DNA of 64,000 nucleotides, from the IMG/VR virus record IMGVR_UViG_3300030330_002808, positions 1 to 64,000 of that record; one strand, 5' to 3'. Below are positions 1 through 64,000 of the stretch, piece by piece; positions within the stretch are counted from its first letter, which is position 1; the number at the start of each line of letters is the position of its first letter. The position numbers were made by a program, and so were the translations under genes. Origin of the DNA: an uncultured virus (IMG/VR IMGVR_UViG_3300030330_002808) (taxonomy: Duplodnaviria; Heunggongvirae; Uroviricota; Caudoviricetes). Below the pieces are notes generated by a model. The model made no database searches. It had not been told where the DNA came from and was given only the letters and a program-made list of their open reading frames with translations.

Positions 1-3
1 GCA

Positions 4-3000
4 TTACGTCATTCTCTTTCTAGCTAAAGCTGCCCCTAAAGTATCTTGAGGAAACAAAGTTTCAAAATTTTGTGCTGATTGAATTGCTTCTAGTCCAGTC
101 GGAGGACTTGGAATATTTTGAGGTAATGATGTCATTTGAATAGGCTCCTCTTCTGTTACCTCTTGCTCGATTTCATTATTTACAGCTTTAGACATTCTTT
201 GAGAATCAACTAAATCTATCATTACTGGTGTAAATTCATCATCTGCAAAATATCTTTCATCAAATATATAATAACCAAAAAGCCTAGATATAATTTGTTT
301 TGCTGTATTTGATGTTTTTTTTACATCTTTTAATTTTAGCAACTCCTTTAATCTGTTTGGATCAGTAATAATTTCAGCTAATTGTTTATCTACGTCTGAT
401 CTAACAATTTTTTTTAATGCGGTGAATGTTCTACCGGCAAGTGTGAATTGTCCTAATCTAGCTCTTATTATATCATTGAGTGCTGACTCAGCTCTTCCTA
501 TTGTAGCTTGTGTTGATTGTCTAGTAGTTATTTCTAAGGCATTTCTTATATTGTATAAATCATCTACAAAAGTTTTGTTATTTGCAAAAACTTTTCTTAA
601 AATTTGTTGATTATTTTTTAAATAATTGGCCATCTCATTAAAATCTAGAGCTCCTCTATTATTAGTAATTTTTAACATTAAGTGATCTTTTGCCTTTGTT
701 TGAAAAGCATTTAACAATTGTTTGTCTTCACTTATAATAGCCATAACTTTATTTAAAGTGGTTGGATTTTGATTGTTATAAACAAATGCAAAAATTTTAT
801 CTGGGTTCATCGATTCTAATTTACCTTTAGTTGAGATGCCTAATCTTTTCATAATTCTGCTGTATTTTTCTTGATTTTGAGCAACTTTTTTTGCTAATGC
901 ACCAATAGATTCAATTTCTTTTAAACCTTTTTTTCCACCAAAAAATTTTCCTAAAGCATATTCATAATCAGACAAAAATTTTTGATGTGCTTTTAAATTT
1001 ACTTTACCTGTATTCAATGGATCCACAGCTTGTTTATATGATTTTAAAATTTGCTCTTGATATGTTCCTATAAGAGCCGGTCTTTGTTTTAATAATTCAT
1101 AAATTTGATCTATTCTTCTTTCTTGAGATGCTCCTTTTTTAAATGTTTGTCTAAAAACATCCTCATCAGCTATTACTAAATCTCCGTTTTTAGTAGATAA
1201 TAAATTTGCAATTACACCTTTATATTTTGTTTTATTATTTTTATAAGCTTTATCTAATTTTATAAATTCTCTATACCAAATATCATCTTCACCTAAATCT
1301 TTTAATTGATCTTTAATTGCACCTATTAATTTAGAAGTTGCACCTTCAACTGGTTGACCTTCAATAGGAACTTGACCTTTTGTGATTTGTCTATCAAATC
1401 TTCTTAAATCACTAAGAGTATTTTTTAATTTATTAATATTAATTGTTGAACCAATCTCTGTTTTAATAACTTTTTTCAAATCAGGATATTGTGCAAAAAG
1501 AGTATCTCTTTGTCTTTTATTTAACAATTTAATTGCTGACTTAATTTTATCTGTCTTCACTCTTCTACCTGCACCTATTTTAAATAATTCTCCATATAAA
1601 TTAGTATATTCTTGTTCAAAGTCGTCATATAAACCTTTAATAACACCTCTTATCTCTTCACCTGCTTCTTTTGTTCCACCATCTGGTAATTTTATTACAG
1701 CATCTGTTAAGTCTGTTTCCGATTTTTGTAATGCATTTGTTAAGGCTTTTTGTCTTGGGTTTAGCCTTTTTAATATTGAATTTTGAATCATTTTACCAAC
1801 TTCATCAGCACCTATGGGATCTTTTCCAGATAAATTTTTAAAATTATACCCATCTGTTATTAACTTCATATACATATTTAAAGCTTCAGCTTGTTCCTCG
1901 TTGAAACTTGTAAATATGCCCTTTACTCCATATTTAGGATTAGTTTCATAAGCATGTTGCAAAGCTAAAAATGTGTCATCGTTTGAAGCCTGTCCTAAAG
2001 TAAATTTCAATTCTTTTTCATATCCTAAATCAGTTAATCTTTCATTTATTTTTGTAACTAATTTATCAGCTTGTTGAGCATCTTTTACTCTACCACTAAA
2101 TTCTGCGGCATTAATTTTACCTGTCAATTTAAAGTTTTTAAATATTTGATAAAGTTTAGGAACTGAATAACCTGTTGCTGTTAAAGCAGCATTTAATTTT
2201 GCTAAATCTTTACCTTCATTTTCTAAATAATCTAAAAATCCTTTTTCAGTTTGATTAATACCGTATTTTGTATGACCTAAAGCTAACCTTGCTGTTTCTA
2301 ATAACGCACTTGACGCAGCCGAAGTTATGATAGCACCTGTTGGCCCGGCTACTCCTGTAGCTAAAATAGTAGCAAAAATTTCAGGTACTACAAACAATGA
2401 ATAACCTCCAAATTTAGCAATATCTCCTTCATCAATTCCAGTAGGATTTACTAATTCATAATTTCCAGTTTTTGGATTTAAAAATTCTAATTGCTCAGTT
2501 TCTTGACCATATCTTATTGGGACATCCTCACCAAAATATCTATCTAAAACTGTTTTAGCAGCAATCGCTTGATTTGCATCATCTCTTGCTAATGATTGAG
2601 CAAAACCGATATCTCTTACATTTACATCTGTATCAGGGTTTACATTATTTAGAAGAGCTATTTCTTTTGTTGAATATTCAATATCATTAATATTAGGAAC
2701 ATCAAAATTAAATAGTTTTACATCTTCACTTTCAAAATCTTTAGGTGCAAATACATTTACAAAATCTTTAAATCTAACCGTTCCTTTTCCTTGTAATTCT
2801 TGATAAGCCCTCTGAATTACTTCTTTATCACTAGACTCCATGTCCTTAATTGAGGATCTAAAATTATTTATGTTTGCATACTCACCCTCTGGATTAAAAG
2901 CACTGTAAAAAGAAAAATAATCTATGTTTGCTTTATTTGATAACTTTCTATAGATAGCGTCAGTTATTTGTTGATCTGTTACAGATTTACCGATTTCATC

Positions 3001-3051
3001 TCCATATTTTTCTCGGTATTCATTGACATTAGTAACTGTTAATAAGCTCAT
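4..3051 (-). CDS. large putative ejection/internal virion protein, copy A (1015 aa)
   Basis: Long helical-looking ORF with a Gly/Ala-rich hydrophobic segment, at the end of the virion operon. C-terminus LFPQDTLGAALARKR resembles LFPDDNLSQLIAQRR of 58110..61280. Confidence 0.6.
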   Translation of the reverse strand: MSLLTVTNVNEYREKYGDEIGKSVTDQQITDAIYRKLSNKANIDYFSFYSAFNPEGEYANINNFRSSIKDMESSDKEVIQRAYQELQGKGTVRFKDFVNVFAPKDFESEDVKLFNFDVPNINDIEYSTKEIALLNNVNPDTDVNVRDIGFAQSLARDDANQAIAAKTVLDRYFGEDVPIRYGQETEQLEFLNPKTGNYELVNPTGIDEGDIAKFGGYSLFVVPEIFATILATGVAGPTGAIITSAASSALLETARLALGHTKYGINQTEKGFLDYLENEGKDLAKLNAALTATGYSVPKLYQIFKNFKLTGKINAAEFSGRVKDAQQADKLVTKINERLTDLGYEKELKFTLGQASNDDTFLALQHAYETNPKYGVKGIFTSFNEEQAEALNMYMKLITDGYNFKNLSGKDPIGADEVGKMIQNSILKRLNPRQKALTNALQKSETDLTDAVIKLPDGGTKEAGEEIRGVIKGLYDDFEQEYTNLYGELFKIGAGRRVKTDKIKSAIKLLNKRQRDTLFAQYPDLKKVIKTEIGSTININKLKNTLSDLRRFDRQITKGQVPIEGQPVEGATSKLIGAIKDQLKDLGEDDIWYREFIKLDKAYKNNKTKYKGVIANLLSTKNGDLVIADEDVFRQTFKKGASQERRIDQIYELLKQRPALIGTYQEQILKSYKQAVDPLNTGKVNLKAHQKFLSDYEYALGKFFGGKKGLKEIESIGALAKKVAQNQEKYSRIMKRLGISTKGKLESMNPDKIFAFVYNNQNPTTLNKVMAIISEDKQLLNAFQTKAKDHLMLKITNNRGALDFNEMANYLKNNQQILRKVFANNKTFVDDLYNIRNALEITTRQSTQATIGRAESALNDIIRARLGQFTLAGRTFTALKKIVRSDVDKQLAEIITDPNRLKELLKLKDVKKTSNTAKQIISRLFGYYIFDERYFADDEFTPVMIDLVDSQRMSKAVNNEIEQEVTEEEPIQMTSLPQNIPSPPTGLEAIQSAQNFETLFPQDTLGAALARKRMT

Positions 3052-3054
3052 TCA

Positions 3055-4407
3055 TTATTCTCCCAGACCTAATGATTTTGGATCATCTGAATCTGTTTCT
3101 ATTTCAATATCTGCGAAATAATTATAGTTGTTTAATAGGTCTTTATATTTCATAGGTATTTCATCTGATGCGACTCCAAAAGTCATTTTATAATTATTAA
3201 TAGCTTTTGCGGTAGCATTTAATCCAGAACGTTTTAATCCTTTTAAGAAAGCAATTTTATTTGATCCTTCACCTAATGAACGTAAGGCTAATTCAATATC
3301 TGCAACGCTAAATCTACCACCTGATTCTCTAGATCTTGCAATTGCGTATGCTAAATTTATAATATCAGTTTTTGCTGCTTGTGTCTCACCTGCTTTTAAA
3401 AATCTTGTTAATTTAGCATTAACTGTACTATCATTTTCTAATCTTGCAATTGCGTCCTCAACATCTTTCATACCTAATTTGTACAAAGTTGGATTTTCTT
3501 TGTTTTTACGATTTAGAAACTGATCTACAAAACCAGAAACGCCTGTTACAAATCCCACAGTCTCAGCGGCATTACCAGTAAATGCTCCTTTTTGAATGAT
3601 ATCTTTTTCAATTCTTCTGATAATTCTTGCAACATCATCAGCGGCTAACATAGCAGCTTTAACATCATTTCTAATCTTTTTCTCTTCTTTTATTGAATCA
3701 ACTTTCAACATCATTTCAATATTACCCTCAACAGGTTTATATTTATCAGGATTTCTTAAAATTAAATCTTGATCTACATATGATGGATTTAAACTAAATT
3801 CACCAGTATCTTCATTTAACACATAAGCTGTTCTTAAAGTTTTCTTTTCGGGTAAAGGTGTATATCTAATAACATTTTGACCTTCCTTATTGTAACTTAC
3901 ATTTAAAACATCACTTGGTTTTACGAAAGCAATTTTTTGAGTCATGTTATCAAAAGCTTTCATCGGTTTACTTTTATCTACTTCAGGAACAGGTACAAAT
4001 CTTGGTTGAGTTGGATCTTTTTGTGATGCCTCTGTTTGAATTCTTTTTTCAGTAACAAATACAACTGTATCTGTATCAGAGTCTAAAACTTTTTTTGTAT
4101 TTGCAAATTTTGTTTCTGCTCTTTGATCTGCTCTTGCTTTTGCTTCTTCATCTAATTGTTTAATTTGTAATGATAATCCCGGTATTGGTTCTAGACCTTT
4201 TCCAAATGCTCTAGCTAAAGATCCTAATTGACTTTCACCTGGCATTACTCTTGCTTGTAATAAAGCAGAAGTTATAGGCGTAAGTAAAAGATTTCTTTTT
4301 TCCGTTTGTGAAAAACCACCTACTTTAAATTTTTCTACCTTTAAATTCTTATCTTGTTTTTTAAGATAAGCTTTTCTAAATAAAGGTCGCATTAAAACCT
4401 TATTCAT
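3055..4407 (-). CDS. putative middle ejection protein, copy A (450 aa)
   Basis: N-terminus MNKVLMRPLFRKA nearly identical to MNKVLNRPLFRKA of 61280..63508. Lies between the small and large ejection-like genes. Confidence 0.55.
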   Translation of the reverse strand: MNKVLMRPLFRKAYLKKQDKNLKVEKFKVGGFSQTEKRNLLLTPITSALLQARVMPGESQLGSLARAFGKGLEPIPGLSLQIKQLDEEAKARADQRAETKFANTKKVLDSDTDTVVFVTEKRIQTEASQKDPTQPRFVPVPEVDKSKPMKAFDNMTQKIAFVKPSDVLNVSYNKEGQNVIRYTPLPEKKTLRTAYVLNEDTGEFSLNPSYVDQDLILRNPDKYKPVEGNIEMMLKVDSIKEEKKIRNDVKAAMLAADDVARIIRRIEKDIIQKGAFTGNAAETVGFVTGVSGFVDQFLNRKNKENPTLYKLGMKDVEDAIARLENDSTVNAKLTRFLKAGETQAAKTDIINLAYAIARSRESGGRFSVADIELALRSLGEGSNKIAFLKGLKRSGLNATAKAINNYKMTFGVASDEIPMKYKDLLNNYNYFADIEIETDSDDPKSLGLGE

Positions 4408-5247
4408 TTAGGCCCCCTGTATTCCTGAAAATGCTTGAAAAGCTCCTAATCCAGCTCCAACCGATTGAGCTAAAGGATTTGTTGTAGGTGCAGTAGCCAT
4501 CTCTATTTGTGATTGAGTTTTAGGCCCTTGTGCATAAACGTTTGATAAGAATCCTATTCTTTGGAATGGTTCAAAAGATTGTTGTAATTGTGTTCTTCTT
4601 TGAGCATCTAATGCAGCTTGAGCTAATTGTCTTTGTACACCACCTGCTGCCATTAATTGATTAATATCTTGTTGGCCCATTTGTTGTTGTTGTTGACCTG
4701 CTCCTAATAATTGTTGACCAACAGCAGCTTGAGTTCTTTGTTGATTTTGAGCTGCCCCTAATGCTGTTTGGAAACCTTGAGCTTGTGATCTACCAATATT
4801 TTCTAATGTTCTAGCTTGAAGTTCAGCTTGTTGCACACCTTCTCTACCGCCACCAAATGCACCAGATCTTACAGCTTGTCCTGCAAGTTGATTTTGCATT
4901 TGTTGTCCCTGTCTTAAAATTTCACCAGTTACAAAAGATTGAAAAGGATTAAAAAACTGTTGTATGTTTGGAGCTTGTGCTGCTGCTTGAAGCTGAGCTA
5001 TTCCTTGTGCCGTTGTCCCTGCACCAACACCAGTTTGTCCTGCTAACCTTGTTGCTTGTTGTTCTAATGCTGATAATCCTGCAACTCTCTCTGCTGGTAT
5101 AGCAACAGGTTTTTGTGCAACCTGTCTTGCTAAATCCAATAGCTCTATTTTTCTTTCCTCAATACCAGGAGCTTCTCGGACAATTTGTGTCTGAGTAGCT
5201 GGTGTACTAGGTTGTGATGATCGGCCTCCGCCTCCTAAAAAACTCAT
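4408..5247 (-). CDS. Gln/Ala/Gly-rich small ejection (DNA transfer) protein, copy A
   Basis: Composition and GAFGGGREGV motif typical of podovirus ejected proteins. Paralog at 63517..64000. Confidence 0.6.
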   Translation of the reverse strand: MSFLGGGGRSSQPSTPATQTQIVREAPGIEERKIELLDLARQVAQKPVAIPAERVAGLSALEQQATRLAGQTGVGAGTTAQGIAQLQAAAQAPNIQQFFNPFQSFVTGEILRQGQQMQNQLAGQAVRSGAFGGGREGVQQAELQARTLENIGRSQAQGFQTALGAAQNQQRTQAAVGQQLLGAGQQQQQMGQQDINQLMAAGGVQRQLAQAALDAQRRTQLQQSFEPFQRIGFLSNVYAQGPKTQSQIEMATAPTTNPLAQSVGAGLGAFQAFSGIQGA

Positions 5248-5708
5248 TTATCTAACCATTTCTCTAATTGTACGTGTTTCTTTTCCCATCCCCATTTTTG
5301 AGAAACTTTTTCCCAACCGGGTCTGGCCCAAATGCATAACCTTTTACATTTATTAAATTTTGCAAATTTTGTAATTTGATCTACAAATTGATCTTCCCAT
5401 AATTCTCTTCTCTTCCCAGTGCATATTACAATTTCTAATTGTTGATAATTTGGCATCTCCGTTATTCTAGTTACTCCCACACCAAAAACTTTATTTTCTT
5501 CCATTTCATCGGATCCAAAAAATATCCAACACTGCATCATATCTTTTTTTAGCATCTCATAAATATGTTTTGAGTCTGCATATTCTCCAGAATATTTTAA
5601 AGCTTGTGAAACTAAAAATTCTGCTAGTGGCCAAAACTTCTCAATATCTTTAGGCTCTACAGGTATGACACTTACTAGTGGTTTAATTTTTTTTCTTGTT
5701 GATGCCAT
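5244..5708 (-). CDS. putative GNAT-fold/acetyltransferase-like morphogenesis protein
   Basis: 154 aa with an ARPGWEK motif, directly before the ejection genes, where podoviruses often carry a GNAT-like gene (inference). Confidence 0.4.
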   Translation of the reverse strand: MASTRKKIKPLVSVIPVEPKDIEKFWPLAEFLVSQALKYSGEYADSKHIYEMLKKDMMQCWIFFGSDEMEENKVFGVGVTRITEMPNYQQLEIVICTGKRRELWEDQFVDQITKFAKFNKCKRLCIWARPGWEKVSQKWGWEKKHVQLEKWLDK

Positions 5709-6708
5709 TGGCCTCCTTTAATAAGTCAAAAACTCTTTTATATTTTTTTTGTTGATCATAAAAAAATGCAGCTCCTTTTTCTCTCATGTCTTTCATGCTA
5801 TTAGGATTTCCACCATTAATTATTCCTGCACCTAAAACTCCGTCAGCTCTTGTTACAAATTCACCATCTGCTAATTGAGCTAACATAGTATCTTCATCTT
5901 TGTCTCCTGTTCCTGATCCGTCTTCAACATATCCTGTTGCTCTTACATAATTTGTTGGATCATTTTCATCATGAGACTGTTTTGATGGTAAATAATTTAT
6001 ACCACCTTCATTAAATTTTTTTATTTCTGCTAGACCTCCAATTTTAGCTTTGAATGTAGTACGCTCTACAGCATATGGCCCAAGTCTGGATGTGCCTTGA
6101 TTTCTTGGGTCTGCTTCTGGTATGTAAACTTTTTCATAAGCTTTTTCTTGTCCAGTCACGGGATCAATATATTTAAAGTCTCCTCTTTCTGCTGCTAATC
6201 TTGCAACACCTAAATTGTAAGTTGGTTGAAATACATCAACATCTTTTGGTTCAAATGCTCCTGATAAATACGTTATAGCACCAATACCTAAACCTGCTTT
6301 AAATGGATCTATTTCTCTTTCTCCAGGAATAATTCTTCCATCAGCCACTCTTTGCCTTGTAAAGAAATCACCAATTTTTCCAAACGCTGATCCTTGTGTC
6401 GCTGCTCCTCCGCCACCGCCTCCTGATGCTAATGCTCTACTCGTTGTTAGTGCACCAGATTGACCCTGAGCTAATGGACTCATAGTTGCTCCTCTAGAAA
6501 ATAATTGTGAAAATGTTGGAACTCCACCAGCAGCTCCAAAACCTGCTGCTTTGACCCCTGGAATCATTTGACCCCCGTAATATCCAAGTGTAGCCCCACC
6601 GACACCACCCAGAATTCTACCTATACCAGATGCTCCAGAATCCTTTGCAGCTCTATATCCTTTATATCCTCCGTATGCAGCTAATGCGTAGGGCAAAAAT
6701 TGTAGCAT
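5683..6708 (-). CDS. putative internal virion protein
   Basis: Gly/Ala-rich N-terminus. C-terminal FNEGG...GSGTGDKDEDTMLAQLADGEFV resembles the GPGTxTSDxIPAxLSxGEFV motif of tape-measure/ejected proteins. Confidence 0.55.
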   Translation of the reverse strand: MLQFLPYALAAYGGYKGYRAAKDSGASGIGRILGGVGGATLGYYGGQMIPGVKAAGFGAAGGVPTFSQLFSRGATMSPLAQGQSGALTTSRALASGGGGGGAATQGSAFGKIGDFFTRQRVADGRIIPGEREIDPFKAGLGIGAITYLSGAFEPKDVDVFQPTYNLGVARLAAERGDFKYIDPVTGQEKAYEKVYIPEADPRNQGTSRLGPYAVERTTFKAKIGGLAEIKKFNEGGINYLPSKQSHDENDPTNYVRATGYVEDGSGTGDKDEDTMLAQLADGEFVTRADGVLGAGIINGGNPNSMKDMREKGAAFFYDQQKKYKRVFDLLKEANGINKKKN

Positions 6709-6754
6709 TAATTCTTTACTCCTTTTAAGATCTTAAAAGGTAAATATTACCATT

Positions 6755-7573
6755 TTACTTCTCTAATATCAACTCATCGACAAATTTGCCTTTATATTGA
6801 TGCTCACCAACGTGTATTATTTCATCTAATATATAAGCAAAACATTTACCACCGATGTCTTTCCAGAGCTTACAAAAAGCAAAATCCTCTCCAAGGTAAG
6901 TTTTATTTATAGGGTCATGTAAGGTATCAAAGAAATTCCACATGTGTTTCTTCAGCACTAATTTACTGTTAATAACGGTGTTTTGACGTATTTCTCGTTC
7001 AGGGTATTTTTCAATAAGTTTTTTAAAAACACCCCTTTCTATTAACATACATCCCGTAGGAGCGTGTGTAATTTCAATTATGCCATCTGTTAATTTGACA
7101 TCGTTTTTATCTTCAACTTTCATAGGGTAACTATTAAATATCTGTTCAAGATCCTCTGGTTTTTTAATTTTGCCTTGTTGTATTTCATCTAATCCTTTAT
7201 CCCATAAAAAAGCTTTTAATGGGTACGGAACTGATATTAGCTCTTTCTTTGCCTCTAGCATTTTTAGTATTGTTTTAGCTTGAACATGAATATCCGAATC
7301 AATAAATAACATGTGGGTGCAATCAGACTCTAAGAAACCAGACACACACAAATTTCTACCTTGTGTAACTAATGATGATTTTAAAATACAAAATTCTACA
7401 TGTATTTTTTTCATGTGACATAGTCTAGAAATATCTAATAAAGATTGTACATAATGTAATGAAACCTCTGAGTGACATGGAGTTGCAACATACAATCGAA
7501 ATGGTGAAATATTATTTGATTTTTTTTCAACCCATATAGGTTTAATTAATTCGTCTTCATCAAGATTTTGCAC
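6755..7573 (-). CDS. glycosyltransferase, GT-A/GT2-like
   Basis: VATPC start, RN, HMLFIDSDI (DxD), TGCMLI and GEDFAFC motifs. Confidence 0.7.
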   Translation of the reverse strand: MQNLDEDELIKPIWVEKKSNNISPFRLYVATPCHSEVSLHYVQSLLDISRLCHMKKIHVEFCILKSSLVTQGRNLCVSGFLESDCTHMLFIDSDIHVQAKTILKMLEAKKELISVPYPLKAFLWDKGLDEIQQGKIKKPEDLEQIFNSYPMKVEDKNDVKLTDGIIEITHAPTGCMLIERGVFKKLIEKYPEREIRQNTVINSKLVLKKHMWNFFDTLHDPINKTYLGEDFAFCKLWKDIGGKCFAYILDEIIHVGEHQYKGKFVDELILEK

Positions 7574-8489
7574 TTATAGCTCCTTCTAAAAAAATTTCCC
7601 ACTCACCCCCCTTTTTTTTCCAATCATAAAATCTTTTAGCATGTAATTGTTGTGCATCTAAGTGCTCCTCTAAATAATCTTCACCTAGTTGCTTACTAGC
7701 CATATCTATAGCTTGTCCAAATGTTTGTGCTAATTTTACATAATCTTGTGTGTAGGTTACATACACTGGCCATTCAGAACAAGTTTCATATAACGCACCA
7801 TAATTTGTACATATCATATAAATTCCAGCTGCCATGGCTTCTAAAGCTCCTATGCAAAATGTTTCCTCCCAACAACTAGGATGACACCATATATGATAAT
7901 TACTAATATTTTCCATAATATATTCATGAGGCTTATATCCAATGTAATTTACATTTTTTAATTTTTTTGCTTGATCAAATAGAGGATCATATTTACCTTT
8001 ATTTACTTTTTCGAAATAATCACCATAAATTTGTGTTGAAGAATAAACATCTAATTCAATATTTGGATTTGTAACAAACTGCATTGCACCTAACATAACG
8101 TTTAATCCTCTCCAAGGTGTTGAATTATATAATATTTTTATTTTTTCTCCCTTCTTGTAGGGCTTACGTTTAGGAAAATGTTCTACGCCATTTTTAATGA
8201 CCATAGATTTATCTTGAGGTATTTTAAAAAAATATCTAAATTTTTCATAATTCCAATGTGAATTAAATATGTACCAGTCATATTCATCATGTCGATTCTG
8301 GTCACCAAAAAACTCTTGTAGGTTTGGTTGATCGTATGAATTTTTTTGCCAAAGTATATTTAATTTATTTTTTACCAATGGAACTTTACCTGGTATTGAT
8401 GTGCAGATATTTACTTTATCTAATAATTCTTTTTTACAATATTTATGTAATAACTCTAGTTGTAATTCTGTACCGCCTCTTGGTTTCAT
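7560..8489 (-). CDS. glycosyltransferase, GT-B/GT4-like
   Basis: GGTE N-terminus, STPWRGL and EETFCIGALEAMAAG (E-x7-E) motifs. Confidence 0.85.
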   Translation of the reverse strand: MKPRGGTELQLELLHKYCKKELLDKVNICTSIPGKVPLVKNKLNILWQKNSYDQPNLQEFFGDQNRHDEYDWYIFNSHWNYEKFRYFFKIPQDKSMVIKNGVEHFPKRKPYKKGEKIKILYNSTPWRGLNVMLGAMQFVTNPNIELDVYSSTQIYGDYFEKVNKGKYDPLFDQAKKLKNVNYIGYKPHEYIMENISNYHIWCHPSCWEETFCIGALEAMAAGIYMICTNYGALYETCSEWPVYVTYTQDYVKLAQTFGQAIDMASKQLGEDYLEEHLDAQQLHAKRFYDWKKKGGEWEIFLEGAISAKS

Positions 8490-8683
8490 TCGTCTTTGGT
8501 TTTACCAAAAAGCGTAAGTTTAGCAACTGTAATTTCTAAATCTTGTCTAAAATCATCTGCGGTTGTATCTGTGTTTGGATCTGCAACGTCTGCATCAAAC
8601 TCTGCTTTATCGGCATAGACTTTACCTGTTCTTTTGTTTTTAACAATTTCAACAGCCTTCGCAGGTATTCTTTGTATCGCCAT
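8486..8683 (-). CDS. hypothetical protein (65 aa)
   Basis: ORF translationally coupled to its neighbours. Confidence 0.6.
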   Translation of the reverse strand: MAIQRIPAKAVEIVKNKRTGKVYADKAEFDADVADPNTDTTADDFRQDLEITVAKLTLFGKTKDE

Positions 8684-8814
8684 TATGTTCTCCCTTGTCT
8701 GTTATATTTCTTATAATCTCTTTTTTCACTTTTTGAAAGTTTTTTCTTATGCCTTCGTGGTCTTTTTCTTGCTTTAGGTCGTGGTGTAAAATTAACAAAT
8801 TTTCGTTTAGCCAT
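8683..8814 (-). CDS. small very basic protein (43 aa, MAKRKFVNFTPRPKARKRPRRHKKK...)
   Basis: Read by hand. Fills the gap exactly and overlaps both neighbours. Confidence 0.65.
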   Translation of the reverse strand: MAKRKFVNFTPRPKARKRPRRHKKKLSKSEKRDYKKYNRQGRT

Positions 8815-9148
8815 TCTCTTGTGATCTATCTAATAGTGCAAAAGAAACAATACCCTGAAGCTCATCTGCTGTTCCTGCTGTCATTTTTAAAATATCACCA
8901 GCCTCAAGCACTAATGTATTATTTATAATATCTTTAGTAGCACTTCCTGATAATGATTCGTTAAAAATTCTAAAAGTTGCACCTGCGGATGTATCAGTAA
9001 CTTGTACATTTAAATTTACCCCACCACTAGATCCATTATTAATTTGTATTTGTTTAATTAATATGGTTGCATCTGTAGGGCATGTAACAACACTTACTGT
9101 TCCTGTTGTTGATAAATTAACTCCTGCGTTTTGATATCTTATGGTCAT
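8807..9148 (-). CDS. small beta-rich putative tail/virion protein
   Basis: 113 aa Thr/Ser/Gly-rich ORF in the tail operon, with an LVLEAGDILK motif. Confidence 0.55.
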   Translation of the reverse strand: MTIRYQNAGVNLSTTGTVSVVTCPTDATILIKQIQINNGSSGGVNLNVQVTDTSAGATFRIFNESLSGSATKDIINNTLVLEAGDILKMTAGTADELQGIVSFALLDRSQENG

Positions 9149-9309
9149 TGTAAGAAAAAATTAAAAGTGTCTTGCTCTTCTTTTAAATCAAATTGAAATG
9201 AAAAATTTAATTGATTTTTTAATGTATCTAATGCCTCTAAAATTTGTCTCTGGTTAGACTCATCATATTGTGGTTTAGGTTCTGGAATATAAATATCTAT
9301 TTTTGCCAT
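9145..9309 (-). CDS. small putative virion protein (54 aa, MAKIDIYIPEPKPQYDESNQRQILEAL...)
   Basis: Read by hand. Coupled by TAATG and ATGA overlaps to both neighbours. Confidence 0.65.
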   Translation of the reverse strand: MAKIDIYIPEPKPQYDESNQRQILEALDTLKNQLNFSFQFDLKEEQDTFNFFLQ

Positions 9310-9953
9310 TACCTTATCATCCCAAATGGAAGACCATAAATAAATTCTTGATTAATATACTGAGGTGCTCCATACAAACTTCCTAAACCCTGACCCATCA
9401 TATTTTGTGGTTGTATATTAGGATCTTGTAACAATGCAGCAATTCCTGAACTATCGTCACGGCCTGTAGACATAATATTGCCATCAGGGCCTCTCATAAA
9501 ACCTGCTTTTAAATTACCAGCGGCATCAATAATTCCTGCCGATCTATCTTGCATGTATTGTTTATAACCATCAGCAGATCTTTCATAAAAATCGATACCT
9601 CTTTTAGGTTTTGGATCTCTACCACGTACAATAGCTCTATTTTTCAAACCTGAAAAGTAATCTATATTTTGACCTAAAGTATAATCTCTAAAAGGTCTTG
9701 TAATATTCATAAAGGTTCCGCCAGGAAATCCTATAGGAAATGTGGCAGCACCTTGCTGTCTTAATTGATTTAAAGTTGCAGCTGGGTTTTGTCTTAAGAA
9801 AGCTTCTTGTTGTCTACGTCCACTATCAGATGGTTTTTTACTATCTGCTACATTTCCACCAGGAGTATAATTAGGTCTTCTTGAAGATGTAGTAGCCATT
9901 CCAGGTGATTTACCTGTCTGAGTTTGTTTTGCTGAATATTCTTGTCTACTCAT
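9309..9953 (-). CDS. hypothetical protein (214 aa)
   Basis: ORF coupled to the tail gene by a TAATG overlap. Confidence 0.6.
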   Translation of the reverse strand: MSRQEYSAKQTQTGKSPGMATTSSRRPNYTPGGNVADSKKPSDSGRRQQEAFLRQNPAATLNQLRQQGAATFPIGFPGGTFMNITRPFRDYTLGQNIDYFSGLKNRAIVRGRDPKPKRGIDFYERSADGYKQYMQDRSAGIIDAAGNLKAGFMRGPDGNIMSTGRDDSSGIAALLQDPNIQPQNMMGQGLGSLYGAPQYINQEFIYGLPFGMIR

Positions 9954-12145
9954 TACCTTTGTCCATCTGGTTGTGTATCAGCTCTAAAAGTTCCATATCT
10001 CCAACTTTGATTTACTGAAGTATTTTCTACTCTTAAACTAGCAAATCTAGCTCTAGCTCTAGTATCTACTTTAGTCGTTGAACTATCTATTGTAAAGGGC
10101 CCCAGTGGAGATGAAGTTTCATTATCTACTGGAAAATCCTTTAATAATATTGATATTTTAGCATCCCCTGTTAAAACTTTAAAGTCTGGCACAAATCTTC
10201 TCATGCTTATAAAAAATTGACCATTACCTTGAATATCTAGGTCAAAATCCCCTGACTTTATAAAAGATACAATAGCTGTAGATGTACCATTAGCTGCTAC
10301 CTCATTAGTGCCTTGCTCATGTGCGTAGTAAATAGAAGATCCTCTTGAATTTGTAACACCATTTATAGTTGGAAAAGTTGGCACCCCTGTTGAATTAAAT
10401 TTTGTTGCATATGGATTTTCAAATAAAGATGCATCATAGTAAGTAGTTCTATCTAATGTGCCTGTTGTCCATACTCCCTCAGAGTAATTATAAGTTACAA
10501 CACGATCTATAATCGTTGAACCACTTTTTGGATAAAACCAATTTATTTCAGAGTATAAAGTATTGTAACCCGCATATACTATTTCAGCACTAGAAAATTG
10601 AATTCCTAAATTGTCACCATCAGTTGTAAAAACAAAATCCTCTACTAAACAAGGTAGTGATTTCACTGTTCCATCATAAACAAAAAAACCTCCAGCTTGA
10701 CCCATCCAATAAACTTTACCATCCACATATCTCATGGAGTGTTGGCCTATAGCTCCACAATTAGATCCGACCTGACGGATTGAGAATGTAAATGGAGGCC
10801 CAACAAATTGCATTACGTAAGCGGCAGTATCAGTCAAAATTAAAATGTAATCTTTTCCTTTTGCAGCACCTACTATTTTAGTCCCACTATCCAATCTAAA
10901 TGTTCCAGCAGTATTTGTAGATGTTGGTGCATAAGTATTTATATCTTCCTGATCAGAAAATCTTATAAATAATTTATCTTGTGATGATGTAGTGCCTATC
11001 GTTGTTTCAGTTCCAAAAATTATTAAGTGTCTATCTCTTTCGGATACCACAGATCCCACTGATGCAGTTGGTGCGTTTGTGACTTTAACAGCTCTTGTTG
11101 TTAATGCATTAGTATTTGCGGCTATAGGATTCCAAGAAAATGTGTTTCCATTTTTAACAGTAGCCACTAATTGTTGACCAAAATTATCCAATGTCCAATT
11201 TGCAGGTTCTAAAATAACTGATGACGTTCCTGAAGAAGAACCAAAACCTGTGAAATTTGATGCGTCTGTTACTGTTGCACCATTTGAGTGTGCTTGTCCA
11301 TTTGAAGTGCCCGGTGTCGCTGTTCCGTTAGCCCCCCTTGTAATACCAGTTAAATCGTTACTTGAGATACCACTATAAGTAATTAACTCATTACCAACTA
11401 AAACAACACCTGATGTTGGTAAATTAGCAACTGAGTTAAGTGTAATACTAGTTCCTGACCCACCTGTACCTGCTGTATCTGGATTTAAAGCTCCATTCAA
11501 TGATGTTTGTACTGGGTTAGTAACTGTACCACCATATAAACCAGTACCGAATCCATAACCAAATGTTTGAGTTGCAGGGCCAAAATCAACATAAGGTTTT
11601 ATAGACACTGCACCCGCAGCTGTCATACCAGTTCCAGTTTCATTTGAAGGCATAGTAATAACAACTGATGCAAAAGTGGCAGACTGAACTTCAAACGCAT
11701 TTGTTGTGAAATCACTTACAGAAAACCCTGTTGCACCACCACCTGGTAAAGTTACTGAATCTAATAAAATAAAATCACCTGCATTTATACCAGAGCCAGA
11801 TACATTTATTGTAACAGTTGCTGAACCGTTAACCGATGTAAAAGTTCCTCCAGAAATAGTAGATGCTAATGGAGTGATGTCATAAAAAGCATTAGAATAA
11901 TAAACTAATAATAATTTATCGGTTCCAATAGCTGCATATTGTCTACCATTTAAATCAGTCCACATATGCTGTTCTCTTGCTTGTCCAGCAAACGTGCTTG
12001 TAGTAAGCTGTTGCCAACCACCTATTTTCTCAGGTAAGCCATATCTAAATCTTACATTATCTCCATCAACCCACTGACCCTCAGCTCCAGTTTCAGTAAC
12101 TTGTTTATTAAATCCAGGTCTTATTGGTACACTTGTTAAAGGCAT
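9953..12145 (-). CDS. tail tubular/nozzle (head-closure, P22 gp10-like) protein
   Basis: 730 aa beta-rich ORF. WVDGDNVRFRYGLPEKIGGW N-terminus, IRFSDQE, and a DTQPDGQR C-terminus typical of this class. Confidence 0.7.
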   Translation of the reverse strand: MPLTSVPIRPGFNKQVTETGAEGQWVDGDNVRFRYGLPEKIGGWQQLTTSTFAGQAREQHMWTDLNGRQYAAIGTDKLLLVYYSNAFYDITPLASTISGGTFTSVNGSATVTINVSGSGINAGDFILLDSVTLPGGGATGFSVSDFTTNAFEVQSATFASVVITMPSNETGTGMTAAGAVSIKPYVDFGPATQTFGYGFGTGLYGGTVTNPVQTSLNGALNPDTAGTGGSGTSITLNSVANLPTSGVVLVGNELITYSGISSNDLTGITRGANGTATPGTSNGQAHSNGATVTDASNFTGFGSSSGTSSVILEPANWTLDNFGQQLVATVKNGNTFSWNPIAANTNALTTRAVKVTNAPTASVGSVVSERDRHLIIFGTETTIGTTSSQDKLFIRFSDQEDINTYAPTSTNTAGTFRLDSGTKIVGAAKGKDYILILTDTAAYVMQFVGPPFTFSIRQVGSNCGAIGQHSMRYVDGKVYWMGQAGGFFVYDGTVKSLPCLVEDFVFTTDGDNLGIQFSSAEIVYAGYNTLYSEINWFYPKSGSTIIDRVVTYNYSEGVWTTGTLDRTTYYDASLFENPYATKFNSTGVPTFPTINGVTNSRGSSIYYAHEQGTNEVAANGTSTAIVSFIKSGDFDLDIQGNGQFFISMRRFVPDFKVLTGDAKISILLKDFPVDNETSSPLGPFTIDSSTTKVDTRARARFASLRVENTSVNQSWRYGTFRADTQPDGQR

Positions 12146-12181
12146 TAGAAATTATACCATATTCAATAGTTGAAATCTATT

Positions 12182-12715
12182 TCACTTCATAAACATTTGA
12201 ACAGATATTCTAGGCATAATTTTACTTAAGACAGGGTTAACTTTGTGATCCATAGGAGCTTTTACTATAACCAAAGAATTGCCTATTATAGGTAAAAAAC
12301 CATGAGCTTTTTCATCCGCAAACATAAACTCCCCACCCCAATGAATATTCCATCTTCTATTTAAATAATAAGTAGCACCGTAATCCCATGAATTATCACT
12401 ATGCCAATTAATGCCAGATCTATTTTTCATATAATGAATTGTTGTGGTAATTATTTGAATTTTTGGTAATTTAAAAAACGTATTATTTCTTACTAATTCT
12501 TTTAAATCTTCAAACGGTTGATACTTATTCACCTCAACTCTGTCTGGTGCATTTAAATTTTTAATTAATCTATCATCCCAAATACCTTCAGATGTTGTTA
12601 AATTAATATTTTTTCTTTCTTTAATTATAGCATTATGAATGCCTTTATAAGCATCATGTTCAAGAAAATCTTGTATCCACCAAAGTTTATTAGGTATTGT
12701 ATAAACTAATTTCAT
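12182..12715 (-). CDS. 2OG-Fe(II) oxygenase
   Basis: HSD...WGGEF...H...RIS motif. Confidence 0.8.
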   Translation of the reverse strand: MKLVYTIPNKLWWIQDFLEHDAYKGIHNAIIKERKNINLTTSEGIWDDRLIKNLNAPDRVEVNKYQPFEDLKELVRNNTFFKLPKIQIITTTIHYMKNRSGINWHSDNSWDYGATYYLNRRWNIHWGGEFMFADEKAHGFLPIIGNSLVIVKAPMDHKVNPVLSKIMPRISVQMFMK

Positions 12716-12786
12716 TGTTGAAATTTAACTTTTTGTGTCATAACAATATGTATAATAAATTTTTATGAAATTAAAGTGTTAATGTA

Positions 12787-13332
12787 ATGGATCATACAGA
12801 GGCCATCGTAGATATACATGGTATAGTTGGAGAACCTTTTATAAAAAGAATGATTCCTTTTATAAAACACAAAGCTAAAAAACCTATGGAGATAAGCAAT
12901 CGTTTAGATAAAAACGTAAGAAATGTATCAGGTTATAATTTAAAAACAATAACACCTACTGATATATTTTATTTTAATTTTATAAAAAAAGAAATAGAAA
13001 GATTATATTATTATTACAAAATTAAATTTCCATTACTACGAACTAAAAAAGTAGATCAAATTGATTTGTTAAAATATAAATCGGGTGGTAAATATACTAC
13101 ACACACAGATTCTAATTCTATTACACACAGACATATAAGTGTTATTATGAATTTAAATGAAGACTATGAGGGTGGTGAATTATTATTTACAGATCAAAAA
13201 AATAATGATTTAAAAAAAATTCATTTAAAAAAAGGTTCAATAGTATTTTTTCCAAGTAATTTTCTATATCCTCATGGAATATTACCTATACTGAAAGGAA
13301 CTAGATACAGCATAGTTGCATGGCTACATTAA
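12787..13332 (+). CDS. 2OG-Fe(II) oxygenase (prolyl-4-hydroxylase-like)
   Basis: HTD...YEGGEL...FPSNFLYPHG...RYSIVAW motif. Confidence 0.85.
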   Translation: MDHTEAIVDIHGIVGEPFIKRMIPFIKHKAKKPMEISNRLDKNVRNVSGYNLKTITPTDIFYFNFIKKEIERLYYYYKIKFPLLRTKKVDQIDLLKYKSGGKYTTHTDSNSITHRHISVIMNLNEDYEGGELLFTDQKNNDLKKIHLKKGSIVFFPSNFLYPHGILPILKGTRYSIVAWLH

Positions 13333-13922
13333 ATTTTAAAATAATAAAAAATTTTTTTAATAAAAATGAACTTTTACTATTGCAAAAATATTGTTTTAAA
13401 AAAATAGAAGAAAATAATAACACCATAGATGAATATTCTTTTTCTCCGAGTTGGTATGAAGATATTTTAATGACATCTATTTTAGAAACAAAATTAGAAT
13501 TAGTTGAAGAAGCGTCTGATAAAAAATTATTACCAACATACGCATATTGGCGTTATTATGTTTTTGGTGGAGATCTAAAAAAACATACAGATAGACCTGC
13601 ATGTGAGATATCTGTTACTGCCTGTATAAAAAAATTTAATGATTGGCCTTTAACAATAGAAAATTCTACAATTGAATTAAATCAGGGAGATGCTTTATTA
13701 TATGCAGGTTGTGTTCATAGTCATAGTCGACCTGGAGTTTATAAAGGAGAGGGTATGGCACAAGCGTTTTTTCATTATGTAGAAAAAGATGGAGTGTTTG
13801 CTCATCATGCTTATGATAACTTTTCAAAAATCCATAAAAAGAATTATGCAGAAGGAGATGAAAAAATAAAAAAAAATTTAATAAATAATTATAGGAAAAA
13901 CAATGAACGAAAAAACAGTTGA
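13320..13922 (+). CDS. 2OG-Fe(II) oxygenase-like protein
   Basis: LKKHTDRPACEISVT...HSR...QAFFHY motif. Confidence 0.75.
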   Translation: MATLNFKIIKNFFNKNELLLLQKYCFKKIEENNNTIDEYSFSPSWYEDILMTSILETKLELVEEASDKKLLPTYAYWRYYVFGGDLKKHTDRPACEISVTACIKKFNDWPLTIENSTIELNQGDALLYAGCVHSHSRPGVYKGEGMAQAFFHYVEKDGVFAHHAYDNFSKIHKKNYAEGDEKIKKNLINNYRKNNERKNS

Positions 13923-14499
13923 TATAACTAATTTTATAGGAGTATATGATAATTATATTACTAAAGAAATGTGCGATAAAGCAATTACATTTTTTGAAAA
14001 TCAAAGTAAATTTAATAATACTTTAAACAGAAATATGTCGGAACGTGCATCTTCATTAAAAAAGAAGGATGAACAATATTTTTCTCATGGAGGTAATATA
14101 CATATATGGTGGCAAGAACTTAAAACAATGATGGTAAATTATGATTTAGCTTTTCAAAATTATTGTACACATGTTGGAGCTAAAGATAGTTATGATGTAG
14201 ATAATTTTTTATTTACCACTCTAAAAATTCAAAAAACTTTACCAACTGAGGGTTACCACATTTGGCATATAGAACATGGTAAAGGTTTTGATAATGAAGC
14301 TAGAGCTTTTGTTTTTTCAATATATCTTAATGACGTTCAGGAGGGTGGAGAGACAGAGTTTTTACATTTTTCTCGAAGAGTAAAACCAAAAAAAGGTAGA
14401 ATAGTAATTTGGCCATCAGGTTTTCCATATGTCCACAGAGGTAACCCTCCATTATCAGGAGAGAAATATATATTAACATCTTGGATGATGCTAAGGTAA
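13903..14499 (+). CDS. 2OG-Fe(II) oxygenase
   Basis: WHIE...YLNDVQEGGETEF...HRGNPPLSGEKYILTSW motif. Confidence 0.85.
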   Translation: MNEKTVDITNFIGVYDNYITKEMCDKAITFFENQSKFNNTLNRNMSERASSLKKKDEQYFSHGGNIHIWWQELKTMMVNYDLAFQNYCTHVGAKDSYDVDNFLFTTLKIQKTLPTEGYHIWHIEHGKGFDNEARAFVFSIYLNDVQEGGETEFLHFSRRVKPKKGRIVIWPSGFPYVHRGNPPLSGEKYILTSWMMLR

Positions 14500-14993
14500 T
14501 GATACATACCTATAATTTATTCAGCATAAATGTGTTTCAAGGTAAAATTATTGTTCCTGTAGAAACACATAAAAAAATATTAAATTATGTAGAAAAAAAT
14601 TATGAAGAAAAAGATTTGGTTTCTTGTGTTGATGGATTTCAATATCATGGTGATTTTAGTGGTAAAAAAGAATTAAACAAACTTATAAATAATCACATGG
14701 CTACTGTGTATCAGTTCAAAATTATACACGGTTGGTTAAATGTTTTAAAAAATAAATCTTATAATAAGCCTCATTTTCATACAGGTAATGACATAAAAGC
14801 TTCTGGAGTAATGTATTTGTCTTCTCAAAATAACAATATTAATTTTGTTAGAGATACAGATGTATTTGAAATAAGACCTAAACTATTTGATTATTTAGTT
14901 TTCCCTTTTAGCCTTCTACACTATGTCTTACCTGAAGATAGACAAGAGGCTAGAATTTGTTATGCTTTTAATTTAGAGACTTTACGGAGTTGA
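14481..14993 (+). CDS. 2OG-Fe(II) oxygenase (TIGR02466-like)
   Basis: PHFH...SGVMY...FPFSLLHYV...RICYAFN motif. Confidence 0.75.
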   Translation: MDDAKVMIHTYNLFSINVFQGKIIVPVETHKKILNYVEKNYEEKDLVSCVDGFQYHGDFSGKKELNKLINNHMATVYQFKIIHGWLNVLKNKSYNKPHFHTGNDIKASGVMYLSSQNNNINFVRDTDVFEIRPKLFDYLVFPFSLLHYVLPEDRQEARICYAFNLETLRS

Positions 14994-15419
14994 GTAAGAA
15001 GTGGGTCTAGCACCTTTTCTAGCTATTTGATCTTCATTACTTTCTGTTGTAGCAACTGTAGTAGGTTTACCTGTAGATTCGTCTGTATTATAAGTTACAA
15101 TTACGTCTGCATCCCAATCATTTTGTAGTTTTGCTAAGTGAGCTGCATCCCATTTATCAATAAATTGATCCCTGAAAGAACCTAAATTAGCCTCTGCCCA
15201 TGAAGTATTTTTTCCTAAAGTTCCAGGAACATACTCAACACAATCATTGTGATCATTATCATCATCTATAAATTGTATTGCATGAATATTATTCCATTTT
15301 GGATCATTCCAAAACGCATCGTCATTAATTACATATCTTTGTGGCCATCCATCTTCATTTTTTATAGATTGATTGATAATTTGTTTGTCATCAAATATTA
15401 CTGTCCATTTACTATTCAT
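14982..15419 (-). CDS. putative tail fibre-associated/assembly protein
   Basis: Acidic 145 aa ORF directly after the tail-collar gene. Confidence 0.45.
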   Translation of the reverse strand: MNSKWTVIFDDKQIINQSIKNEDGWPQRYVINDDAFWNDPKWNNIHAIQFIDDDNDHNDCVEYVPGTLGKNTSWAEANLGSFRDQFIDKWDAAHLAKLQNDWDADVIVTYNTDESTGKPTTVATTESNEDQIARKGARPTSYSTP

Positions 15420-15427
15420 CTAAACTC

Positions 15428-15973
15428 CTAAGTTTTAATAATATATATCACGGTTAAAAAAGGTTGTAAAACTGAAGTTGCATCACCTGAGAAATTGTGA
15501 CTGTGCGATCCTCCGCCACCAGTTGATCCCGTGCTTGATGACTGAGCTAATGGTGAAGATGGGTTTCCAGTATGTTCTTGTTCACCACCACTAGTTGGTT
15601 GAGCCGCTGGGTGATTGTGTGATGGAATCTGACTGGTTGATAGAGTTGTATTAGCTACGTTTCCAGTCGATGCTACTGTTTCCGCACCACCTGTTGAAGC
15701 TAATGCTTTGTTATTTGATTTTCCTACAGCAACTTTATCAGATAAATTTGGTAAGTTAAAAGTAGATGCCCCATCCCCTGATCCATAAGTTGTGCCAACA
15801 ATCGCAAATAATGCAGAGTAAGTAGATCTTGAAACCGCAGATCCATCACACTCTAAAAAACCAGTTGGAACTGAAGCAGAAGACCACTCTACGATAGTAG
15901 CAGTTGGTATTCCCTCGATACCAGTAAGATCAGCTCCAGTAAAATTGTATCTTGTTGCTTCGTAATTTGACAT
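15428..15973 (-). CDS. tail collar domain fibre protein
   Basis: PTGFLECDGSAVSRSTYSALFAIVGTTYGSGDGASTFNLP collar motif. Start re-called at MSNYEAT. Confidence 0.85.
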   Translation of the reverse strand: MSNYEATRYNFTGADLTGIEGIPTATIVEWSSASVPTGFLECDGSAVSRSTYSALFAIVGTTYGSGDGASTFNLPNLSDKVAVGKSNNKALASTGGAETVASTGNVANTTLSTSQIPSHNHPAAQPTSGGEQEHTGNPSSPLAQSSSTGSTGGGGSHSHNFSGDATSVLQPFLTVIYIIKT

Positions 15974-15974
15974 A

Positions 15975-16673
15975 TTATTTCTCCATATAAGTCCAGCCAA
16001 TATTTGAACCAGAAAAAACTAATCCAAATCCTGCACCCTCTGTGTTAACAACTAAGTCTGATGTTGCGTTTGCTATTTTAGAACTGTTTCTGCCTACAGT
16101 CAATGCAGCAGAATCAAAATTAAATCTTGAATCTATAAAATGAACTTCATCGCCAACTGCTGGTGAGGCTGGCAGTGTCACTGTAAAAGCTCCACCTGTT
16201 GTATCTATAAAAAGTTTAGCTCCAGCTTGAATTGTTTCTGCGGCAGTAAGTGTTCTCCATTTTCTATATTCATTTGCTTTTTCAATGTTTGTTCCATCTG
16301 AATATAAAACATAACAATTACCTTCACATAAAAGCACACCAGTTCCAGATGCAGTTTTAAAAGTTAATGTGTTTCCAGCGTGATCTGTTCCATCAACAAC
16401 ATTAAAAACTTTTTCAATACTATCTGGTAAAGTTACAGTTCTGTTTGCAGCCAATGTGCCAGTAAATTTTAAAGTTGCATTTCTTGCATTTGAAATTGTA
16501 GCATCTGTCATTGCTAATGTTACATCTGCTGATGCAACATCAATAGCTTCAAAACCAGCTACTGCTTGTTGAACTAAATTTAAATTTGAATTTGTTTTAT
16601 CACCCCATGTACCGGCATTTTCTCCGGTAGCCATTAGTTCAAGTTTTAAATCTGACGAAAAGGTGGAAGCCAT
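15975..16673 (-). CDS. tail fibre/baseplate-like structural protein
   Basis: LELMATGENAGTWG N-terminus and FTVTLPASPAVGDEV motif. Confidence 0.7.
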   Translation of the reverse strand: MASTFSSDLKLELMATGENAGTWGDKTNSNLNLVQQAVAGFEAIDVASADVTLAMTDATISNARNATLKFTGTLAANRTVTLPDSIEKVFNVVDGTDHAGNTLTFKTASGTGVLLCEGNCYVLYSDGTNIEKANEYRKWRTLTAAETIQAGAKLFIDTTGGAFTVTLPASPAVGDEVHFIDSRFNFDSAALTVGRNSSKIANATSDLVVNTEGAGFGLVFSGSNIGWTYMEK

Positions 16674-16735
16674 AATTTTTTATCTCCTATAATTTGTTAT
16701 TTTACTTAATGTTATAAATTTAATCAACCCTATGC

Positions 16736-17821
16736 TTAAGCAGCGTCTTTCCATGTATTATTCACTCCTAAATCAACCTCCTGCCACGGAGTAACATTTA
16801 CGCCATTTATTGAGGTTGTTAATGATTGTCCTGTAGGAACTACTCTGGCATTAGCCTGAGTGCCCTCTTCACCCATAGCTGATGTCAAAGATAATCCAGA
16901 GACACCGACAACAACTTGAGGAAGAGATGCAATACTACCTAATGATAGAGCCATAGACTGACCTGTCAAAGACTCATTTGTTGTTTGTGTTAAACTAAAG
17001 CTTCCTAGGGAAGAAGTCATTGATATGCCAGTTACAGGCACATCTAAGAATAATCCAGCAACCACAGACCCTATTGAACTTGTCATTGACTGACCAGAAA
17101 CTGATTCTGTAGTTGTTTGTGATAGTGATGTTGAACCTAAAGAAAGGTTCATTGTATGCTCGGCTACAGTAATAGATAAATCTTGATCTACTTTTACTGA
17201 AAAAGTTCCAAAGGTTGAGGATAAAGCTTGTCCTGTTACTGATACTGTAACATCAGTGGTAACTGTTTCAGATCCGATCGCAGAACTTAAAGATAGTCCA
17301 GTATTATTTTTAGCTGAATAATTTACTCCCCAAGCTTGATTTCCAAATGTATCTCTACCCCAACCTTCACCTATTAGGAAAGTTGGATCTACTGTGGATG
17401 CACCTACAGACAGAGTAGCAGAACTACCTGTTACTGGCACTCCAATATCTACAATTTCTGTGCCTATTGAGGTTGTTAAAGCTTGTCCTGTTACTGTAAT
17501 ATCAAAAGAGATACCAGCAATTTGTGTTCCTACTGAAGAAGTTAATGATTGTCCTGTGATCGATACATTAGCATCAGCAGTGACAGTAGTCGATCCAACG
17601 GAGGTTGTTAAAGATTGTCCTGTTACATTTTCAAAAGGTTGTAACTGTCCCCAGGCATTAATGTTCCATGCATCTCCGCCCCAACCAATTTCAACAATAC
17701 CTGTAGATGTTACTTGCCCAACACTTAGAAGTGCTGCTATGCCAGTTGGTTGAGCTGTTATATCTCCTTGTCCAGCCCAATTACCTTGATTCCAGCTTAG
17801 TGCACCCCAAGTGTTTGACAT
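16736..17821 (-). CDS. Ser/Thr/Gly-rich repetitive fibre protein
   Basis: Many VTGQSLTxSxG repeats and WG motifs. Confidence 0.65.
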   Translation of the reverse strand: MSNTWGALSWNQGNWAGQGDITAQPTGIAALLSVGQVTSTGIVEIGWGGDAWNINAWGQLQPFENVTGQSLTTSVGSTTVTADANVSITGQSLTSSVGTQIAGISFDITVTGQALTTSIGTEIVDIGVPVTGSSATLSVGASTVDPTFLIGEGWGRDTFGNQAWGVNYSAKNNTGLSLSSAIGSETVTTDVTVSVTGQALSSTFGTFSVKVDQDLSITVAEHTMNLSLGSTSLSQTTTESVSGQSMTSSIGSVVAGLFLDVPVTGISMTSSLGSFSLTQTTNESLTGQSMALSLGSIASLPQVVVGVSGLSLTSAMGEEGTQANARVVPTGQSLTTSINGVNVTPWQEVDLGVNNTWKDAA

Positions 17822-17830
17822 TCATAAACC

Positions 17831-18301
17831 TTACGCGATTCTAAGAATCGCAGCTGAAGTTGTAAATGCTGGGAACTGAATTGTAAATGTTCCTGAAGTT
17901 GCTGTTTTGTCTCCACCAAAATCTAAAACTGCTACTGCATCAGTAGTGTTTGATCCACCTGATGTAGTTGTGTTGTAGATAAGAGCTCCTCTTGCAGTCA
18001 GAGTAACACCAACAAAAGATAAATCTGCAAAGTCTGTGATTGCAGTGTTAGTTGCTACTGATGTTCCGACATTTACTAATGCTTTACCACCAGCTGTGTA
18101 ACCAGATGGTGAAGTTACTTCTGTATTTGATCCACCACCAGGGTTTGTTGCATATCCTGTAGTTGATTTTCCTAAAGTAGCTCCGTTTGTAAACATTGCA
18201 AGTTTGTATGTGCTTCCGTTAGGAGCAGCTTGAAACTTGTGAGCACCTTCTAATAATTCTTTTTTGAAAGAATTACATATTGCGTTAGTTGTTATAGCCA
18301 T
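17831..18301 (-). CDS. virion structural protein
   Basis: CNSFKKELL...GYTAGG...TARGALIYN...LDFGGDKT pattern of marine phage structural proteins. Confidence 0.6.
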   Translation of the reverse strand: MAITTNAICNSFKKELLEGAHKFQAAPNGSTYKLAMFTNGATLGKSTTGYATNPGGGSNTEVTSPSGYTAGGKALVNVGTSVATNTAITDFADLSFVGVTLTARGALIYNTTTSGGSNTTDAVAVLDFGGDKTATSGTFTIQFPAFTTSAAILRIA

Positions 18302-18313
18302 ATTTTCTCCTTA

Positions 18314-18979
18314 TTAATAAGTTGTGTTAGGAGCAGGAGATGGTACTTTAATTCTTGGAACACCATCATCATACTCTGCACGTCTTCTTCTGCCCATTTG
18401 TTGTAAGGCAAAATTTTGTATTTCTTCATTATACTTTGAATTATATAGATTGTATAGGTTATCAGGGCCTTTTAAAAATCTAAAACACTCAGCTAGAACA
18501 CCATGTAAAAGCATTGACTCCTGATAAGTTGAAATAAAAGTATTTGTTGAAGCATTAAAATGTGGTGGATCTTGTATATAATTAATCTGCACTGTATCCG
18601 CAGCTGCTGGTGTAGGAGCAACAATAATATTAAAATCATCAAAATTTGCAAAGTATTTAGGCGTTCCTTGTTTACCAGTCCCATTAAATTCAGATATAAA
18701 ACTAGTATCTTTTTTTTCTAAAAAAGTTCTATTACCACTGGAATCAATATGCTCTACAGATCTCATTACAATCAAATCAGCAGGTAAAGATACAGCTCTG
18801 TTTCCTGCTGTAAATGTTGAGGTTGCTGCTCTTCTTAAATCATCATAATCAACTCTTCCAGCTATATCTATTTCTACATTTCTAATAAATTGATCAATCA
18901 AAGTATCACTTAAAACTGTGCTGCTTACCTCAGTATAATTTCTTACTTGTGTCAAAAAATTAGCGTGTGTTATGGCCAT
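18314..18979 (-). CDS. putative head-tail adaptor protein
   Basis: GTPKYFA and VAPTP motifs. Position in the virion operon. Confidence 0.6.
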   Translation of the reverse strand: MAITHANFLTQVRNYTEVSSTVLSDTLIDQFIRNVEIDIAGRVDYDDLRRAATSTFTAGNRAVSLPADLIVMRSVEHIDSSGNRTFLEKKDTSFISEFNGTGKQGTPKYFANFDDFNIIVAPTPAAADTVQINYIQDPPHFNASTNTFISTYQESMLLHGVLAECFRFLKGPDNLYNLYNSKYNEEIQNFALQQMGRRRRAEYDDGVPRIKVPSPAPNTTY

Positions 18980-19419
18980 TATGTTATACTCACTGTTATA
19001 TTACCGACAACTGTACTTAATTGTCTTTGTCTATTCTGTTTTGAACCATCATCTGGAACCATAGATGAAATAGATGTGGTTATTCCATTCCCTGTAAAAT
19101 TTTGTGAAAAAACACCAAATCCAAATATTCCTGGTAATGTTAAATTAATCACTTGAACTTGAGTTCCTCCTGAATCAGAAATTGTAATATCATTGTTAAA
19201 TTTTTGAGCAGGTTGTTGAAACTTCATTGGTCTTGCATTTTGTATTGCAATAGCATCAGCGGTAGTACGTCTTCTTCTTATTTGTGGATGCTTTGGTTCA
19301 AACTCTGTAAAATGAACTAAAGATCCATTCCATTCTCTAACCATTTCATCATAAGGAAACTCCATACCTGATCTATCTGATATGGCTTTTGAATATTTTC
19401 CTACTGCAAATTTAGACAT
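18979..19419 (-). CDS. hypothetical protein
   Basis: AISDRSG...EWNG...EPKHPQ pattern. Coupled ORF. Confidence 0.6.
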   Translation of the reverse strand: MSKFAVGKYSKAISDRSGMEFPYDEMVREWNGSLVHFTEFEPKHPQIRRRRTTADAIAIQNARPMKFQQPAQKFNNDITISDSGGTQVQVINLTLPGIFGFGVFSQNFTGNGITTSISSMVPDDGSKQNRQRQLSTVVGNITVSIT

Positions 19420-20114
19420 TATATACTCGTTGGGTAAAAGGATTGTGGAGTTATAAATGTAGAAGCTCTTTGACCATCTTCTTCAAGAGCTCTTTTTAAT
19501 TCATCTTCATAAATTATTTTATTCTGTTGAACAAGTTGGGGACTTTTTTTCATTGAAAGATAATAAGCTAAACCAGCACACATGCATGGTAAAAATCTGT
19601 ATGCGACATCTGCTTGGTCTGTATATGCTCCCGCATCTTCTATTCTTTTTATTACAAAATATTTTAAAACAGTATACGTATTTAAATCTGGTGTTTGGTA
19701 TAAATTAATTACTGGTGTAGTTTGTCTATCAACATAATATTGTGATGGTGTCCCTGTTTCAAATTTATTAGGAATAGCTGCGTATGCAGATCTATCTATT
19801 TTAGATAATGATATATCTTGTGTATTAGAAGTATTAGATGCAGCAGCAGTTGAAGATATGAATGCCTCAAGCACATCATTAACATCTGATGAAACTGTAT
19901 AAGTAGCTTGTCCTGCCACTAAAGTATTTTCATCTTGTTCAACCTTCCAAAGATGTATGCCTCTATTACCCCACTCTGCAAATAATAAGTTAAGAGATCT
20001 TCTAGCAGATTTTAAATCATAGCCTGAACTAGTTACAATTGCACATCTCTCGTATGCCTCTTGTATAATGTCATCTATATTTAAATCAAATCCTGTAGTT
20101 CCTGATGTAGCCAT
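19419..20114 (-). CDS. putative head-tail adaptor / tail tubular protein A-like
   Basis: ARRSLNLLFAEWGNRG and GTPSQYYVDR motifs. Confidence 0.65.
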   Translation of the reverse strand: MATSGTTGFDLNIDDIIQEAYERCAIVTSSGYDLKSARRSLNLLFAEWGNRGIHLWKVEQDENTLVAGQATYTVSSDVNDVLEAFISSTAAASNTSNTQDISLSKIDRSAYAAIPNKFETGTPSQYYVDRQTTPVINLYQTPDLNTYTVLKYFVIKRIEDAGAYTDQADVAYRFLPCMCAGLAYYLSMKKSPQLVQQNKIIYEDELKRALEEDGQRASTFITPQSFYPTSI

Positions 20115-20476
20115 TATAATATATCCTTATAGTAATCCATTAATCCACCGCCTTTTTTCTTAACAACATTTTCAAGTGCTTTTGCTTGTCCCGCATGTGC
20201 CTTTGATGCTTTTTTTAATTTTGCAGCTACACTTTTAATTGTAGACTCACCACCATCTGATAATGTCATTACTCCTTTTGTAGCTTTACCATAACTTTTA
20301 AATATATCACTTATTCTACTACCAACTTTAGGTTTTGATTTTGGTAATTTACTTTTATCTCTTCTTTCGGCCGCATCTGCTTTATCAAAAGCTTTCATTG
20401 CTTCACCTTTAGAAATTACTTTTCCTTTTTTATCTTTATAAACTACACCTGCTTCTTTATTTTTAATTTTTGTCAT
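20114..20476 (-). CDS. basic modular protein ending GGGLMDYYKDIL
   Basis: Lys-rich. Shares its C-terminal module with 30364..31248. Confidence 0.65.
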   Translation of the reverse strand: MTKIKNKEAGVVYKDKKGKVISKGEAMKAFDKADAAERRDKSKLPKSKPKVGSRISDIFKSYGKATKGVMTLSDGGESTIKSVAAKLKKASKAHAGQAKALENVVKKKGGGLMDYYKDIL

Positions 20477-20766
20477 GTTTTAAATCCTTTTAACATATCT
20501 CCATAATAATTTACCAAACTATCATTACTCACTTTTTTTCCCGCTATTTCAGATTTCATATAAGAACCAATATATTTATCTTTCTGTGCATCTCCGGGAG
20601 CCTTACTTGTAGTTTGACTGAACATTGCACGTCCCATAGCTGCTTTTTCAACACCTTTTATTTTGCCTTTATTTTTAGTAGCATAAAATATAGCAGTGCC
20701 TTTTTTCTTACCGTATTGATCCTGCATAGAATCCATAATTTTTTTACCTTTTTTATTTAATGGCAC
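20473..20766 (-). CDS. basic small protein
   Basis: GTG start with AAGGAGG RBS. MPLNKKGKKIM...YGKKKG...FYA. Confidence 0.7.
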   Translation of the reverse strand: MPLNKKGKKIMDSMQDQYGKKKGTAIFYATKNKGKIKGVEKAAMGRAMFSQTTSKAPGDAQKDKYIGSYMKSEIAGKKVSNDSLVNYYGDMLKGFKT

Positions 20767-20906
20767 TATACCTCCTTTTTAGCGGCCGCTTTGAGATCAT
20801 GTGTCTCCTTTTTGCGGTTGTACAACTTCTTAGAGTTTAACACTTTTGATGCGAATGATCTAGACCTTACGAGTTTTGCGAATGGATTCTTTACCTTTTT
20901 TTGCAA
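20766..20906 (-). CDS. small basic protein (46 aa, ...KNPFAKLVRSRSFASKVLNSKKLYNRK...)
   Basis: Read by hand. TTG start; stop overlaps the next start. Confidence 0.45.
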   Translation of the reverse strand: MQKKVKNPFAKLVRSRSFASKVLNSKKLYNRKKETHDLKAAAKKEV

Positions 20907-21144
20907 TGTTTACTACCCCTGTTTTACCCATTACTTTAGCTCTTTGCTCCATAACAGTTAAGATTTGTATTTTTCTCGCAAATGGTTTAGATATCTTTTT
21001 AACTTTTGCAACAGTCGCACGAGCATCAGCAGGAGTTGCAAACTTAATTTTAACAGTATCTCTAGGATTCTCATCAGTATATAATCTCCTATCTGACCCT
21101 TTAGGTTTTTTACCAGTTCCAACTAATGGATCTCTTTTTTTCAT
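20860..21144 (-). CDS. basic 94-aa protein, paralog 1
   Basis: Close paralog of 32377..32661. Confidence 0.75.
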   Translation of the reverse strand: MKKRDPLVGTGKKPKGSDRRLYTDENPRDTVKIKFATPADARATVAKVKKISKPFARKIQILTVMEQRAKVMGKTGVVNIAKKGKESIRKTRKV

Positions 21145-21146
21145 AA

Positions 21147-21620
21147 TTATAAGTCTGTAGCGTTTCCTATCACAGGTTTATATTTAGTTTTACCATCTTC
21201 TTTGTATGCTCTCAACAATTGTTTTCTAGGATTTTCAGCCACCCAAGAACAATGAATCCACCCGCTGTTGGGTTCGCCTGGAGTAAAAAATTCGAGAATC
21301 ATCTGGTCATACTGAAGGTTTGCCTTAATCCAATCAAAAACTTCAGCATTGCTAGTGCCTAAACATTCGAAATCGACCGCCTCAGCTTTGGTATGTTGTG
21401 AATTTAAACTACTACCTATTTTTAAGCATAGCTCAGGGGAACGAAAGCAGCTCGTTACCGTAACTCTACCAAAGTGATCACGCACTGGTTGTAGAATATT
21501 TTCACAGAGTAATTTTAATTTTTCTATTTGATCTGCGTTTGGATTATTATCAATTCCAAGTCTGATGGCTGTGTCTGATTTAATTAGTTCTGAGAGGCTA
21601 AAGTTACGTGTCAATTTCAT
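21147..21620 (-). CDS. peptidase M15 (D-Ala-D-Ala carboxypeptidase-like) endolysin
   Basis: SCFRS...SQHTKAEAVD...WIHCS zinc-binding motifs. Confidence 0.85.
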   Translation of the reverse strand: MKLTRNFSLSELIKSDTAIRLGIDNNPNADQIEKLKLLCENILQPVRDHFGRVTVTSCFRSPELCLKIGSSLNSQHTKAEAVDFECLGTSNAEVFDWIKANLQYDQMILEFFTPGEPNSGWIHCSWVAENPRKQLLRAYKEDGKTKYKPVIGNATDL

Positions 21621-22257
21621 CTTTTTCCTCCATTTGATAAAACATTTTATCTGAGTCTTCTGTTACCATTTTCGTAGCTTCCGCATCCCAGTAAGTAGTT
21701 TGGACTTTATAATCTGGCCAACTTGTGTCAGTAGTAAAACTATTAATGTGCCAAAGAAGGCGATTGTTAGGCTGAGCTGCGTAATTACCGTTATTAAGAG
21801 CCAGTATATGTGCACACTTATGTTCTTGAGGAATTTCAGAATGCTCAGTATCCAATATGTTAGTATCTGGATGAGCCCAATCAATCGTGAATAAATATTG
21901 TCCATGATAAAACTTTTTATCTAATCCTAAAAATTTTCCGTTTACACCATCCAACCAATCAAAGCAATGAACACTAGGCCAATAACTAAAACAATTCCAC
22001 AGTTCCAACTGCTGCGTTGACATATCAGGCACTTTGGTTCTGTCATACGATTTTTGGAAAAACGCTGAGATAGGCAGTCTCCAATAACACGCACCGTTGG
22101 GTAACATGATATTAAATAAGATTGCACGACCTGAAATAGATGTGATACCAAAGATAACACACTCTTCAGTTTCTCCATGATGCTCTTTAAGATCATACAA
22201 ATACTCCTTTCTTAATTTACAATATATTGGAGGAATGTTAGCATTTAAATAAGCCAT
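21604..22257 (-). CDS. hypothetical phage protein
   Basis: 217 aa ORF (MAYLNANIPP...EHKCAH...AAQPNNR) overlapping the endolysin start. Confidence 0.7.
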   Translation of the reverse strand: MAYLNANIPPIYCKLRKEYLYDLKEHHGETEECVIFGITSISGRAILFNIMLPNGACYWRLPISAFFQKSYDRTKVPDMSTQQLELWNCFSYWPSVHCFDWLDGVNGKFLGLDKKFYHGQYLFTIDWAHPDTNILDTEHSEIPQEHKCAHILALNNGNYAAQPNNRLLWHINSFTTDTSWPDYKVQTTYWDAEATKMVTEDSDKMFYQMEEKDEIDT

Positions 22258-22466
22258 TAATCTAGTATAAGTTTTTTTATACTTTTTTCACCCATATAAA
22301 TTTCAGTTTCCGCTTTACTTTTTATGCACTTATAAGTCACATTTGGTGTATACTGTCTCTCCGCGTGGCGCTTCCCGCGAAGGCATGCGGCCATCGACTT
22401 TTGTATACGATGCTCTGAAATTTCTGCTCCGTAAAACATAATTAGGGCTACCACAGTCTCTATCAT
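22257..22466 (-). CDS. small protein with hydrophobic N-terminus and two Cys
   Basis: 69 aa coupled ORF in the lysis region. Confidence 0.6.
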   Translation of the reverse strand: MIETVVALIMFYGAEISEHRIQKSMAACLRGKRHAERQYTPNVTYKCIKSKAETEIYMGEKSIKKLILD

Positions 22467-22633
22467 AATATCTTACCTTTATTTTCACCTTCTTTTACTA
22501 CATACTTTTGTGTGCCGTATTTACCAATCTCAACCTCTTTTTTTAATTCTTTTGAGAGTGTTCTTAATTTATTTTCTCTATTTATCTCAGCTATGTAGTT
22601 CAATACTTTTCTAGTTACTCGTCCCGTTGCCAT
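22463..22633 (-). CDS. hypothetical protein
   Basis: Short ORF (MATGRVTRK...) coupled to the next gene. Confidence 0.45.
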   Translation of the reverse strand: MATGRVTRKVLNYIAEINRENKLRTLSKELKKEVEIGKYGTQKYVVKEGENKGKIL

Positions 22634-23037
22634 TGTATCTAATCTCTCTGTTTGCATCTTTTAATTTTTCGATATCAGATAGAACCTTATCCATCTGTTT
22701 TCTTAAAAATTCTATGTTTACTTTATTTAAAGCCATGTCTTCTACATGTTCGTTAATCTTATCCGTGGTCTTGTAAAGATCCTCGATCATCATAAATTGT
22801 TCTGAGTCAGCCGGAAGCGAGCCGAAGTTGCCCCCTCGGCCACTTGATACGGAACTCCGTATTTTCGACCAATTCTTTTTCCATTAATTGTAATCTAGTG
22901 TCAGCAATATTCAGACGTTCTATAATCTGGAAATAGCCCATGGTGCCGAGTGCTACGATTACGATCAGCGAGGCAACCGTTTTCATAGGCATCTGCACGG
23001 CTGCCTCTTCCGATATGTTGAGTGGTTTTTTATTCAT
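22611..23037 (-). CDS. membrane-anchored coiled-coil protein split by a +1 frameshift at about 22824
   Basis: ORF 22807..23037 (transmembrane segment) continues in the +1 frame as GSLPADSEQF, in frame with ORF 22611..22793. Confidence 0.65.
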
Positions 23038-23040
23038 AAA

Positions 23041-23274
23041 TTATTTTGGTAAAGAATTTGTTAGCCATTCATGTGCTTTTTTAAAAGGCCATTTAATTAT
23101 ATTCCATACCCATTTTACTATTTTTTTTGCCATAGTTTCCTCCATTACTCCTTCTGCATGAATACAATTTATACAATTACAATTTAGCACCATGCATTGA
23201 TTAGTATTAACATATGTACCTACACCCTTACAATGACAAGGGTGTCCACACATAACACAATTTAACATTTCCAT
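23041..23274 (-). CDS. small Cys-rich protein
   Basis: CxxCGHPCHC...C...CxCxxC followed by an amphipathic Trp-rich tail. Confidence 0.5.
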   Translation of the reverse strand: MEMLNCVMCGHPCHCKGVGTYVNTNQCMVLNCNCINCIHAEGVMEETMAKKIVKWVWNIIKWPFKKAHEWLTNSLPK

Positions 23275-23855
23275 CTTCTCCTTGCTTGTCGTAATCTTGA
23301 GTTTGGATCTTTAGCAGCTTTAGGAAATTTTTTCATTTGTCCAAGTGATCTCGCACAAAAACTTTTTCTACGTTTTGCATCTTTGGAACCTGGTTTTACC
23401 TTTCCCGTTACAGCTGTTTTAAGTTTAGATCCTGGATTAGCTTTCCTATACGCAGCAACACCAGCTGCCGTCATACCTGCACCTTTTTCAGTTGGTCTAA
23501 AATTTTTTTTGTTTCTAGGAGGCATAGTATCGCCACCTCTTTTAAATGTTTTTTTAAAGAAAATACCTTTTTGTTTTTTTCCTATATTTAACCCTATTTC
23601 TATTCCCTTTCCCGTTTTAGAATCTTTTTTAACTTTTTGTAACGTTAATGAAGGATTAACTATATCTTTTTTATCTTTTGTAATTTCTTTTAAGTCTTTA
23701 ACAGTAAAGTAATCTTTTTTTTTAAATACGTTTATACCTGTATCAATAGATAAAGATGTGTAGTCATCTGGACTTTTACCAACAACTTTACTTACAACAC
23801 CAACAGGTTTTATTTGTTGAATATCTTTTTTATCAAGTTTTTTAAAATTTGACAT
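23262..23855 (-). CDS. basic modular protein
   Basis: After FKRGG comes a GAGMT...NPGSKLKTAVT...RRKSFCARS...SRLRQARRRWKC domain. Confidence 0.7.
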   Translation of the reverse strand: MSNFKKLDKKDIQQIKPVGVVSKVVGKSPDDYTSLSIDTGINVFKKKDYFTVKDLKEITKDKKDIVNPSLTLQKVKKDSKTGKGIEIGLNIGKKQKGIFFKKTFKRGGDTMPPRNKKNFRPTEKGAGMTAAGVAAYRKANPGSKLKTAVTGKVKPGSKDAKRRKSFCARSLGQMKKFPKAAKDPNSRLRQARRRWKC

Positions 23856-23856
23856 A

Positions 23857-24150
23857 TTACGTAAAAGTTATAGTTACACCACCAGTGCCACCTATTGTTG
23901 CATGAATACCATCTTGAAACAAAATACCAGATCCTGGAATAAACATATCCAAACCTTCCTCACCAAATAGAAAAGTTGCTATTGTTGTACCAGACGCTCC
24001 TCCACTTTTAAAAATTATAGATCCACTCGCACTATTACCTTTTGCTTGTATTGAAGTAAGTCTAGCTCTTTTAGTTGTAGGAACCATTTGAGCAGTGCTT
24101 GTAGCGTGAGCAACCGATTGATCACTAACAAATGAAGAACCGCCTGGCAT
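23857..24150 (-). CDS. small virion protein, paralog of 24154..24483
   Basis: Shared pattern PGSGILFQDGI vs PEDGILFPKGI. Confidence 0.6.
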   Translation of the reverse strand: MPGGSSFVSDQSVAHATSTAQMVPTTKRARLTSIQAKGNSASGSIIFKSGGASGTTIATFLFGEEGLDMFIPGSGILFQDGIHATIGGTGGVTITFT

Positions 24151-24153
24151 TTA

Positions 24154-24483
24154 TTATCCGTTTGTTGTAGTTAAATTAGGCCCTGAAAATTTATCTGTTA
24201 ACAAAGTATAAGCTGCAATATTGGTTTTTGTTTTGCAAAAAATACCTTTAGGAAACAGAATTCCATCTTCAGGAAAATTAAAATTAATTACATCACCTGT
24301 TGGAACATCTGCTAAAAATAAAGTTGTTCCTGAATTAGATGTAGTTGTTAATTCTAATACCCCAGCACCACCACCATTAGATGCAATAATTATACCTCTT
24401 AGCCTTACAGGTGGAGCTATAATAGCTGTAGCTCCAGCTGCTGCATCTGATCTTGTTGCTTGTATATCAGTTTTTGCTGCCAT
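24154..24483 (-). CDS. small virion protein
   Basis: AAGGAG RBS. Beta-rich composition. Confidence 0.65.
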   Translation of the reverse strand: MAAKTDIQATRSDAAAGATAIIAPPVRLRGIIIASNGGGAGVLELTTTSNSGTTLFLADVPTGDVINFNFPEDGILFPKGIFCKTKTNIAAYTLLTDKFSGPNLTTTNG

Positions 24484-24499
24484 TTAATCTCCTTAGTTT

Positions 24500-24519
24500 G
24501 TGGCTCCCGAAGGAGCCAC
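24500..24519 (-). other. intergenic UUCG hairpin
   Basis: GTGGCTCC-TTCG-GGAGCCAC on the minus strand with no U-tract, so a stability element or weak terminator. Confidence 0.6.
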
Positions 24520-24529
24520 TAGTTATTTA

Positions 24530-25084
24530 TTAGCTCCAAGGATTAGCAAATGTTCCATTACCAATCAATTGTGCACTTATTTGCCAGTTTAAAGCAGAGA
24601 TTGCTCTACATTGAATTTGAGCTCCCATAAGTCCACCTTTTGTGGTTGCAGTTAATGTTAAAGTATCTGTTGAACTTCCATTAAATGCTGTTACTGCTCC
24701 TGGATCTGTAGCCGTATTATTGTAAATTGCCATTCCTCTAAATACATCAGCAGATGAATGACCAGCCGCAGTTCCTGCATTTATTGTAACAGTATTTGAA
24801 CCCGTAAGGTTTTCAATCATGATAAACTCATACATAATTCCGACATTGTTGGCAGAATTTGGGTCACCCCCTGGTCCTGATGAAACAGAATCAGCTGTGC
24901 CTACGATAGCCGGTAAATTAAAAACAGTAGTAGCATCAGTAATTGTTAATACTTTACCTTGGTATTTATTTATATCACTAGCACTATCAGATACAGTACC
25001 TGTTATTGCTTGTGCCATATTAGGACCCGAACCTAAAAACCCGTTAAGAGATCTTACTGGACCCGTAAATGTTGTTTTAGCCAT
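24530..25084 (-). CDS. putative capsid decoration/structural protein
   Basis: MAKTTFTGPVRSLNGF N-terminus, AGGAGG RBS, downstream of MCP. Confidence 0.65.
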   Translation of the reverse strand: MAKTTFTGPVRSLNGFLGSGPNMAQAITGTVSDSASDINKYQGKVLTITDATTVFNLPAIVGTADSVSSGPGGDPNSANNVGIMYEFIMIENLTGSNTVTINAGTAAGHSSADVFRGMAIYNNTATDPGAVTAFNGSSTDTLTLTATTKGGLMGAQIQCRAISALNWQISAQLIGNGTFANPWS

Positions 25085-25094
25085 AATTTCCTCC

Positions 25095-25172
25095 TATGTG
25101 TATAGCCGTTTTCATTATGTCGTCTCTATACCGTCTGCCTAGCCAGTCGACATAATTAATTTATACTAGGTT
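25095..25172 (-). ncRNA. candidate structured 5' leader RNA (double pseudoknot)
   Basis: Three interleaved helices between a sigma70-like promoter and the RBS (see findings). Confidence 0.5.
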
Positions 25173-25177
25173 TTTTT

Positions 25178-25206
25178 ATTTTATATTATTAAGTGTATTA
25201 AGTCTA
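25178..25206 (-). promoter_or_regulatory. sigma70-like promoter
   Basis: TAGACT-17 bp-TAAAAT on the minus strand. Confidence 0.6.
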
Positions 25207-25746
25207 CTAGTCCCAATTCTTTACTTCTTCCATATTAAAACTTATTCCATATTTTGGTTCATCACTATAATTTGGAGAACACCCGTGCTTTAAAAATGGA
25301 CTAAATAAGGCAAAAACACCTTTTTCCGGCTTTACTTCTTGATTTATATCTGGAAATTTTAAAAGTTGTTCTGATGCATTTAAATATATAACTCCAGACC
25401 AAAGGGATGATTGATGGTCGTGATAGTTTGTTTTTTGACCTTGACGCATTTCCATCCCCCAAGACTCAGAAAGCCTATAAGGATTAAATTTTAAAAAACT
25501 ATCAACGTATTCTATTAATTTACTCATAATTATATTAAATTTTAAATCTTTGTTGAAAAAAAACCATGAAGTCATAGGGCTTTTTACGTTAGTTTTAAAA
25601 TTCATGTTATCCTCATTAGTAATCCCATTTTTTATTTTATTAATAAAATATTCTGAGTCTATATCGATAACACCTTGTATGAAGAAATAGTCGACTTCTA
25701 TTTTCCTGTTAAATACTTTGTTAATAATCACATTTTTATTTAACAC
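25207..25746 (-). CDS. 2OG-Fe(II) oxygenase-like protein
   Basis: HDH...WSGVIY...FSPFLKHG...ISFN motif. AT-rich. Confidence 0.7.
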   Translation of the reverse strand: MLNKNVIINKVFNRKIEVDYFFIQGVIDIDSEYFINKIKNGITNEDNMNFKTNVKSPMTSWFFFNKDLKFNIIMSKLIEYVDSFLKFNPYRLSESWGMEMRQGQKTNYHDHQSSLWSGVIYLNASEQLLKFPDINQEVKPEKGVFALFSPFLKHGCSPNYSDEPKYGISFNMEEVKNWD

Positions 25747-25781
25747 AAAAAAAAGGGCGGTGCAAATAAATACACCGCCCT
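25747..25781 (-). terminator. rho-independent terminator after MCP
   Basis: AGGGCGGTG...CACCGCCCT stem followed by a T-tract on the minus strand. Confidence 0.85.
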
Positions 25782-25806
25782 AAATTATTAATACTGTTAA
25801 TTAGTA

Positions 25807-26724
25807 TTAGCTAGTTGGTAAATTTCCATTACCAAATACACATCTTGGATCAGAAAATCCAAAAGAGTATCTTTCTCTAGCTTTAAATCTAACGTTACCA
25901 GTATCGAAGTCACCTTCCATCGCTGTTTTGATTGGTGATCTAACAAACATTTTGAATCCGTTAGGTACATCAGTCAATAAGAAGTAAGAGTCAGTATCAG
26001 TTAAGAAGTTATTTATTACATAACCTTCTGGTACCATACCCATGCTTCTAATAGCGTTGATGTCATTATCAGCAGTCGCTGTTCTCATAGGTGACTTCAT
26101 TAGTCTCTCAGCAGTAAATTGTAATTCTTTTGGAATTATCATTTTTCTACCTTGAGTTGCTATTCTAAGTCCTCTTTCATCTACGAACCCAGCAATGTCA
26201 ATTAATGACTGCTCAAGTGAAGTTTCGTTAAGGTCTGCAGCTGTAGCAAGAACATTTGAAAAAGTTCCGCCTGTTGCAAGTGGGTGAGCATTTCCGATTA
26301 AGGATTCACCGTCACCACCTGTTACAGTTGTAACTTGTGCATTGTTCAATACGTTTGCAGCTTTAACTTGCTTCGTATTTGCCATAGATCTTGCAAGAGC
26401 TCTTGTGTATCTTGCAGCTAATCTATCATATAGGTTATCTTCGATTGCTTCCTCAGTGATTGAAAATGCAAGCGCGATTGTTTCGTGTGTGTATCTTGCT
26501 GTGAAAGTTTCACCTGCTTGATCAAACACTACTCCAGCACCTTCTTGTTTAACCGGTGCAGAAGCAAATCCGCTTAACATTACTTCCTCTTCGAAAGCTC
26601 TGTCAGATGTTTCAGTATTATAAATCTCAGCATGCTGATTTTCATATCTACTGTACTCCAGGCCGAATAAAGCATTCAAACCTGGCTCTAGTTCTTTAAC
26701 TAGTTGTGATCGTGATATTGCCAT
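25807..26724 (-). CDS. major capsid protein
   Basis: MAISRSQLVKELEPGLNALFG...FKARERYSFGFSDPR, as in abundant marine pelagiphage capsids. Strong RBS, followed by a terminator. Confidence 0.9.
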   Translation of the reverse strand: MAISRSQLVKELEPGLNALFGLEYSRYENQHAEIYNTETSDRAFEEEVMLSGFASAPVKQEGAGVVFDQAGETFTARYTHETIALAFSITEEAIEDNLYDRLAARYTRALARSMANTKQVKAANVLNNAQVTTVTGGDGESLIGNAHPLATGGTFSNVLATAADLNETSLEQSLIDIAGFVDERGLRIATQGRKMIIPKELQFTAERLMKSPMRTATADNDINAIRSMGMVPEGYVINNFLTDTDSYFLLTDVPNGFKMFVRSPIKTAMEGDFDTGNVRFKARERYSFGFSDPRCVFGNGNLPTS

Positions 26725-26743
26725 AGTTATTCTCCTCTATTTA

Positions 26744-27319
26744 TTATAGGCCTGTTCCACTTCTGTAGAAGTGATTGTTTATTCTAACAAGAACATTAGC
26801 ATTCGCATTAGCTGTGTCCGAGTTATCTGGATCTTGCGAAATGTCAATCGCCTGAATGACGAAAGTAGTCGCTGTTCCAGAAACTGAAACATCTAATTGC
26901 GCTTTTGATATTCCTGTTGCCGTAACACCAGTAGTGTTAGTAACTGAGTAGTTTTTGAAAAGATCTGCTCTAGTAAAAGCCTCGTCTGCATCTATCAAAA
27001 ATACTGCGTCTGGGTCATCAATAACAAATGCTGTAATGTCATCTGCTGCGATTCCACCAGGGTAGTGATTTTTGAATGTAGGCTTTTGAGTAGTTGGATC
27101 TGTGTAAAACACTCCGTTAAAAACTCCCACTACAGCATCAGATGTGTTAGCACCATGCTTTTCAATATTACCAGATGTTTTAGGTTCTACTAAATCACCT
27201 TGGAAAATTGCAGTTGCATAGCCACTAGCAATCGTGTATCTGTTTTGGGCACCTACTAATGGTGTACCGTCAAGTTTTCTGTAAGGTCTTAGACCAAACT
27301 TTTCACTTACGTTAGCCAT
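26744..27319 (-). CDS. capsid cement/minor capsid protein
   Basis: FGLRP...IFQGD...GVFNG pattern. Immediately upstream of MCP. Confidence 0.6.
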   Translation of the reverse strand: MANVSEKFGLRPYRKLDGTPLVGAQNRYTIASGYATAIFQGDLVEPKTSGNIEKHGANTSDAVVGVFNGVFYTDPTTQKPTFKNHYPGGIAADDITAFVIDDPDAVFLIDADEAFTRADLFKNYSVTNTTGVTATGISKAQLDVSVSGTATTFVIQAIDISQDPDNSDTANANANVLVRINNHFYRSGTGL

Positions 27320-27379
27320 AGTTGTTTTCTCCTTTTATGTTTATTAATCCAAGCTACTTAAGTAGGTATCGCAAAAAAA

Positions 27380-27847
27380 TTATTTTTTACGAGAACCGCC
27401 AAAGGTAACTCTAGACTGCCTTTCAATATTGATCGGCATGTCCGGGTGTTGTTCCTTCATAAGATCTCTGTCTATCGCGTCCGTTCGGTCTTGAGTAATT
27501 TTTCTAAAATACTCAGCACGTGACTTCAATATCTCCAAAGGTATCCTTGCCAACACAAGGCCACCAATTCCGACTAAACCAGCATGTTTTCCTTCGTGGA
27601 GAACTGGATATTCATTTGGGCCAATTTCACTTAAAAGTGTTTCAGCTTTAACAAATTCCCAACCCTCTCTAAGTTTTTTAGATACATTAGCTGCATCTTC
27701 AAAACCTGCAGTCGCAGTTCTTATCCATCTATGTGCATAACCCTGCGGGGCAGCTGGCGCATCCAAACTGGATGGTGGAGTCCAATCTTTTTTACGAGTT
27801 TCTTTCTGTCTCGTAACAGACTCGCGTGAAGTTTTAATTTTTTCCAT
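27380..27847 (-). CDS. head-region hypothetical protein
   Basis: WTPPSSLDAP...RWIR...REGWE...GGLVLARIP. Between scaffold and capsid genes. Confidence 0.65.
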   Translation of the reverse strand: MEKIKTSRESVTRQKETRKKDWTPPSSLDAPAAPQGYAHRWIRTATAGFEDAANVSKKLREGWEFVKAETLLSEIGPNEYPVLHEGKHAGLVGIGGLVLARIPLEILKSRAEYFRKITQDRTDAIDRDLMKEQHPDMPINIERQSRVTFGGSRKK

Positions 27848-27848
27848 T

Positions 27849-28847
27849 TTATGCTCCTTCCTTCACGTATTTTGCGTATTCCTCTAGTGGCACTCCTAAT
27901 TTCTTAGCAATAACTACCTGTGATTTAGTGAGTTTCACAGACTTGCGTCCCCCTGATCTTCTACTAACTGAAGCTACATTTTGGACGGGTGTAACTTTAG
28001 TCTCTTCTTCAGCTGAAGATTGAGCAAACTTTTGAGGGAAATACTCCTTCATACGTTTGTTGATTTGATTATAATACTCATCAGAATCTGAAGCAACCCC
28101 CTGCTGAATTAAGTCTTCGTGGATGCCCATCGCGGCACTCGTAAGGACTCTATCAGTTCCAAACCACTCATTATCTTCTGCCCATTTTTGAGCTTTCTGA
28201 CTTATTGGTGGTTGTTCAATAGTTTGTTGTTGAGTCTCTGATTCGCTTTGTTTTTTCTTAGCCTCTTTTTCACCAAGAGACATAGAAACTTTTTCTTTCT
28301 CAACCGCTAATTTAGTTAAGGCATCATTAGCCTCCATTATTTTATCAGCATCTTGAGATTCAATTGCAGTTTTAAGATTAGCTTTTACTTGATCTCTTTG
28401 AGCATCAATTCTAGCGTCATACTCTTTTAGATAATTAGTATCAGTCTCCTCAAACTTTGATTGAGCAGTTTCATACTTGTCTTTAAGACCTTTTGCATAA
28501 TCCAAAGCTGCTTTTTCTTTTCTTTCAGCTTCTCTTACTTGAAAAGTAAGTTTTTTTATACGTTTTTGAACTTTGTCAGAATAATCTTTTAGTTCACCTT
28601 CATCTTTATTTTCTTTATTTTCTTCTGACTTAGTTTCTCTCTCGTTTTCAAACGATATGTCAGTACCATGATCTTTTTCTTTTTCATAGGTCCTCTTATC
28701 GTTATGCTCTGTATACCCTAAATCAACCTCTTCCTTTGGAAGTTCAGTCGCTTCAGGTTCTTTCGGTGTTTCTTTTATTTCAACCGATTCTTCGTTGACA
28801 CCATCTGTGTCTAACTCCACTTCGGGAGCTTTACTTTTATCAACCAT
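27849..28847 (-). CDS. putative scaffolding protein
   Basis: Acidic coiled coil with C-terminal LTKSQVVIAKKLGVPLEEYAK. Confidence 0.7.
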   Translation of the reverse strand: MVDKSKAPEVELDTDGVNEESVEIKETPKEPEATELPKEEVDLGYTEHNDKRTYEKEKDHGTDISFENERETKSEENKENKDEGELKDYSDKVQKRIKKLTFQVREAERKEKAALDYAKGLKDKYETAQSKFEETDTNYLKEYDARIDAQRDQVKANLKTAIESQDADKIMEANDALTKLAVEKEKVSMSLGEKEAKKKQSESETQQQTIEQPPISQKAQKWAEDNEWFGTDRVLTSAAMGIHEDLIQQGVASDSDEYYNQINKRMKEYFPQKFAQSSAEEETKVTPVQNVASVSRRSGGRKSVKLTKSQVVIAKKLGVPLEEYAKYVKEGA

Positions 28848-28856
28848 ATTTCCTCC

Positions 28857-29303
28857 TTAGTAATGGTGCAAAATATCACGTGGATTTTTAATTGTGCTTA
28901 TGATTTCATCATCATTTAACACTCTAACTTCTCCACCTTCTATCTTGAATCTTGAACCTGCATACCTACTGAATATTACCCAGTCATTAACTCTGCACCA
29001 TGGCCCAAGAGGAAACTTCTCTTTGTCTCTATAACAAAGGTTTCCCATCTTAAGGATAAGACCACATACGGTTGTCATCTGTATGGTTTCTTGTGTTGTA
29101 TCAGAAAGTAAAATACCACCTTTTGTTTTTTTAGGACCAGCATAAGGTAAGATTAACATTCTATACCCAGTTGGTGTTGGTAGTCTTTCTAATAGTGAAT
29201 CGTTGATCGCTTTTGGATCAAGAACTGTAGAAATTTGCTCCTCTGGTTTGTACGAGTCTTCTAATTTCTCAGTCCGTTTCGGTTTCTCCGTGGACGTTTG
29301 CAT
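28857..29303 (-). CDS. groES: co-chaperonin GroES-like
   Basis: PTGYRMLI...KTKGGILL...YAGSRFKIEGGEVRVLNDDEII motifs. Confidence 0.85.
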   Translation of the reverse strand: MQTSTEKPKRTEKLEDSYKPEEQISTVLDPKAINDSLLERLPTPTGYRMLILPYAGPKKTKGGILLSDTTQETIQMTTVCGLILKMGNLCYRDKEKFPLGPWCRVNDWVIFSRYAGSRFKIEGGEVRVLNDDEIISTIKNPRDILHHY

Positions 29304-29508
29304 CTCTTAACTCCTGTTTGTTCAGCAGGTCTTTCAGTTCCTGTTGCAAATCTTCTAAAGATTTGATTTGACCCCTAACATATTGTAGTTTTTCTAGGGT
29401 GTCAACACTATATATAGCGGCTGTTTTAAGAGTTTCAAGTTGCCTTTTAATTAAAGATTGTATTTGAGTTACTGTGAACGGTTCCATTATGTCATCCTTT
29501 GTAAACAC
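29269..29508 (-). CDS. small coiled-coil protein
   Basis: ORF overlapping groES. True start may be MEPFT. Confidence 0.55.
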   Translation of the reverse strand: MFTKDDIMEPFTVTQIQSLIKRQLETLKTAAIYSVDTLEKLQYVRGQIKSLEDLQQELKDLLNKQELRDANVHGETETD

Positions 29509-30065
29509 ATTTTGCTTGCACCTGAACCTATAATATTAAAATTCCAATACGCTAACAATTTTGCAATATCTTCTATTACGTAAGTTCGAAAATCATCAAA
29601 TACAAATCTAGTGCCTTTTCTAGATTTATCTGCAAACCACAACGCTTCTCTTAAAACATCTTGTGTTTTATGTGGTCCATCAAAATAAACTAAATCAAAT
29701 ATAATATCTTTTGTTGTGTTTGATTTCATATACTCAATATCTGTGCAATGTTCCAAAATAAAATTTTTGTTATCAGCAAAATCTTTTAAAAGTTGAATTC
29801 TCATCGCATCACTATAATTTGATTTATATTCTGGAGATTTATCATAATGTTGATATGTAATATCACCATATGGGTCTATACCTATATGCTCATATAAAAC
29901 ATTACCTATTCTAGATTTTATAGCTAACATAATTACTTGTGATCCAAGTCCCTCACGAACCCCTATTTCACAAGTCTTTACTGATTTTGGTTTATCATAA
30001 AAAGGTAAAGTTTCGCACCATATTTTTAATAATTCATATTCGGTGCTATCACCTCTAATTGTCAT
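29487..30065 (-). CDS. class I SAM-dependent methyltransferase (Methyltransf_24-like)
   Basis: EIGVREGLGS, GIDPY, FDLVYFDGPH and FVFDD motifs. Confidence 0.75.
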   Translation of the reverse strand: MTIRGDSTEYELLKIWCETLPFYDKPKSVKTCEIGVREGLGSQVIMLAIKSRIGNVLYEHIGIDPYGDITYQHYDKSPEYKSNYSDAMRIQLLKDFADNKNFILEHCTDIEYMKSNTTKDIIFDLVYFDGPHKTQDVLREALWFADKSRKGTRFVFDDFRTYVIEDIAKLLAYWNFNIIGSGASKMCLQRMT

Positions 30066-30085
30066 GAGGGGACTATATTAGTTTT

Positions 30086-30364
30086 TTATGATTTTGCAAA
30101 TGTTTTAACATTTGTAGGTTTACCACCTACGCCTTGTGCTTTAGCTCTTTTTCTTGCAACGGCACTCCGTCTCTGGGATTCTGTCATCCTTGCCGCTTTG
30201 GCAGCAGGGACGCACTTTGGATACTTTCTTTTTGATCCACTCGCAGATTTTCTTCCACATTCTCTAAATCCTCCTCCAGGTTTTTTAGATCCAATATCTA
30301 CCCATTTTTGAGAGAACCATTTTTTTAGTCCTCCAGACTTCATGTACTGGATATTTTTTTGCAT
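30086..30364 (-). CDS. basic small protein
   Basis: GGLKKWFSQKWVDIG...CGRKSA...YPKCVP pattern. Confidence 0.7.
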   Translation of the reverse strand: MQKNIQYMKSGGLKKWFSQKWVDIGSKKPGGGFRECGRKSASGSKRKYPKCVPAAKAARMTESQRRSAVARKRAKAQGVGGKPTNVKTFAKS

Positions 30365-31248
30365 TACATTAAATCTTTGTAATAGTCAGCCATACCTCCA
30401 ACTGATTTTTTATTTACAATGGTACCTAGACTTTTTGCTTGACCAGCATGTAATTTAGAAGCTTTGTTTAATCCTTTAATAACTTTTTTAATTTTCGCTG
30501 CACCACCAGCCATATATCCTTTTGCAGGATTATTAAGCTCAGCTTTTAAGCCACCCATTTTTTTCTTATCGACTTTATTTTTTCTTTTGTCTAATGCCTT
30601 TTGACCAGCTGCACCTGCAGCCGCTGCACCTAATAATGAAACAATAGCCTTAACTTTTTTTGGTAAAAGTTTTTTACCAACTCTTTTAACTTTTGATGCT
30701 ACATCGCTTTGAGATGGAAGGGCTGATTTAGGGCCGGCTAACATCATTCTTCTTTTCATAAATGATTTTGGATCAGCAATTTTGCCCATGCCTCTAGCTA
30801 ACTTACCTCTCTTAGCTTTGACCATATTAGCTTTTTGAATTCTTCCTAATGCTGATTGACTACCTGCAGTCATACCACCCATCATTCTCTTTTGTACTTT
30901 AGCTTTATCTCTTTTTTTTGCGTTTACTTTATCTTCGTATTTTTTTAACATTCTACCAACGGGAACTGTTGCAGCAGCAGCTATTCCAGTTAACTTTTTA
31001 AAAGGTGGTCCCGCTTTTATTATCTTATTAATTTTCTTGTTTGCTCTTTTAATTACTTGTCTTCCAATAACACCTCCTACTGCTTTACCAGCAGGTTTTG
31101 GTCCTTTAAAATCTTTTCTTTTTACACCAGAAGGATCTTTAATTTTACCTGCACAAATTTTGCTAGCATATGCGTTCGCGTATGCACTGGGATATACTCG
31201 AAATTTTCTTTTCGCTGCCGCTTTACCTCTTGGACATAATTTTGTCAT
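30364..31248 (-). CDS. basic modular protein with several xxxGG motifs
   Basis: Start re-called at MTKLCPRGK after an AGGAGG RBS. Ends GGMADYYKDLM. Confidence 0.7.
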   Translation of the reverse strand: MTKLCPRGKAAAKRKFRVYPSAYANAYASKICAGKIKDPSGVKRKDFKGPKPAGKAVGGVIGRQVIKRANKKINKIIKAGPPFKKLTGIAAAATVPVGRMLKKYEDKVNAKKRDKAKVQKRMMGGMTAGSQSALGRIQKANMVKAKRGKLARGMGKIADPKSFMKRRMMLAGPKSALPSQSDVASKVKRVGKKLLPKKVKAIVSLLGAAAAGAAGQKALDKRKNKVDKKKMGGLKAELNNPAKGYMAGGAAKIKKVIKGLNKASKLHAGQAKSLGTIVNKKSVGGMADYYKDLM

Positions 31249-31258
31249 TTTTTTCCTC

Positions 31259-31585
31259 CTATTTAAATCTTCTACTTCTAATATATTTTGCTTCTTTTTT
31301 TGCAGTTTCTTTATTTGTATCAATCTGACGTTGGCTTACAAATTTATTTGGTTTAGCTGGGCTTAACTTTGGATTTTGACCTGTTCTTGTCATTTTTCTT
31401 ACTTGCCTTTTAGATAAAGCACCAAATGCTGATTCATGGCTAGGATGCAACCTACCTGTTTTTTTACTTATTATACCCTTATCTTGCATGCCTAATTTTT
31501 CAGTTAAAGATAAATTCTTTTTCTTTCCAATTTTACCTAAAGCTTTACCAAATCCTCTTAGAGCTATTCCTACAAGTCCAGCCAT
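31259..31585 (-). CDS. basic hypothetical protein
   Basis: 108 aa coupled ORF. Confidence 0.6.
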   Translation of the reverse strand: MAGLVGIALRGFGKALGKIGKKKNLSLTEKLGMQDKGIISKKTGRLHPSHESAFGALSKRQVRKMTRTGQNPKLSPAKPNKFVSQRQIDTNKETAKKEAKYIRSRRFK

Positions 31586-31971
31586 TATTTTTTTCCTCCG
31601 TTACGAAATATTTGTGTACCCTTTATACCATATATCGATGCCACAACCAAGATCCAAAGATTAGTGAACCATGACGGGAGCTGCGAGAACATCTCGAAGA
31701 ACAGTTTTACCTTGTCCATCGCAGATGGGTCATCCGATATAACTGCCCAAGCGAGCACCACCACGGGCAACGAGAGAATTATCAAAACTGCCTCGTCTTT
31801 CCAGTCTGACTGTCGGGCTTCTAGCAGTTTGCCCTGATAAGATTCTTCACCTCGAGCCATACGCTCTGCATGCATCAATTGTGCATCAGACATTGCCATC
31901 TTCGTCTTCTGCTTGTTAGCGTAAATCTTACTTCCTGCGCTAACTGCTAATTTTAAGGCACTCAACCACAT
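31585..31971 (-). CDS. holin-like membrane protein
   Basis: SDWKDE followed by two transmembrane segments and a basic C-terminus. Confidence 0.55.
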   Translation of the reverse strand: MWLSALKLAVSAGSKIYANKQKTKMAMSDAQLMHAERMARGEESYQGKLLEARQSDWKDEAVLIILSLPVVVLAWAVISDDPSAMDKVKLFFEMFSQLPSWFTNLWILVVASIYGIKGTQIFRNGGKK

Positions 31972-32290
31972 TATTATATTTCTCCTGTCTTCTTTTACAC
32001 ATATAACTTATCATTTTATCTAAACTAGTTCTAGCCCCTTTACCATTGATACGCCATCTCCAAGTATTTTTATGATGGGCTTGTCTTTTTTTACATAAAT
32101 ACATACAGCCACCAAAAAACTCATAAAATCTAGCAACCATATCTCTATCTGTAGTTTCAACTGAACAAGCTAAGTATTTTTGTTTTTTCCATTTTGACCA
32201 AATGCCAAAACTCCCCTCACCATCAAACACACCAGCTAAAAATATTAATTTATTTTTTTCTGGTAGACTTTCGTAGTCCTCTTTTAACAT
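31940..32290 (-). CDS. LAGLIDADG homing endonuclease-like protein (single motif)
   Basis: IFLAGVFDGEGSF motif, with FGG and WRWRI strands. Confidence 0.8.
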   Translation of the reverse strand: MLKEDYESLPEKNKLIFLAGVFDGEGSFGIWSKWKKQKYLACSVETTDRDMVARFYEFFGGCMYLCKKRQAHHKNTWRWRINGKGARTSLDKMISYMCKRRQEKYNNVVECLKISS

Positions 32291-32402
32291 TATTAGACCT
32301 CATTATTTTCACACCTTGTGGATTTGGTCCTTTTTTGGGTGGTGGCCCATATTTAACTCCTCCACTTAGTCCTTTTCTAACGTTGCGTCTTTCTGATTGC
32401 AT
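32250..32402 (-). CDS. small basic protein (50 aa, ...GLSGGVKYGPPPKKGPNPQG...)
   Basis: Read by hand. Bridges the neighbouring ORFs. Confidence 0.5.
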   Translation of the reverse strand: MQSERRNVRKGLSGGVKYGPPPKKGPNPQGVKIMRSNNVKRGLRKSTRKK

Positions 32403-32661
32403 TTTTACCTGCTTTAAATATTGATGCTACTTTAGTTTTACCCATAACCTTTGCCCTCTGTTCTCCAACAGTTAGAATTTGTATTTTTCTTGCAAAAGGT
32501 TTGTTTATATTTTTAACTTTTCTAACAGTTGCTGATGCATCTGCGGGTGTAGCGAATTTTATTCTTACTGTATCTCTTGGATTTTCATCTGTATACAATC
32601 TTCTGCCCGAACCCTTGGGCTTTTTACCAGTTCCTACCTTAGGATCTTTATTTTTTCTCAA
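32377..32661 (-). CDS. basic 94-aa protein, paralog 2
   Basis: Close paralog of 20860..21144. Confidence 0.7.
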   Translation of the reverse strand: MRKNKDPKVGTGKKPKGSGRRLYTDENPRDTVRIKFATPADASATVRKVKNINKPFARKIQILTVGEQRAKVMGKTKVASIFKAGKNAIRKTQR

Positions 32662-34975
32662 GTTTTTGCCTCGCGATGTCTAATCTTTGTTCAGATTGTT
32701 CATCTTGTTGTTGAAGTTTATCATAATCATATTGTAATCTACCAGCTTCTCTTTGATTTTCTTGATCTTGTTTAAATCTTGTTTCCTCAGCTTTTCTTTG
32801 CATGTCCATAGCTCTTAAATCAACTTCTTGTTGTTTAATTCTAACTAAAGGATCTTGTTTCGCGGCATTTGCTTTCATTTCTGATTGAACTAACTCATTA
32901 GTTATCTGCGCTGCTCTTTTTGCAACTTCAGAATCAAAAATTACTCTAAACGCTTCAGGATCTTGTCTCTGCATCATTGCCATTTCTTGATCGTCAGCCA
33001 TCATCAATTTAACTTCTGCTCTAGCTTTGAACGAAATGTGATCTGAAACGTGTGATTGTAGTAAAGCATAAACAGCAGGGTTGATTTGAACCATTCTTGA
33101 GTTCATAAAAGCCATGTGTGCAGTTAAGTGTGCATCGTGATCTTGAAATTCAAACGCTGTAAGTAATTGCATTTGTAATGCACGTGCATTTTCTTTCGCA
33201 GGATCCATTGGTTCTGGCTGTTTTGGTGCAGGTTTTAACAAAGTTTCTATTTGTTTTGTTCCTAATGCCTCATAAACACGTCTATATGCTTCATGAATGT
33301 TATGAATTCGTGGATTTGAGCTAGCAATTTGTAATTGTGTTTGTGCAAGAGTCACTCTTTGTGACATTGACATAATATTTGGGTCTGCAACTGGTAAAAT
33401 ATCAACACGATTATCAAAATCTGACGCTTTTATTTGTCTTGGGCCACCATAAACATCATAAGGGTACTCAGGTGGTAAAAATTCTGAGCAAATTCTTGCT
33501 AAAATTTTAAATTCTAACCTCATTGCATAGTAACAACGCTTATGAACACCGCTCATTACACGTGATCCTCTTTCCATTAATGCAATTGTGGTACCAACTG
33601 CTCTGTTTTGAAGATCATTACCTATGTTTGAGTCGGTTATTGCGGCAAATTTTTGTCCCGCATTAACTACAAAACCTAAAAGTTGGTATAAAGTTGTGCT
33701 AGGTTCTGTAAATGGAAGATTAAAAAATTGATCTCTAATATTTCCACCTGGTGCATCTACATCCCTAAACTCTCCTGGTTGTATTGGTTGATCATCATCT
33801 CTTACTCTAATACCTCTAGACTTAAACCCAGCAGGTAAATTTTTTAATGTGCCTGCATCAATCAATTGTCTTAAAGATTGTGTTGCAGCTAATGATAATC
33901 CACCAATCATATGCGTTAAACCAAAACCATAAAAACCTAATCCCGGTAAAAATTTGTAATGAACAAAATATTCTATTCTAGTGTAGTTTAAATCGTTTGG
34001 TCTGTAGTTTCTATAAATAGATAAAATCTCTCCAGAGCCTTCATCAATAGTTACAATGTAAGGGATTTTTATTTTTTTTGCTTTGTCATCAAAATTTTCA
34101 TAATCATCTAAATTTAAATCTACATGCATTTCTAGAACTGTGTGTAAGTAATCACCTCCAGTTCTTTTTATACCCTCAATCTCATTTATCTTTTTTTGTA
34201 AAGCATCAGGTTCAGAGTTACCTTGTGTTAATTCAATATCTCTATAAAATCCAGCAGCTTGTTTTTTAATAACATCGTTTTGTGTCATTTTTAAAACATG
34301 AGTTATTCTTTCACAATCTTTTAAATCTGATGCATAATATGGAACAACTAATTCTTCAGCTGGTATAAATTTAGAAACAGGCCTAGCAAGCATTGCATCA
34401 TAATATATTTTCTTAAATGTTGATCCTGATAATGGTAAGTAAAACAACATCTGATCCATATCACTTGTGTATTCCTCCATCTCCTCCATTAACATATAAT
34501 TCATATATTCTTTTACTCTATCAGCTTGCTGTTCAATAATTGGTGTATTTAGTCCAACAACTTGCGTTCTTACAGGTCCATCACTTGGTATTAATTCTTT
34601 GTATGCTTGAGCTTGGAATTGCGTGACTGATTCAGCGAGTAAAGGATGAGTAACATTTGATGCGCCTTTGAAAGGTCTAGTAACCTCTTGATATTTTGTT
34701 CCTAATAAATCAAGTCCCCTAATGTATGTTTCTTCCCACTCTTTTCTAGATAATTTATCTTTTTTGTACTCTTGCACTAACTCCATTGCCATAGTTTTAA
34801 GAGTTCTCTCATCCATAGTTTCTGCAAGATTTGCATTAAAATCGTCTTGAGGTCTTTCCTCTATTTCTTCTTCACCCTCTACAATTACTTCAGGCGGTAG
34901 ACCTTCAGGTTGTTCTTGAACTTCTTCTACCTTATCCTCTTCAGTAATGATTTCGTTATTCTTTTCTATAGCCAT
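32648..34975 (-). CDS. portal protein
   Basis: 775 aa with HPLLAESVTQFQAQAY, FLPGLGFYGFGL and RQLIDAGTL motifs and a coiled-coil barrel tail. Lies between terL and the head genes. Confidence 0.85.
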   Translation of the reverse strand: MAIEKNNEIITEEDKVEEVQEQPEGLPPEVIVEGEEEIEERPQDDFNANLAETMDERTLKTMAMELVQEYKKDKLSRKEWEETYIRGLDLLGTKYQEVTRPFKGASNVTHPLLAESVTQFQAQAYKELIPSDGPVRTQVVGLNTPIIEQQADRVKEYMNYMLMEEMEEYTSDMDQMLFYLPLSGSTFKKIYYDAMLARPVSKFIPAEELVVPYYASDLKDCERITHVLKMTQNDVIKKQAAGFYRDIELTQGNSEPDALQKKINEIEGIKRTGGDYLHTVLEMHVDLNLDDYENFDDKAKKIKIPYIVTIDEGSGEILSIYRNYRPNDLNYTRIEYFVHYKFLPGLGFYGFGLTHMIGGLSLAATQSLRQLIDAGTLKNLPAGFKSRGIRVRDDDQPIQPGEFRDVDAPGGNIRDQFFNLPFTEPSTTLYQLLGFVVNAGQKFAAITDSNIGNDLQNRAVGTTIALMERGSRVMSGVHKRCYYAMRLEFKILARICSEFLPPEYPYDVYGGPRQIKASDFDNRVDILPVADPNIMSMSQRVTLAQTQLQIASSNPRIHNIHEAYRRVYEALGTKQIETLLKPAPKQPEPMDPAKENARALQMQLLTAFEFQDHDAHLTAHMAFMNSRMVQINPAVYALLQSHVSDHISFKARAEVKLMMADDQEMAMMQRQDPEAFRVIFDSEVAKRAAQITNELVQSEMKANAAKQDPLVRIKQQEVDLRAMDMQRKAEETRFKQDQENQREAGRLQYDYDKLQQQDEQSEQRLDIARQKLEKK

Positions 34976-36885
34976 GCTCTATTGTACCCTATTGGTTTAA
35001 ACATATCCACCACTAAGCCTCCTTTGGCCTTATAGGTTTTTTGTGTGTATCTCATCAATGGAGAGACCTTAACGGCAAACGCATCAAAATACAAGTTTGG
35101 ATTTCCATCTTCTATAAATCTAAATCCTTGCTGTTGAACATCACTTGCCTCTCCATGAACTATACTATTAATTTTTTTACCACCGAATTTGTGGTCATCT
35201 GGGTATGTCATCTCTTTTTTACCAATACTTTTATAAGGTTTTTTTGGGTCAGATAAATTTAATTTTATAGTTTCTGTTTTAGAATCATAAAATTTAGCAG
35301 CCCTTTTCATAACATTAGCCATTACAGAACTACCTTTATTATTGATACCTTTACCGTTGGCATAACCATAAAATCTTTCATTACCTGCTTTATATCCTTG
35401 TCTCATACTTAATCTTTCAAAGGGTGCAACGGCTACAAAATCAACATTTTCCTTGGCTGCCTTATTCAATAAATATTTTAAAGCATGATCTCCATATTGA
35501 TCTGCCTCGACCATAGGAAAGTAATCCCTCCTCTTTGGATTTCTTTGTATAAGATTACTTATTTTTGTTTGCACATCATTTAAAATTTTAGTGTTTGCAT
35601 TAATGCCACCAATGTCTTGCTCTGATAGTGCTTTATTTAATCTAGCACTTATTTTTGCTCTTTCACTTATTAATAAATTTATTTCTATATCTGCATTAAA
35701 GGGATTCACTCTATTTCTGCCGTCTAATTGTTGAGCCTTTGTTAACTGTTTTGCAATAGCTTGGTTTACGTCTGATTGTATTTCATGTATCAATAAAGCT
35801 TTTTTTCCATCCGGTGTAACCCTTGTGTCAAATCTAACGTGATATATTTGATTTTTACCTTGTTCTGAAAAATGTTTGGGCGATGTAAAAGCATTTCGAT
35901 TTGTTGGAATTTCCTCATCAAGTCTAAATATAGTTTCCCTATAATTTTTACCACCAGGTAAAGTATACCCCTCCTCATTAGCATATTGTGTTTTATTTTG
36001 TCTGTTTGTTACTTTTGCTGCAGCTTCATCAACTTCACCAATCGCTCTATTCAAATTTTTAAAATCGCTTTGATTTATACTTGTACCGTCTCTAGCTGCT
36101 CTTACTGAGTTTTTAAATTTTGTAATAACTGAGTTTACACTGCCTGTATATGTAGATGATGTTAAAGCTCTCAATTGATATACAGCATCTCTTAAAGAAT
36201 TACCTATGTCTGTTCCAGGATATTTGTTTGCAATAAAATCTAATTGTTTAGTTATTGATTTGGATTTTGTAATTAATTGTTCAATGGCATCGTCAGGCAC
36301 ACCAAGCTCTACTGCTTTTAATCTATTGATTGGATTTAACTTAATCATTGCACCTATTTCATTTGCATCAAGTTTTAATCCAAACTTTTTAGCAGCAAAC
36401 AAAAGACCGCCAGTCAAATCACCAGCACTATTAAATATAGCTAAATTGCTATCAAATAATTCGTCAGATGTAACAACGGCTTGCTTGCCTGCAAATGGTC
36501 CACTATCATATGTAAATTTTTTAGGATCTCTTACTTTTCTTTGAGCGGCTTTGCCAAATATTTTAAAATTTTCTTTTCTTGTTGATGTTAAATGATTCAA
36601 CCATTCATCAGCTGTGTATCTACCAGGACCAATCTTCATTGCCCAATCGTAAGTAGAGGAACCGAAAGCAGGGGCAACGTCATCGCCCATGTATAACGCT
36701 TTAGTTTGTTTTCTTACTATTGGAGGATTACGTATTTCCTTTGTGGCTAATTCTAAACCAGTTTCTTGTGGAGCTTTTTTTTCGTATGTAAGAAGCTTTT
36801 GCTGTTGTCCGGTAGCCGGTGTCGCTGATTCTTTTTTGCCTTTTAGAAGTCTTTTCCCAAGTTGGAATAAACCTTTGAGGGACAT
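34966..36885 (-). CDS. large hypothetical (possibly virion-packaged) protein
   Basis: 639 aa with an HF...HVRF...LLIHEIQSD motif. Ends YKAKGGLV. Confidence 0.65.
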   Translation of the reverse strand: MSLKGLFQLGKRLLKGKKESATPATGQQQKLLTYEKKAPQETGLELATKEIRNPPIVRKQTKALYMGDDVAPAFGSSTYDWAMKIGPGRYTADEWLNHLTSTRKENFKIFGKAAQRKVRDPKKFTYDSGPFAGKQAVVTSDELFDSNLAIFNSAGDLTGGLLFAAKKFGLKLDANEIGAMIKLNPINRLKAVELGVPDDAIEQLITKSKSITKQLDFIANKYPGTDIGNSLRDAVYQLRALTSSTYTGSVNSVITKFKNSVRAARDGTSINQSDFKNLNRAIGEVDEAAAKVTNRQNKTQYANEEGYTLPGGKNYRETIFRLDEEIPTNRNAFTSPKHFSEQGKNQIYHVRFDTRVTPDGKKALLIHEIQSDVNQAIAKQLTKAQQLDGRNRVNPFNADIEINLLISERAKISARLNKALSEQDIGGINANTKILNDVQTKISNLIQRNPKRRDYFPMVEADQYGDHALKYLLNKAAKENVDFVAVAPFERLSMRQGYKAGNERFYGYANGKGINNKGSSVMANVMKRAAKFYDSKTETIKLNLSDPKKPYKSIGKKEMTYPDDHKFGGKKINSIVHGEASDVQQQGFRFIEDGNPNLYFDAFAVKVSPLMRYTQKTYKAKGGLVVDMFKPIGYNRAWL

Positions 36886-36894
36886 AAATCCCCC

Positions 36895-37796
36895 TTAATA
36901 CATTTTTGTAGGTTTGTTTCTACCCAGTTTGCATTTTACTTTTACAGATTTACCTGCTTTATAACCCATGGGTCTCATCATCATGCCACCACCCATCATG
37001 CCTTTCATTTTTTTCTTATAAAGATCAGCAACAGTCTCTCCTGGCATAATTCCACTCATACCAGGCATCTTAACTGATTTTTTCTTTCCTTTTATTTTGT
37101 CAAATATTTTTTTAGCACCAAAACCTAATGCTAGCGCACCTAAAGCTGCTTTTTTAACTTTGCCTGGTTTTAATTTTTCATCTTGAAGACCCATACCTCT
37201 GCCTTTTGCTTTTTCTGCTCTAAGGATTTTAAAATCTTCAGCATCAATTTTATTATTTTTGTTCTTGTCCAATTTAGCTTGGCCACCTGATAAATACATT
37301 TTTCTTTTCATTATACCGCCTTTTTTCTTTTTCTTCACATCTGACAGTCTATTCCTTAAATACATTCTAGTCAATCCGTAGTCTTTTTTTGTGCCACGTT
37401 GAATATCTCCTTTATACAAACGCTCTAAGGTTGGGAGTGGACTTGGCAACCTATCAGATTTAGTTAACCCCGCAGCCATTCTACCTTTCCTACTTCTAAC
37501 TCTATGTGTTTGAAACGTTTCTCCTACCTGACTTTGTTTTTTAAAAGGAACTAATTTTACCTCTGCATCTTTTACCCGTATATTGTAAGCTTTAACTGAT
37601 TTAGTTTCGCCCCTTTTTAATTTATTCCTCTGAATTTTGCTAAGTGTTTTTTTCCTTTTCAGNNNNNNNNNNGGACTGTTCTTGGTGATAATTTTTTTCC
37701 TGATGCTAGAGCCTTTTTTGCTCTTTGCTTTTGTTTAGCTTTTTTAACCGCAGATTTTAAAACACCAGCAAAAGTTCCTCTAAGTATTCCTACCAT
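36895..37796 (-). CDS. basic modular protein spanning the assembly gap
   Basis: The frame of 36895..37479 stays open up to the N-run at 37663-37672. ORF MVGILRG... starts at 37796 and runs into the gap. Confidence 0.55.
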
Positions 37797-39274
37797 TAAT
37801 AATATTTATATTCTTTCTCTACTTTAAAATTGGGTTCATCCCAATCGTCAGAGTAAGTTGATACAAATCCTCCTTGTCTGTATCTTAACACAGCTTGTGT
37901 CATACTATCAACATAGTCATCAAATTGGCCATTTGGAAAAGCTGCACATTCTTCAACAACTTCTTGAGCATAGTTTTGATCTAAAGGGGCATATACCATA
38001 CCCGATTCAAAAACAGGAGCACAACTGTTTATTCTAGTGTGTTTATCTCTACCTCTTGCAGGGACGTAATCGATGACCGGTATCCCTGCTCTCCTTAGCT
38101 CATGTATCAAAGGCTGCCCTGAGGCTTTAGCCTCAATAATTACAGTTTCCGGTTCCCAGTAATGATATTGCTCTAATGCAACATTTTTTAAATCAGGAAA
38201 ATCATACCTACCCTTCATTGCATCTAAAAGTATTATACATTTTTCATAACCCTCTACAGGTTCAAAAATACCCCAAGTGGTTATGGCTGAATAGTCCGCT
38301 GACTCTTTTTTAGAAAATGCTGTATCGTAACTTTGTATAACGTGTAAAAGTTTTGGTGTATATTCTTTATCCCAATTTTGCCACCACTCGCGTTTTATGA
38401 TTGCACCTTCTTCTGAAGTAGGATCTTGCATGTATTGTGCATTCCAATTTTTTACGGACACCGAAGCTTTGACAGCTTCCAAATCTTCTTTCGACCAATA
38501 TTCAGGCCATACAGGTTGATCGTTAGGAAGTATTGCAGGAAACTCTATAACTTTCCATTTATCTGCTTTAGGCTCAGATTGAGCCTTAATGAGCCTTCCT
38601 GTTAAATCATCAGTAGCCCATCTTGTCATCACAACACAAATTCTTCCACCTGGTTGTAAACGTTGTCTAGGTCCTGATGAATACCAGTCATAAGCTCTAT
38701 CCATAGCAGAATCAGACATTGAGTCTTGTTCAGTATGTGGGTCATCGATAATAAGCAAATCCGCCCCTCGTCCTGTGATAGAACCGCCAACCCCCGCTGC
38801 AAAATATTCGCCACCATGATTTGTCTCCCAACGGCCTTTTGCCTTACTATCTTCTCTTAGTGTAACATTTCCGAAGATCTGTTTATACTCCTTGGTATTC
38901 ATTAAATTACGAACTTTGCTACCGAATCTTGTAGCGAGTTCCGCATTGTGTGATACCTGCATTATTTTCATCTTAGGATTCCTACCAATCATCCATGCGG
39001 GGAATAAATAAGATGCAAATTCTGATTTAGTATGTCTTGGTGGCATATTGATAATGAGCCTTTTTTCTTTATTGGCCGCTATTTTTTGAAACTCTTCAGC
39101 TATTATTTGATGGTGCCCATATCTTTTTGGGTCCTTTGTTTTACGATAAATAAAATCTTGCCAAACTGTTTGAGCAAAAATTAAAAAATCATCTTGGCAT
39201 AACTTGATCCACTGCAATTGCTTTTGCAAAATTAAATCTTTTAATTCATCTTCTGTAAGGTTTTCTAAGTTCAT
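37796..39274 (-). CDS. terL: terminase large subunit
   Basis: MPPRHTKSE (Walker A-like), LLIIDDP, TRW, SYDTAF and DDYVDS nuclease motifs. Start re-called at MNLENL. Confidence 0.92.
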   Translation of the reverse strand: MNLENLTEDELKDLILQKQLQWIKLCQDDFLIFAQTVWQDFIYRKTKDPKRYGHHQIIAEEFQKIAANKEKRLIINMPPRHTKSEFASYLFPAWMIGRNPKMKIMQVSHNAELATRFGSKVRNLMNTKEYKQIFGNVTLREDSKAKGRWETNHGGEYFAAGVGGSITGRGADLLIIDDPHTEQDSMSDSAMDRAYDWYSSGPRQRLQPGGRICVVMTRWATDDLTGRLIKAQSEPKADKWKVIEFPAILPNDQPVWPEYWSKEDLEAVKASVSVKNWNAQYMQDPTSEEGAIIKREWWQNWDKEYTPKLLHVIQSYDTAFSKKESADYSAITTWGIFEPVEGYEKCIILLDAMKGRYDFPDLKNVALEQYHYWEPETVIIEAKASGQPLIHELRRAGIPVIDYVPARGRDKHTRINSCAPVFESGMVYAPLDQNYAQEVVEECAAFPNGQFDDYVDSMTQAVLRYRQGGFVSTYSDDWDEPNFKVEKEYKYY

Positions 39275-39411
39275 ACCGTTTGGGTCCTTAGTATATTTAT
39301 GTATATTGCTTTGTAAACCTCTTTTGCAAAATGCACAGCGCATTTTACGCGGTTTTTTGCCAGGCACAACCTTCTGCATTTTGTAGCTACAGGTGAGCCT
39401 TGGATACACCA

Positions 39412-39432
39412 ATGGCGCGATAAACGCGCCAT
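39412..39432. terminator. hairpin at the end of the early operon
   Basis: ATGGCGCG-ATAAA-CGCGCCAT downstream of 39446..39697. Confidence 0.5.
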
Positions 39433-39445
39433 CAGTACAACGATG

Positions 39446-39697
39446 TTAATTATTTAGTTGTTGGATAAGTGTAGAAAACTTATCTAATATTTTTTGTTTG
39501 AACTCATCAACGACTTGGTTGCCTTGGTTCTCGAGAATATGTTTCTCAACCTCTCCTTGGAGTAGTTGAAACATAATTTCGTAGTTGAGTTGTTTTTTGC
39601 CATTAGCGTCTATGTGCAACGCTGATTTTTCAGTCGGCTTGTTATTGCTAACTCGTTCACTCAATACTTGAGCAATATTAATTAAACTATTTGTCAT
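39446..39697 (-). CDS. putative early hypothetical protein
   Basis: AGGAG RBS. Coupled ORF. Confidence 0.65.
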   Translation of the reverse strand: MTNSLINIAQVLSERVSNNKPTEKSALHIDANGKKQLNYEIMFQLLQGEVEKHILENQGNQVVDEFKQKILDKFSTLIQQLNN

Positions 39698-40013
39698 TAG
39701 TATCTCCTATTGCTTTGTATTCACTATAAACAATCTCGGTAGTGAACTTGTTGAATAAATCGTTATGTGCAATTTTAAAATTTGCTGTTTCAAATTTCTT
39801 ACGCTTACGATTTATTTTTTGAACTCCAAAAGAATTACCGCCCTCATCCTGAACAATAATTAAATTTTGGTTGGTTCTGTCAAACACATTAACAATATTT
39901 TGTTTCATTGTGTCTAACTCTTTAGCTAGTCTATTAGACTTTAGCTTTAATTGAGCATAAGCTAGAACTACTTTTTTTTCGTCCTGCTTTAGCTTTTTTA
40001 TTGCTTGTGTCAT
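39687..40013 (-). CDS. putative early hypothetical protein
   Basis: Start MTQAIK after an ACTAACAAAGGAG leader. Confidence 0.7.
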   Translation of the reverse strand: MTQAIKKLKQDEKKVVLAYAQLKLKSNRLAKELDTMKQNIVNVFDRTNQNLIIVQDEGGNSFGVQKINRKRKKFETANFKIAHNDLFNKFTTEIVYSEYKAIGDTNDK

Positions 40014-40043
40014 TTTTAACTCCTTTGTTAGTTTGACCACTAA

Positions 40044-40071
40044 CTCTTATCATATCCCATATCTATTGCAA
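40044..40071 (-). promoter_or_regulatory. putative early promoter containing ATGGGATA
   Basis: TTGCAA-16-TAAGAG. Shares a 16-mer with 40729-40744. Confidence 0.55.
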
Positions 40072-40074
40072 TAG

Positions 40075-40278
40075 TTAATTTAACTTTTTTTTGTCTAATT
40101 TTAAAAGTATTGGTTCAACCTCAAGTTGTATAAAATCACTCCCAACTATTTTTTTCAATCTGCCTGCCATTTGGGTTAACTCTGCTGTAACTCTATCTTG
40201 TTCAATCTGACCTCTCTTACGAGGTTGAGACCGAGGCGAGGCGACAACTGTCGCCTCTGCTTTTTTATTTTTCGACAT
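40075..40278 (-). CDS. hypothetical protein
   Basis: Coupled by a TAATG overlap. Confidence 0.5.
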   Translation of the reverse strand: MSKNKKAEATVVASPRSQPRKRGQIEQDRVTAELTQMAGRLKKIVGSDFIQLEVEPILLKLDKKKLN

Positions 40279-40703
40279 TACCAGCTACACCAATATTCAA
40301 CGACCTTTTTCTCATCTATCGCCTGCTCACAGAATTTAAGAAATTTAATGTCCTGCTCTTTGTATTCTTTGACACTCTCTTTCTGAAATTGTTGTCCCCA
40401 AAAGAAACCATCTGTTGCGACATAATCCTTAAAGCCATTTTTGATACATTCCCCCAGCTCCTGCACAACTTCCTTTGTCATGTAACAAGGCGTGTCTTGG
40501 TCGGCATTGAAACCGAGATGCTTGAGAAACCCCTCAACTTCTATTTTGGGGTTCTGTTCTGCCCACTTGCACGACATAAATTGTTGTAGTCTTGCGTGCT
40601 TTCTCCAAACGAAAACTTTTTCTGTTTCCTCTTTGTCATCATCAAAGTATTTTTCCCAATTTACCTTATGACCTCTTAAATGTGCGTGTTGGTCTAGTCC
40701 CAT
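40278..40703 (-). CDS. putative early phage protein (MGLDQ...WRKH...GFFWG)
   Basis: Recognisable MGLD/WRK/GFF pattern. Strong leader and RBS. Confidence 0.75.
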   Translation of the reverse strand: MGLDQHAHLRGHKVNWEKYFDDDKEETEKVFVWRKHARLQQFMSCKWAEQNPKIEVEGFLKHLGFNADQDTPCYMTKEVVQELGECIKNGFKDYVATDGFFWGQQFQKESVKEYKEQDIKFLKFCEQAIDEKKVVEYWCSW

Positions 40704-40727
40704 TTTCTCTCCTTTGTTAGTTTCTTC

Positions 40728-40755
40728 ATCTTATCATATCCCATCAATATAGCAA
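40728..40755 (-). promoter_or_regulatory. putative early promoter containing ATGGGATA
   Basis: TTGCTA-16-TAAGAT with an extended -10 TG. Confidence 0.6.
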
Positions 40756-40828
40756 GAACTATTTTTTAGAATAATTCTAAACTAGCCGACCACCAGAATC
40801 CCGTGCCTGAAGCACGGCAGCTCGTGAA

Positions 40829-40933
40829 TCACTTAAGATATAAGAAAATCAACATAATCAGTACGAGAACGAGGTTACCAAACCTAGGAGCTAACAGGTA
40901 TGCCAGCAGTAAAAATCCAAATAAATGTATCAT
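40829..40933 (-). CDS. small hydrophobic peptide (34 aa)
   Basis: MIHLFGFLLLAYLLAPRFGNLVLVLIMLIFLYLK, followed by hairpin CCGTGC/GCACGG (40801-40817). Confidence 0.45.
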   Translation of the reverse strand: MIHLFGFLLLAYLLAPRFGNLVLVLIMLIFLYLK

Positions 40934-41033
40934 TATCTACGCAACAGCCTGGGATGGGTCTGGCCCCGCAGGGCCCGGTAACCAATGTTAATTCTAAAAC
41001 CAAACGAGACGAGGCGAGAACGACACGACATTA

Positions 41034-41282
41034 CTAATCTCCTTTTATACGATAGTCCATCCAGCCAACTGCTTCTTCGACACCTTTGATGAACGCCTCC
41101 TTCTGCTGCACGGTATCAAAGTCGTATCTCTTCTCCACATCGTATCCTTTCCCCCACACGAGGGTGATGCTGCAGCCTGAAGGTACCTCAGACTCCTTCC
41201 AACTGTTTCCGTTGGCAATGCATTTGCTGCCCCGAGCACCGGTCAGTGCGTAGGTCTTACCTGCTTCGGGTTTATCTTTCAT
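41034..41282 (-). CDS. putative early hypothetical protein
   Basis: Start MKDKPE after AACAAAGGAG. Confidence 0.65.
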   Translation of the reverse strand: MKDKPEAGKTYALTGARGSKCIANGNSWKESEVPSGCSITLVWGKGYDVEKRYDFDTVQQKEAFIKGVEEAVGWMDYRIKGD

Positions 41283-41430
41283 ATCTTTTCTCCTTTGTTG
41301 GTTCATCCATTTCCTTTTCGTTGTTAAAGCGGATGCATATAATTATTCCGTTATCGTCTGAATGAAGTATCTCATTATCATGGTGTGGGCATTTGCCGAC
41401 CCAATCCTTCATGTCATCATCGTGTATCAT
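41272..41430 (-). CDS. putative early hypothetical protein
   Basis: Start MIHDDD after TAACAAAGGAG. Confidence 0.6.
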   Translation of the reverse strand: MIHDDDMKDWVGKCPHHDNEILHSDDNGIIICIRFNNEKEMDEPTKEKRYER

Positions 41431-41570
41431 TGTTTCTCCTTTGTTAATTCTTATCCGATCAGTAGCGGGGTTAAAGGTTAACCATCCAACCCGCTTTCGA
41501 CTACTGATCCTGATCAGTCTTAGCCGCAGTTCCTCTTTCGAGTTAGTCAAGGTTCAACTGATCCATTTCT

Positions 41571-41599
41571 AACATAAGACCAGATGGGATATTTGTCAA
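41571..41599 (-). promoter_or_regulatory. sigma70-like promoter
   Basis: TTGACA-17-TATGTT. The spacer contains TATCCCAT. Confidence 0.7.
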
Positions 41600-41740
41600 C
41601 AGTTAATTTTTATTTTTTTTACCAGCAGCTCTTGGTGCTCCCTGAAGTTGCCAGCAGCAGGTGCCCAGACTCAAATGTAAAACGAGAACGACACATTTCC
41701 CTTTCTTAAACGAGAAACGAGCTTCCAACAGGATCCCGTC

Positions 41741-41788
41741 CCAGAGCCCCATGTCAACTAACAAAGGGAAAAAAACATGGAGCTCTGG
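41741..41788 (-). ncRNA. candidate hairpin sRNA with anti-RBS loop
   Basis: 14-bp stem (one G-U pair on the minus strand) with loop UUUUUUCCCUUUGUUAGUUG. Confidence 0.45.
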
Positions 41789-41808
41789 CACGAGAACGAG
41801 GTCATACG

Positions 41809-42357
41809 TCAGGTGGAAGGTGCCTGTGCCGTACGCTGCCTGGACTGGGATGGTAATTCCTTTCTTAAACGAGAACGAGATTGTTCAACTAAACGAGAAC
41901 GAGCTTCATCTGACGCTGCACCGGGTACCTGCAACAGGTAACTCTGGACCGCTGGCCAGTCATACGGAAACGAGAACGAGGCACGAGGTTTCAGTAACCG
42001 AGGATCGGTGAACAGGGACACCGGCTCGTACAGTTTAAGGACTCTCTCAAAGAGGGCTTTACCCAAGTTTTCATGCAGGATAAATACAGAACCACCAGCT
42101 TTAATATATTTATTAATCCATACAATTTGCCATTTATTTAACGCTGGAAAACTGATGTGATCTGATTTTAATTCAATCCAAAATATTTTTGTTTTAGCAA
42201 CTGCATGAACATCAGGTATTCCATTGATTGTACTAGATTCTATGCGGGTTAAGAAGCAATCAGTCAGTCCTTTTTTTACCTTTTGCCACAAAAGACTTTC
42301 AGGGTTTTTTACATTGCTTTTGTAGTCAGTATTTTTATATTTATTCATGTGAAACAT
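41809..42357 (-). CDS. PD-(D/E)XK nuclease, Holliday junction resolvase/VRR-NUC-like
   Basis: PESLLW...RIES...GIPDV...WIELK...Q..W motifs. Confidence 0.75.
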   Translation of the reverse strand: MFHMNKYKNTDYKSNVKNPESLLWQKVKKGLTDCFLTRIESSTINGIPDVHAVAKTKIFWIELKSDHISFPALNKWQIVWINKYIKAGGSVFILHENLGKALFERVLKLYEPVSLFTDPRLLKPRASFSFPYDWPAVQSYLLQVPGAASDEARSRLVEQSRSRLRKELPSQSRQRTAQAPST

Positions 42358-42961
42358 TATCTAAATTGGATAAAGTCAGTAACTCTTTTGAACCAATAAC
42401 ACCAGAGCAAAAAGTATTAAATGATAAACTAATTCTATCTTCCTCACCCTCATTAATAGGCACACTATGTCTTAAGGATGACGGAAATAATATTAAATCC
42501 CCTGGTTTACACAAAACTTTAAAAACTTCTGCATTAATTTGATTATATTTAGTAACGTTAAGTTTTAAACTATCCTGTCTTTCTCTCACAAAATGTATAG
42601 GTGGTAATTTTTCATTTATTTGAAAATACATGACACCGGACACAATACTATTTGGGTGCACATGCTCATGATGTACTGATCCTTTGGGATTACGATTAGC
42701 CCAAGACTGTGTTATACTGATTGTTTGGTCTGAATTTAAAACATCTTTAACAAATCTATGAATAGCTAACTCAATAAAAACTTTAACATTACACAACTCA
42801 TCTCTTTTTAATAAAAATGTATCTTCAGATCTATAATTACCATTACCCTTCTGCTCTAAAAAATTAATTGTTTTTAGATAAGATAGCTCATTATCAACAG
42901 ATTCACCGTACGGCAATATTAATAAAGGTGTAGGAAATAGTCGTAGTAATTCTACATTCAT
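42341..42961 (-). CDS. 2OG-Fe(II) oxygenase (TIGR02466-like)
   Basis: HVHPNSIVSGVMY...LFPSSLRHSV...RISLSFN motif. Confidence 0.85.
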   Translation of the reverse strand: MNVELLRLFPTPLLILPYGESVDNELSYLKTINFLEQKGNGNYRSEDTFLLKRDELCNVKVFIELAIHRFVKDVLNSDQTISITQSWANRNPKGSVHHEHVHPNSIVSGVMYFQINEKLPPIHFVRERQDSLKLNVTKYNQINAEVFKVLCKPGDLILFPSSLRHSVPINEGEEDRISLSFNTFCSGVIGSKELLTLSNLDNVSHE

Positions 42962-43257
42962 TTTGTAGATAATTTTTTAATTTTAATAATTACAGAATTT
43001 GGAATAAGAGTGGTATTACCAATCTCAATAGTTCCATCATCATTTTCAGAATAATCACCAAATATTCTTGTTATGCCTTTAGATTGACTTAACAAATGGC
43101 CTTTGGTTACACAAATAGGTAGCTTAGCCTGGAGGCAATTTGTAATTGTTTGCCAACTACTATCACTGCAAATGTCATACCAATCAACGGAAACAAGAGG
43201 GTATTTTTCTTGCCATGTTTTTGCCTTTTTATTTATATTTATTTTTCGTTTCAACAC
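42958..43257 (-). CDS. hypothetical protein
   Basis: VDWYDI.SDSSW...IP pattern. Confidence 0.6.
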   Translation of the reverse strand: MLKRKININKKAKTWQEKYPLVSVDWYDICSDSSWQTITNCLQAKLPICVTKGHLLSQSKGITRIFGDYSENDDGTIEIGNTTLIPNSVIIKIKKLSTK

Positions 43258-43328
43258 TTACAACTCCCACAGATGTATTTAAATTAGGGTTATGTTTTTC
43301 GTTAAAAGCTCTAACGAATTCAGACCAA

Positions 43329-43835
43329 CTAGCTTTCTTCCACTTTGGCTTCGATGGTCTTTGCGTTGTACCCATCGATTTTTGTCGAAAGCTCTTGTAA
43401 TTTTTTCTCAAGCTCATCTCGTGACATACCCTCCAATCCAGTTACTCTAACTTCTTTTTTATCAACATAAGCACCAGCTAATTGTCCTGATCTATATTCT
43501 GCATTTATTGCAGCAGCGTATTGATCTTTCTTCTCAGCTTTGTCTGCTAGTCTTTCTAATCTTTTGAATCGTCTAAGGTTGTCACCCTCATACATTTTAA
43601 GTTCTTTACTAAATCTAGTGTCAAAATATTTAGCAACATGTGGATTTAATCTTCTACTAAGTAATCTAGATGCTATTGCGGAGTAATCATTTTCGTTCTT
43701 ACAAACATATCCAGCTCTTTTTAAGGCCTCCGCTTGTGTGATGTTACCCCAATCTTTAACATAAATCTCCACAAACATTTTTTGTTTTGGAGTTAAGTCA
43801 TCTACAGTTCTTAATTCTTTCTTTTTTAGACCCAT
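43329..43835 (-). CDS. terS: terminase small subunit
   Basis: LTPKQKMFV...AEALKRAGY...ASRLL HTH pattern of Terminase_2-type proteins. Confidence 0.7.
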   Translation of the reverse strand: MGLKKKELRTVDDLTPKQKMFVEIYVKDWGNITQAEALKRAGYVCKNENDYSAIASRLLSRRLNPHVAKYFDTRFSKELKMYEGDNLRRFKRLERLADKAEKKDQYAAAINAEYRSGQLAGAYVDKKEVRVTGLEGMSRDELEKKLQELSTKIDGYNAKTIEAKVEES

Positions 43836-43971
43836 TACTTTCTCTTCCTTTTAAACCAAGTTAAAAATTTTAAATCACTAAAATAATATGCAATATCAGC
43901 GGCACTCATTTGATCCGTAACAATACAGTCATAAATATCATCGTAATCTTTTCTTTTTATTTTTGCTCGTT

Positions 43972-44217
43972 TCATTCTATTGTTAACCCATTATCTAATA
44001 CAATTTTTTCTTCTGTTTCTATCCAAACTCTTGCACCACAAGGTAAAGGTTTTATTGGACTGTAAACTAATTTTGATTTACCTAAAATGTCAACTTCATT
44101 AGCATAAGTGTTTGACTTTGAAGTTTTTACTGTAATCACGGGTTCCTCTGTTCCATTTTTTTTATTTGCTCTAATTTTATGTTGATTAATATGTATTCTT
44201 TTTTTCATTTTATGCAC
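43972..44217 (-). CDS. hypothetical protein
   Basis: IHINQHKIRAN...PVITVK...PLPCGARVWIET pattern. Confidence 0.65.
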   Translation of the reverse strand: MHKMKKRIHINQHKIRANKKNGTEEPVITVKTSKSNTYANEVDILGKSKLVYSPIKPLPCGARVWIETEEKIVLDNGLTIE

Positions 44218-44413
44218 AAAAGTTTTTTATTTTTACCGGTTCTACTCTGCCTGAATCATCTCTTTTTCTGTTAGGCCATTTACAATTAATAGTCCAAACA
44301 TTCTCCTTATCTTTCTTTCCTGAAACAATTACAATTTCATGACCTGTTTTAGTGCTTCTGACATGATGTTTTAAATAATCTTTTACTTCTGTTTTGGTTT
44401 TTCGTATTCCCAT
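44210..44413 (-). CDS. hypothetical protein
   Basis: Coupled ORF. Confidence 0.5.
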   Translation of the reverse strand: MGIRKTKTEVKDYLKHHVRSTKTGHEIVIVSGKKDKENVWTINCKWPNRKRDDSGRVEPVKIKNFCA

Positions 44414-44493
44414 AAAATCAACAATCCTATTATAAATAAATAAATCAAACTTATAAGCCCAATGCTTATCAATATTTGAGATACCATAAATTA

Positions 44494-44722
44494 TACTATA
44501 TAGATTATTTTAACACCTGACTACAATCTAAAAAAGTTTTGATTGCGTTCCCGCAAGACTGATGTCCCTTAGGGACACCATAGGGACACCATAGGGACAC
44601 CTATAAAATAGACTATTATCGTTGGTATACTTGACTAATAGACCAATAGGGACACCAGGGACACCTGTTTGACCCCTTGGGGTATATTTTATTGATTAGG
44701 GGTCTAGATAATCTATATAGTA
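44494..44722. repeat. iteron-like array, 5x (T)AGGGACACC, inside a 15-bp inverted repeat
   Basis: Copies at 44570, 44581, 44592, 44647 and 44657. TACTATATAGATTAT (44494-44508) is inverted at 44708-44722. Confidence 0.85.
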
Positions 44723-44875
44723 GAAATTTTCTAGTAAATATCTCTATCTTATGCTATTAATTAGTTATGAATAACTTCTTGTTATTTATATCTCTAGATC
44801 TGGGGGCAGCCTACTGCTCTCTTTTTGTTTTGACAGCCCCCGGGTCAAAATTCATTAGACCACCGTGACTAAATT

Positions 44876-45292
44876 TTAACTTTCTAAACTTATTTTTTTA
44901 ATATTTCCCATAATCTCTCGCCTTTTTTCGGTATCCTTTATTGACCTATATTCCTTGTATAAATTTCTGTATTTTACCCAGGCCAACTGTCTTTTGCTAA
45001 ATGTCACTTGTCCGTTGTCATGTAACTTTTGGTAACGATCCGTGATCATCTCAGGATCAAAACCGGCTAACCAACAAATTTGCTCAAATACCGCGCTAGA
45101 ATTAACAAACCAATTATGGGCATCAATTTTATAATAACTCTCACTCTTAGATGGATTACAATTTAAAGCGTCCTCAAAGGCCTGTACTATTATAGCTTGA
45201 AACAAACGCTGCTCAGGCGGCCTGTTACTATCTACCAACTGAGCTGATATTTTAATGCCCAAAATTTTTAACAAGCCTGGAGAAAAGCTCAC
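44876..45292 (-). CDS. hypothetical protein
   Basis: PEQRLFQAII.QA..DA...A..WF...F..IC..AG.DP pattern. Confidence 0.65.
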   Translation of the reverse strand: MSFSPGLLKILGIKISAQLVDSNRPPEQRLFQAIIVQAFEDALNCNPSKSESYYKIDAHNWFVNSSAVFEQICWLAGFDPEMITDRYQKLHDNGQVTFSKRQLAWVKYRNLYKEYRSIKDTEKRREIMGNIKKISLES

Positions 45293-45508
45293 GATAATGC
45301 CTTTGAATGCTTATCGGAGACTGCAAATCAACTGTAAAATAATAATCCTCAAGCGATTCTGCTATGATATCCGTCCGCTCTCGGCCGTTGAGAGTTTTAC
45401 AGAACTCAACTGTAGAATCAGCTATTTCTTTAAGATTATATTTAGTGTCTTTGCTCATTCGCATAACCACGGTGTGGGAAAAGATATGGATGTGAAAGTA
45501 CACCGTGG

Positions 45509-45760
45509 TCACGCATTCTTGACAACCAGTTTTAAACCTTTAGCCTGAGCTACTTGCTTTCGACCTGATTGCCATCTAGACTCGATCTTGTCGAGAAAAG
45601 ATAAACTAAAATTTCCTAAACCAAAGTCATTTCCACAATATAACTGAAACATTAAACTGGTTAACTCATCATAAGTTTTCTTATTAGGACAAATCATTAC
45701 TAATTTATCCAAAGATTCATTTAATGCTTCTTCACTACCTTTTTTAGCAGTCTTACCCAC
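45509..45760 (-). CDS. hypothetical protein
   Basis: GTG start after AAGGAG. Confidence 0.65.
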   Translation of the reverse strand: MGKTAKKGSEEALNESLDKLVMICPNKKTYDELTSLMFQLYCGNDFGLGNFSLSFLDKIESRWQSGRKQVAQAKGLKLVVKNA

Positions 45761-46028
45761 TTAATCTCCTTTTTAAAAGTTAATTAAATAGTGTTCGTTA
45801 TTCGTTGGAAATAAGGTGTTTTGAAAGCCTCACCTTTTCATTTAGGCTTAGAAATACGTTGATTCGATTATTATAAAATTTGTGACTTAATTGCAACAGT
45901 TTAATTTAGAAAATTTGCGGGTATTGAGTCAGTAAAGGAGGTAATGTTATGAGATAATAATTAATGGGGGTCAGTCTCCCAACCCCCAATCAACCCCAAG
46001 TTCAAGGTTAACCATCCAACCTGCAGGT

Positions 46029-46244
46029 CTATTTACCGTTCAAGAGTTTCTTTCCTTGACTTAGTAAATTCTCTTTCATAGCTAAATAACTTTTATTTTG
46101 CTTCTTAGCTATCTTTTTAATTTCTTCATCAACTAATTTAGCTATCATACTACCCGGTCTTCTAAAACCATTCTTACCCATAGCTCTAATAATGCAGTAT
46201 GAATCTATATCTACCGCACAACTTTTCCATTTATTTATATCCAT
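46029..46244 (-). CDS. putative ribbon-helix-helix DNA-binding protein
   Basis: KWKSCAVD beta strand followed by two predicted helices. AGGAGG RBS. Confidence 0.5.
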   Translation of the reverse strand: MDINKWKSCAVDIDSYCIIRAMGKNGFRRPGSMIAKLVDEEIKKIAKKQNKSYLAMKENLLSQGKKLLNGK

Positions 46245-46252
46245 TTTTCCTC

Positions 46253-46360
46253 CTAAAAAAATATTAAATAAGTTAAACCACCAAATAAAAACAATATTAT
46301 TTTAGGTGGGAGTAGCATCAAAAAAATTATTAATACTATCTCAATTAGGTGTCTGTGCAT
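46253..46360 (-). CDS. small hydrophobic peptide (35 aa)
   Basis: MHRHLIEIVLIIFLMLLPPKIILFLFGGLTYLIFF fills the intergenic gap. Confidence 0.5.
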   Translation of the reverse strand: MHRHLIEIVLIIFLMLLPPKIILFLFGGLTYLIFF

Positions 46361-46613
46361 CTCTTCTATCCTTTCTACTTTCTATTTCATCCCATAATAA
46401 ACTACAAGCCACATCACTATTAATTAAATAGATAGGCATATCGGTGAAGTTAAGTGAGCAAGAAGTTAATCTTCGCATTTGGTCTTGAAAATGTGGATCA
46501 GAATATTCCATTTCAGAACCTGACGCTGTAGTTATATGCGTCTTAGAAAGTATTTCATCTACCTCTTTTATCCAATTACTCCAAGCTTCTGATTTAGATT
46601 TAATTCCTTTCAT
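46341..46613 (-). CDS. hypothetical protein
   Basis: Coupled ORF with GGAG RBS. Confidence 0.6.
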   Translation of the reverse strand: MKGIKSKSEAWSNWIKEVDEILSKTHITTASGSEMEYSDPHFQDQMRRLTSCSLNFTDMPIYLINSDVACSLLWDEIESRKDRRDAQTPN

Positions 46614-46890
46614 ATATTCTCCAACTAGAAAAACAAGAAAGAATTTTATCTAATGCTTCGTGAAACTTAATATTAGCTCCTAGATTATCTTTACAATTAA
46701 ACTCTCTGTAAAGTTCATTATTCACGTGTAATGATATTTTATTTGTATCTTCATCAAGAGTAAGAACAAATTTTCTAACTTTTGATTCGTCTCTGTCTTT
46801 TTCTTTAACCCATTCAGGCTTTAAGACTAATGGTTCAACTGTAGCTGTAGCTCCAGTCGTCACACCTTCTATTTTTTGATCTTCATTCAT
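46600..46890 (-). CDS. hypothetical protein
   Basis: Start MNEDQK after an ACTAACAAAGAGG leader. Confidence 0.65.
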   Translation of the reverse strand: MNEDQKIEGVTTGATATVEPLVLKPEWVKEKDRDESKVRKFVLTLDEDTNKISLHVNNELYREFNCKDNLGANIKFHEALDKILSCFSSWRIYERN

Positions 46891-46954
46891 GGTATCCTCT
46901 TTGTTAGTTTTATCTGAATATAATATTTTTAATGGGATATGCAAGGATAATTTT

Positions 46955-47167
46955 ATGAAAATTTTACTTACTTTGATTATGTGTAGTTTTACAACCGGTG
47001 AATGTATTGCACCTTATCAAGTAAAACAACCATTTAATGACATGTACGATTGTTTAATGATGGGCTATCAGATGGCACAGGAGAAAACTAAGGAATTAGG
47101 TGACGAACAAGTAAATAAACACGGTATTTACATTAAATTTTATTGTAAGGCGGTACCAGAGGCCTAA
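46955..47167 (+). CDS. small exported Cys-containing protein
   Basis: MKILLTLIMCS...C...C...FYC. Signal-peptide-like N-terminus. Confidence 0.55.
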   Translation: MKILLTLIMCSFTTGECIAPYQVKQPFNDMYDCLMMGYQMAQEKTKELGDEQVNKHGIYIKFYCKAVPEA

Positions 47168-47386
47168 TTATTCACAAATAAAGCCCTGAACAGTACCTCT
47201 ACCATCTTTCAAATACCAACCATTTTTCATTGAATCTTCAAACTCCATATACTTTGAAATGGCTTCTCTATGATCATCAGCAAACAGTAAACATTCATGA
47301 ACAGACATGGATCTTGAAAGATCATATCTCTCCTGAACTAATGTTCCATCAAATAATAATATTAATAAAACTAAAGTTTTTGCCAT
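47168..47386 (-). CDS. small exported Cys-containing protein
   Basis: Hydrophobic N-terminus and GGAG RBS. Converges on the previous gene. Confidence 0.55.
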   Translation of the reverse strand: MAKTLVLLILLFDGTLVQERYDLSRSMSVHECLLFADDHREAISKYMEFEDSMKNGWYLKDGRGTVQGFICE

Positions 47387-47474
47387 TTTGCTCCAAAACT
47401 ATTATATCATCTTTTTGCCTTAATCTACAATGTAAGGTGTTGCATTTATATCACATTTTGCTATATAATAGCTT

Positions 47475-47750
47475 ATGAAGCTTTATCGCGTCCAAGCAAG
47501 ATATAAAAATATGTATTATAATGGGATGCTTGAGGCTAAGAACGATAAGGCTGCTCTTGACACGTTTGCGAATGGCGTTGAGTCAGGGGAAATTAAGGGT
47601 AATGAGGAATCTTTTTATAGTTCTGAAAGACCTATAATAACATTCGAGGAGGTTGATAGAAATGTCTCTACAAGAACTAGTGGCGAAAAAACTTCAGCTG
47701 GAATCCAAATGGGCAACACAAGCGTTGTCTCAGGGCAGAGTAACTCCTGA
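47475..47750 (+). CDS. hypothetical protein
   Basis: TTGCAT...TATAAT promoter-like sequence immediately upstream; possibly leaderless. Confidence 0.6.
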   Translation: MKLYRVQARYKNMYYNGMLEAKNDKAALDTFANGVESGEIKGNEESFYSSERPIITFEEVDRNVSTRTSGEKTSAGIQMGNTSVVSGQSNS

Positions 47751-47850
47751 CATGAAGTGGATCGACATAGAACTAAAAGATGTAAAGGTCAAAATCAATG
47801 ATCAAAGTGTTATTGATGCAAAAGTTGATCTTTTACGAAAAGCAGGTTAA
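47662..47850 (+). CDS. small hypothetical protein
   Basis: GAGGAGG RBS before MSLQELV. Confidence 0.6.
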   Translation: MSLQELVAKKLQLESKWATQALSQGRVTPDMKWIDIELKDVKVKINDQSVIDAKVDLLRKAG

Positions 47851-47902
47851 GCTTTTTAAAAAAACTAATTTTCTTCCTAAGGCTAATGCGCTCTAAATAA
47901 AA

Positions 47903-48379
47903 ATGATCAAAACTCAAATTATAGACGATTGGTTGGAAAAAGATTTAATTAATTTTTTACATACTTTTTTTCTACACACTGCTCCTCATTTTTTTTGTCA
48001 AAGATCTCATTCAGGGGACAAAAACAATTATTTTTATATTTCTAAATTAAACACTTATGAACCATTTAGTCTTTACTTAATAAGTAAATTGAAAAAATTT
48101 TTTAATAAAAATATTTTAATAGATGATGTTTATGCAAATATTCAACATCCAAATATGGAAGGCTCCTTTCATTATGATAAGTGTGATGTTACTTGTTTAT
48201 TAATGGTAAGCGAAAATTTAAAAGAGAAAGGTCAATTTATTATCAAAGATGAAGAAATAATTGAATTTGTTCAAAATAGATTAATAATTTTTGATTCTAA
48301 AAAATTACACAAAGGTGTTGCACCTGTCGAAGGAGTACGGATTTCACTAGCTTTTAAAATAAATTTTGAAAAACATTAA
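47903..48379 (+). CDS. 2OG-Fe(II) oxygenase-like protein
   Basis: FHYD...LHKG...RISLAFK motif. Very AT-rich. Confidence 0.7.
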   Translation: MIKTQIIDDWLEKDLINFLHTFFLHTAPHFFCQRSHSGDKNNYFYISKLNTYEPFSLYLISKLKKFFNKNILIDDVYANIQHPNMEGSFHYDKCDVTCLLMVSENLKEKGQFIIKDEEIIEFVQNRLIIFDSKKLHKGVAPVEGVRISLAFKINFEKH

Positions 48380-48500
48380 AAAGCATTCGTTGTCGCATCT
48401 AGAATTAAACCCCTGCATTAGTGAGTCGTCTACTATTCAATAAAATAAAAAATCAAAAAAACGTCCATGGTATAATAGATAAAAATAAAAAAGGAGAGTT

Positions 48501-48650
48501 ATGTTTTTATGGACACCAAAAATGATTAAAGAGTTAAAAGAACAGGGTCATAAAATAAAATATTATGAATATGATCCTAGACTTAAAGATCAGACGTTTG
48601 AAGAGATTGAAGCTGAAGATCAGGAAGACACTGAGGACACTCAACGCTAA
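48501..48650 (+). CDS. small acidic-tailed protein (49 aa, MFLWTPKMIKELKEQG...)
   Basis: Read by hand. TGGTATAAT extended -10 and AAGGAG RBS. Confidence 0.65.
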   Translation: MFLWTPKMIKELKEQGHKIKYYEYDPRLKDQTFEEIEAEDQEDTEDTQR

Positions 48651-48715
48651 CTTTATGAGTTTCAGATAAATCAAACCAGGTTGTGATTACACGTTTATCA
48701 TCACACCTGGGGCAC

Positions 48716-50590
48716 TTACTCTTTTGCTTCTCCCCAACTTTTCCCAAGTGCAATGTCCACTTTAAATGGGACTTTGAGATATTCGATTGCATTCTCCATC
48801 TCCTTTTTTAAATTAATAATATCATTTTCCTCATTTATAGAAAAGCACAATTCGTCATGGATTTGTAATAATGGTTTGAAACCTTTTTTATGGCAATTAA
48901 TCATAGCTTGTTTTGTTTGATCAGCGGCTGACCCTTGTATTAATCTATTTAAAGCTTTGTATGTAAAGGCTCTTCTAATATTGTTTCCATAAATGGCTTT
49001 AGCCTCTTCGTATTGCATAGCTTTGTTCATTCCAAAGGTAGCAGGCTCCCACATGTTAAATCGGCATTTGCGACCCCTTACTGTTCGAATAAAGCCGTAT
49101 TTTGATGCACTATTAGTTACGGCCTCGGCTAACCTTTTAACAAAAGGCACTCTAGTATGATATTTACTTAATAAACTCTCTGCAGCATCTTTTGATATAC
49201 CTAACTCTCTAGCTAACTTTGCCTTACCCATACCATAAAATAAACCTAAGTTAATTGTTTTTGCATTAGTTCTAGATATTCCAGCCATGTCAGCAACTAT
49301 CTGATGAAAATCAGCTTCGTCACTTTCATATGCTTTTATAAATTCATCAGCTCCAGTAAATGATCCATCAATATCCACAGAGGCAGCGTAGTGAGCAACT
49401 AATCTTGGCTCTTGTTGTGAATAATCAAAACTACCCCATTGTCTACCCTCTTCAGGTAAAAACAAACTTCTTATTTTATTACCGAACTCTTTATTTCTTG
49501 CTGGTATTTGTTGAAGATTTGGATTAGAATAACTTAAACGTCCTGATACAGTTCCGCCCTGGTCAGATCTTAATTGATTAATCTCTGAGTGGATTCTACC
49601 TTTGTGAACGTATCTTTGTATGGAGTCTATGAATGTTGAATGGAATTTATTTATTTCTCTTGCTTCTCGTATTAGTTGCGCTATTGGGTTATCACAGTTC
49701 ACTAACCAATTTTGGGTAAAGCTTGGTTCTCCGGTTTTCGGTGTCCGTGGGTAATCTACACCTATCCTATCAAACACCTGCGCTACAGATCTTGCAGCCC
49801 ATATATCTACGTCTAACGTAGTTTCTTTTTTTATTTTATGTAATACAGTATTTTCTTTACCCTTAAATTCTTTTTTTAATAAATGTGCTTTTTCCTCATC
49901 AACACGTATACCTGTCCTACGCATTTCAATTAAAATAGGAAGCAACTCCATTTCCATATCCCAAACATCATGCAAACTCTGTTTACTTATTTCTGTTTTT
50001 AGATGCTGCCAAAGTTTTAAAGTTAACCCTGCGTCTTGCTCAGCATAAAAACCAACATAACCTGCAGGTAATCTCCATAAATCTTGCTTGGCATCAATAC
50101 CCCACTCTTTAGCCTTTTCATTTAGAAACGTTTCATTTTTTAATTCACCTAACCAATCTTTAGCACAAGCATTTAAACTAAAACTAAACCTATTTTCATC
50201 CACTAAAGCTGCGGCTATCATAGTATCTACAATTTTACCTTTGATTTCAAAACCATTCACAAGCAACCAACCCACATCATAACTTGCATTATGAAATATT
50301 TTTGTTGCGGGTGTTTTTAAAACGTCCTGCATCCATGCTGTGGTTATTCCAAGATCCATGTTACCACCAGCGTCATGCGCTATTGGGAAATACCATTGTT
50401 TGTCAAACGCAGCCACTGCAAACCCCACGATGTGGCCATCAAACGTGGCCCAACCTGAACCCTTACTTTTTAAATTAGGATCTTTAGTTTCTAAATCTAT
50501 TGCTATTTCTTTTGCTTGTGATAAGTCGGGATATTCATTAGGACATACCCAATCGCTATCATTATATATAAAATTTAATTGATGAGTCAT
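48716..50590 (-). CDS. polA: DNA polymerase family A (3'-5' exonuclease plus polymerase)
   Basis: DLETK, FHNASYD, GRLSYSNPNLQQIP, DYSQQEPR, KTINLGLFYG and QIHDEL motifs. Confidence 0.95.
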   Translation of the reverse strand: MTHQLNFIYNDSDWVCPNEYPDLSQAKEIAIDLETKDPNLKSKGSGWATFDGHIVGFAVAAFDKQWYFPIAHDAGGNMDLGITTAWMQDVLKTPATKIFHNASYDVGWLLVNGFEIKGKIVDTMIAAALVDENRFSFSLNACAKDWLGELKNETFLNEKAKEWGIDAKQDLWRLPAGYVGFYAEQDAGLTLKLWQHLKTEISKQSLHDVWDMEMELLPILIEMRRTGIRVDEEKAHLLKKEFKGKENTVLHKIKKETTLDVDIWAARSVAQVFDRIGVDYPRTPKTGEPSFTQNWLVNCDNPIAQLIREAREINKFHSTFIDSIQRYVHKGRIHSEINQLRSDQGGTVSGRLSYSNPNLQQIPARNKEFGNKIRSLFLPEEGRQWGSFDYSQQEPRLVAHYAASVDIDGSFTGADEFIKAYESDEADFHQIVADMAGISRTNAKTINLGLFYGMGKAKLARELGISKDAAESLLSKYHTRVPFVKRLAEAVTNSASKYGFIRTVRGRKCRFNMWEPATFGMNKAMQYEEAKAIYGNNIRRAFTYKALNRLIQGSAADQTKQAMINCHKKGFKPLLQIHDELCFSINEENDIINLKKEMENAIEYLKVPFKVDIALGKSWGEAKE

Positions 50591-50845
50591 TTATTTATTA
50601 TGTAATAACCTACTGTTAATATTATTGCTATCACAATCACACCCACTAAAAACATACCTAGTCCATATCCAAATGTCATTTTTTGTTAGTGAAGTGTTTT
50701 ATTATAGTTAATGGATTTATGCTGACGTTTTCGTTTAGTTGAACGCACGATACGGGGAAGAATATCATTATTAAACATATAACACTCAGCACAATAAATT
50801 TTCTTGTTTTCAACTACAACTCCGTTTCTATCACACTCATCACAT

Positions 50846-51094
50846 TTATTTTTTCTTTGCATCTTTTAATTTTTTAATTTCTAAATCACAATAATGTTTT
50901 ATTTTTTCTAAATCCTCAACTCCATTTTTGTGTTTATATCTACAAACGTATTTTATCACGTTCCCTTGGAAAAACGTGAGCTCATTCTTAGATATAAATT
51001 CAAAGGGTTGAATTGTAAAAAATTTATAGTGTGATCCTCCAATTTGTTTATCCTGTGGAAAAATATCATCAAACATATCTTTATTTGTCATCAT
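50846..51094 (-). CDS. DUF3310-like protein
   Basis: QIGGSHY...GNVIKYVCRYKHKNGVEDLEK motif. Confidence 0.8.
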   Translation of the reverse strand: MMTNKDMFDDIFPQDKQIGGSHYKFFTIQPFEFISKNELTFFQGNVIKYVCRYKHKNGVEDLEKIKHYCDLEIKKLKDAKKK

Positions 51095-51303
51095 TTAAGT
51101 CTCCCTAAAACAGCTAATTTATCCTCTGCTTCTGCTACTTTATTAACTAATTTATCTACTTCATCAATATGTTGTGGATGCTCGCCTATACCTACTGGTT
51201 TTTCTAAATATATATTTATTGTAGTTTTTGCCTCTGATATTTGTGCATTATATCTCTTTGTTAATGCGTCTAGTATTTCTTTTTTAAACATAATTTGCCT
51301 CAT
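51091..51303 (-). CDS. small phage protein
   Basis: YLEKPVGIGEHP motif. Confidence 0.65.
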   Translation of the reverse strand: MRQIMFKKEILDALTKRYNAQISEAKTTINIYLEKPVGIGEHPQHIDEVDKLVNKVAEAEDKLAVLGRLK

Positions 51304-52894
51304 ATAAATTAAAATATTTTCCCAATGGAAAATGATATTGATGGTATGTGCCTAACAAATGTAAAGTTTTTTTAGTCCTTGTTGCTCCTGTATACCAAAC
51401 TCTAAGTTCTTTTACTTTTTCTGTTAAACTTTTTTTATCGTAGTGAGACGGAAAATTACATTTACTTGCAAGAACAACATTTTCAGCTTCTCCACCTTTT
51501 ACTTGATGTATTGTATCTATAATAATTTTAGGAGGTAAATTTAAGTCAACTCCTTCATTCATTAATCTGTAGAAGTATTTTTTATCTTTTTCCTTAAATT
51601 TTCTTTTAAATGCTTGTTTCCATGAAGATTTTTCGTCTCGCATACCACATCTTAAATGTAATTCATCAAAAGTAAACACTTGATTTGGGTGGGCAAACGA
51701 CCATTTTTTGCTGTCCTGTGACCGGTATCCGTGGTCAATATTCAACAAATACTCATACATCACACAGGCCTCTTCACGGTTTATGCTACCACCGTCAACT
51801 ATTTTTTCCCAATACTGTATAGCTAAGAACTGATTCGGATCAAATGATTTGTTATTTTTAACATCTTGAAAATATAAACCTAGATTTTTAGCCTCCTCTT
51901 GTAATTCTTTTTTTACATCGTTTATTCTCGCTAAGACCATCCAACTACCCTCTAGGTCCCAAGGTATCTTTTTTAAATTGTTCCAACGATAAATCTTTCC
52001 GTCTTTACCATTAGAATAAAATTCTTTTTGCACCCTATTATCGCCCATAGAATGTAACAAACATTTAGAAAAGAAGTGCACGTTCTTATTTAATCTTACT
52101 GATTTTTTTAAAACCAAGGATTTACCAGGAAACGTTTGAAATAAAGTTACATCAGCACCATTCCATTCATAGATAGCTTGATCATCGTCTCCTGCAATAT
52201 ACACTCTATCAACTTGTTTAGCTATCTTGACAACCATATCCCATTGTAAAGGAGTAAGATCTTGTGCTTCATCCACCATCAATACTTTAAAAGGTATTAC
52301 TAATCCTTTTGTAATATATCTTTCAACCATATCGGTAAAATCTAATCTGTCCGGTGTTCGTTCTCCTGTTTCAAGTTCCATAGTTTTAAATTCTTCGTAA
52401 CCATTTATAATTGATTTGAATTGTTGTAATCTAACAGCTTTTCTAGTTTGTTGTTTATACAACCATACAGGATCAACTTTCATATTTCTTGCTCTATCAT
52501 AAATTTGTAAGGACCAATTGTTAAATACTTTTTGATCATCCCACGTGTCTTTATATTTTACTTTCACAGTTCCATACTGTGTATGAAACATAAGTAGATC
52601 TGCCTTTGGATCTAGAACGGGAATCTCAGCAAACTGTTGTCTGGCCAAAGAATGTAACGTTCTAAAATACTTGAAGTCATCTTCGTCATAATTGGTAAAT
52701 CTTTTTCTGACTCTTGCAACACACTCATCAACTGCTTTGTTGGTAAATGATATGTAACAGATTTCATCGGGAGAGTAACCTTGTTTAAGATAACGCTGGA
52801 CTCTCTTGAGTAAATTTTCAGTTTTTCCAGTTCCTGGGGGTCCAAATATTTTAATTGTCTTCCCACGCAGCTTTCTTTTTAGTAAATTTGACAT
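51284..52894 (-). CDS. UvrD/Rep-like SF1 helicase
   Basis: GPPGTGKT, VDEAQD, GDDDQAIY, TIHQVKGGE and YTGATR motifs. Confidence 0.92.
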   Translation of the reverse strand: MSNLLKRKLRGKTIKIFGPPGTGKTENLLKRVQRYLKQGYSPDEICYISFTNKAVDECVARVRKRFTNYDEDDFKYFRTLHSLARQQFAEIPVLDPKADLLMFHTQYGTVKVKYKDTWDDQKVFNNWSLQIYDRARNMKVDPVWLYKQQTRKAVRLQQFKSIINGYEEFKTMELETGERTPDRLDFTDMVERYITKGLVIPFKVLMVDEAQDLTPLQWDMVVKIAKQVDRVYIAGDDDQAIYEWNGADVTLFQTFPGKSLVLKKSVRLNKNVHFFSKCLLHSMGDNRVQKEFYSNGKDGKIYRWNNLKKIPWDLEGSWMVLARINDVKKELQEEAKNLGLYFQDVKNNKSFDPNQFLAIQYWEKIVDGGSINREEACVMYEYLLNIDHGYRSQDSKKWSFAHPNQVFTFDELHLRCGMRDEKSSWKQAFKRKFKEKDKKYFYRLMNEGVDLNLPPKIIIDTIHQVKGGEAENVVLASKCNFPSHYDKKSLTEKVKELRVWYTGATRTKKTLHLLGTYHQYHFPLGKYFNLYEANYV

Positions 52895-54422
52895 CTTTAT
52901 TTTTGTGCTCTATTTGCTTTGGTAAAGCAACCAACCAATGTCTTGAGTCTAAGTTTTGAAATTTCTTTTTTGGTTGTGCTCCGCCTTGTTCTAAAAATCT
53001 TGTGCATTCTTTTTCATTCCAGTTATAACCCATTTTTTTCATAAATGATCTAAATGTCTCTAATTTAAATCTCATTGACATATCGTCTTTCCAAATGTTT
53101 CCAGAATCTATTTGATCAAACTCTGTAGTATCCTCAACATCTTCCAAAAATCTTGCCATTCTAGAATTAAACACATCTTCTCTTTCTTCTCCTGCATCAT
53201 ACCCTTCCATATCTTGTTTATTAGATATTAACTCATCTAACCAATCCCTATAAGGATCGGGGTCTCTTTTAGTAGGTTTTAATGGTCTCCATACTATGTC
53301 AAAATTTAACAATTGCTCACCAAGTAATTGTTGTTGATAAAGTTGTTTAGTTGAAAGTCTAATAGATTTACCTTGTATGGGAAGTATCCAATAAGGTTCG
53401 GGATAAGAATTAACTTTTAATAACTTACCAACCTCAGGCAAAGCCTCATTAGCTCCTATTCCTAATTTTCTTTTTATACATTCACTAGATACACAATGCA
53501 TTCTTGCTATAGATGTTTTACATTTATAGGCATAATCTTTATTTTCTACCCCCTTAAAAATTGCTTGAAGTTCTTTCGGATGTAACTTTTCAGAACAAAC
53601 TTTGGGCATCATTTCTCTTGTCCACTCTTCATACATAATAGGATCGGGATTAATTTTTTTAGCTAATACTGCAACGTTAAACATTGCATCATTTCTACCT
53701 TCACCTTTTTGTACCTTATTTTTCATAAAATTAATTACACAAGGTGGATAATCTTTTGTTTCATCATCTTGGAAAATTTTAATTTTTTTAAATTCTATTG
53801 GAGTTACCCTAAATGTTTTTACAAATTCGTATAAATCTTCTAATTTTATTGAGTTACCATCATTATCCATAGCAACTCTTGTTGTCATATTTGCTTTTTG
53901 GTAAGGTAAATTTACAAAATTACCTTTTCTTTTTTCGTCCCATTTTTCAGGAGTTAAATCTACTTCATCTTGTGCTGGGAAAATATCAGTTGTGGTATCG
54001 TTAATGCCTAGATCAGAGGCTATTTCAATTAATTTTTTTCTCATAGAAGATGCTGGTACAACACCATCTATGTGTAGTATTAAATGCAATCCATTAGATT
54101 TAGATCTATATGGTACTAGTGGGTATCTCCTTTTACGAATTGTCGATATAACTTCCTTATGCTGTATATTATAACGATCAACATCGATGACCCCCCAATT
54201 GCATGTATTATCATCTCGAATGGGAACACTCCCATAATATGCTTCTCCTTTTAAATGTTGTTTCCAATGATCCGTTGTCATTGAAGAAGGTTCTAACCAA
54301 TGTTTGAATTCTGCTTTACCTTTAGAATTTTTTTTTCCTGTAGGCTTAGAAACTCCAAAATATGTATTTGAGCCCTGGAAGAGTTCTATAAACTCCTCCA
54401 GGGTTTTGTCAAGTAGGTCCAT
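52851..54422 (-). CDS. archaeo-eukaryotic-type primase with PriCT-like domain
   Basis: WGVIDVD, RSKSNGLH, GNFVNLPY, PPC and GEGRND motifs. Confidence 0.8.
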   Translation of the reverse strand: MDLLDKTLEEFIELFQGSNTYFGVSKPTGKKNSKGKAEFKHWLEPSSMTTDHWKQHLKGEAYYGSVPIRDDNTCNWGVIDVDRYNIQHKEVISTIRKRRYPLVPYRSKSNGLHLILHIDGVVPASSMRKKLIEIASDLGINDTTTDIFPAQDEVDLTPEKWDEKRKGNFVNLPYQKANMTTRVAMDNDGNSIKLEDLYEFVKTFRVTPIEFKKIKIFQDDETKDYPPCVINFMKNKVQKGEGRNDAMFNVAVLAKKINPDPIMYEEWTREMMPKVCSEKLHPKELQAIFKGVENKDYAYKCKTSIARMHCVSSECIKRKLGIGANEALPEVGKLLKVNSYPEPYWILPIQGKSIRLSTKQLYQQQLLGEQLLNFDIVWRPLKPTKRDPDPYRDWLDELISNKQDMEGYDAGEEREDVFNSRMARFLEDVEDTTEFDQIDSGNIWKDDMSMRFKLETFRSFMKKMGYNWNEKECTRFLEQGGAQPKKKFQNLDSRHWLVALPKQIEHKNKDVKFTKKKAAWEDN

Positions 54423-54425
54423 AAA

Positions 54426-55238
54426 CTAGAACGGTGTTTTTGGTGCCTGTTCTTCTTGTTGATGAGATACTCTTACAGCTCCCTTTTTACAGCTTTCGTA
54501 AAATTCGTAAGCCATTTTCATAACATCTTCGTTAGGTACTGTACCTTGATGTTCTATTTCCCAACCAAACCATGATCCCTTTGCATTTTTTTCTAATACA
54601 GTTTTCATAATGAATAGTTGAGTGAATGGTGCAGGTCTAAAATGACCCTTACCGTTTGCTCTCTTTTGTCTTAGTGCCATCATCATAGAATTCCACTTCT
54701 TAGATTTTTTTCTTTGAGTGGATTTCATTGTTACGAGTGCTGTTGAGTTTTTATCCTCTTCGCAAATCATAATGTAGTGTGATGCAGTTTCTTCAATATA
54801 ATTACCATTAGGTAATCTATCTTTACCATCATCACCTCTAGTGGTTTTAGACATAATATCCGAATCAGCTGGATAAACATTTACGGGTGCGGCTGCACCT
54901 TTATCACGATCCTGCCATTCTAGATACTCAAGTTTATAGTAACAAGGTATTACTGATATGCCTTTAGCACCATCATATAATTCATCTGTTACTGTGTTGT
55001 AAATCATTCCTGCTTTCGCTTGTGGAATGAATGCACTATCGCCCTGTGTAACTTGTGGTGATAGTTGTCCCAACACCTTAAGAAATGGTAATGCTAAACT
55101 TTTTGAGTCTACATTATCAAATCCCGTATCTGCAAATTGTTCAATATTAACATTTGCAATTGCGCCAGTCTTTTTTACGTCTACGTTAGTACCTGTCACT
55201 GGTTCTTCTTTCATCTTCACGTTACTCTTTATTGACAT
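54426..55238 (-). CDS. putative ssDNA-binding/recombination protein
   Basis: LPFLKVL..LSPQV...MKSTQ.K.SKKWN. C-terminal PF; replication cluster. Confidence 0.55.
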   Translation of the reverse strand: MSIKSNVKMKEEPVTGTNVDVKKTGAIANVNIEQFADTGFDNVDSKSLALPFLKVLGQLSPQVTQGDSAFIPQAKAGMIYNTVTDELYDGAKGISVIPCYYKLEYLEWQDRDKGAAAPVNVYPADSDIMSKTTRGDDGKDRLPNGNYIEETASHYIMICEEDKNSTALVTMKSTQRKKSKKWNSMMMALRQKRANGKGHFRPAPFTQLFIMKTVLEKNAKGSWFGWEIEHQGTVPNEDVMKMAYEFYESCKKGAVRVSHQQEEQAPKTPF

Positions 55239-55240
55239 TT

Positions 55241-55798
55241 TTACTCCTTGATTGTTATTTTAGTTTTATTTGCGATGTATACTCCAAACAAATCAAAAGG
55301 TAATTTTTTTCCACCTTCAACTTGTTCCCTTACAAAAGCTTTCAAAGTCATGGGCTCCACTTTTTCTTTTTTATTATAAGTAAAGTTATGTTCCTCACAA
55401 ACTTTAATAAGTTCTGCAACTTGATTGTCCTGCCCTCTGTTAAAAGAAGCAGTAACGGTATTTTTAATCAGATCTTCATAACCGTTATCTCGCAACCAAC
55501 CAAATGCTTCGTCCACTCTAGACTCAGGAATTTTAGCAGCGTAAAATGGTTTTACTTCTACCTGTGAACCATCACTTAATTTAAGTAATGATACACCTGA
55601 TTCCTGCATCATTTCAGGAATAACTCTCTCTTCCAAATCTCGAATATCAAATTTGAGTTTGTTAAGTTGTTCTTCCTTATCTTTGAATGTGCGTTGGAGA
55701 TCTTTGAGTTTTTGACATTTTTCAGAAATTGATTTTACATTTTCTTGACTAATGTCAATGGATGACATTTTTTCTATATCCATATTTTCCTCCTGCAC
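55241..55798 (-). CDS. replication-cluster protein
   Basis: IPEMM...AFGWLRDNGYEDLIKN...MTLKAFVREQ pattern. Confidence 0.65.
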   Translation of the reverse strand: MQEENMDIEKMSSIDISQENVKSISEKCQKLKDLQRTFKDKEEQLNKLKFDIRDLEERVIPEMMQESGVSLLKLSDGSQVEVKPFYAAKIPESRVDEAFGWLRDNGYEDLIKNTVTASFNRGQDNQVAELIKVCEEHNFTYNKKEKVEPMTLKAFVREQVEGGKKLPFDLFGVYIANKTKITIKE

Positions 55799-55852
55799 GA
55801 CTCTTAAATTATCTTCTTGAATTTTGCAAATAAAAAATTATAAATATTTTAG

Positions 55853-57280
55853 ATGTGGAAATACCCTTACAAAACAAAACCCTACGAACATCAACGTAGT
55901 GCATTAAATCAATCTGCTAATCAAAAAGAATGGGCATATTTTATGGAAATGGGCACAGGTAAAACAAAAGTAACCATTGATAATTTTGCTTACTTGTATT
56001 TTACAAAGAAAATTAAAGCAGTTTTAATTATTGCACCTAAATCTGTATACACTATATGGGAGAATGAGATACAAATTCACTTACCAAATGAAATAAAATA
56101 TAAAATATATAAGTGGAATATTGATAAACCTAAAGATTACGTGGGTTTAAATAAATCACAAGACTTTAGAATCTTTCTAATTAACGTAGAAGCATTATCA
56201 ACTAAAAGGGGATTAGATGCTTGTGTAGATTATTTATCTAAAAATACATCAAATTTTGTAGTATTGGATGAATCAACAACCATAAAAAATAGAACAGCAA
56301 AAAGATCAAGAAACATTTTAAAATTAAGATCATTGTCCCATATAAGACGTATCCTAACAGGATCACCAATAACAAAATCTCCATTAGATTTATATACACA
56401 ATGTCAATTTTTAAATCCACAACTTTTAGGGTTTACTAGTTATTTAACTTTTAGAAATAGATATGCAGAAATGGGTGATATTCCTGTTGGCTCAGGTAGG
56501 TTTATATCAATACCTAAATACTACAAAAGATTAGATGAATTAGAAGATAAATTAAAAACATTTTCAACTAGGATAAGAAAAGATCAATGTTTAGATTTAA
56601 AACCAAAAATAAGGCAAAAAAGATATATTGATTTAGAAGGAGATAATAAAACATTATATGAAAGACTTAGAGTTCACGCATTAGCTATAGTAGAAAACAG
56701 CACTATCTCTTTTTCTAATAAACTAACTGAGATAATAAAACTTCATCAAGTATGCAATGGATTTACCAAAAATGATGATGGTGAAATAATGCAATTACAT
56801 AAACAAAAGTTAAACGCTTTAGAAGAAATAATAGATGAAACTGATGGTAAGATAATTGTTTTTGCTAATTATATTTATAACATAAATGAGATTGTTGCAT
56901 TTTTGCAACACAAATATGGCAAAAATAGCACAGTAAGTATATATGGTGCTGTAAATGTTGAGGATAGAACTAATGCGGTAAAAAGAATACAAGAGGATAA
57001 AAACACAAGATTTATAGTAATTAATCCAACAACTGGGGGTTTTGGTCTAACTCTTACTGCTTGTAATACTGTAATATATTTCTCAAATAATTATAATTTA
57101 GAGGTACGAATGCAATCTGAAGATAGAGCCCATAGAATGGGCCAAAAGGGTTCAGTTGTGTATATTGATATTGTGGCTAGAAATACTTTAGATGAGGCCA
57201 TTATGAAGTCCTTAATCAATAAAGGCAAAATTGCGGCAAAAACTTTGGGAGAAGAAGACTTAAGAAGCTGGTTGTTGTAG
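55853..57280 (+). CDS. SNF2-family helicase
   Basis: MEMGTGKT, LDEST, LTGSP, GGFGLTL and QSEDRAHRMGQ motifs. Confidence 0.92.
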   Translation: MWKYPYKTKPYEHQRSALNQSANQKEWAYFMEMGTGKTKVTIDNFAYLYFTKKIKAVLIIAPKSVYTIWENEIQIHLPNEIKYKIYKWNIDKPKDYVGLNKSQDFRIFLINVEALSTKRGLDACVDYLSKNTSNFVVLDESTTIKNRTAKRSRNILKLRSLSHIRRILTGSPITKSPLDLYTQCQFLNPQLLGFTSYLTFRNRYAEMGDIPVGSGRFISIPKYYKRLDELEDKLKTFSTRIRKDQCLDLKPKIRQKRYIDLEGDNKTLYERLRVHALAIVENSTISFSNKLTEIIKLHQVCNGFTKNDDGEIMQLHKQKLNALEEIIDETDGKIIVFANYIYNINEIVAFLQHKYGKNSTVSIYGAVNVEDRTNAVKRIQEDKNTRFIVINPTTGGFGLTLTACNTVIYFSNNYNLEVRMQSEDRAHRMGQKGSVVYIDIVARNTLDEAIMKSLINKGKIAAKTLGEEDLRSWLL

Positions 57281-57928
57281 TTTGTTAAATTTTTCTAATC
57301 TACTCAAAAACTTATCTCCGTATTCCTTCAAATCAGCCTCTGAGAGCTTAAACTCTTGATATTTGAGGTCACGGGTGCAAATAGCTATTACCCCCTGCTC
57401 TATGGGGCCGTAATTGGCTGTATGGGCTAAATAATAGGCACCCAATTGATGTTTGTAATCATCAACCCACTCTTCCTTTTTTGGTCTATTAGATTGTTTC
57501 CAATCGATAATACTTGGTTTTCCATAGGCTACAGCCGTTAAATCACAAGTTCCAGCGAATTTGTTTTGATATTCAAGACTAACTTCATTACCCCAAACCT
57601 CATCAATTTTGATATTGTCCAAAATGGTTTTCGCCATCATCCTTGGTTTTGTTCCTTCGTCCATCATATTGTAATAACCTTGGCCAGTAAGATAATACTC
57701 TAAAACTTTATGCATTTCTGTTCCAACTGTTGAGGCCTGATTCATTATTCTATTTGCCTCCTCATTACCAACTCTTCTACGCCAATCATTTAATTGTGTC
57801 ATATCTTTTGTTGCGGATAATATTGTAGTTACACTTGGAACTTTAATATTATCTACTAAATACTTTCTACCGTTTGTGTCTGAAAATCTATTGTAATGTT
57901 TGTATGAATATTTTTTGAGAAGTTTCAT
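57260..57928 (-). CDS. PD-(D/E)XK exonuclease
   Basis: PSVTTIL, GTEMH, AGTCD, IIDWK and QLGAY motifs. Confidence 0.85.
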   Translation of the reverse strand: MKLLKKYSYKHYNRFSDTNGRKYLVDNIKVPSVTTILSATKDMTQLNDWRRRVGNEEANRIMNQASTVGTEMHKVLEYYLTGQGYYNMMDEGTKPRMMAKTILDNIKIDEVWGNEVSLEYQNKFAGTCDLTAVAYGKPSIIDWKQSNRPKKEEWVDDYKHQLGAYYLAHTANYGPIEQGVIAICTRDLKYQEFKLSEADLKEYGDKFLSRLEKFNKLQQPAS

Positions 57929-57940
57929 GTAGCATTGATA

Positions 57941-58117
57941 CTACATATGATTAGAAAGTACAGCTAAAAGAATTGCACCCATAGCGCATATAATAAATTT
58001 TTCCATTCTAGCTATTCTTGCTTCCATTCTATCAATTCTTTCGAATGTTTGTTTTTGCATGTACCTGCAAATTCTTTCATGATGTTCTATTTTTTGTAAC
58101 GCTGATTTTTTAGCCAC
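57941..58117 (-). CDS. small coiled-coil membrane protein
   Basis: HERIC...coiled coil plus C-terminal transmembrane segment. GTG start after AAGGAG. Confidence 0.6.
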   Translation of the reverse strand: MAKKSALQKIEHHERICRYMQKQTFERIDRMEARIARMEKFIICAMGAILLAVLSNHM

Positions 58118-61100
58118 GTGTTCTCCTTTGTGCAATTAATTGACTTAAATTGTCATCAGGAAATAAACCTGCAACTTGTTGTTGTGTCACTTGTCCGGTG
58201 TTCGGTGGTGTTGGTGCTTGAGGTTGTGGTTGTTGAACAGGATTTTCTAACTCAAGATCTTCTGTTATCAAACCTCTTTCATCACCCTCAATTTGTTTTT
58301 CTTGCTCTTCTGTATCAGCTTCATTTATCGTTGCTTGTCTTAGAAATGTTACTGCATCATTATCTATGTCGATATTACCAGATGTACCAGAATAATCTTG
58401 CGCAAACATAGTTTCAAAGTTTTCTTTAGGTATTGTGTTCTCATCATAAATAGGATCTGGAACTTTACTATCTAATTGTAATAGTCTATCAGTAATCTCC
58501 TCAGGGGTAACATCTTGTGCACGAACTCTTGGTACATCAGAATCGTTTTCATGTAAGTAATTCATTATTCTTGCAAATGCCTCTCGCTTTTGTGTTAGAC
58601 CTAATCTACCCACTACACTTGGTGTCTGTGCTACATTAGCTATAGTTTGTATATCTCTTCCTTTAAAATATCTTCTACCTATACCAAGAACTCCAGGCAC
58701 ACCATCTCCTAATTTTTTTCCCATAAGTACACTTATTTGTTCTTCAGGATTTAGAGCATCATTCCAAGCTCTCATTGCAACAGGATCAGTAAGTATTTGA
58801 CCCGCTCTTCTTGCTAATAAAATAAATAAAGCAGGTGCAAAAGGGTTTACTGCTGCAGATCCTCCTAAAACTAATGTACCAGTTAAAGAGTTTAATCCAC
58901 CTAATTGAAATCTTCTTTGCATAAAGGTAGATGTATCTGCTATTGGTGTATCTGAAACAGCTTTCATATAAGTTATAAATCTTTCAAACTCTTGAGCGTT
59001 TTTTCTACCACCTAAAATTGTAATTAATTTTTCTCTTGCAACATCGTCTGTGATGTCACCAATGCCAAGTTTATTTAAAAAAGTATTAATTTGAAAACCA
59101 GCTGTATCTCTTGGACTAAATCTAATTTTTGTTGCATCAAATATTCCATCTCCTCTTCTTACTTTATCAATACTAAAATCTAAAACTTCATCTGTTCCGA
59201 TTCGTTTTTGAACCATAGACTCCATAACATCCACAGTGCCATTTACACCGGCTTTTACAGCAGAATCATTCATTATTTCATCTAACATTTTTTGACCAGC
59301 AGGAGATCTTGATGACTCAAAGCTTTTAATAAATGAATTCCACATCCACCTTGCTTTTGATGCATTATATAAAGCTTGTCCTCCACCTTTTGTTATTCCA
59401 ATCTGTGCACCTGTTTTTTTGGATACAATTCTATCTGCACCTATTATTTGTCTAAATTGTTTAATTGCTGTGCTATCACCGTGTGTAAACACATCGTTTG
59501 CAAGATCATTAAAAAATCTTTGTGCTTTTTTTCTTTCTATACCACCAATGCCTGCTAAAGCTTTGTTGGTAAATTTTGTTGCATCGTATTTTCTAAATAC
59601 ACCTGTTATACCTGCACGTTGGTAAAAATTCATTAAAGTAGCAAAAACATCATTAGCTCTATATAATTGATCCTTTAATTTTTCGGATTCTTTTAAAATA
59701 AAATTTAAGTCTGCATCAGCTGCAGCTTTACCAGATGTTTTAATTAAATTTTCATAACCCTCTTTAAATAATTCATCTTTCATAAAAGTTTCTTTTGTAA
59801 TTTTACTACCAAATGCGTTTAAATCATTCTCTAATGCTTCTCTTATTGACCATAGTGTAGGTCTTATGTTTTGATATGTTGTGCCCTCTATAGCTCTATT
59901 AAGAGTAGTAATTAATCCTTTATATTCTGTAGGTGTAATAAATTCATCTACGCTGTTTGCATACCTCATAAAATTTGCAAGTGGATCACCTATGTTTGTA
60001 AGTTTAGCAATATCTTTAACAGGAAGTGCTCCTAATGCGTCCTCCGCATATGCTCTTAGTTGTGGAAACTGTGCCTTTAAACCCTCTATATATTCTGCAG
60101 TTACCTCTTTTAATTTAGTGGTTGGTATCACTCTTGGGTTTCTAATTGTATTTGCTAGAGTTTCAAATCCTCTGTAAGATGAATTAATTAAAGCAGAGTT
60201 TGCTTTGAAAGCTTCATCAGCTTGTTTAATGATAGAAGCAGATAAAAGGCCAGTTTTTACTAACGGTCCATAATTTAAAACACTATTGTTTAAATACTCT
60301 CTACCTGCTTTTTGTTCTGCACCTTGTAAAGCCTCCTTACCAATTCCTGAAATAAATGGAAATATACCGACAACTTTAAAAAAACTTTTTGAAAAACCAC
60401 CTAATAAACCTACGTTTTCTCTTGCCGTCATAACCAATGGTAATGGTAAACCTTTTTCTCTTGCTATATTAACTAATTCTTTGGAGTCTGGTGATTTAGC
60501 ACCAATAGATAATCTAGCAACCTTACCCAATCCCTTAAATATAAATGGAGTAAGTGTTGCAGCCCCTGCATTCCATGCTAATGCCGTAAATGTTGCGTCC
60601 ATAGCATTTGATAGCATGTTAGTGTTAACTTCTCTTGGGGTTTGATCTTTTAAATCTTGTTGGATCGCGTCCATGGCGTAAACACCTGCTGTTTCATTTA
60701 ACATATCATACGTTATAGATCCTGCCCCAGCACCAACAGATCCACCTAATACAGACATAATTTCTGTTCTGCCTAGAGGACTGTTTACTATTCTACCTAT
60801 TGTTGGATCGGCAGCTTTTGCTAAAACTTTTAGAGCACCTCCAAACAATTTAAATCTACCTGGTAATCTATTAGTTAAATTATCAGCCATATTTTTAAAT
60901 TTATTTGTTCTTGCAAAAAGACCTGTATATTTATTACCTGGTATTTTTGATTTTGCTTCACTAAATATTTTTTTTCTTTGTGTAACATAAGGTGTTATAC
61001 TTCCAATTAAATCACCTGCTAGTATAGCCTCACTTCTACCATCTAATTTGCTTTGCTCTTGTTGTAGTCTTACACCTATTGGATTTTCTTGTGCTGCTTT

Positions 61101-61280
61101 TAGAGTTTGCACATCCCTAGTCGCTCCGGCCCTTTCTTGTATAATTTGATCTGTCTTTGGACCTTTTATTAAACCTTTATCAATTGCAGTATCAACTAAA
61201 TTTCTTTGTCTTTGATTTAATTTTAATGGATCAAAAGTTTTATTTTGAATCGCTGTTTCAATTTCTTTTAAAGTTGCCAT
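58110..61280 (-). CDS. large putative ejection protein, copy B (1056 aa)
   Basis: Size, Gly/Ala-rich hydrophobic segments and C-terminal motif shared with 4..3051. Confidence 0.6.
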   Translation of the reverse strand: MATLKEIETAIQNKTFDPLKLNQRQRNLVDTAIDKGLIKGPKTDQIIQERAGATRDVQTLKAAQENPIGVRLQQEQSKLDGRSEAILAGDLIGSITPYVTQRKKIFSEAKSKIPGNKYTGLFARTNKFKNMADNLTNRLPGRFKLFGGALKVLAKAADPTIGRIVNSPLGRTEIMSVLGGSVGAGAGSITYDMLNETAGVYAMDAIQQDLKDQTPREVNTNMLSNAMDATFTALAWNAGAATLTPFIFKGLGKVARLSIGAKSPDSKELVNIAREKGLPLPLVMTARENVGLLGGFSKSFFKVVGIFPFISGIGKEALQGAEQKAGREYLNNSVLNYGPLVKTGLLSASIIKQADEAFKANSALINSSYRGFETLANTIRNPRVIPTTKLKEVTAEYIEGLKAQFPQLRAYAEDALGALPVKDIAKLTNIGDPLANFMRYANSVDEFITPTEYKGLITTLNRAIEGTTYQNIRPTLWSIREALENDLNAFGSKITKETFMKDELFKEGYENLIKTSGKAAADADLNFILKESEKLKDQLYRANDVFATLMNFYQRAGITGVFRKYDATKFTNKALAGIGGIERKKAQRFFNDLANDVFTHGDSTAIKQFRQIIGADRIVSKKTGAQIGITKGGGQALYNASKARWMWNSFIKSFESSRSPAGQKMLDEIMNDSAVKAGVNGTVDVMESMVQKRIGTDEVLDFSIDKVRRGDGIFDATKIRFSPRDTAGFQINTFLNKLGIGDITDDVAREKLITILGGRKNAQEFERFITYMKAVSDTPIADTSTFMQRRFQLGGLNSLTGTLVLGGSAAVNPFAPALFILLARRAGQILTDPVAMRAWNDALNPEEQISVLMGKKLGDGVPGVLGIGRRYFKGRDIQTIANVAQTPSVVGRLGLTQKREAFARIMNYLHENDSDVPRVRAQDVTPEEITDRLLQLDSKVPDPIYDENTIPKENFETMFAQDYSGTSGNIDIDNDAVTFLRQATINEADTEEQEKQIEGDERGLITEDLELENPVQQPQPQAPTPPNTGQVTQQQVAGLFPDDNLSQLIAQRRTRG

Positions 61281-63508
61281 TATAATTGTACTCCTTGTAA
61301 ACCTTCCTCAATTTCCGCAGGAGTGAAATCTTTAAACAACGTTTGTGGAACTGCACCTTGACCAAAAGTTTCAAATTCAGCTAATTTTCTTAATCGTAAA
61401 ATAGTTGCTTCTAGTCCACCAGCTTCTCTATATAATGATTCTGTTCTTCTAATATCAGATTCAAGTTGTTGACCTATCGCTTTGATAGACGCTTCAACAT
61501 CCTTAGAAGATCTTCTTAAAGAAAATATGTTAACAATTTCTCTTGCAGCATTAATATCTCTTTGGGTCAATCTATCTTGATCTTTAAAGGTGTTAGCAAG
61601 TGCATAAACTAAAGTTGTCTCTTGTACGGCTAATTTTTCTTGCTCTTCTCTACTTAATCCTGAGAATAAACCTCTTTTTTTCAATCTATCTCTAGCTGCT
61701 TTAAGTAAGCTATCTTTATCTATTTCTTCTCTAGCTTTTTCTTTTTCTTTGTCACTTAAATCAGATCTTTCAATAGCTTGTAATTCACGTTGATAATATT
61801 GATCTAATTTAGATTGAAGTTGAGATTCTGTTAAAGTTGATATATCATCCATTACATTAGCTCCTGCTAATTCTTTAACAACTCCCGTAAATCTTCTTAC
61901 AAATGTGTCAACAGTTAATGCAGCACCAGCTTTTGGTTTTTCTCCTTGCATATCTTCTTGACCAAGAGTTTTCAAAACATCACGAGTTACAGATAATGCA
62001 TTATATCTATTACCTAAAATATCTTGTAGATCAAAAAGTCTAGCACCTAAGTCTTTTTGAGACTTAAAGTCCTCAAAAGATCCTAGAACGTTACCATTTG
62101 AATCAACAATATTACCTTGTTGTTGAATTGGAATTAAAACTTCTCTGCCGTCTGCTCCTAATCCACCAAATAAATAAGCAGTTCCATCTTTTCCAAAAAC
62201 ACCTCTATAATTTTTCAATACGCCATCTTCGCCTCTTATTTGTATTACACCTCTATCATCTATATCAGGTCTAGCCGCTCCTTGATTAATAAATTCCATG
62301 TGCTCTAATGCAGCGTTTAATGATGTTTCTCTTCTTCTAGCTCTTAACTCACCTTCCTTTAATTTAACAGTGACCATATTGTTTACTGCAGGGCCAAGTG
62401 CTTGACCAAATACTTCTAAAGCACCTCCAATACCACCTCTTGTAGTTGTACCTGTTAATAATCCAGATGCTAGATTAGATAAAAATATTAATTTTGCTTG
62501 TGAACTTTGACCTTTATTTAATTCATCAAAATACTGTCTTGCTAATTTTATGTTTTGATTAAATACTGGATCATCCGATGCACCACCAGTTTGAATTGTG
62601 TTCGCTGTAGATTTATTAATATCTTTAGTAGCTGCCTTTTCTATTGTGGTTTTAGGTTGTTTTGGTTGTTCAACCTCTGCAACTGCTACTTTAACTTGAT
62701 CTCTAGGGTCAGGTAGATTTGGGCCTATCGTATCGCCTTGTATTTTATTTAAATCTGCCTCTCCTGCACCTGCATATTGTTGATCAGCAAGTTGGTCTTG
62801 TGGTCCCATATCCTGTAAACTTTTATCTCTTCCTTTAAAACCTGGTCTACCTGCACCTGGACTAGCTTGCGTTGCTATTTTTGTTGTCTCTTTTTTCTTT
62901 GGTTTTGGCACAAAATTACCTAACAAATCTTGTTCACTTACATCAGCTTCTCCACCTAATGCTCTTGCTCTATTTAATCTTTTAAATTCAGCTAACTCTG
63001 CAGGACTCATAGCTTTGATTCTTTTTCTTTCGTCAATACCGGCTTTTATTCTATTTTGTATTCCATAAAGAGTTCCTAAACCTACCAAAGTAGGAATTGC
63101 ACCAATTGAGCCTACTGCAAGACCTGGTAATGCTCTCGCTGCTGCTACTGAACCTAAAGTTTGTAATCCAACTCTACCAACATTAAATCCCGGATCCATA
63201 CCAAAAGCATCAGCAACTTTATCACCTGCTTGAAAACCCACAGAAACTGGTATGCTAAAAGCCTCTTTTAGTAAACGAGCAGATGGTCTTACTGAAAGTC
63301 TTTCTAAAAAACTAGGAGGCTTTCTTAAAGCTGGGACTTGTGGTGAAGTTCTTGGTTGCCCTACCATAATCCCAGTATTACTAGTTACAGCAGGTGGTGA
63401 GAAAGGCATAGGACCAATAAACCTGCCATCAAAAGCCTTAATAGGTTTTATGTACCCTTTTTTTAGGGCAGCTTTTCTAAATAAAGGTCTGTTTAATACT
63501 TTGTTCAT
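61280..63508 (-). CDS. putative middle ejection protein, copy B (742 aa)
   Basis: N-terminus shared with 3055..4407. Confidence 0.55.
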   Translation of the reverse strand: MNKVLNRPLFRKAALKKGYIKPIKAFDGRFIGPMPFSPPAVTSNTGIMVGQPRTSPQVPALRKPPSFLERLSVRPSARLLKEAFSIPVSVGFQAGDKVADAFGMDPGFNVGRVGLQTLGSVAAARALPGLAVGSIGAIPTLVGLGTLYGIQNRIKAGIDERKRIKAMSPAELAEFKRLNRARALGGEADVSEQDLLGNFVPKPKKKETTKIATQASPGAGRPGFKGRDKSLQDMGPQDQLADQQYAGAGEADLNKIQGDTIGPNLPDPRDQVKVAVAEVEQPKQPKTTIEKAATKDINKSTANTIQTGGASDDPVFNQNIKLARQYFDELNKGQSSQAKLIFLSNLASGLLTGTTTRGGIGGALEVFGQALGPAVNNMVTVKLKEGELRARRRETSLNAALEHMEFINQGAARPDIDDRGVIQIRGEDGVLKNYRGVFGKDGTAYLFGGLGADGREVLIPIQQQGNIVDSNGNVLGSFEDFKSQKDLGARLFDLQDILGNRYNALSVTRDVLKTLGQEDMQGEKPKAGAALTVDTFVRRFTGVVKELAGANVMDDISTLTESQLQSKLDQYYQRELQAIERSDLSDKEKEKAREEIDKDSLLKAARDRLKKRGLFSGLSREEQEKLAVQETTLVYALANTFKDQDRLTQRDINAAREIVNIFSLRRSSKDVEASIKAIGQQLESDIRRTESLYREAGGLEATILRLRKLAEFETFGQGAVPQTLFKDFTPAEIEEGLQGVQL

Positions 63509-63516
63509 AGTGCATC

Positions 63517-64000
63517 TTAGTTAGGTTGCATTCCTTGGAAAGCTGTGAATGCACCTAAACCAGCTCCAATAGATTGTGCTAATGGACTTGGTTGCGGAGC
63601 AGTTGTTGCAGTTATTCCAGATTGCGATTTTGGTCCAGCAGCATAAATGTTAGATAAAAATTCTGCTCGTTGATAAGGTTCAAAAGCCTGTTGTAATTCT
63701 GTTTGTCTTTGAGCATCTAAAGCTTGTTGAGCAAGTTGTCTTTGTAATCCACCTGCACCAAGCATTGTTGCAATATCTTGACCGGCCATTGCTTGTTGCA
63801 CTTGTCCTGCACCTAATAACTGTTGGCCTGCACTTAAACCCACACGTTGCTGATCTTGAGCTGCACCTAATGCACGATCAAAACCTTGTTGTCTAGCCTG
63901 CCCTATTTGACCTAATATTCTATTCTGTAATTCAGCTTGTTGAACACCTTCTCTTCCACCACCAAAAGCTCCTGCTCTTACAGCTTGTGCAGCCAATTGA
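63517..64000 (-). CDS. small ejection protein, copy B (5' truncated by the window edge)
   Basis: Frame open to the edge. GAFGGGREGVQQAELQ and LAQSxGAGLGAF shared with 4408..5247. Confidence 0.7.
   Translation of the reverse strand, partial: QLAAQAVRAGAFGGGREGVQQAELQNRILGQIGQARQQGFDRALGAAQDQQRVGLSAGQQLLGAGQVQQAMAGQDIATMLGAGGLQRQLAQQALDAQRQTELQQAFEPYQRAEFLSNIYAAGPKSQSGITATTAPQPSPLAQSIGAGLGAFTAFQGMQPN

Follow-up and report, generated by a model that had tools for sequence, protein, structure and literature searches.

The leader pseudoknot of T4 gene 32 and the coat-protein hairpin of MS2 are autogenous translational operators of phages. The SAM-II, SAM-V and preQ1-II riboswitches are compact pseudoknotted leaders that act on translation and feature a 3'-most strand located at or in the Shine-Dalgarno sequence, and in small off-switch riboswitches such as SAM-II and the preQ1 classes the Shine-Dalgarno sequence is held in a marginal closing helix. 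The described motif closest to the element reported here is Mu-gpT-DE, which reportedly comes from the Weinberg 2017 survey. It is an orphan motif that Rfam types as an sRNA (RF03012, gathering threshold 49 bits). The name and the accession appear in PMC7657543, and the motif is not named in the main text of PMC5737381. A literature search for pelagiphage with pseudoknot returned no paper, and a search for pelagiphage with riboswitch returned, judged by titles and abstracts, none on this element.

The element is located in a 64,000-nt stretch of DNA from an uncultured virus (IMG/VR IMGVR_UViG_3300030330_002808), which is referred to here as the window. The window is a pelagiphage-like genome, and its capsid region is 83% identical over the aligned part to Pelagibacter phage HTVC023P. 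On the minus strand, the gene order is the major capsid gene, an intrinsic terminator, a 2OG-Fe(II) oxygenase gene, a gap of 122 nt, and a gene for a 184-aa protein. The major capsid gene (25807..26724) is of the Mu gpT / Phage_capsid_4 type based on matches to phrog_371 and PF25209, and its Mu-like_gpT score of 19.6 bits is just below the cutoff of 20.1. A terminator scan placed the intrinsic terminator 3' of this gene at 25754..25781. The oxygenase gene (25207..25746), which lies between the capsid terminator and the leader, is separate from the RNA element and is missing from the closest relatives, L002 and L003, in which the capsid terminator is directly followed by TGTATAAT and the leader. 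Despite the oxygenase insertion, the window retains a -10-like hexamer, TAAAAT, with its usual spacing of 7 nt to helix 1 of the leader. The leader is followed by a Shine-Dalgarno sequence, AGGAGG (25090..25095), the ATG start codon (25084-25082), and the downstream gene (24530..25084), which encodes the 184-aa protein with the N-terminus MAKTTFTGPV. Directly 3' of the stop codon of this gene lies a GC-rich hairpin (24500-24519) with 8 perfectly matched bp and the loop UUCG; it lacks a U tract on the gene strand, and its role may be in RNA stabilisation or processing and not in termination.

The leader spans 71 nt (25170-25100) and is built from three main helices of 6, 9 and 6 bp, which were found exactly where the original prediction had placed them when the minus strand is read. 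The 5' arm of helix 1, CCUAGU (25165..25170), pairs with GCUAGG (25138..25143) and includes one G-U pair. It is followed by linker L1 (25157..25164), which is AU-rich and varies in length and sequence in the alignment, and by the 5' arm of helix 2, AUUAUGUCG (25148..25156), whose final G is part of the first of three GAC triplets. This arm forms 9 bp with the 3' arm, CGACAUAAU (25114..25122). The segment at 25145..25147 comprises the junction nucleotide A25147 and the 5' side of a fourth helix, C25146 and U25145, whose loop contains the 3' arm of helix 1. On its 3' side, helix 4 has A25136 and G25135, and the junction nucleotides A25134, C25133 and G25132 come next; this segment (25132..25136) contains the second GAC triplet plus a G, which are invariant in alignment A2, described below. 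Helix 3 is formed by GUAUAG (25126..25131) and CUAUAC (25100..25105). Between the helix 3 and helix 2 arms lies the junction AGA (25123..25125), which together with C25122 makes the third GAC triplet, is invariant in A2, and is retained in the Rfam Mu-gpT-DE consensus. A second variable linker, L5 (25106..25113), separates the 3' arms of helices 2 and 3 in the alignment.

The 3' arm of helix 1 and the 5' arm of helix 3 are both located inside the loop of the 9-bp helix 2, as the original prediction had it, and helix 3 does end just before the AGGAGG sequence (25100 versus 25095, 4 nt apart). The fold that was described earlier is correct in its three helices and incomplete in that the fold is richer, with a fourth helix of 2 bp, for which three pair types are seen, and a three-way junction. 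Helix 4 and the three GAC triplets generate this three-way junction, which features three unpaired adenines and, on the sequence, may also include a C25133-G25124 pair. The arms of the junction are the 9-bp helix 2 and two short hairpins; the 5' tail captures the loop of one hairpin by forming helix 1, and the 3' tail captures that of the other by forming helix 3. Nearest-neighbour energies in the window are -7.7 kcal/mol for helix 2 and -8.5 kcal/mol for helices 1 and 3 together. For the window alone, the minimum free energy of the single sequence has a z-score of -1.72, and 9 of 200 shuffled sequences fold as well or better. In the window alone the fold and the promoter signals are no better than chance, and it is the comparison with relatives that makes the element real. 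Pairing of the helix 2 3' arm with AUUAUG at the start codon was also considered; it is possible in the window and unconserved in class 2 (see below), and it was rejected.

The comparison revealed that the three helices are conserved with compensatory changes in more than 200 related phage leaders. A protein-based search found the element upstream of the gene in 80 of 80 viral contigs, out of 114 confirmed relatives, and a search with the RNA core pattern, which gave at least 120 loci, found it in 119 of 120 among the matches listed, the remaining one being a chance match in GC-rich DNA. When the core pattern was run against 185,579 species genomes, a single true element (L279) was present among the 120 matches listed; the other matches listed are chance occurrences in GC-rich DNA and were set aside, the 14-base pattern being too short for that collection. 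L279 is an 18.8-kb contig in a marine alphaproteobacterial single-cell assembly and is probably phage DNA inside or attached to the sorted cell. The cultured phages HTVC023P and HTVC027P both carry the element.

Alignment A2 was made with MAFFT from 150 trimmed elements, 141 of them distinct. Covariation in homologs, which had been proposed as a check, was found for helix 2 in A2 with a score of 0.545, compared with 0.179 for column shuffles (0 of 500 reach the observed value) and at most 0.12 for slid partners. Helix 2 is 94% paired, both sides change in 8 of its 9 pairs, and up to 6 pair types occur per position. At least 5 contiguous pairs were present in helices 1 and 3 in 150 of 150 aligned homologs, with 19 arm-pair types for helix 1. 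Helix 3 is 100% paired in both main classes, and helix 1 is 99% paired in class 2 and 85% paired in class 1, for which a few registers are shifted by MAFFT. In 87 extended leaders chosen by the protein N-terminus only, 34 distinct arm pairs were found for helix 1 and 31 for helix 3. The covarying pair of helix 4 (A2 columns 40-50) is 100% paired: 85 sequences have G-C at this position, 52 have U-A and 4 have C-G. It is also A-U in GC-rich relatives, and an invariant C-G pair adjoins it. The closing G-C pair of helix 2 is replaced by A-U in at least 5 leaders, by U-A in phage DSL-LC04 and by G-U in one leader. A third closing pair, between the C of the second GAC triplet and the G of the third, is U-A in L380 and in phage 023Pt_psg01, and is only suggestive because these are just two independent cases. 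Swapping of helix partners between random sequences was an uninformative control, since two arm types dominate and 63% of the swaps still give a helix 1 of at least 5 bp.

These data bear on the reading in which the inverted repeats are protein-binding DNA sites or a chance arrangement and not RNA. That the fold in the single window is not significantly more stable than its shuffles would agree with this reading; however, the arm sequences change freely while complementarity is kept, and helices 2 and 4 contain 71 G-U pairs versus 1 A-C pair, an excess that identifies the fold as RNA on the gene strand. The reading was refuted by the covariation pattern and retains virtually no probability. 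The invariant junction spans AT-rich pelagiphages, the roseophage CRP-902 and a freshwater phage, and every helix changes sequence across this range. A covariance model of helices 2 and 4 found one copy in the 64-kb window (65.3 bits, E 2e-15), and a full-model search gave no second copy there, the next match scoring 15 bits.

The extended leaders fall into two main classes, which differ by an exchange of sequences between helix 1 and helix 3 (the window versus L004, L007, L041 and L073). Class 1 features CCUAG:CUAGG in helix 1 and GUAUAG:CUAUAC in helix 3, and class 2 features ACUAUAC:GUAUAGU in helix 1 and CCUAG:CUAGG in helix 3; the sequence of helix 2 is free to vary. The freshwater phage DSL-LC04 (L324 4968-5033) has a divergent extended leader, scoring 29.5 bits, in which the three helices are kept by compensatory changes. 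Phage 023Pt_psg01 (L323 5441-5518) keeps helices 1-3 with longer and different junction strands, and two of its three GAC triplets are altered in a pairwise compensating manner.

The original prediction could not match the element to a named family, and this statement holds for the window itself and not for its compact relatives. Rfam gave no match over the whole window at the gathering threshold and none in the region 24900-25400 at E up to 10. Relatives were collected by the N-terminal coding pattern of the downstream gene alone, which gave 120 loci with 118 distinct leaders; only 27 of the 120 contain the canonical core, and nearly all have a structured leader. About 18 of the leaders are compact, and 15 of these, including that of Roseobacter phage CRP-902, are RF03012 at 49.9-72.5 bits. 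The RF03012 model detected none of the extended forms tested, the window included. The compact and extended leaders nevertheless have a common grammar, which reads outer helix, A, C-hairpin-G, AC(G/A/U), six bases, A(A)GA and outer helix. This grammar fits 104 of the 118 leaders versus 21 of 2360 shuffled sequences. It also fits 2 of the 118 leaders when they are reversed and none of their 118 reverse complements, the last value again arguing against a DNA-level explanation. The window junction reads G/A/CU...AG/ACG GUAUAG A/GA/C, so that an outer helix, an A, a hairpin and an ACR-N6-A(A)-GA strand of 12-13 nt are all present. Additionally, three hybrid leaders (L345, L403 and L440) combine a 3' strand of the compact type with the helix 1 pseudoknot.

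The two forms contact the ribosome-binding site in different ways. In the compact leaders (18 of 18), 3-5 nt of the Shine-Dalgarno sequence belong to the 3' strand of helix 2, whereas helix 2 of the window ends at 25114 and does not include it (25095-25090). In nearly all of 207 extended leaders it is helix 3 that ends between 6 nt before and 3 nt inside the Shine-Dalgarno sequence, and the approximately 25 apparent outliers among the 207 are mis-registered palindromic arms. Profile searches do not bridge the forms. The first extended-form model missed all of the compact leaders. An iterated model, R2, was built from 53 diverse extended leaders; it recovered each of the 13 extended leaders that had been held out (E at most 2e-4), and among 19 compact leaders it found only L382, with an E value of 0.11, next to decoys at 0.44 and 0.76. 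A profile walk from extended to compact forms with R2 therefore failed. Pairing of a GCC strand of the compact leaders with AUGGC had mixed support only and was not retained.

The element is best read, on its sequence relationships, as a new double-pseudoknot branch that is related to Mu-gpT-DE and lies outside the family as Rfam defines it. It is assigned as a branch because the compact leaders at the same position are RF03012 and have the same junction, and the proposed kinship rests on gene order, the common junction grammar and the hybrid forms. Like Mu-gpT-DE, the window element is located downstream of a Mu gpT-type major head gene and directly before a gene of the MAxTTFxGPV type. It also has the same junction, with an outer helix, a single A, and an inner hairpin that opens with C and closes with G. 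The window differs from Mu-gpT-DE in that the outer helix is 9 bp rather than 4-5 bp and excludes the Shine-Dalgarno sequence, the inner hairpin is cut to 2-3 bp and its loop is captured by the 5' arm, and there is a third helix, formed between the 3' junction strand and the nucleotides that precede the Shine-Dalgarno sequence.

The 5' end of the transcript is predicted at approximately 25171-25170, at helix 1. The TAGACT hexamer (25201..25206), the 17-nt spacer and the TAAAAT hexamer (25178..25183) that were named earlier are present at 25206-25201 and 25183-25178; as a signal they are no better than chance, the arrangement being one of 37 such matches in 10 kb where 34.1 are expected, and the 9/12 consensus match of the -35-like hexamer carries no more weight when taken alone. 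In class 1 relatives there is a TATAAT-like box, usually directly after a terminator, and 7 nt is the most frequent distance from its end to helix 1; class 2 has the layout TTGCAC-17-TATAAA-6 nt to helix 1, and GC-rich relatives have TGTATATT at a similar distance from helix 1. The element is present in metatranscriptome assemblies from many studies, and its stretch was found in 14 runs recorded as RNA. Metatranscriptome contigs cross the predicted start in 3 of the 4 runs examined, and one contig stops inside the element; contigs cannot show starts, and this evidence is neither for nor against the promoter.

A -10 box located 6-7 nt before helix 1 in both classes would put helix 1 at about +1. 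This arrangement is consistent with a constitutive knot that acts like a 5' cap without any ligand, as a stabiliser and insulator for high late expression. In such a role, helix 1 would bury the 5'-terminal bases and guard the mRNA from 5'-end-dependent decay, and an unstructured ribosome-binding site would be presented just past the rigid body. The helices of the extended form are long and stable, the Shine-Dalgarno sequence is free in the window, and the gp62 homolog of phage HTVC027P (see below) is strongly expressed late in infection, all of which agree with such a role. A helix 2 of 8-11 bp with two pseudoknots may always be folded, which would fit it as well. However, the element occurs as a single copy per genome, always before the same gene, and the capsid gene, which is more abundant, never has it; the conservation of at least 7 invariant junction bases across very distant phages exceeds what a stabilising hairpin needs. 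Additionally, the closing helix of the compact form, with 4-5 bp that hold the Shine-Dalgarno sequence, looks inhibitory rather than protective. A constitutive role is considered possible but rather unlikely.

The same predicted start would make the leader the first RNA transcribed from the promoter, at the head of a run of same-strand late genes, as would be expected of a processive antitermination RNA of the HK022 put type, in which the nascent fold binds RNA polymerase and allows it to read through late-operon terminators. Such terminators would have to lie ahead; a simple and crude scan of the gene strand from 20000 to 25000 gave no terminator-like site. This role would not require a fixed contact with the Shine-Dalgarno sequence, or its inclusion as in the compact forms, and antitermination is regarded as highly improbable.

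The element precedes a single gene family, with the N-terminus MAxTTFxGPV, at every locus examined. In 149 distinct gene starts after the RNA, the residues A2, T4, F6 and G8 are kept in 97-99% while synonymous sites are free, which rules out an RNA-level constraint on the first codons. Three loci (L385, L417 and L422) have a MAxTTF-type gene start with no leader of this kind found upstream. The family keeps approximately 16 N-terminal residues (MAxTTFxGPVxSxNGF), and the remainder of the protein diverges beyond recognition by blastp (loci L081-L200), with protein lengths from about 130 to 223 aa. The combination of a conserved N-terminus and a hypervariable body fits a virion-anchored protein with an exchangeable outer domain. 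The 184-aa protein has no Pfam or PHROGs match, the best hit in a PDB sequence search (E 0.13) is noise, and a search of the protein atlas returned unnamed viral clusters only. An AlphaFold model of the protein features a beta-sandwich with a pLDDT of 73. Among known structures it comes closest to the capsid spike of Pseudomonas phage Pa223 (Z 9.3, rmsd 2.4 over 98 residues, Foldseek E 3e-3), with tailspike and baseplate domains ranking next, and all of these scores are only slightly above the usual background. The homolog in HTVC027P, gp62, carries the element and is classed as Late in Table S3 of PMC12753301, in which it has a TPM of 28,568 at the last time point versus 74,585 for the capsid gene. 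The homolog of phage DSL-LC04 starts with MATTTFSGPV and was annotated as a cement protein by its depositors; the word cement is absent from the main text of their paper. The 184-aa protein is probably a late, virion-associated protein such as a capsid spike, a cement protein or a fibre-like protein, and the earlier label of a virion gene is plausible.

By comparative sequence evidence, the element is a genuine 5' leader RNA, structured, cis-acting and about 71 nt long, that belongs to an extended, double-pseudoknotted branch. With the predicted start, the capture of the hairpin loops by both tails would lock the first nucleotides of the transcript and those directly preceding the Shine-Dalgarno sequence into one rigid body. 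The original prediction of a compact cis-regulatory RNA stands as far as the element is compact, conserved and pseudoknotted, lies between a promoter-like site and the ribosome-binding site, and is tied to one gene family; for the kind of regulation, that prediction named a translational operator, a riboswitch-like element or a ribozyme. The favoured reading, to which a probability of roughly 0.45 is assigned, is that the leader is a translational operator of a head-accessory gene and is run by a protein, with a constitutive stabiliser and a riboswitch as the main competitors. Translational control that is specific to this gene and exerted via the invariant junction is suggested by three features: a contact with the ribosome-binding site that is fixed, a single copy, and a strict linkage to one gene. 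The junction would be recognised by a trans-acting factor, which would block or release access of the 30S subunit to the adjacent ribosome-binding site. The factor would more likely be a late phage protein, possibly the product of the gene itself, than a metabolite, and the operator would set the amount of the accessory protein relative to capsid assembly. The conservation of the RNA together with the protein N-terminus is the one hint of an autogenous operator.

The proposed operator resembles those of T4 gene 32 and MS2 in that a gene-specific structured RNA is located beside the ribosome-binding site of a phage gene whose product is needed in set amounts. It differs from them in that the conserved N-terminus of the downstream protein does not resemble an RNA-binding segment; it is almost free of basic residues, which makes it a poor candidate for binding RNA. 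A further point against an operator is that the Shine-Dalgarno sequence in the window lies 4 nt outside of the fold, so that the fold alone need not block it.

A small molecule or an ion could take the place of the protein. In a riboswitch, the junction with its invariant adenines would bind the ligand, the helices at the Shine-Dalgarno sequence would be stabilised, and translation would go down. The element is small, its covarying helices surround invariant unpaired bases directly on the ribosome-binding site, and the marginal closing helix of 4-5 bp in the compact form contains the Shine-Dalgarno sequence, as it does in small off-switch riboswitches. The window leader is likewise compact and pseudoknotted with its 3'-most strand at the Shine-Dalgarno sequence, as in SAM-II, SAM-V and preQ1-II; in contrast to these single H-type knots, it is a three-way junction with two loop-tail pseudoknots. 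Several observations weaken this alternative. The gene under control is a structural one that offers no metabolic hint at a ligand, the stability of the extended forms seems too high for switching, phage 023Pt_psg01 keeps all of the helices with altered junction strands, and no known riboswitch model (SAM-II, SAM-V, preQ1-II and similar) matches in the Rfam scan. A riboswitch is considered unlikely. The broader proposal, in which the three-adenine junction would be a ligand pocket and the whole Mu-gpT-DE superfamily a new class of riboswitch or allosteric ribozyme, is given the same low standing.

A self-cleaving ribozyme, in which the knotted fold would cut itself and leave a processed mRNA 5' end, is a very doubtful reading, although less so than antitermination. 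The strands follow the order A B A' C B' C', which is similar to that of the pistol ribozyme, in which, as here, a hairpin whose loop pairs downstream is located inside a second helix, and the compact pseudoknotted fold with about a dozen invariant bases in a phage is also reminiscent of small ribozymes. The window element nevertheless lacks the third stem of pistol, and its conserved bases differ. No Rfam ribozyme model (pistol, twister, hatchet, hammerhead or HDV-like) matches it, even at E 10. There is no pile-up of contig ends or joints inside the element, contigs being weak evidence here that cannot show RNA ends, and a promoter right at helix 1 leaves nothing useful to remove by cleavage. 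A protein-run translational operator is favoured over each of these catalytic and ligand-binding roles.

The finding changes how Mu-gpT-DE is viewed. An orphan Rfam motif that is filed as an sRNA downstream of a capsid gene appears to be a promoter-proximal 5' leader that is seated on the ribosome-binding site of one conserved head-accessory gene, and the motif gains a large, previously undetected double-pseudoknot branch. For RNA-motif searches in general, it illustrates that the covariance model of a family can wholly miss its most elaborate relatives. The compact three-way junction is well suited to structure determination, and since HTVC023P and HTVC027P are cultured and carry the element, experiments are possible. 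Pelagiphages of the HTVC023P type infect SAR11, which is among the most abundant groups of marine bacteria. If the junction were a ligand pocket after all, very abundant ocean phages would time or dose a capsid-accessory protein by means of a host metabolite or ion.

Follow-up and report, generated by a model that had tools for sequence, protein, structure and literature searches.

Directly after a putative nuclease gene of an uncultured phage lies a hairpin that we propose as a candidate new RNA family, recognized from uncultured genomes alone and with unusually clear comparative support. Its loop is complementary to the leader of a conserved 108-aa gene further downstream and, judged from this complementarity, probably turns down translation of that gene. 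The DNA belongs to an 83,261-bp IMG/VR virus record, and the window, i.e., the whole stretch analyzed, comprises bases 1-64000 of that record.

Genomic setting and fold of the hairpin

The window has a G+C content of ~33% and carries almost all of its genes on the minus strand. The large terminase is 71% identical to the terL product of Pelagibacter phage HTVC023P, and on this sequence measure the 83-kb uncultured phage is a relative of HTVC023P. Read along the minus strand, the hairpin is preceded by terS, a 99-aa ORF, a 2OG-Fe(II) oxygenase gene and the putative nuclease gene, and it is followed by a stretch of variable small genes, each with its own sigma-70-like promoter, and by the 141-aa gene, a 67-aa ORF, the 108-aa gene, an 83-aa ORF and terL (Table 1). 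Besides the PHROG matches listed in the table, the nuclease matches Pfam Hjc at E 0.014, under the family cut-off.

Table 1. Features around the hairpin and predicted duplexes of its loop; positions are those of the window.
Feature	Position	Strand	Remarks
terS	43329-43835	-	first recognizable gene of the run ending at the hairpin; PHROG 51; Pfam Terminase_2 E 7e-9
2OG-Fe(II) oxygenase gene	42341-42961	-	
Putative PD-(D/E)XK-type nuclease gene	41809-42357	-	PHROG 2165 E 4e-12; PHROG 93 'endonuclease' E 4e-7
Nuclease stop codon	41809-41811	-	hairpin base 13 nt further on
Whole conserved hairpin	41729-41798	-	outer stem, two 1x1 mismatches, inner stem, loop; covariance model R1 38 bits, E 5e-7
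Inner stem, 5' arm	41775-41788	-	CCAGAGCUCCAUGU
Loop with antisense sequence	41755-41774	-	UUUUUUCCCUUUGUUAGUUG
12-nt antisense core	41756-41767	-	CCUUUGUUAGUU; exact complement of 40022-33 and 40711-22
Inner stem, 3' arm	41741-41754	-	ACAUGGGGCUCUGG
Conserved sigma-70-like promoter TTGACA-17-TATGTT	41571-41599	-	downstream of the hairpin; in relatives with spacer motif ATATCCCAT
141-aa gene	40278-40703	-	
Leader, Shine-Dalgarno site and AUG of 141-aa gene	40701-40724	-	best predicted target in this genome only
108-aa gene	39687-40013	-	conserved (alignment A2); opens the run 108-aa / 83-aa / terL
Leader, Shine-Dalgarno site and AUG of 108-aa gene	40011-40045	-	family-wide predicted target, site 40022-33
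Weaker predicted target	46888-46910	-	AAACUAACAAAGAGGAUACCAUG of ORF starting at 46890; -17.6 kcal/mol, 11-nt match
Duplex, rank 1	40695-724	-	-22.0 kcal/mol; 141-aa gene; 19 pairs, one bulge
Duplex, top-five site	40005-034	-	-17.6 kcal/mol; 108-aa gene
Duplex, top-five site	46881-910	-	-17.6 kcal/mol
Duplex, top-five site	41277-306	-	-17.5 kcal/mol
Duplex, top-five site	41421-450	-	-17.1 kcal/mol

For the minus strand of 41731-41798 the predicted fold has -37.2 kcal/mol, with inner and outer stems of 15 and 6 bp and a loop of 18-20 nt that displays UUUUUUCCCUUUGUUAGUU; 200 shuffled sequences had a mean of -17.5, and none folded as well (z -7.33). The plus strand reaches -25.0 kcal/mol and has a C-A mismatch where the minus strand has a U-G pair, in agreement with the original prediction that the stem is better paired on the minus strand. 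Covariance model R1 has a single match in the window and a single match in the whole 83-kb genome. No U-tract is present 3' of the stem, where the flank reads GGGACGGGAUCCUG, nor is there an evident processing site. A stem is present as in an intrinsic terminator, but with a loop of this size and without a U-tract, and the consensus terminator scan was silent. Rfam cmscan of 39000-44000 at E <= 1 returned no family, C4 antisense RNA included; the only Rfam matches on the hairpin were two sub-threshold miRNA models (23.6 and 22.6 bits, compared with gathering scores of 76.8 and 99), and these are chance matches. No match to cultured phages was obtained by blastn of 40900-42400, and two metatranscriptome contig sets (6% of the sampled words), compared over 39400-43900, gave short pieces between 39706 and 41222 and none at the hairpin.

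Ahead of the genes with starts at 40013 and 40703 stands AACUAACAAAGG, of which the loop is the exact complement. The 12-mer AACTAACAAAGG occurs exactly at 40022-33 and 40711-22 on the minus strand and at 41756-67 on the plus strand, with one-mismatch copies at 41292-303, 41438-449 and 46898-909, all on the minus strand; these six matches at up to one mismatch compare with 1.03 expected, and six were reached in 1 of 100 shuffles. A duplex scan with the loop covered both strands of the whole 83-kb genome (55,488 windows; mean -4.88, sd 2.52), and after the trivial self-complement its top five sites are all minus-strand ribosome-binding sites, 5-7 standard deviations from the mean (Table 1). The 108-aa leader is short and weakly structured (-7 kcal/mol). 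The original prediction had named the two exact 12-nt complements, which an exact-match search reproduces, and contiguous matches of 11, 9 and 8 nt at three further sites with partial match to the loop, which are correct as listed; it had also proposed a genome-wide target ranking, and in the duplex scan five minus-strand ribosome-binding sites head the list.

Several other elements lie close to the hairpin. Between ~40780 and 42050 the G+C content is 43%, and six to eight same-orientation copies of CTCGTTCTCGT are found. In the form CTCGTTCTCGT(TT) they lie on the minus strand at 40863-40873, 41682-41692, 41790-41800, 41869-41879, 41893-41903 and 41970-41980, with variants of CTCGTTCTCGT near 41005-41025 and 41712-41722; they are built of CTCGTT units, and six exact 9-mers are present where 0.06 would be expected. 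One copy forms the 5' side of the outer stem of the hairpin. In relatives the repeats make up a fixed module, two arrays with a G+C-rich hairpin, upstream of a conserved promoter, and they are candidates for a regulator-binding site, a Rho-loading site or a cassette-exchange recombination site. In the relative L159, an additional gene cassette separates the hairpin from the repeat/promoter module, with a tandem 9-nt repeat (GAGTAAGTT / GAGTAAGCT, at 3505-3600 and 3840-3865) on its flanks; this arrangement suggests that the cassette was gained by recombination at the repeats.

The conserved sigma-70-like promoters at 41571-41599, 40049-40078 and ~40735-40765, all on the minus strand, fall into two classes: TTGACA-N17-TATGTT with the spacer motif ATATCCCAT, and TTGC(A/T)A-N16-TAAGA(T/G), whose spacer contains the reverse-complement motif ATGGGATAT. 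The promoters of each class are followed by a shared leader, and the motif in the spacer may serve as an operator. Between the promoter at 41599-41571 and an ORF starting at 41430 lies a leader of ~130 nt (41431-41563, minus strand) that is strongly structured (-39.5 kcal/mol, z -3.2); it includes a long hairpin whose arms are GAUC-rich, and it has no Rfam match. A plus-oriented, terminator-like hairpin followed by a T-run (GAGGCGACAACTGTCGCCTC then TGCTTTTTTA) is located at 40238-40267, inside the minus-strand 67-aa ORF. For the 90-aa ORF at 41034-41306 (minus strand), the ATG at 41281 is the probable start, preceded by the Shine-Dalgarno site 41292-98. The motif at its N terminus, ALTG.RG..CIANGN.WKESEV, forms a separate ~53-aa protein in relatives such as L196, which points to a fusion or extension in this phage.

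Conservation of the stem and of the loop match to one leader

Related IMG/VR contigs were found with a 14-mer of the flanking repeat. Searches with the N-terminal domain of the nuclease and with the 108-aa protein gave 442 and 287 relatives, respectively, and the counts rest on the best 80 of each set. Downstream of the nuclease, 77 of the best 80 of 442 loci have the hairpin on the gene-sense strand, two of the three misses having <150 nt of downstream sequence; upstream of the 108-aa gene, it is present in 57 of the best 80 of 287, where 13 of the 23 misses have <2200 nt upstream. A covariance model was built from 15 hairpins; this model and a broader pattern recovered the loop variant of L129-134.

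Several unrelated stem sequences occur among the relatives, and the pairing is maintained. In 58 distinct sequences aligned to the model, 97.5% of the stem cells are paired, compared with 81.3% after shuffling, both sides have changed in 12 of 17 stem pairs, and the covariation score is 0.424 compared with 0.142; the observed value was reached in 0 of 500 shuffles for each of the three measures, to be read in the light of an alignment that was fitted to the model and so favors the structure, and of sequences that are mutually related, so that p-values are not strict and the shuffle tests overstate independence. An independent MAFFT/RNAalifold run gave compensatory changes in 7 of 7 predicted pairs, and controls with slid partners were paired in 26-54%. 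In L128, the closest relative among those listed, the stem differs by one compensated pair (A>G / U>C). Among 78 distinct hairpins, 110 cells hold G-U pairs and 5 hold A-C mismatches, an asymmetry that favors the gene-sense strand; this strand also gives the more stable structure in 54 of 65 hairpins folded by themselves.

The position of the hairpin is conserved as well. In 47 of the 57 listed loci readable in frame, the nuclease ORF, which includes a G+C-rich C-terminal extension, stops between -3 and +13 nt from the stem base, with TAA, TAG and TGA all in use. From this stop position the hairpin is a 3'-UTR element of the nuclease gene, and lying directly after the stop codon (47/57 loci) it occupies the position of a 3'-UTR-derived small RNA. 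Two elements of the original prediction thus extend beyond this genome: the covariation, the G-U excess and the 54 of 65 folds identify a conserved structure of the gene-sense (minus) strand, and the conserved stop places the hairpin directly after the terS / 2OG-oxygenase / nuclease run.

Unlike the variable stems, the loop retains a U-run plus (A/U/C)CCUCUUUGUUA, with a conserved core CUUUGUU. In most relatives the loop complement, AACAAAGAGGUAAAA(UG), differs from the common leader with AAAGGAG and corresponds to the leader of the 108-aa gene in particular, where the unusual site AAAGAGG is used. Among the possible duplex partners in a locus, the 108-aa site ranks best in 18 and the 141-aa site in 2 of 33 distinct loop/leader combinations, and the 108-aa site pairs more strongly than the 141-aa site in 30; a strong match to the 141-aa leader is seen only in this genome. 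A loop complement of at least 10 nt is present in 50 of 57 hairpin-bearing loci. Exact complementarity extends up to 17 nt in the tabulated relatives, and a manual reading of the table gives a 19-nt exact complement including the AUG for L189 and L203. Against the antisense reading, the core shared by most relatives comprises only 10-11 A/U-rich nt, and the duplex energies are moderate (-13 to -21 kcal/mol).

Loop and leader occur in at least three discrete matched states. A loop complement of AAAGAGG goes with the target AAAGAGG, the lineage of the window combines AAAGGG with AAAGGAG, and L129-134 have AAAAAGGA with AAAAAGGAG, the 141-aa gene keeping AAAGGAG throughout; the loop likewise reflects whether the leader reads ACAAAC, ACTAAC, TTAAC or CAAC. 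In a permutation test, the mean longest exact complement was 11.61 nt in true pairs vs 10.62 +/- 0.19 in re-paired ones, and in the 23 pairs with distinct loops and targets 11.13 vs 9.65 +/- 0.33, with 0 of 10,000 shuffles reaching the observed mean in either case. Among 67 loci with enough upstream DNA, the hairpin accompanies 50 of 51 AGAGG targets and 6 of 15 canonical AGGAG targets; the sole AGAGG locus without it is a contig with a borderline match in another search. There are four exceptions to the co-variation: the CUUAGUU loops of L164 and L156 face ACAAAG, so that the change is uncompensated, and L237 and L239 keep a weak hairpin together with a 108-aa leader without any complement.

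Two properties expected of a same-strand antisense RNA, display of the complement of a ribosome-binding region and co-variation with the target, are thus found in the hairpin. The original prediction had described the loop as antisense to translation-initiation regions on the same strand and had looked to co-variation of loop and leader in relatives, and the relatives agree on both points. Its proposal of several target genes is borne out in part. Five ribosome-binding sites match the loop here, so that the proposal is true of this genome, but across relatives the loop follows no general regulon, and the comparison singles out the 108-aa gene as the conserved partner. The 108-aa leader of this genome is the common AACUAACAAAGGAG, with a loop complement of 12 nt exact. 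Judged from these leaders, in the lineage of the window the 108-aa leader became the common AACUAACAAAGGAG and the loop followed, and the match to the 141-aa gene is a side effect of the same leader.

The 108-aa protein is strongly conserved, has no Pfam or PHROG family and gave no tblastn match to cultured phages. Its structural model (pLDDT 82) consists of a long helix and a three-stranded sheet and has no fold match (best Foldseek hit vs PDB E 0.24; best VIA-align Z 4.0). For the nuclease, gp25 of HTVC023P is the sole match among cultured phages (44% identity). The gp27 protein of the same phage is a distant homolog of the 108-aa protein (26% over 50 aa, E 1e-4), with the leader AACTAACAAAAAAGG. 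The hairpin model has no match in the HTVC023P region searched (L207), and other repeats lie downstream of gp25. A second exact 15-nt copy of the gp27 leader is located at 10862-76 in the same orientation (L209 1440-1560, equal to record 10800-10920), between the bidirectional gp19 terminator and the stop of gp20; as gp20 is oppositely oriented, this copy would be antisense to the gp27 leader, within the 3' UTR of gp20 and immediately ahead of a canonical terminator. It might just as well be the start of a small unannotated ORF on the plus strand, and it is therefore not counted as support.

Proposed mode of action and alternative readings

We consider it rather likely that the hairpin belongs to a same-strand antisense RNA that blocks the translation start of the 108-aa gene and, in this genome, also that of the 141-aa gene. 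A structured gene-sense RNA of ~70 nt would form the 3' untranslated end of the terS / oxygenase / nuclease run and would be transcribed as part of this upstream mRNA. Its stem would present a loop of 11-24 nt antisense to the initiation region of the 108-aa gene, located 1.3-2.7 kb downstream on the same strand; the antisense match covers the short 5' leader with the Shine-Dalgarno site and extends in some relatives to the AUG. By pairing with the leader, the loop would act as a competitor of the 16S rRNA tail at the Shine-Dalgarno site and keep 30S subunits from binding, so that less of the 108-aa protein and, in this genome, of the 141-aa protein would be made. As the loop is closed by a stem of >20 bp, a 17-bp helix cannot easily form. 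Action in trans, as a stable 3' fragment, has in our estimate slightly better than even chances, and action in cis, within read-through transcripts, slightly less than even ones. A further step, quite unlikely to our mind, would make the hairpin a trans-acting riboregulator whose loop/leader classes are specificity groups, as c4 is for P1 and P7; if true, the RNA of one phage would turn off the 108-aa gene in co-infecting relatives that belong to its own class and spare other classes, amounting to an RNA-based code for exclusion or timing in a very abundant marine phage group.

A location directly after a stop codon and a long G+C-rich stem are also what would be expected of a structural 3'-end element (a factor-dependent or tail-less terminator, an RNase III site or a 3'-exonuclease block), in which case the likeness of the loop to the leader would have no regulatory meaning. 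The gene end at 39412-39446 likewise has a hairpin without a U-tract, and repeated promoter and stem-loop cassettes are known in T4-type phages (PMC2839356). We regard a purely structural role as unlikely: it leaves unexplained that a freely varying stem carries a conserved loop and that the loop variants track the leader variants of one gene, and both the missing U-tract and the silent terminator scan speak against it. The co-variation itself would also arise if one DNA-binding protein reads two inverted copies, since two operator copies would co-vary with their protein, and the loop and the 108-aa leader are indeed 12-19 bp inverted repeats on one DNA molecule, with a variable cassette zone between them that could undergo recombination or inversion. 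Such a DNA-level element is very unlikely given the G-U excess (110 vs 5) and the covarying stem, which indicate a single-stranded fold of one strand, and given that no recombinase or repressor was identified near the hairpin. The orientation of the genes is also constant: in 110 of 110 listed loci the 108-aa gene, and in 122 of 122 the 141-aa gene, points the same way as the hairpin. Inversion of the DNA between the two copies was rejected, since none of these 110 and 122 loci shows the inverted arrangement.

The original prediction had itself offered a plus-strand alternative, in which the loop is the ribosome-binding site of a 54-aa ORF (41777-41941) and the AUG is masked in the stem. The plus-strand loop does have the sequence of a complete initiation region, AACTAACAAAGGGAAAAAAACATG, yet the ORF is unsupported: in L128, with a nuclease 97% identical, ACG takes the place of the ATG, and the other arm carries a compensating change. 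The start codon is absent in L061 and L013, and in L056 and L087 the ATG is immediately followed by TAA; start codon and frame are not both kept in these relatives. With a plus strand that folds worse, a 54-aa product without a family match and an overlapping minus-strand ORF with a conserved stop position, this alternative can practically be set aside. The loop could instead be bound by a protein or the ribosome, e.g., with ACCUCUUU mimicking the 16S anti-Shine-Dalgarno tail and acting broadly on Shine-Dalgarno sites. The commonest loops contain ACCUC followed by U's, in likeness to the 16S 3' tail, and five ribosome-binding sites head the target ranking in this genome. This reading nevertheless has only a slim chance of being the right one, as the loop follows lineage-specific variants of the 108-aa leader and spacer outside the Shine-Dalgarno core, which argues for a specific partner rather than a general one.

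Relation to known regulatory elements

Same-strand antisense control of the 108-aa gene, the reading we prefer, shares features with several known systems. In the 3'-UTR-derived small RNAs of enterobacteria, and in C-rich-loop regulators (e.g., RNAIII and RsaE) of Gram-positive bacteria, a regulator shares the 3' end of an mRNA or a C/U-rich loop pairs with Shine-Dalgarno sites. The present hairpin differs in that the seed lies in the loop of the terminal hairpin itself and no U-tail follows, and a stable fragment is a hypothesis here. In phage T4, the ribosome-binding sites of, e.g., e, soc and I-TevI are masked in read-through transcripts, and only the transcripts from their own promoters are translated. 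There too an upstream sequence of the same transcript pairs with a downstream initiation region, but the T4 partner is close and forms a simple local hairpin, whereas here a separate stable hairpin lies >1 kb upstream.

Promoter / stem-loop (PeSL) cassettes occur in T4-type phages (PMC2839356, PMC4122927). The variable small-gene region with its repeated sigma-70-like promoters, shared leaders and stem-loops resembles them, but the hairpin is single-copy with a conserved, target-matched loop, whereas the PeSL stem-loops are repeated terminators; with one hairpin match in the 83-kb genome, only promoters and leaders are repeated, unlike in a PeSL-type cassette. In the literature on pelagiphage small RNA we found no report of RNA-based regulation, and the main text of the main genomic paper (PMC9599517) does not contain the words hairpin, stem-loop, promoter or intergenic. 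With the mechanism proposed here, lytic-type marine phages would join the few temperate coliphages in which same-strand antisense control is known, and the conserved 108-aa protein beside the terminase would stand out as a gene product whose dosage or timing matters. The named target makes the candidate RNA family directly testable.

In logic, the nearest known analogue is the c4 antisense RNA of phages P1 and P7, reportedly described by Citron and Schuster in 1990. c4 is a tRNA-like RNA released by RNase P, whereas the element described here consists of one long hairpin that immediately follows the stop codon of a protein gene. It has no sequence or structure match to c4 and is not of the c4 family. 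c4 belongs to the immI operon of P1 and P7 (PMC8201110). The present target is 1.3-2.7 kb off, past several promoters, and has no known tie to immunity or lysogeny. The likeness to c4 lies in the arrangement and in its evolution: an antisense RNA is located upstream of its target on the same strand, its loops pair with the downstream ribosome-binding region (here by prediction), and loop and target differ together between related phages.
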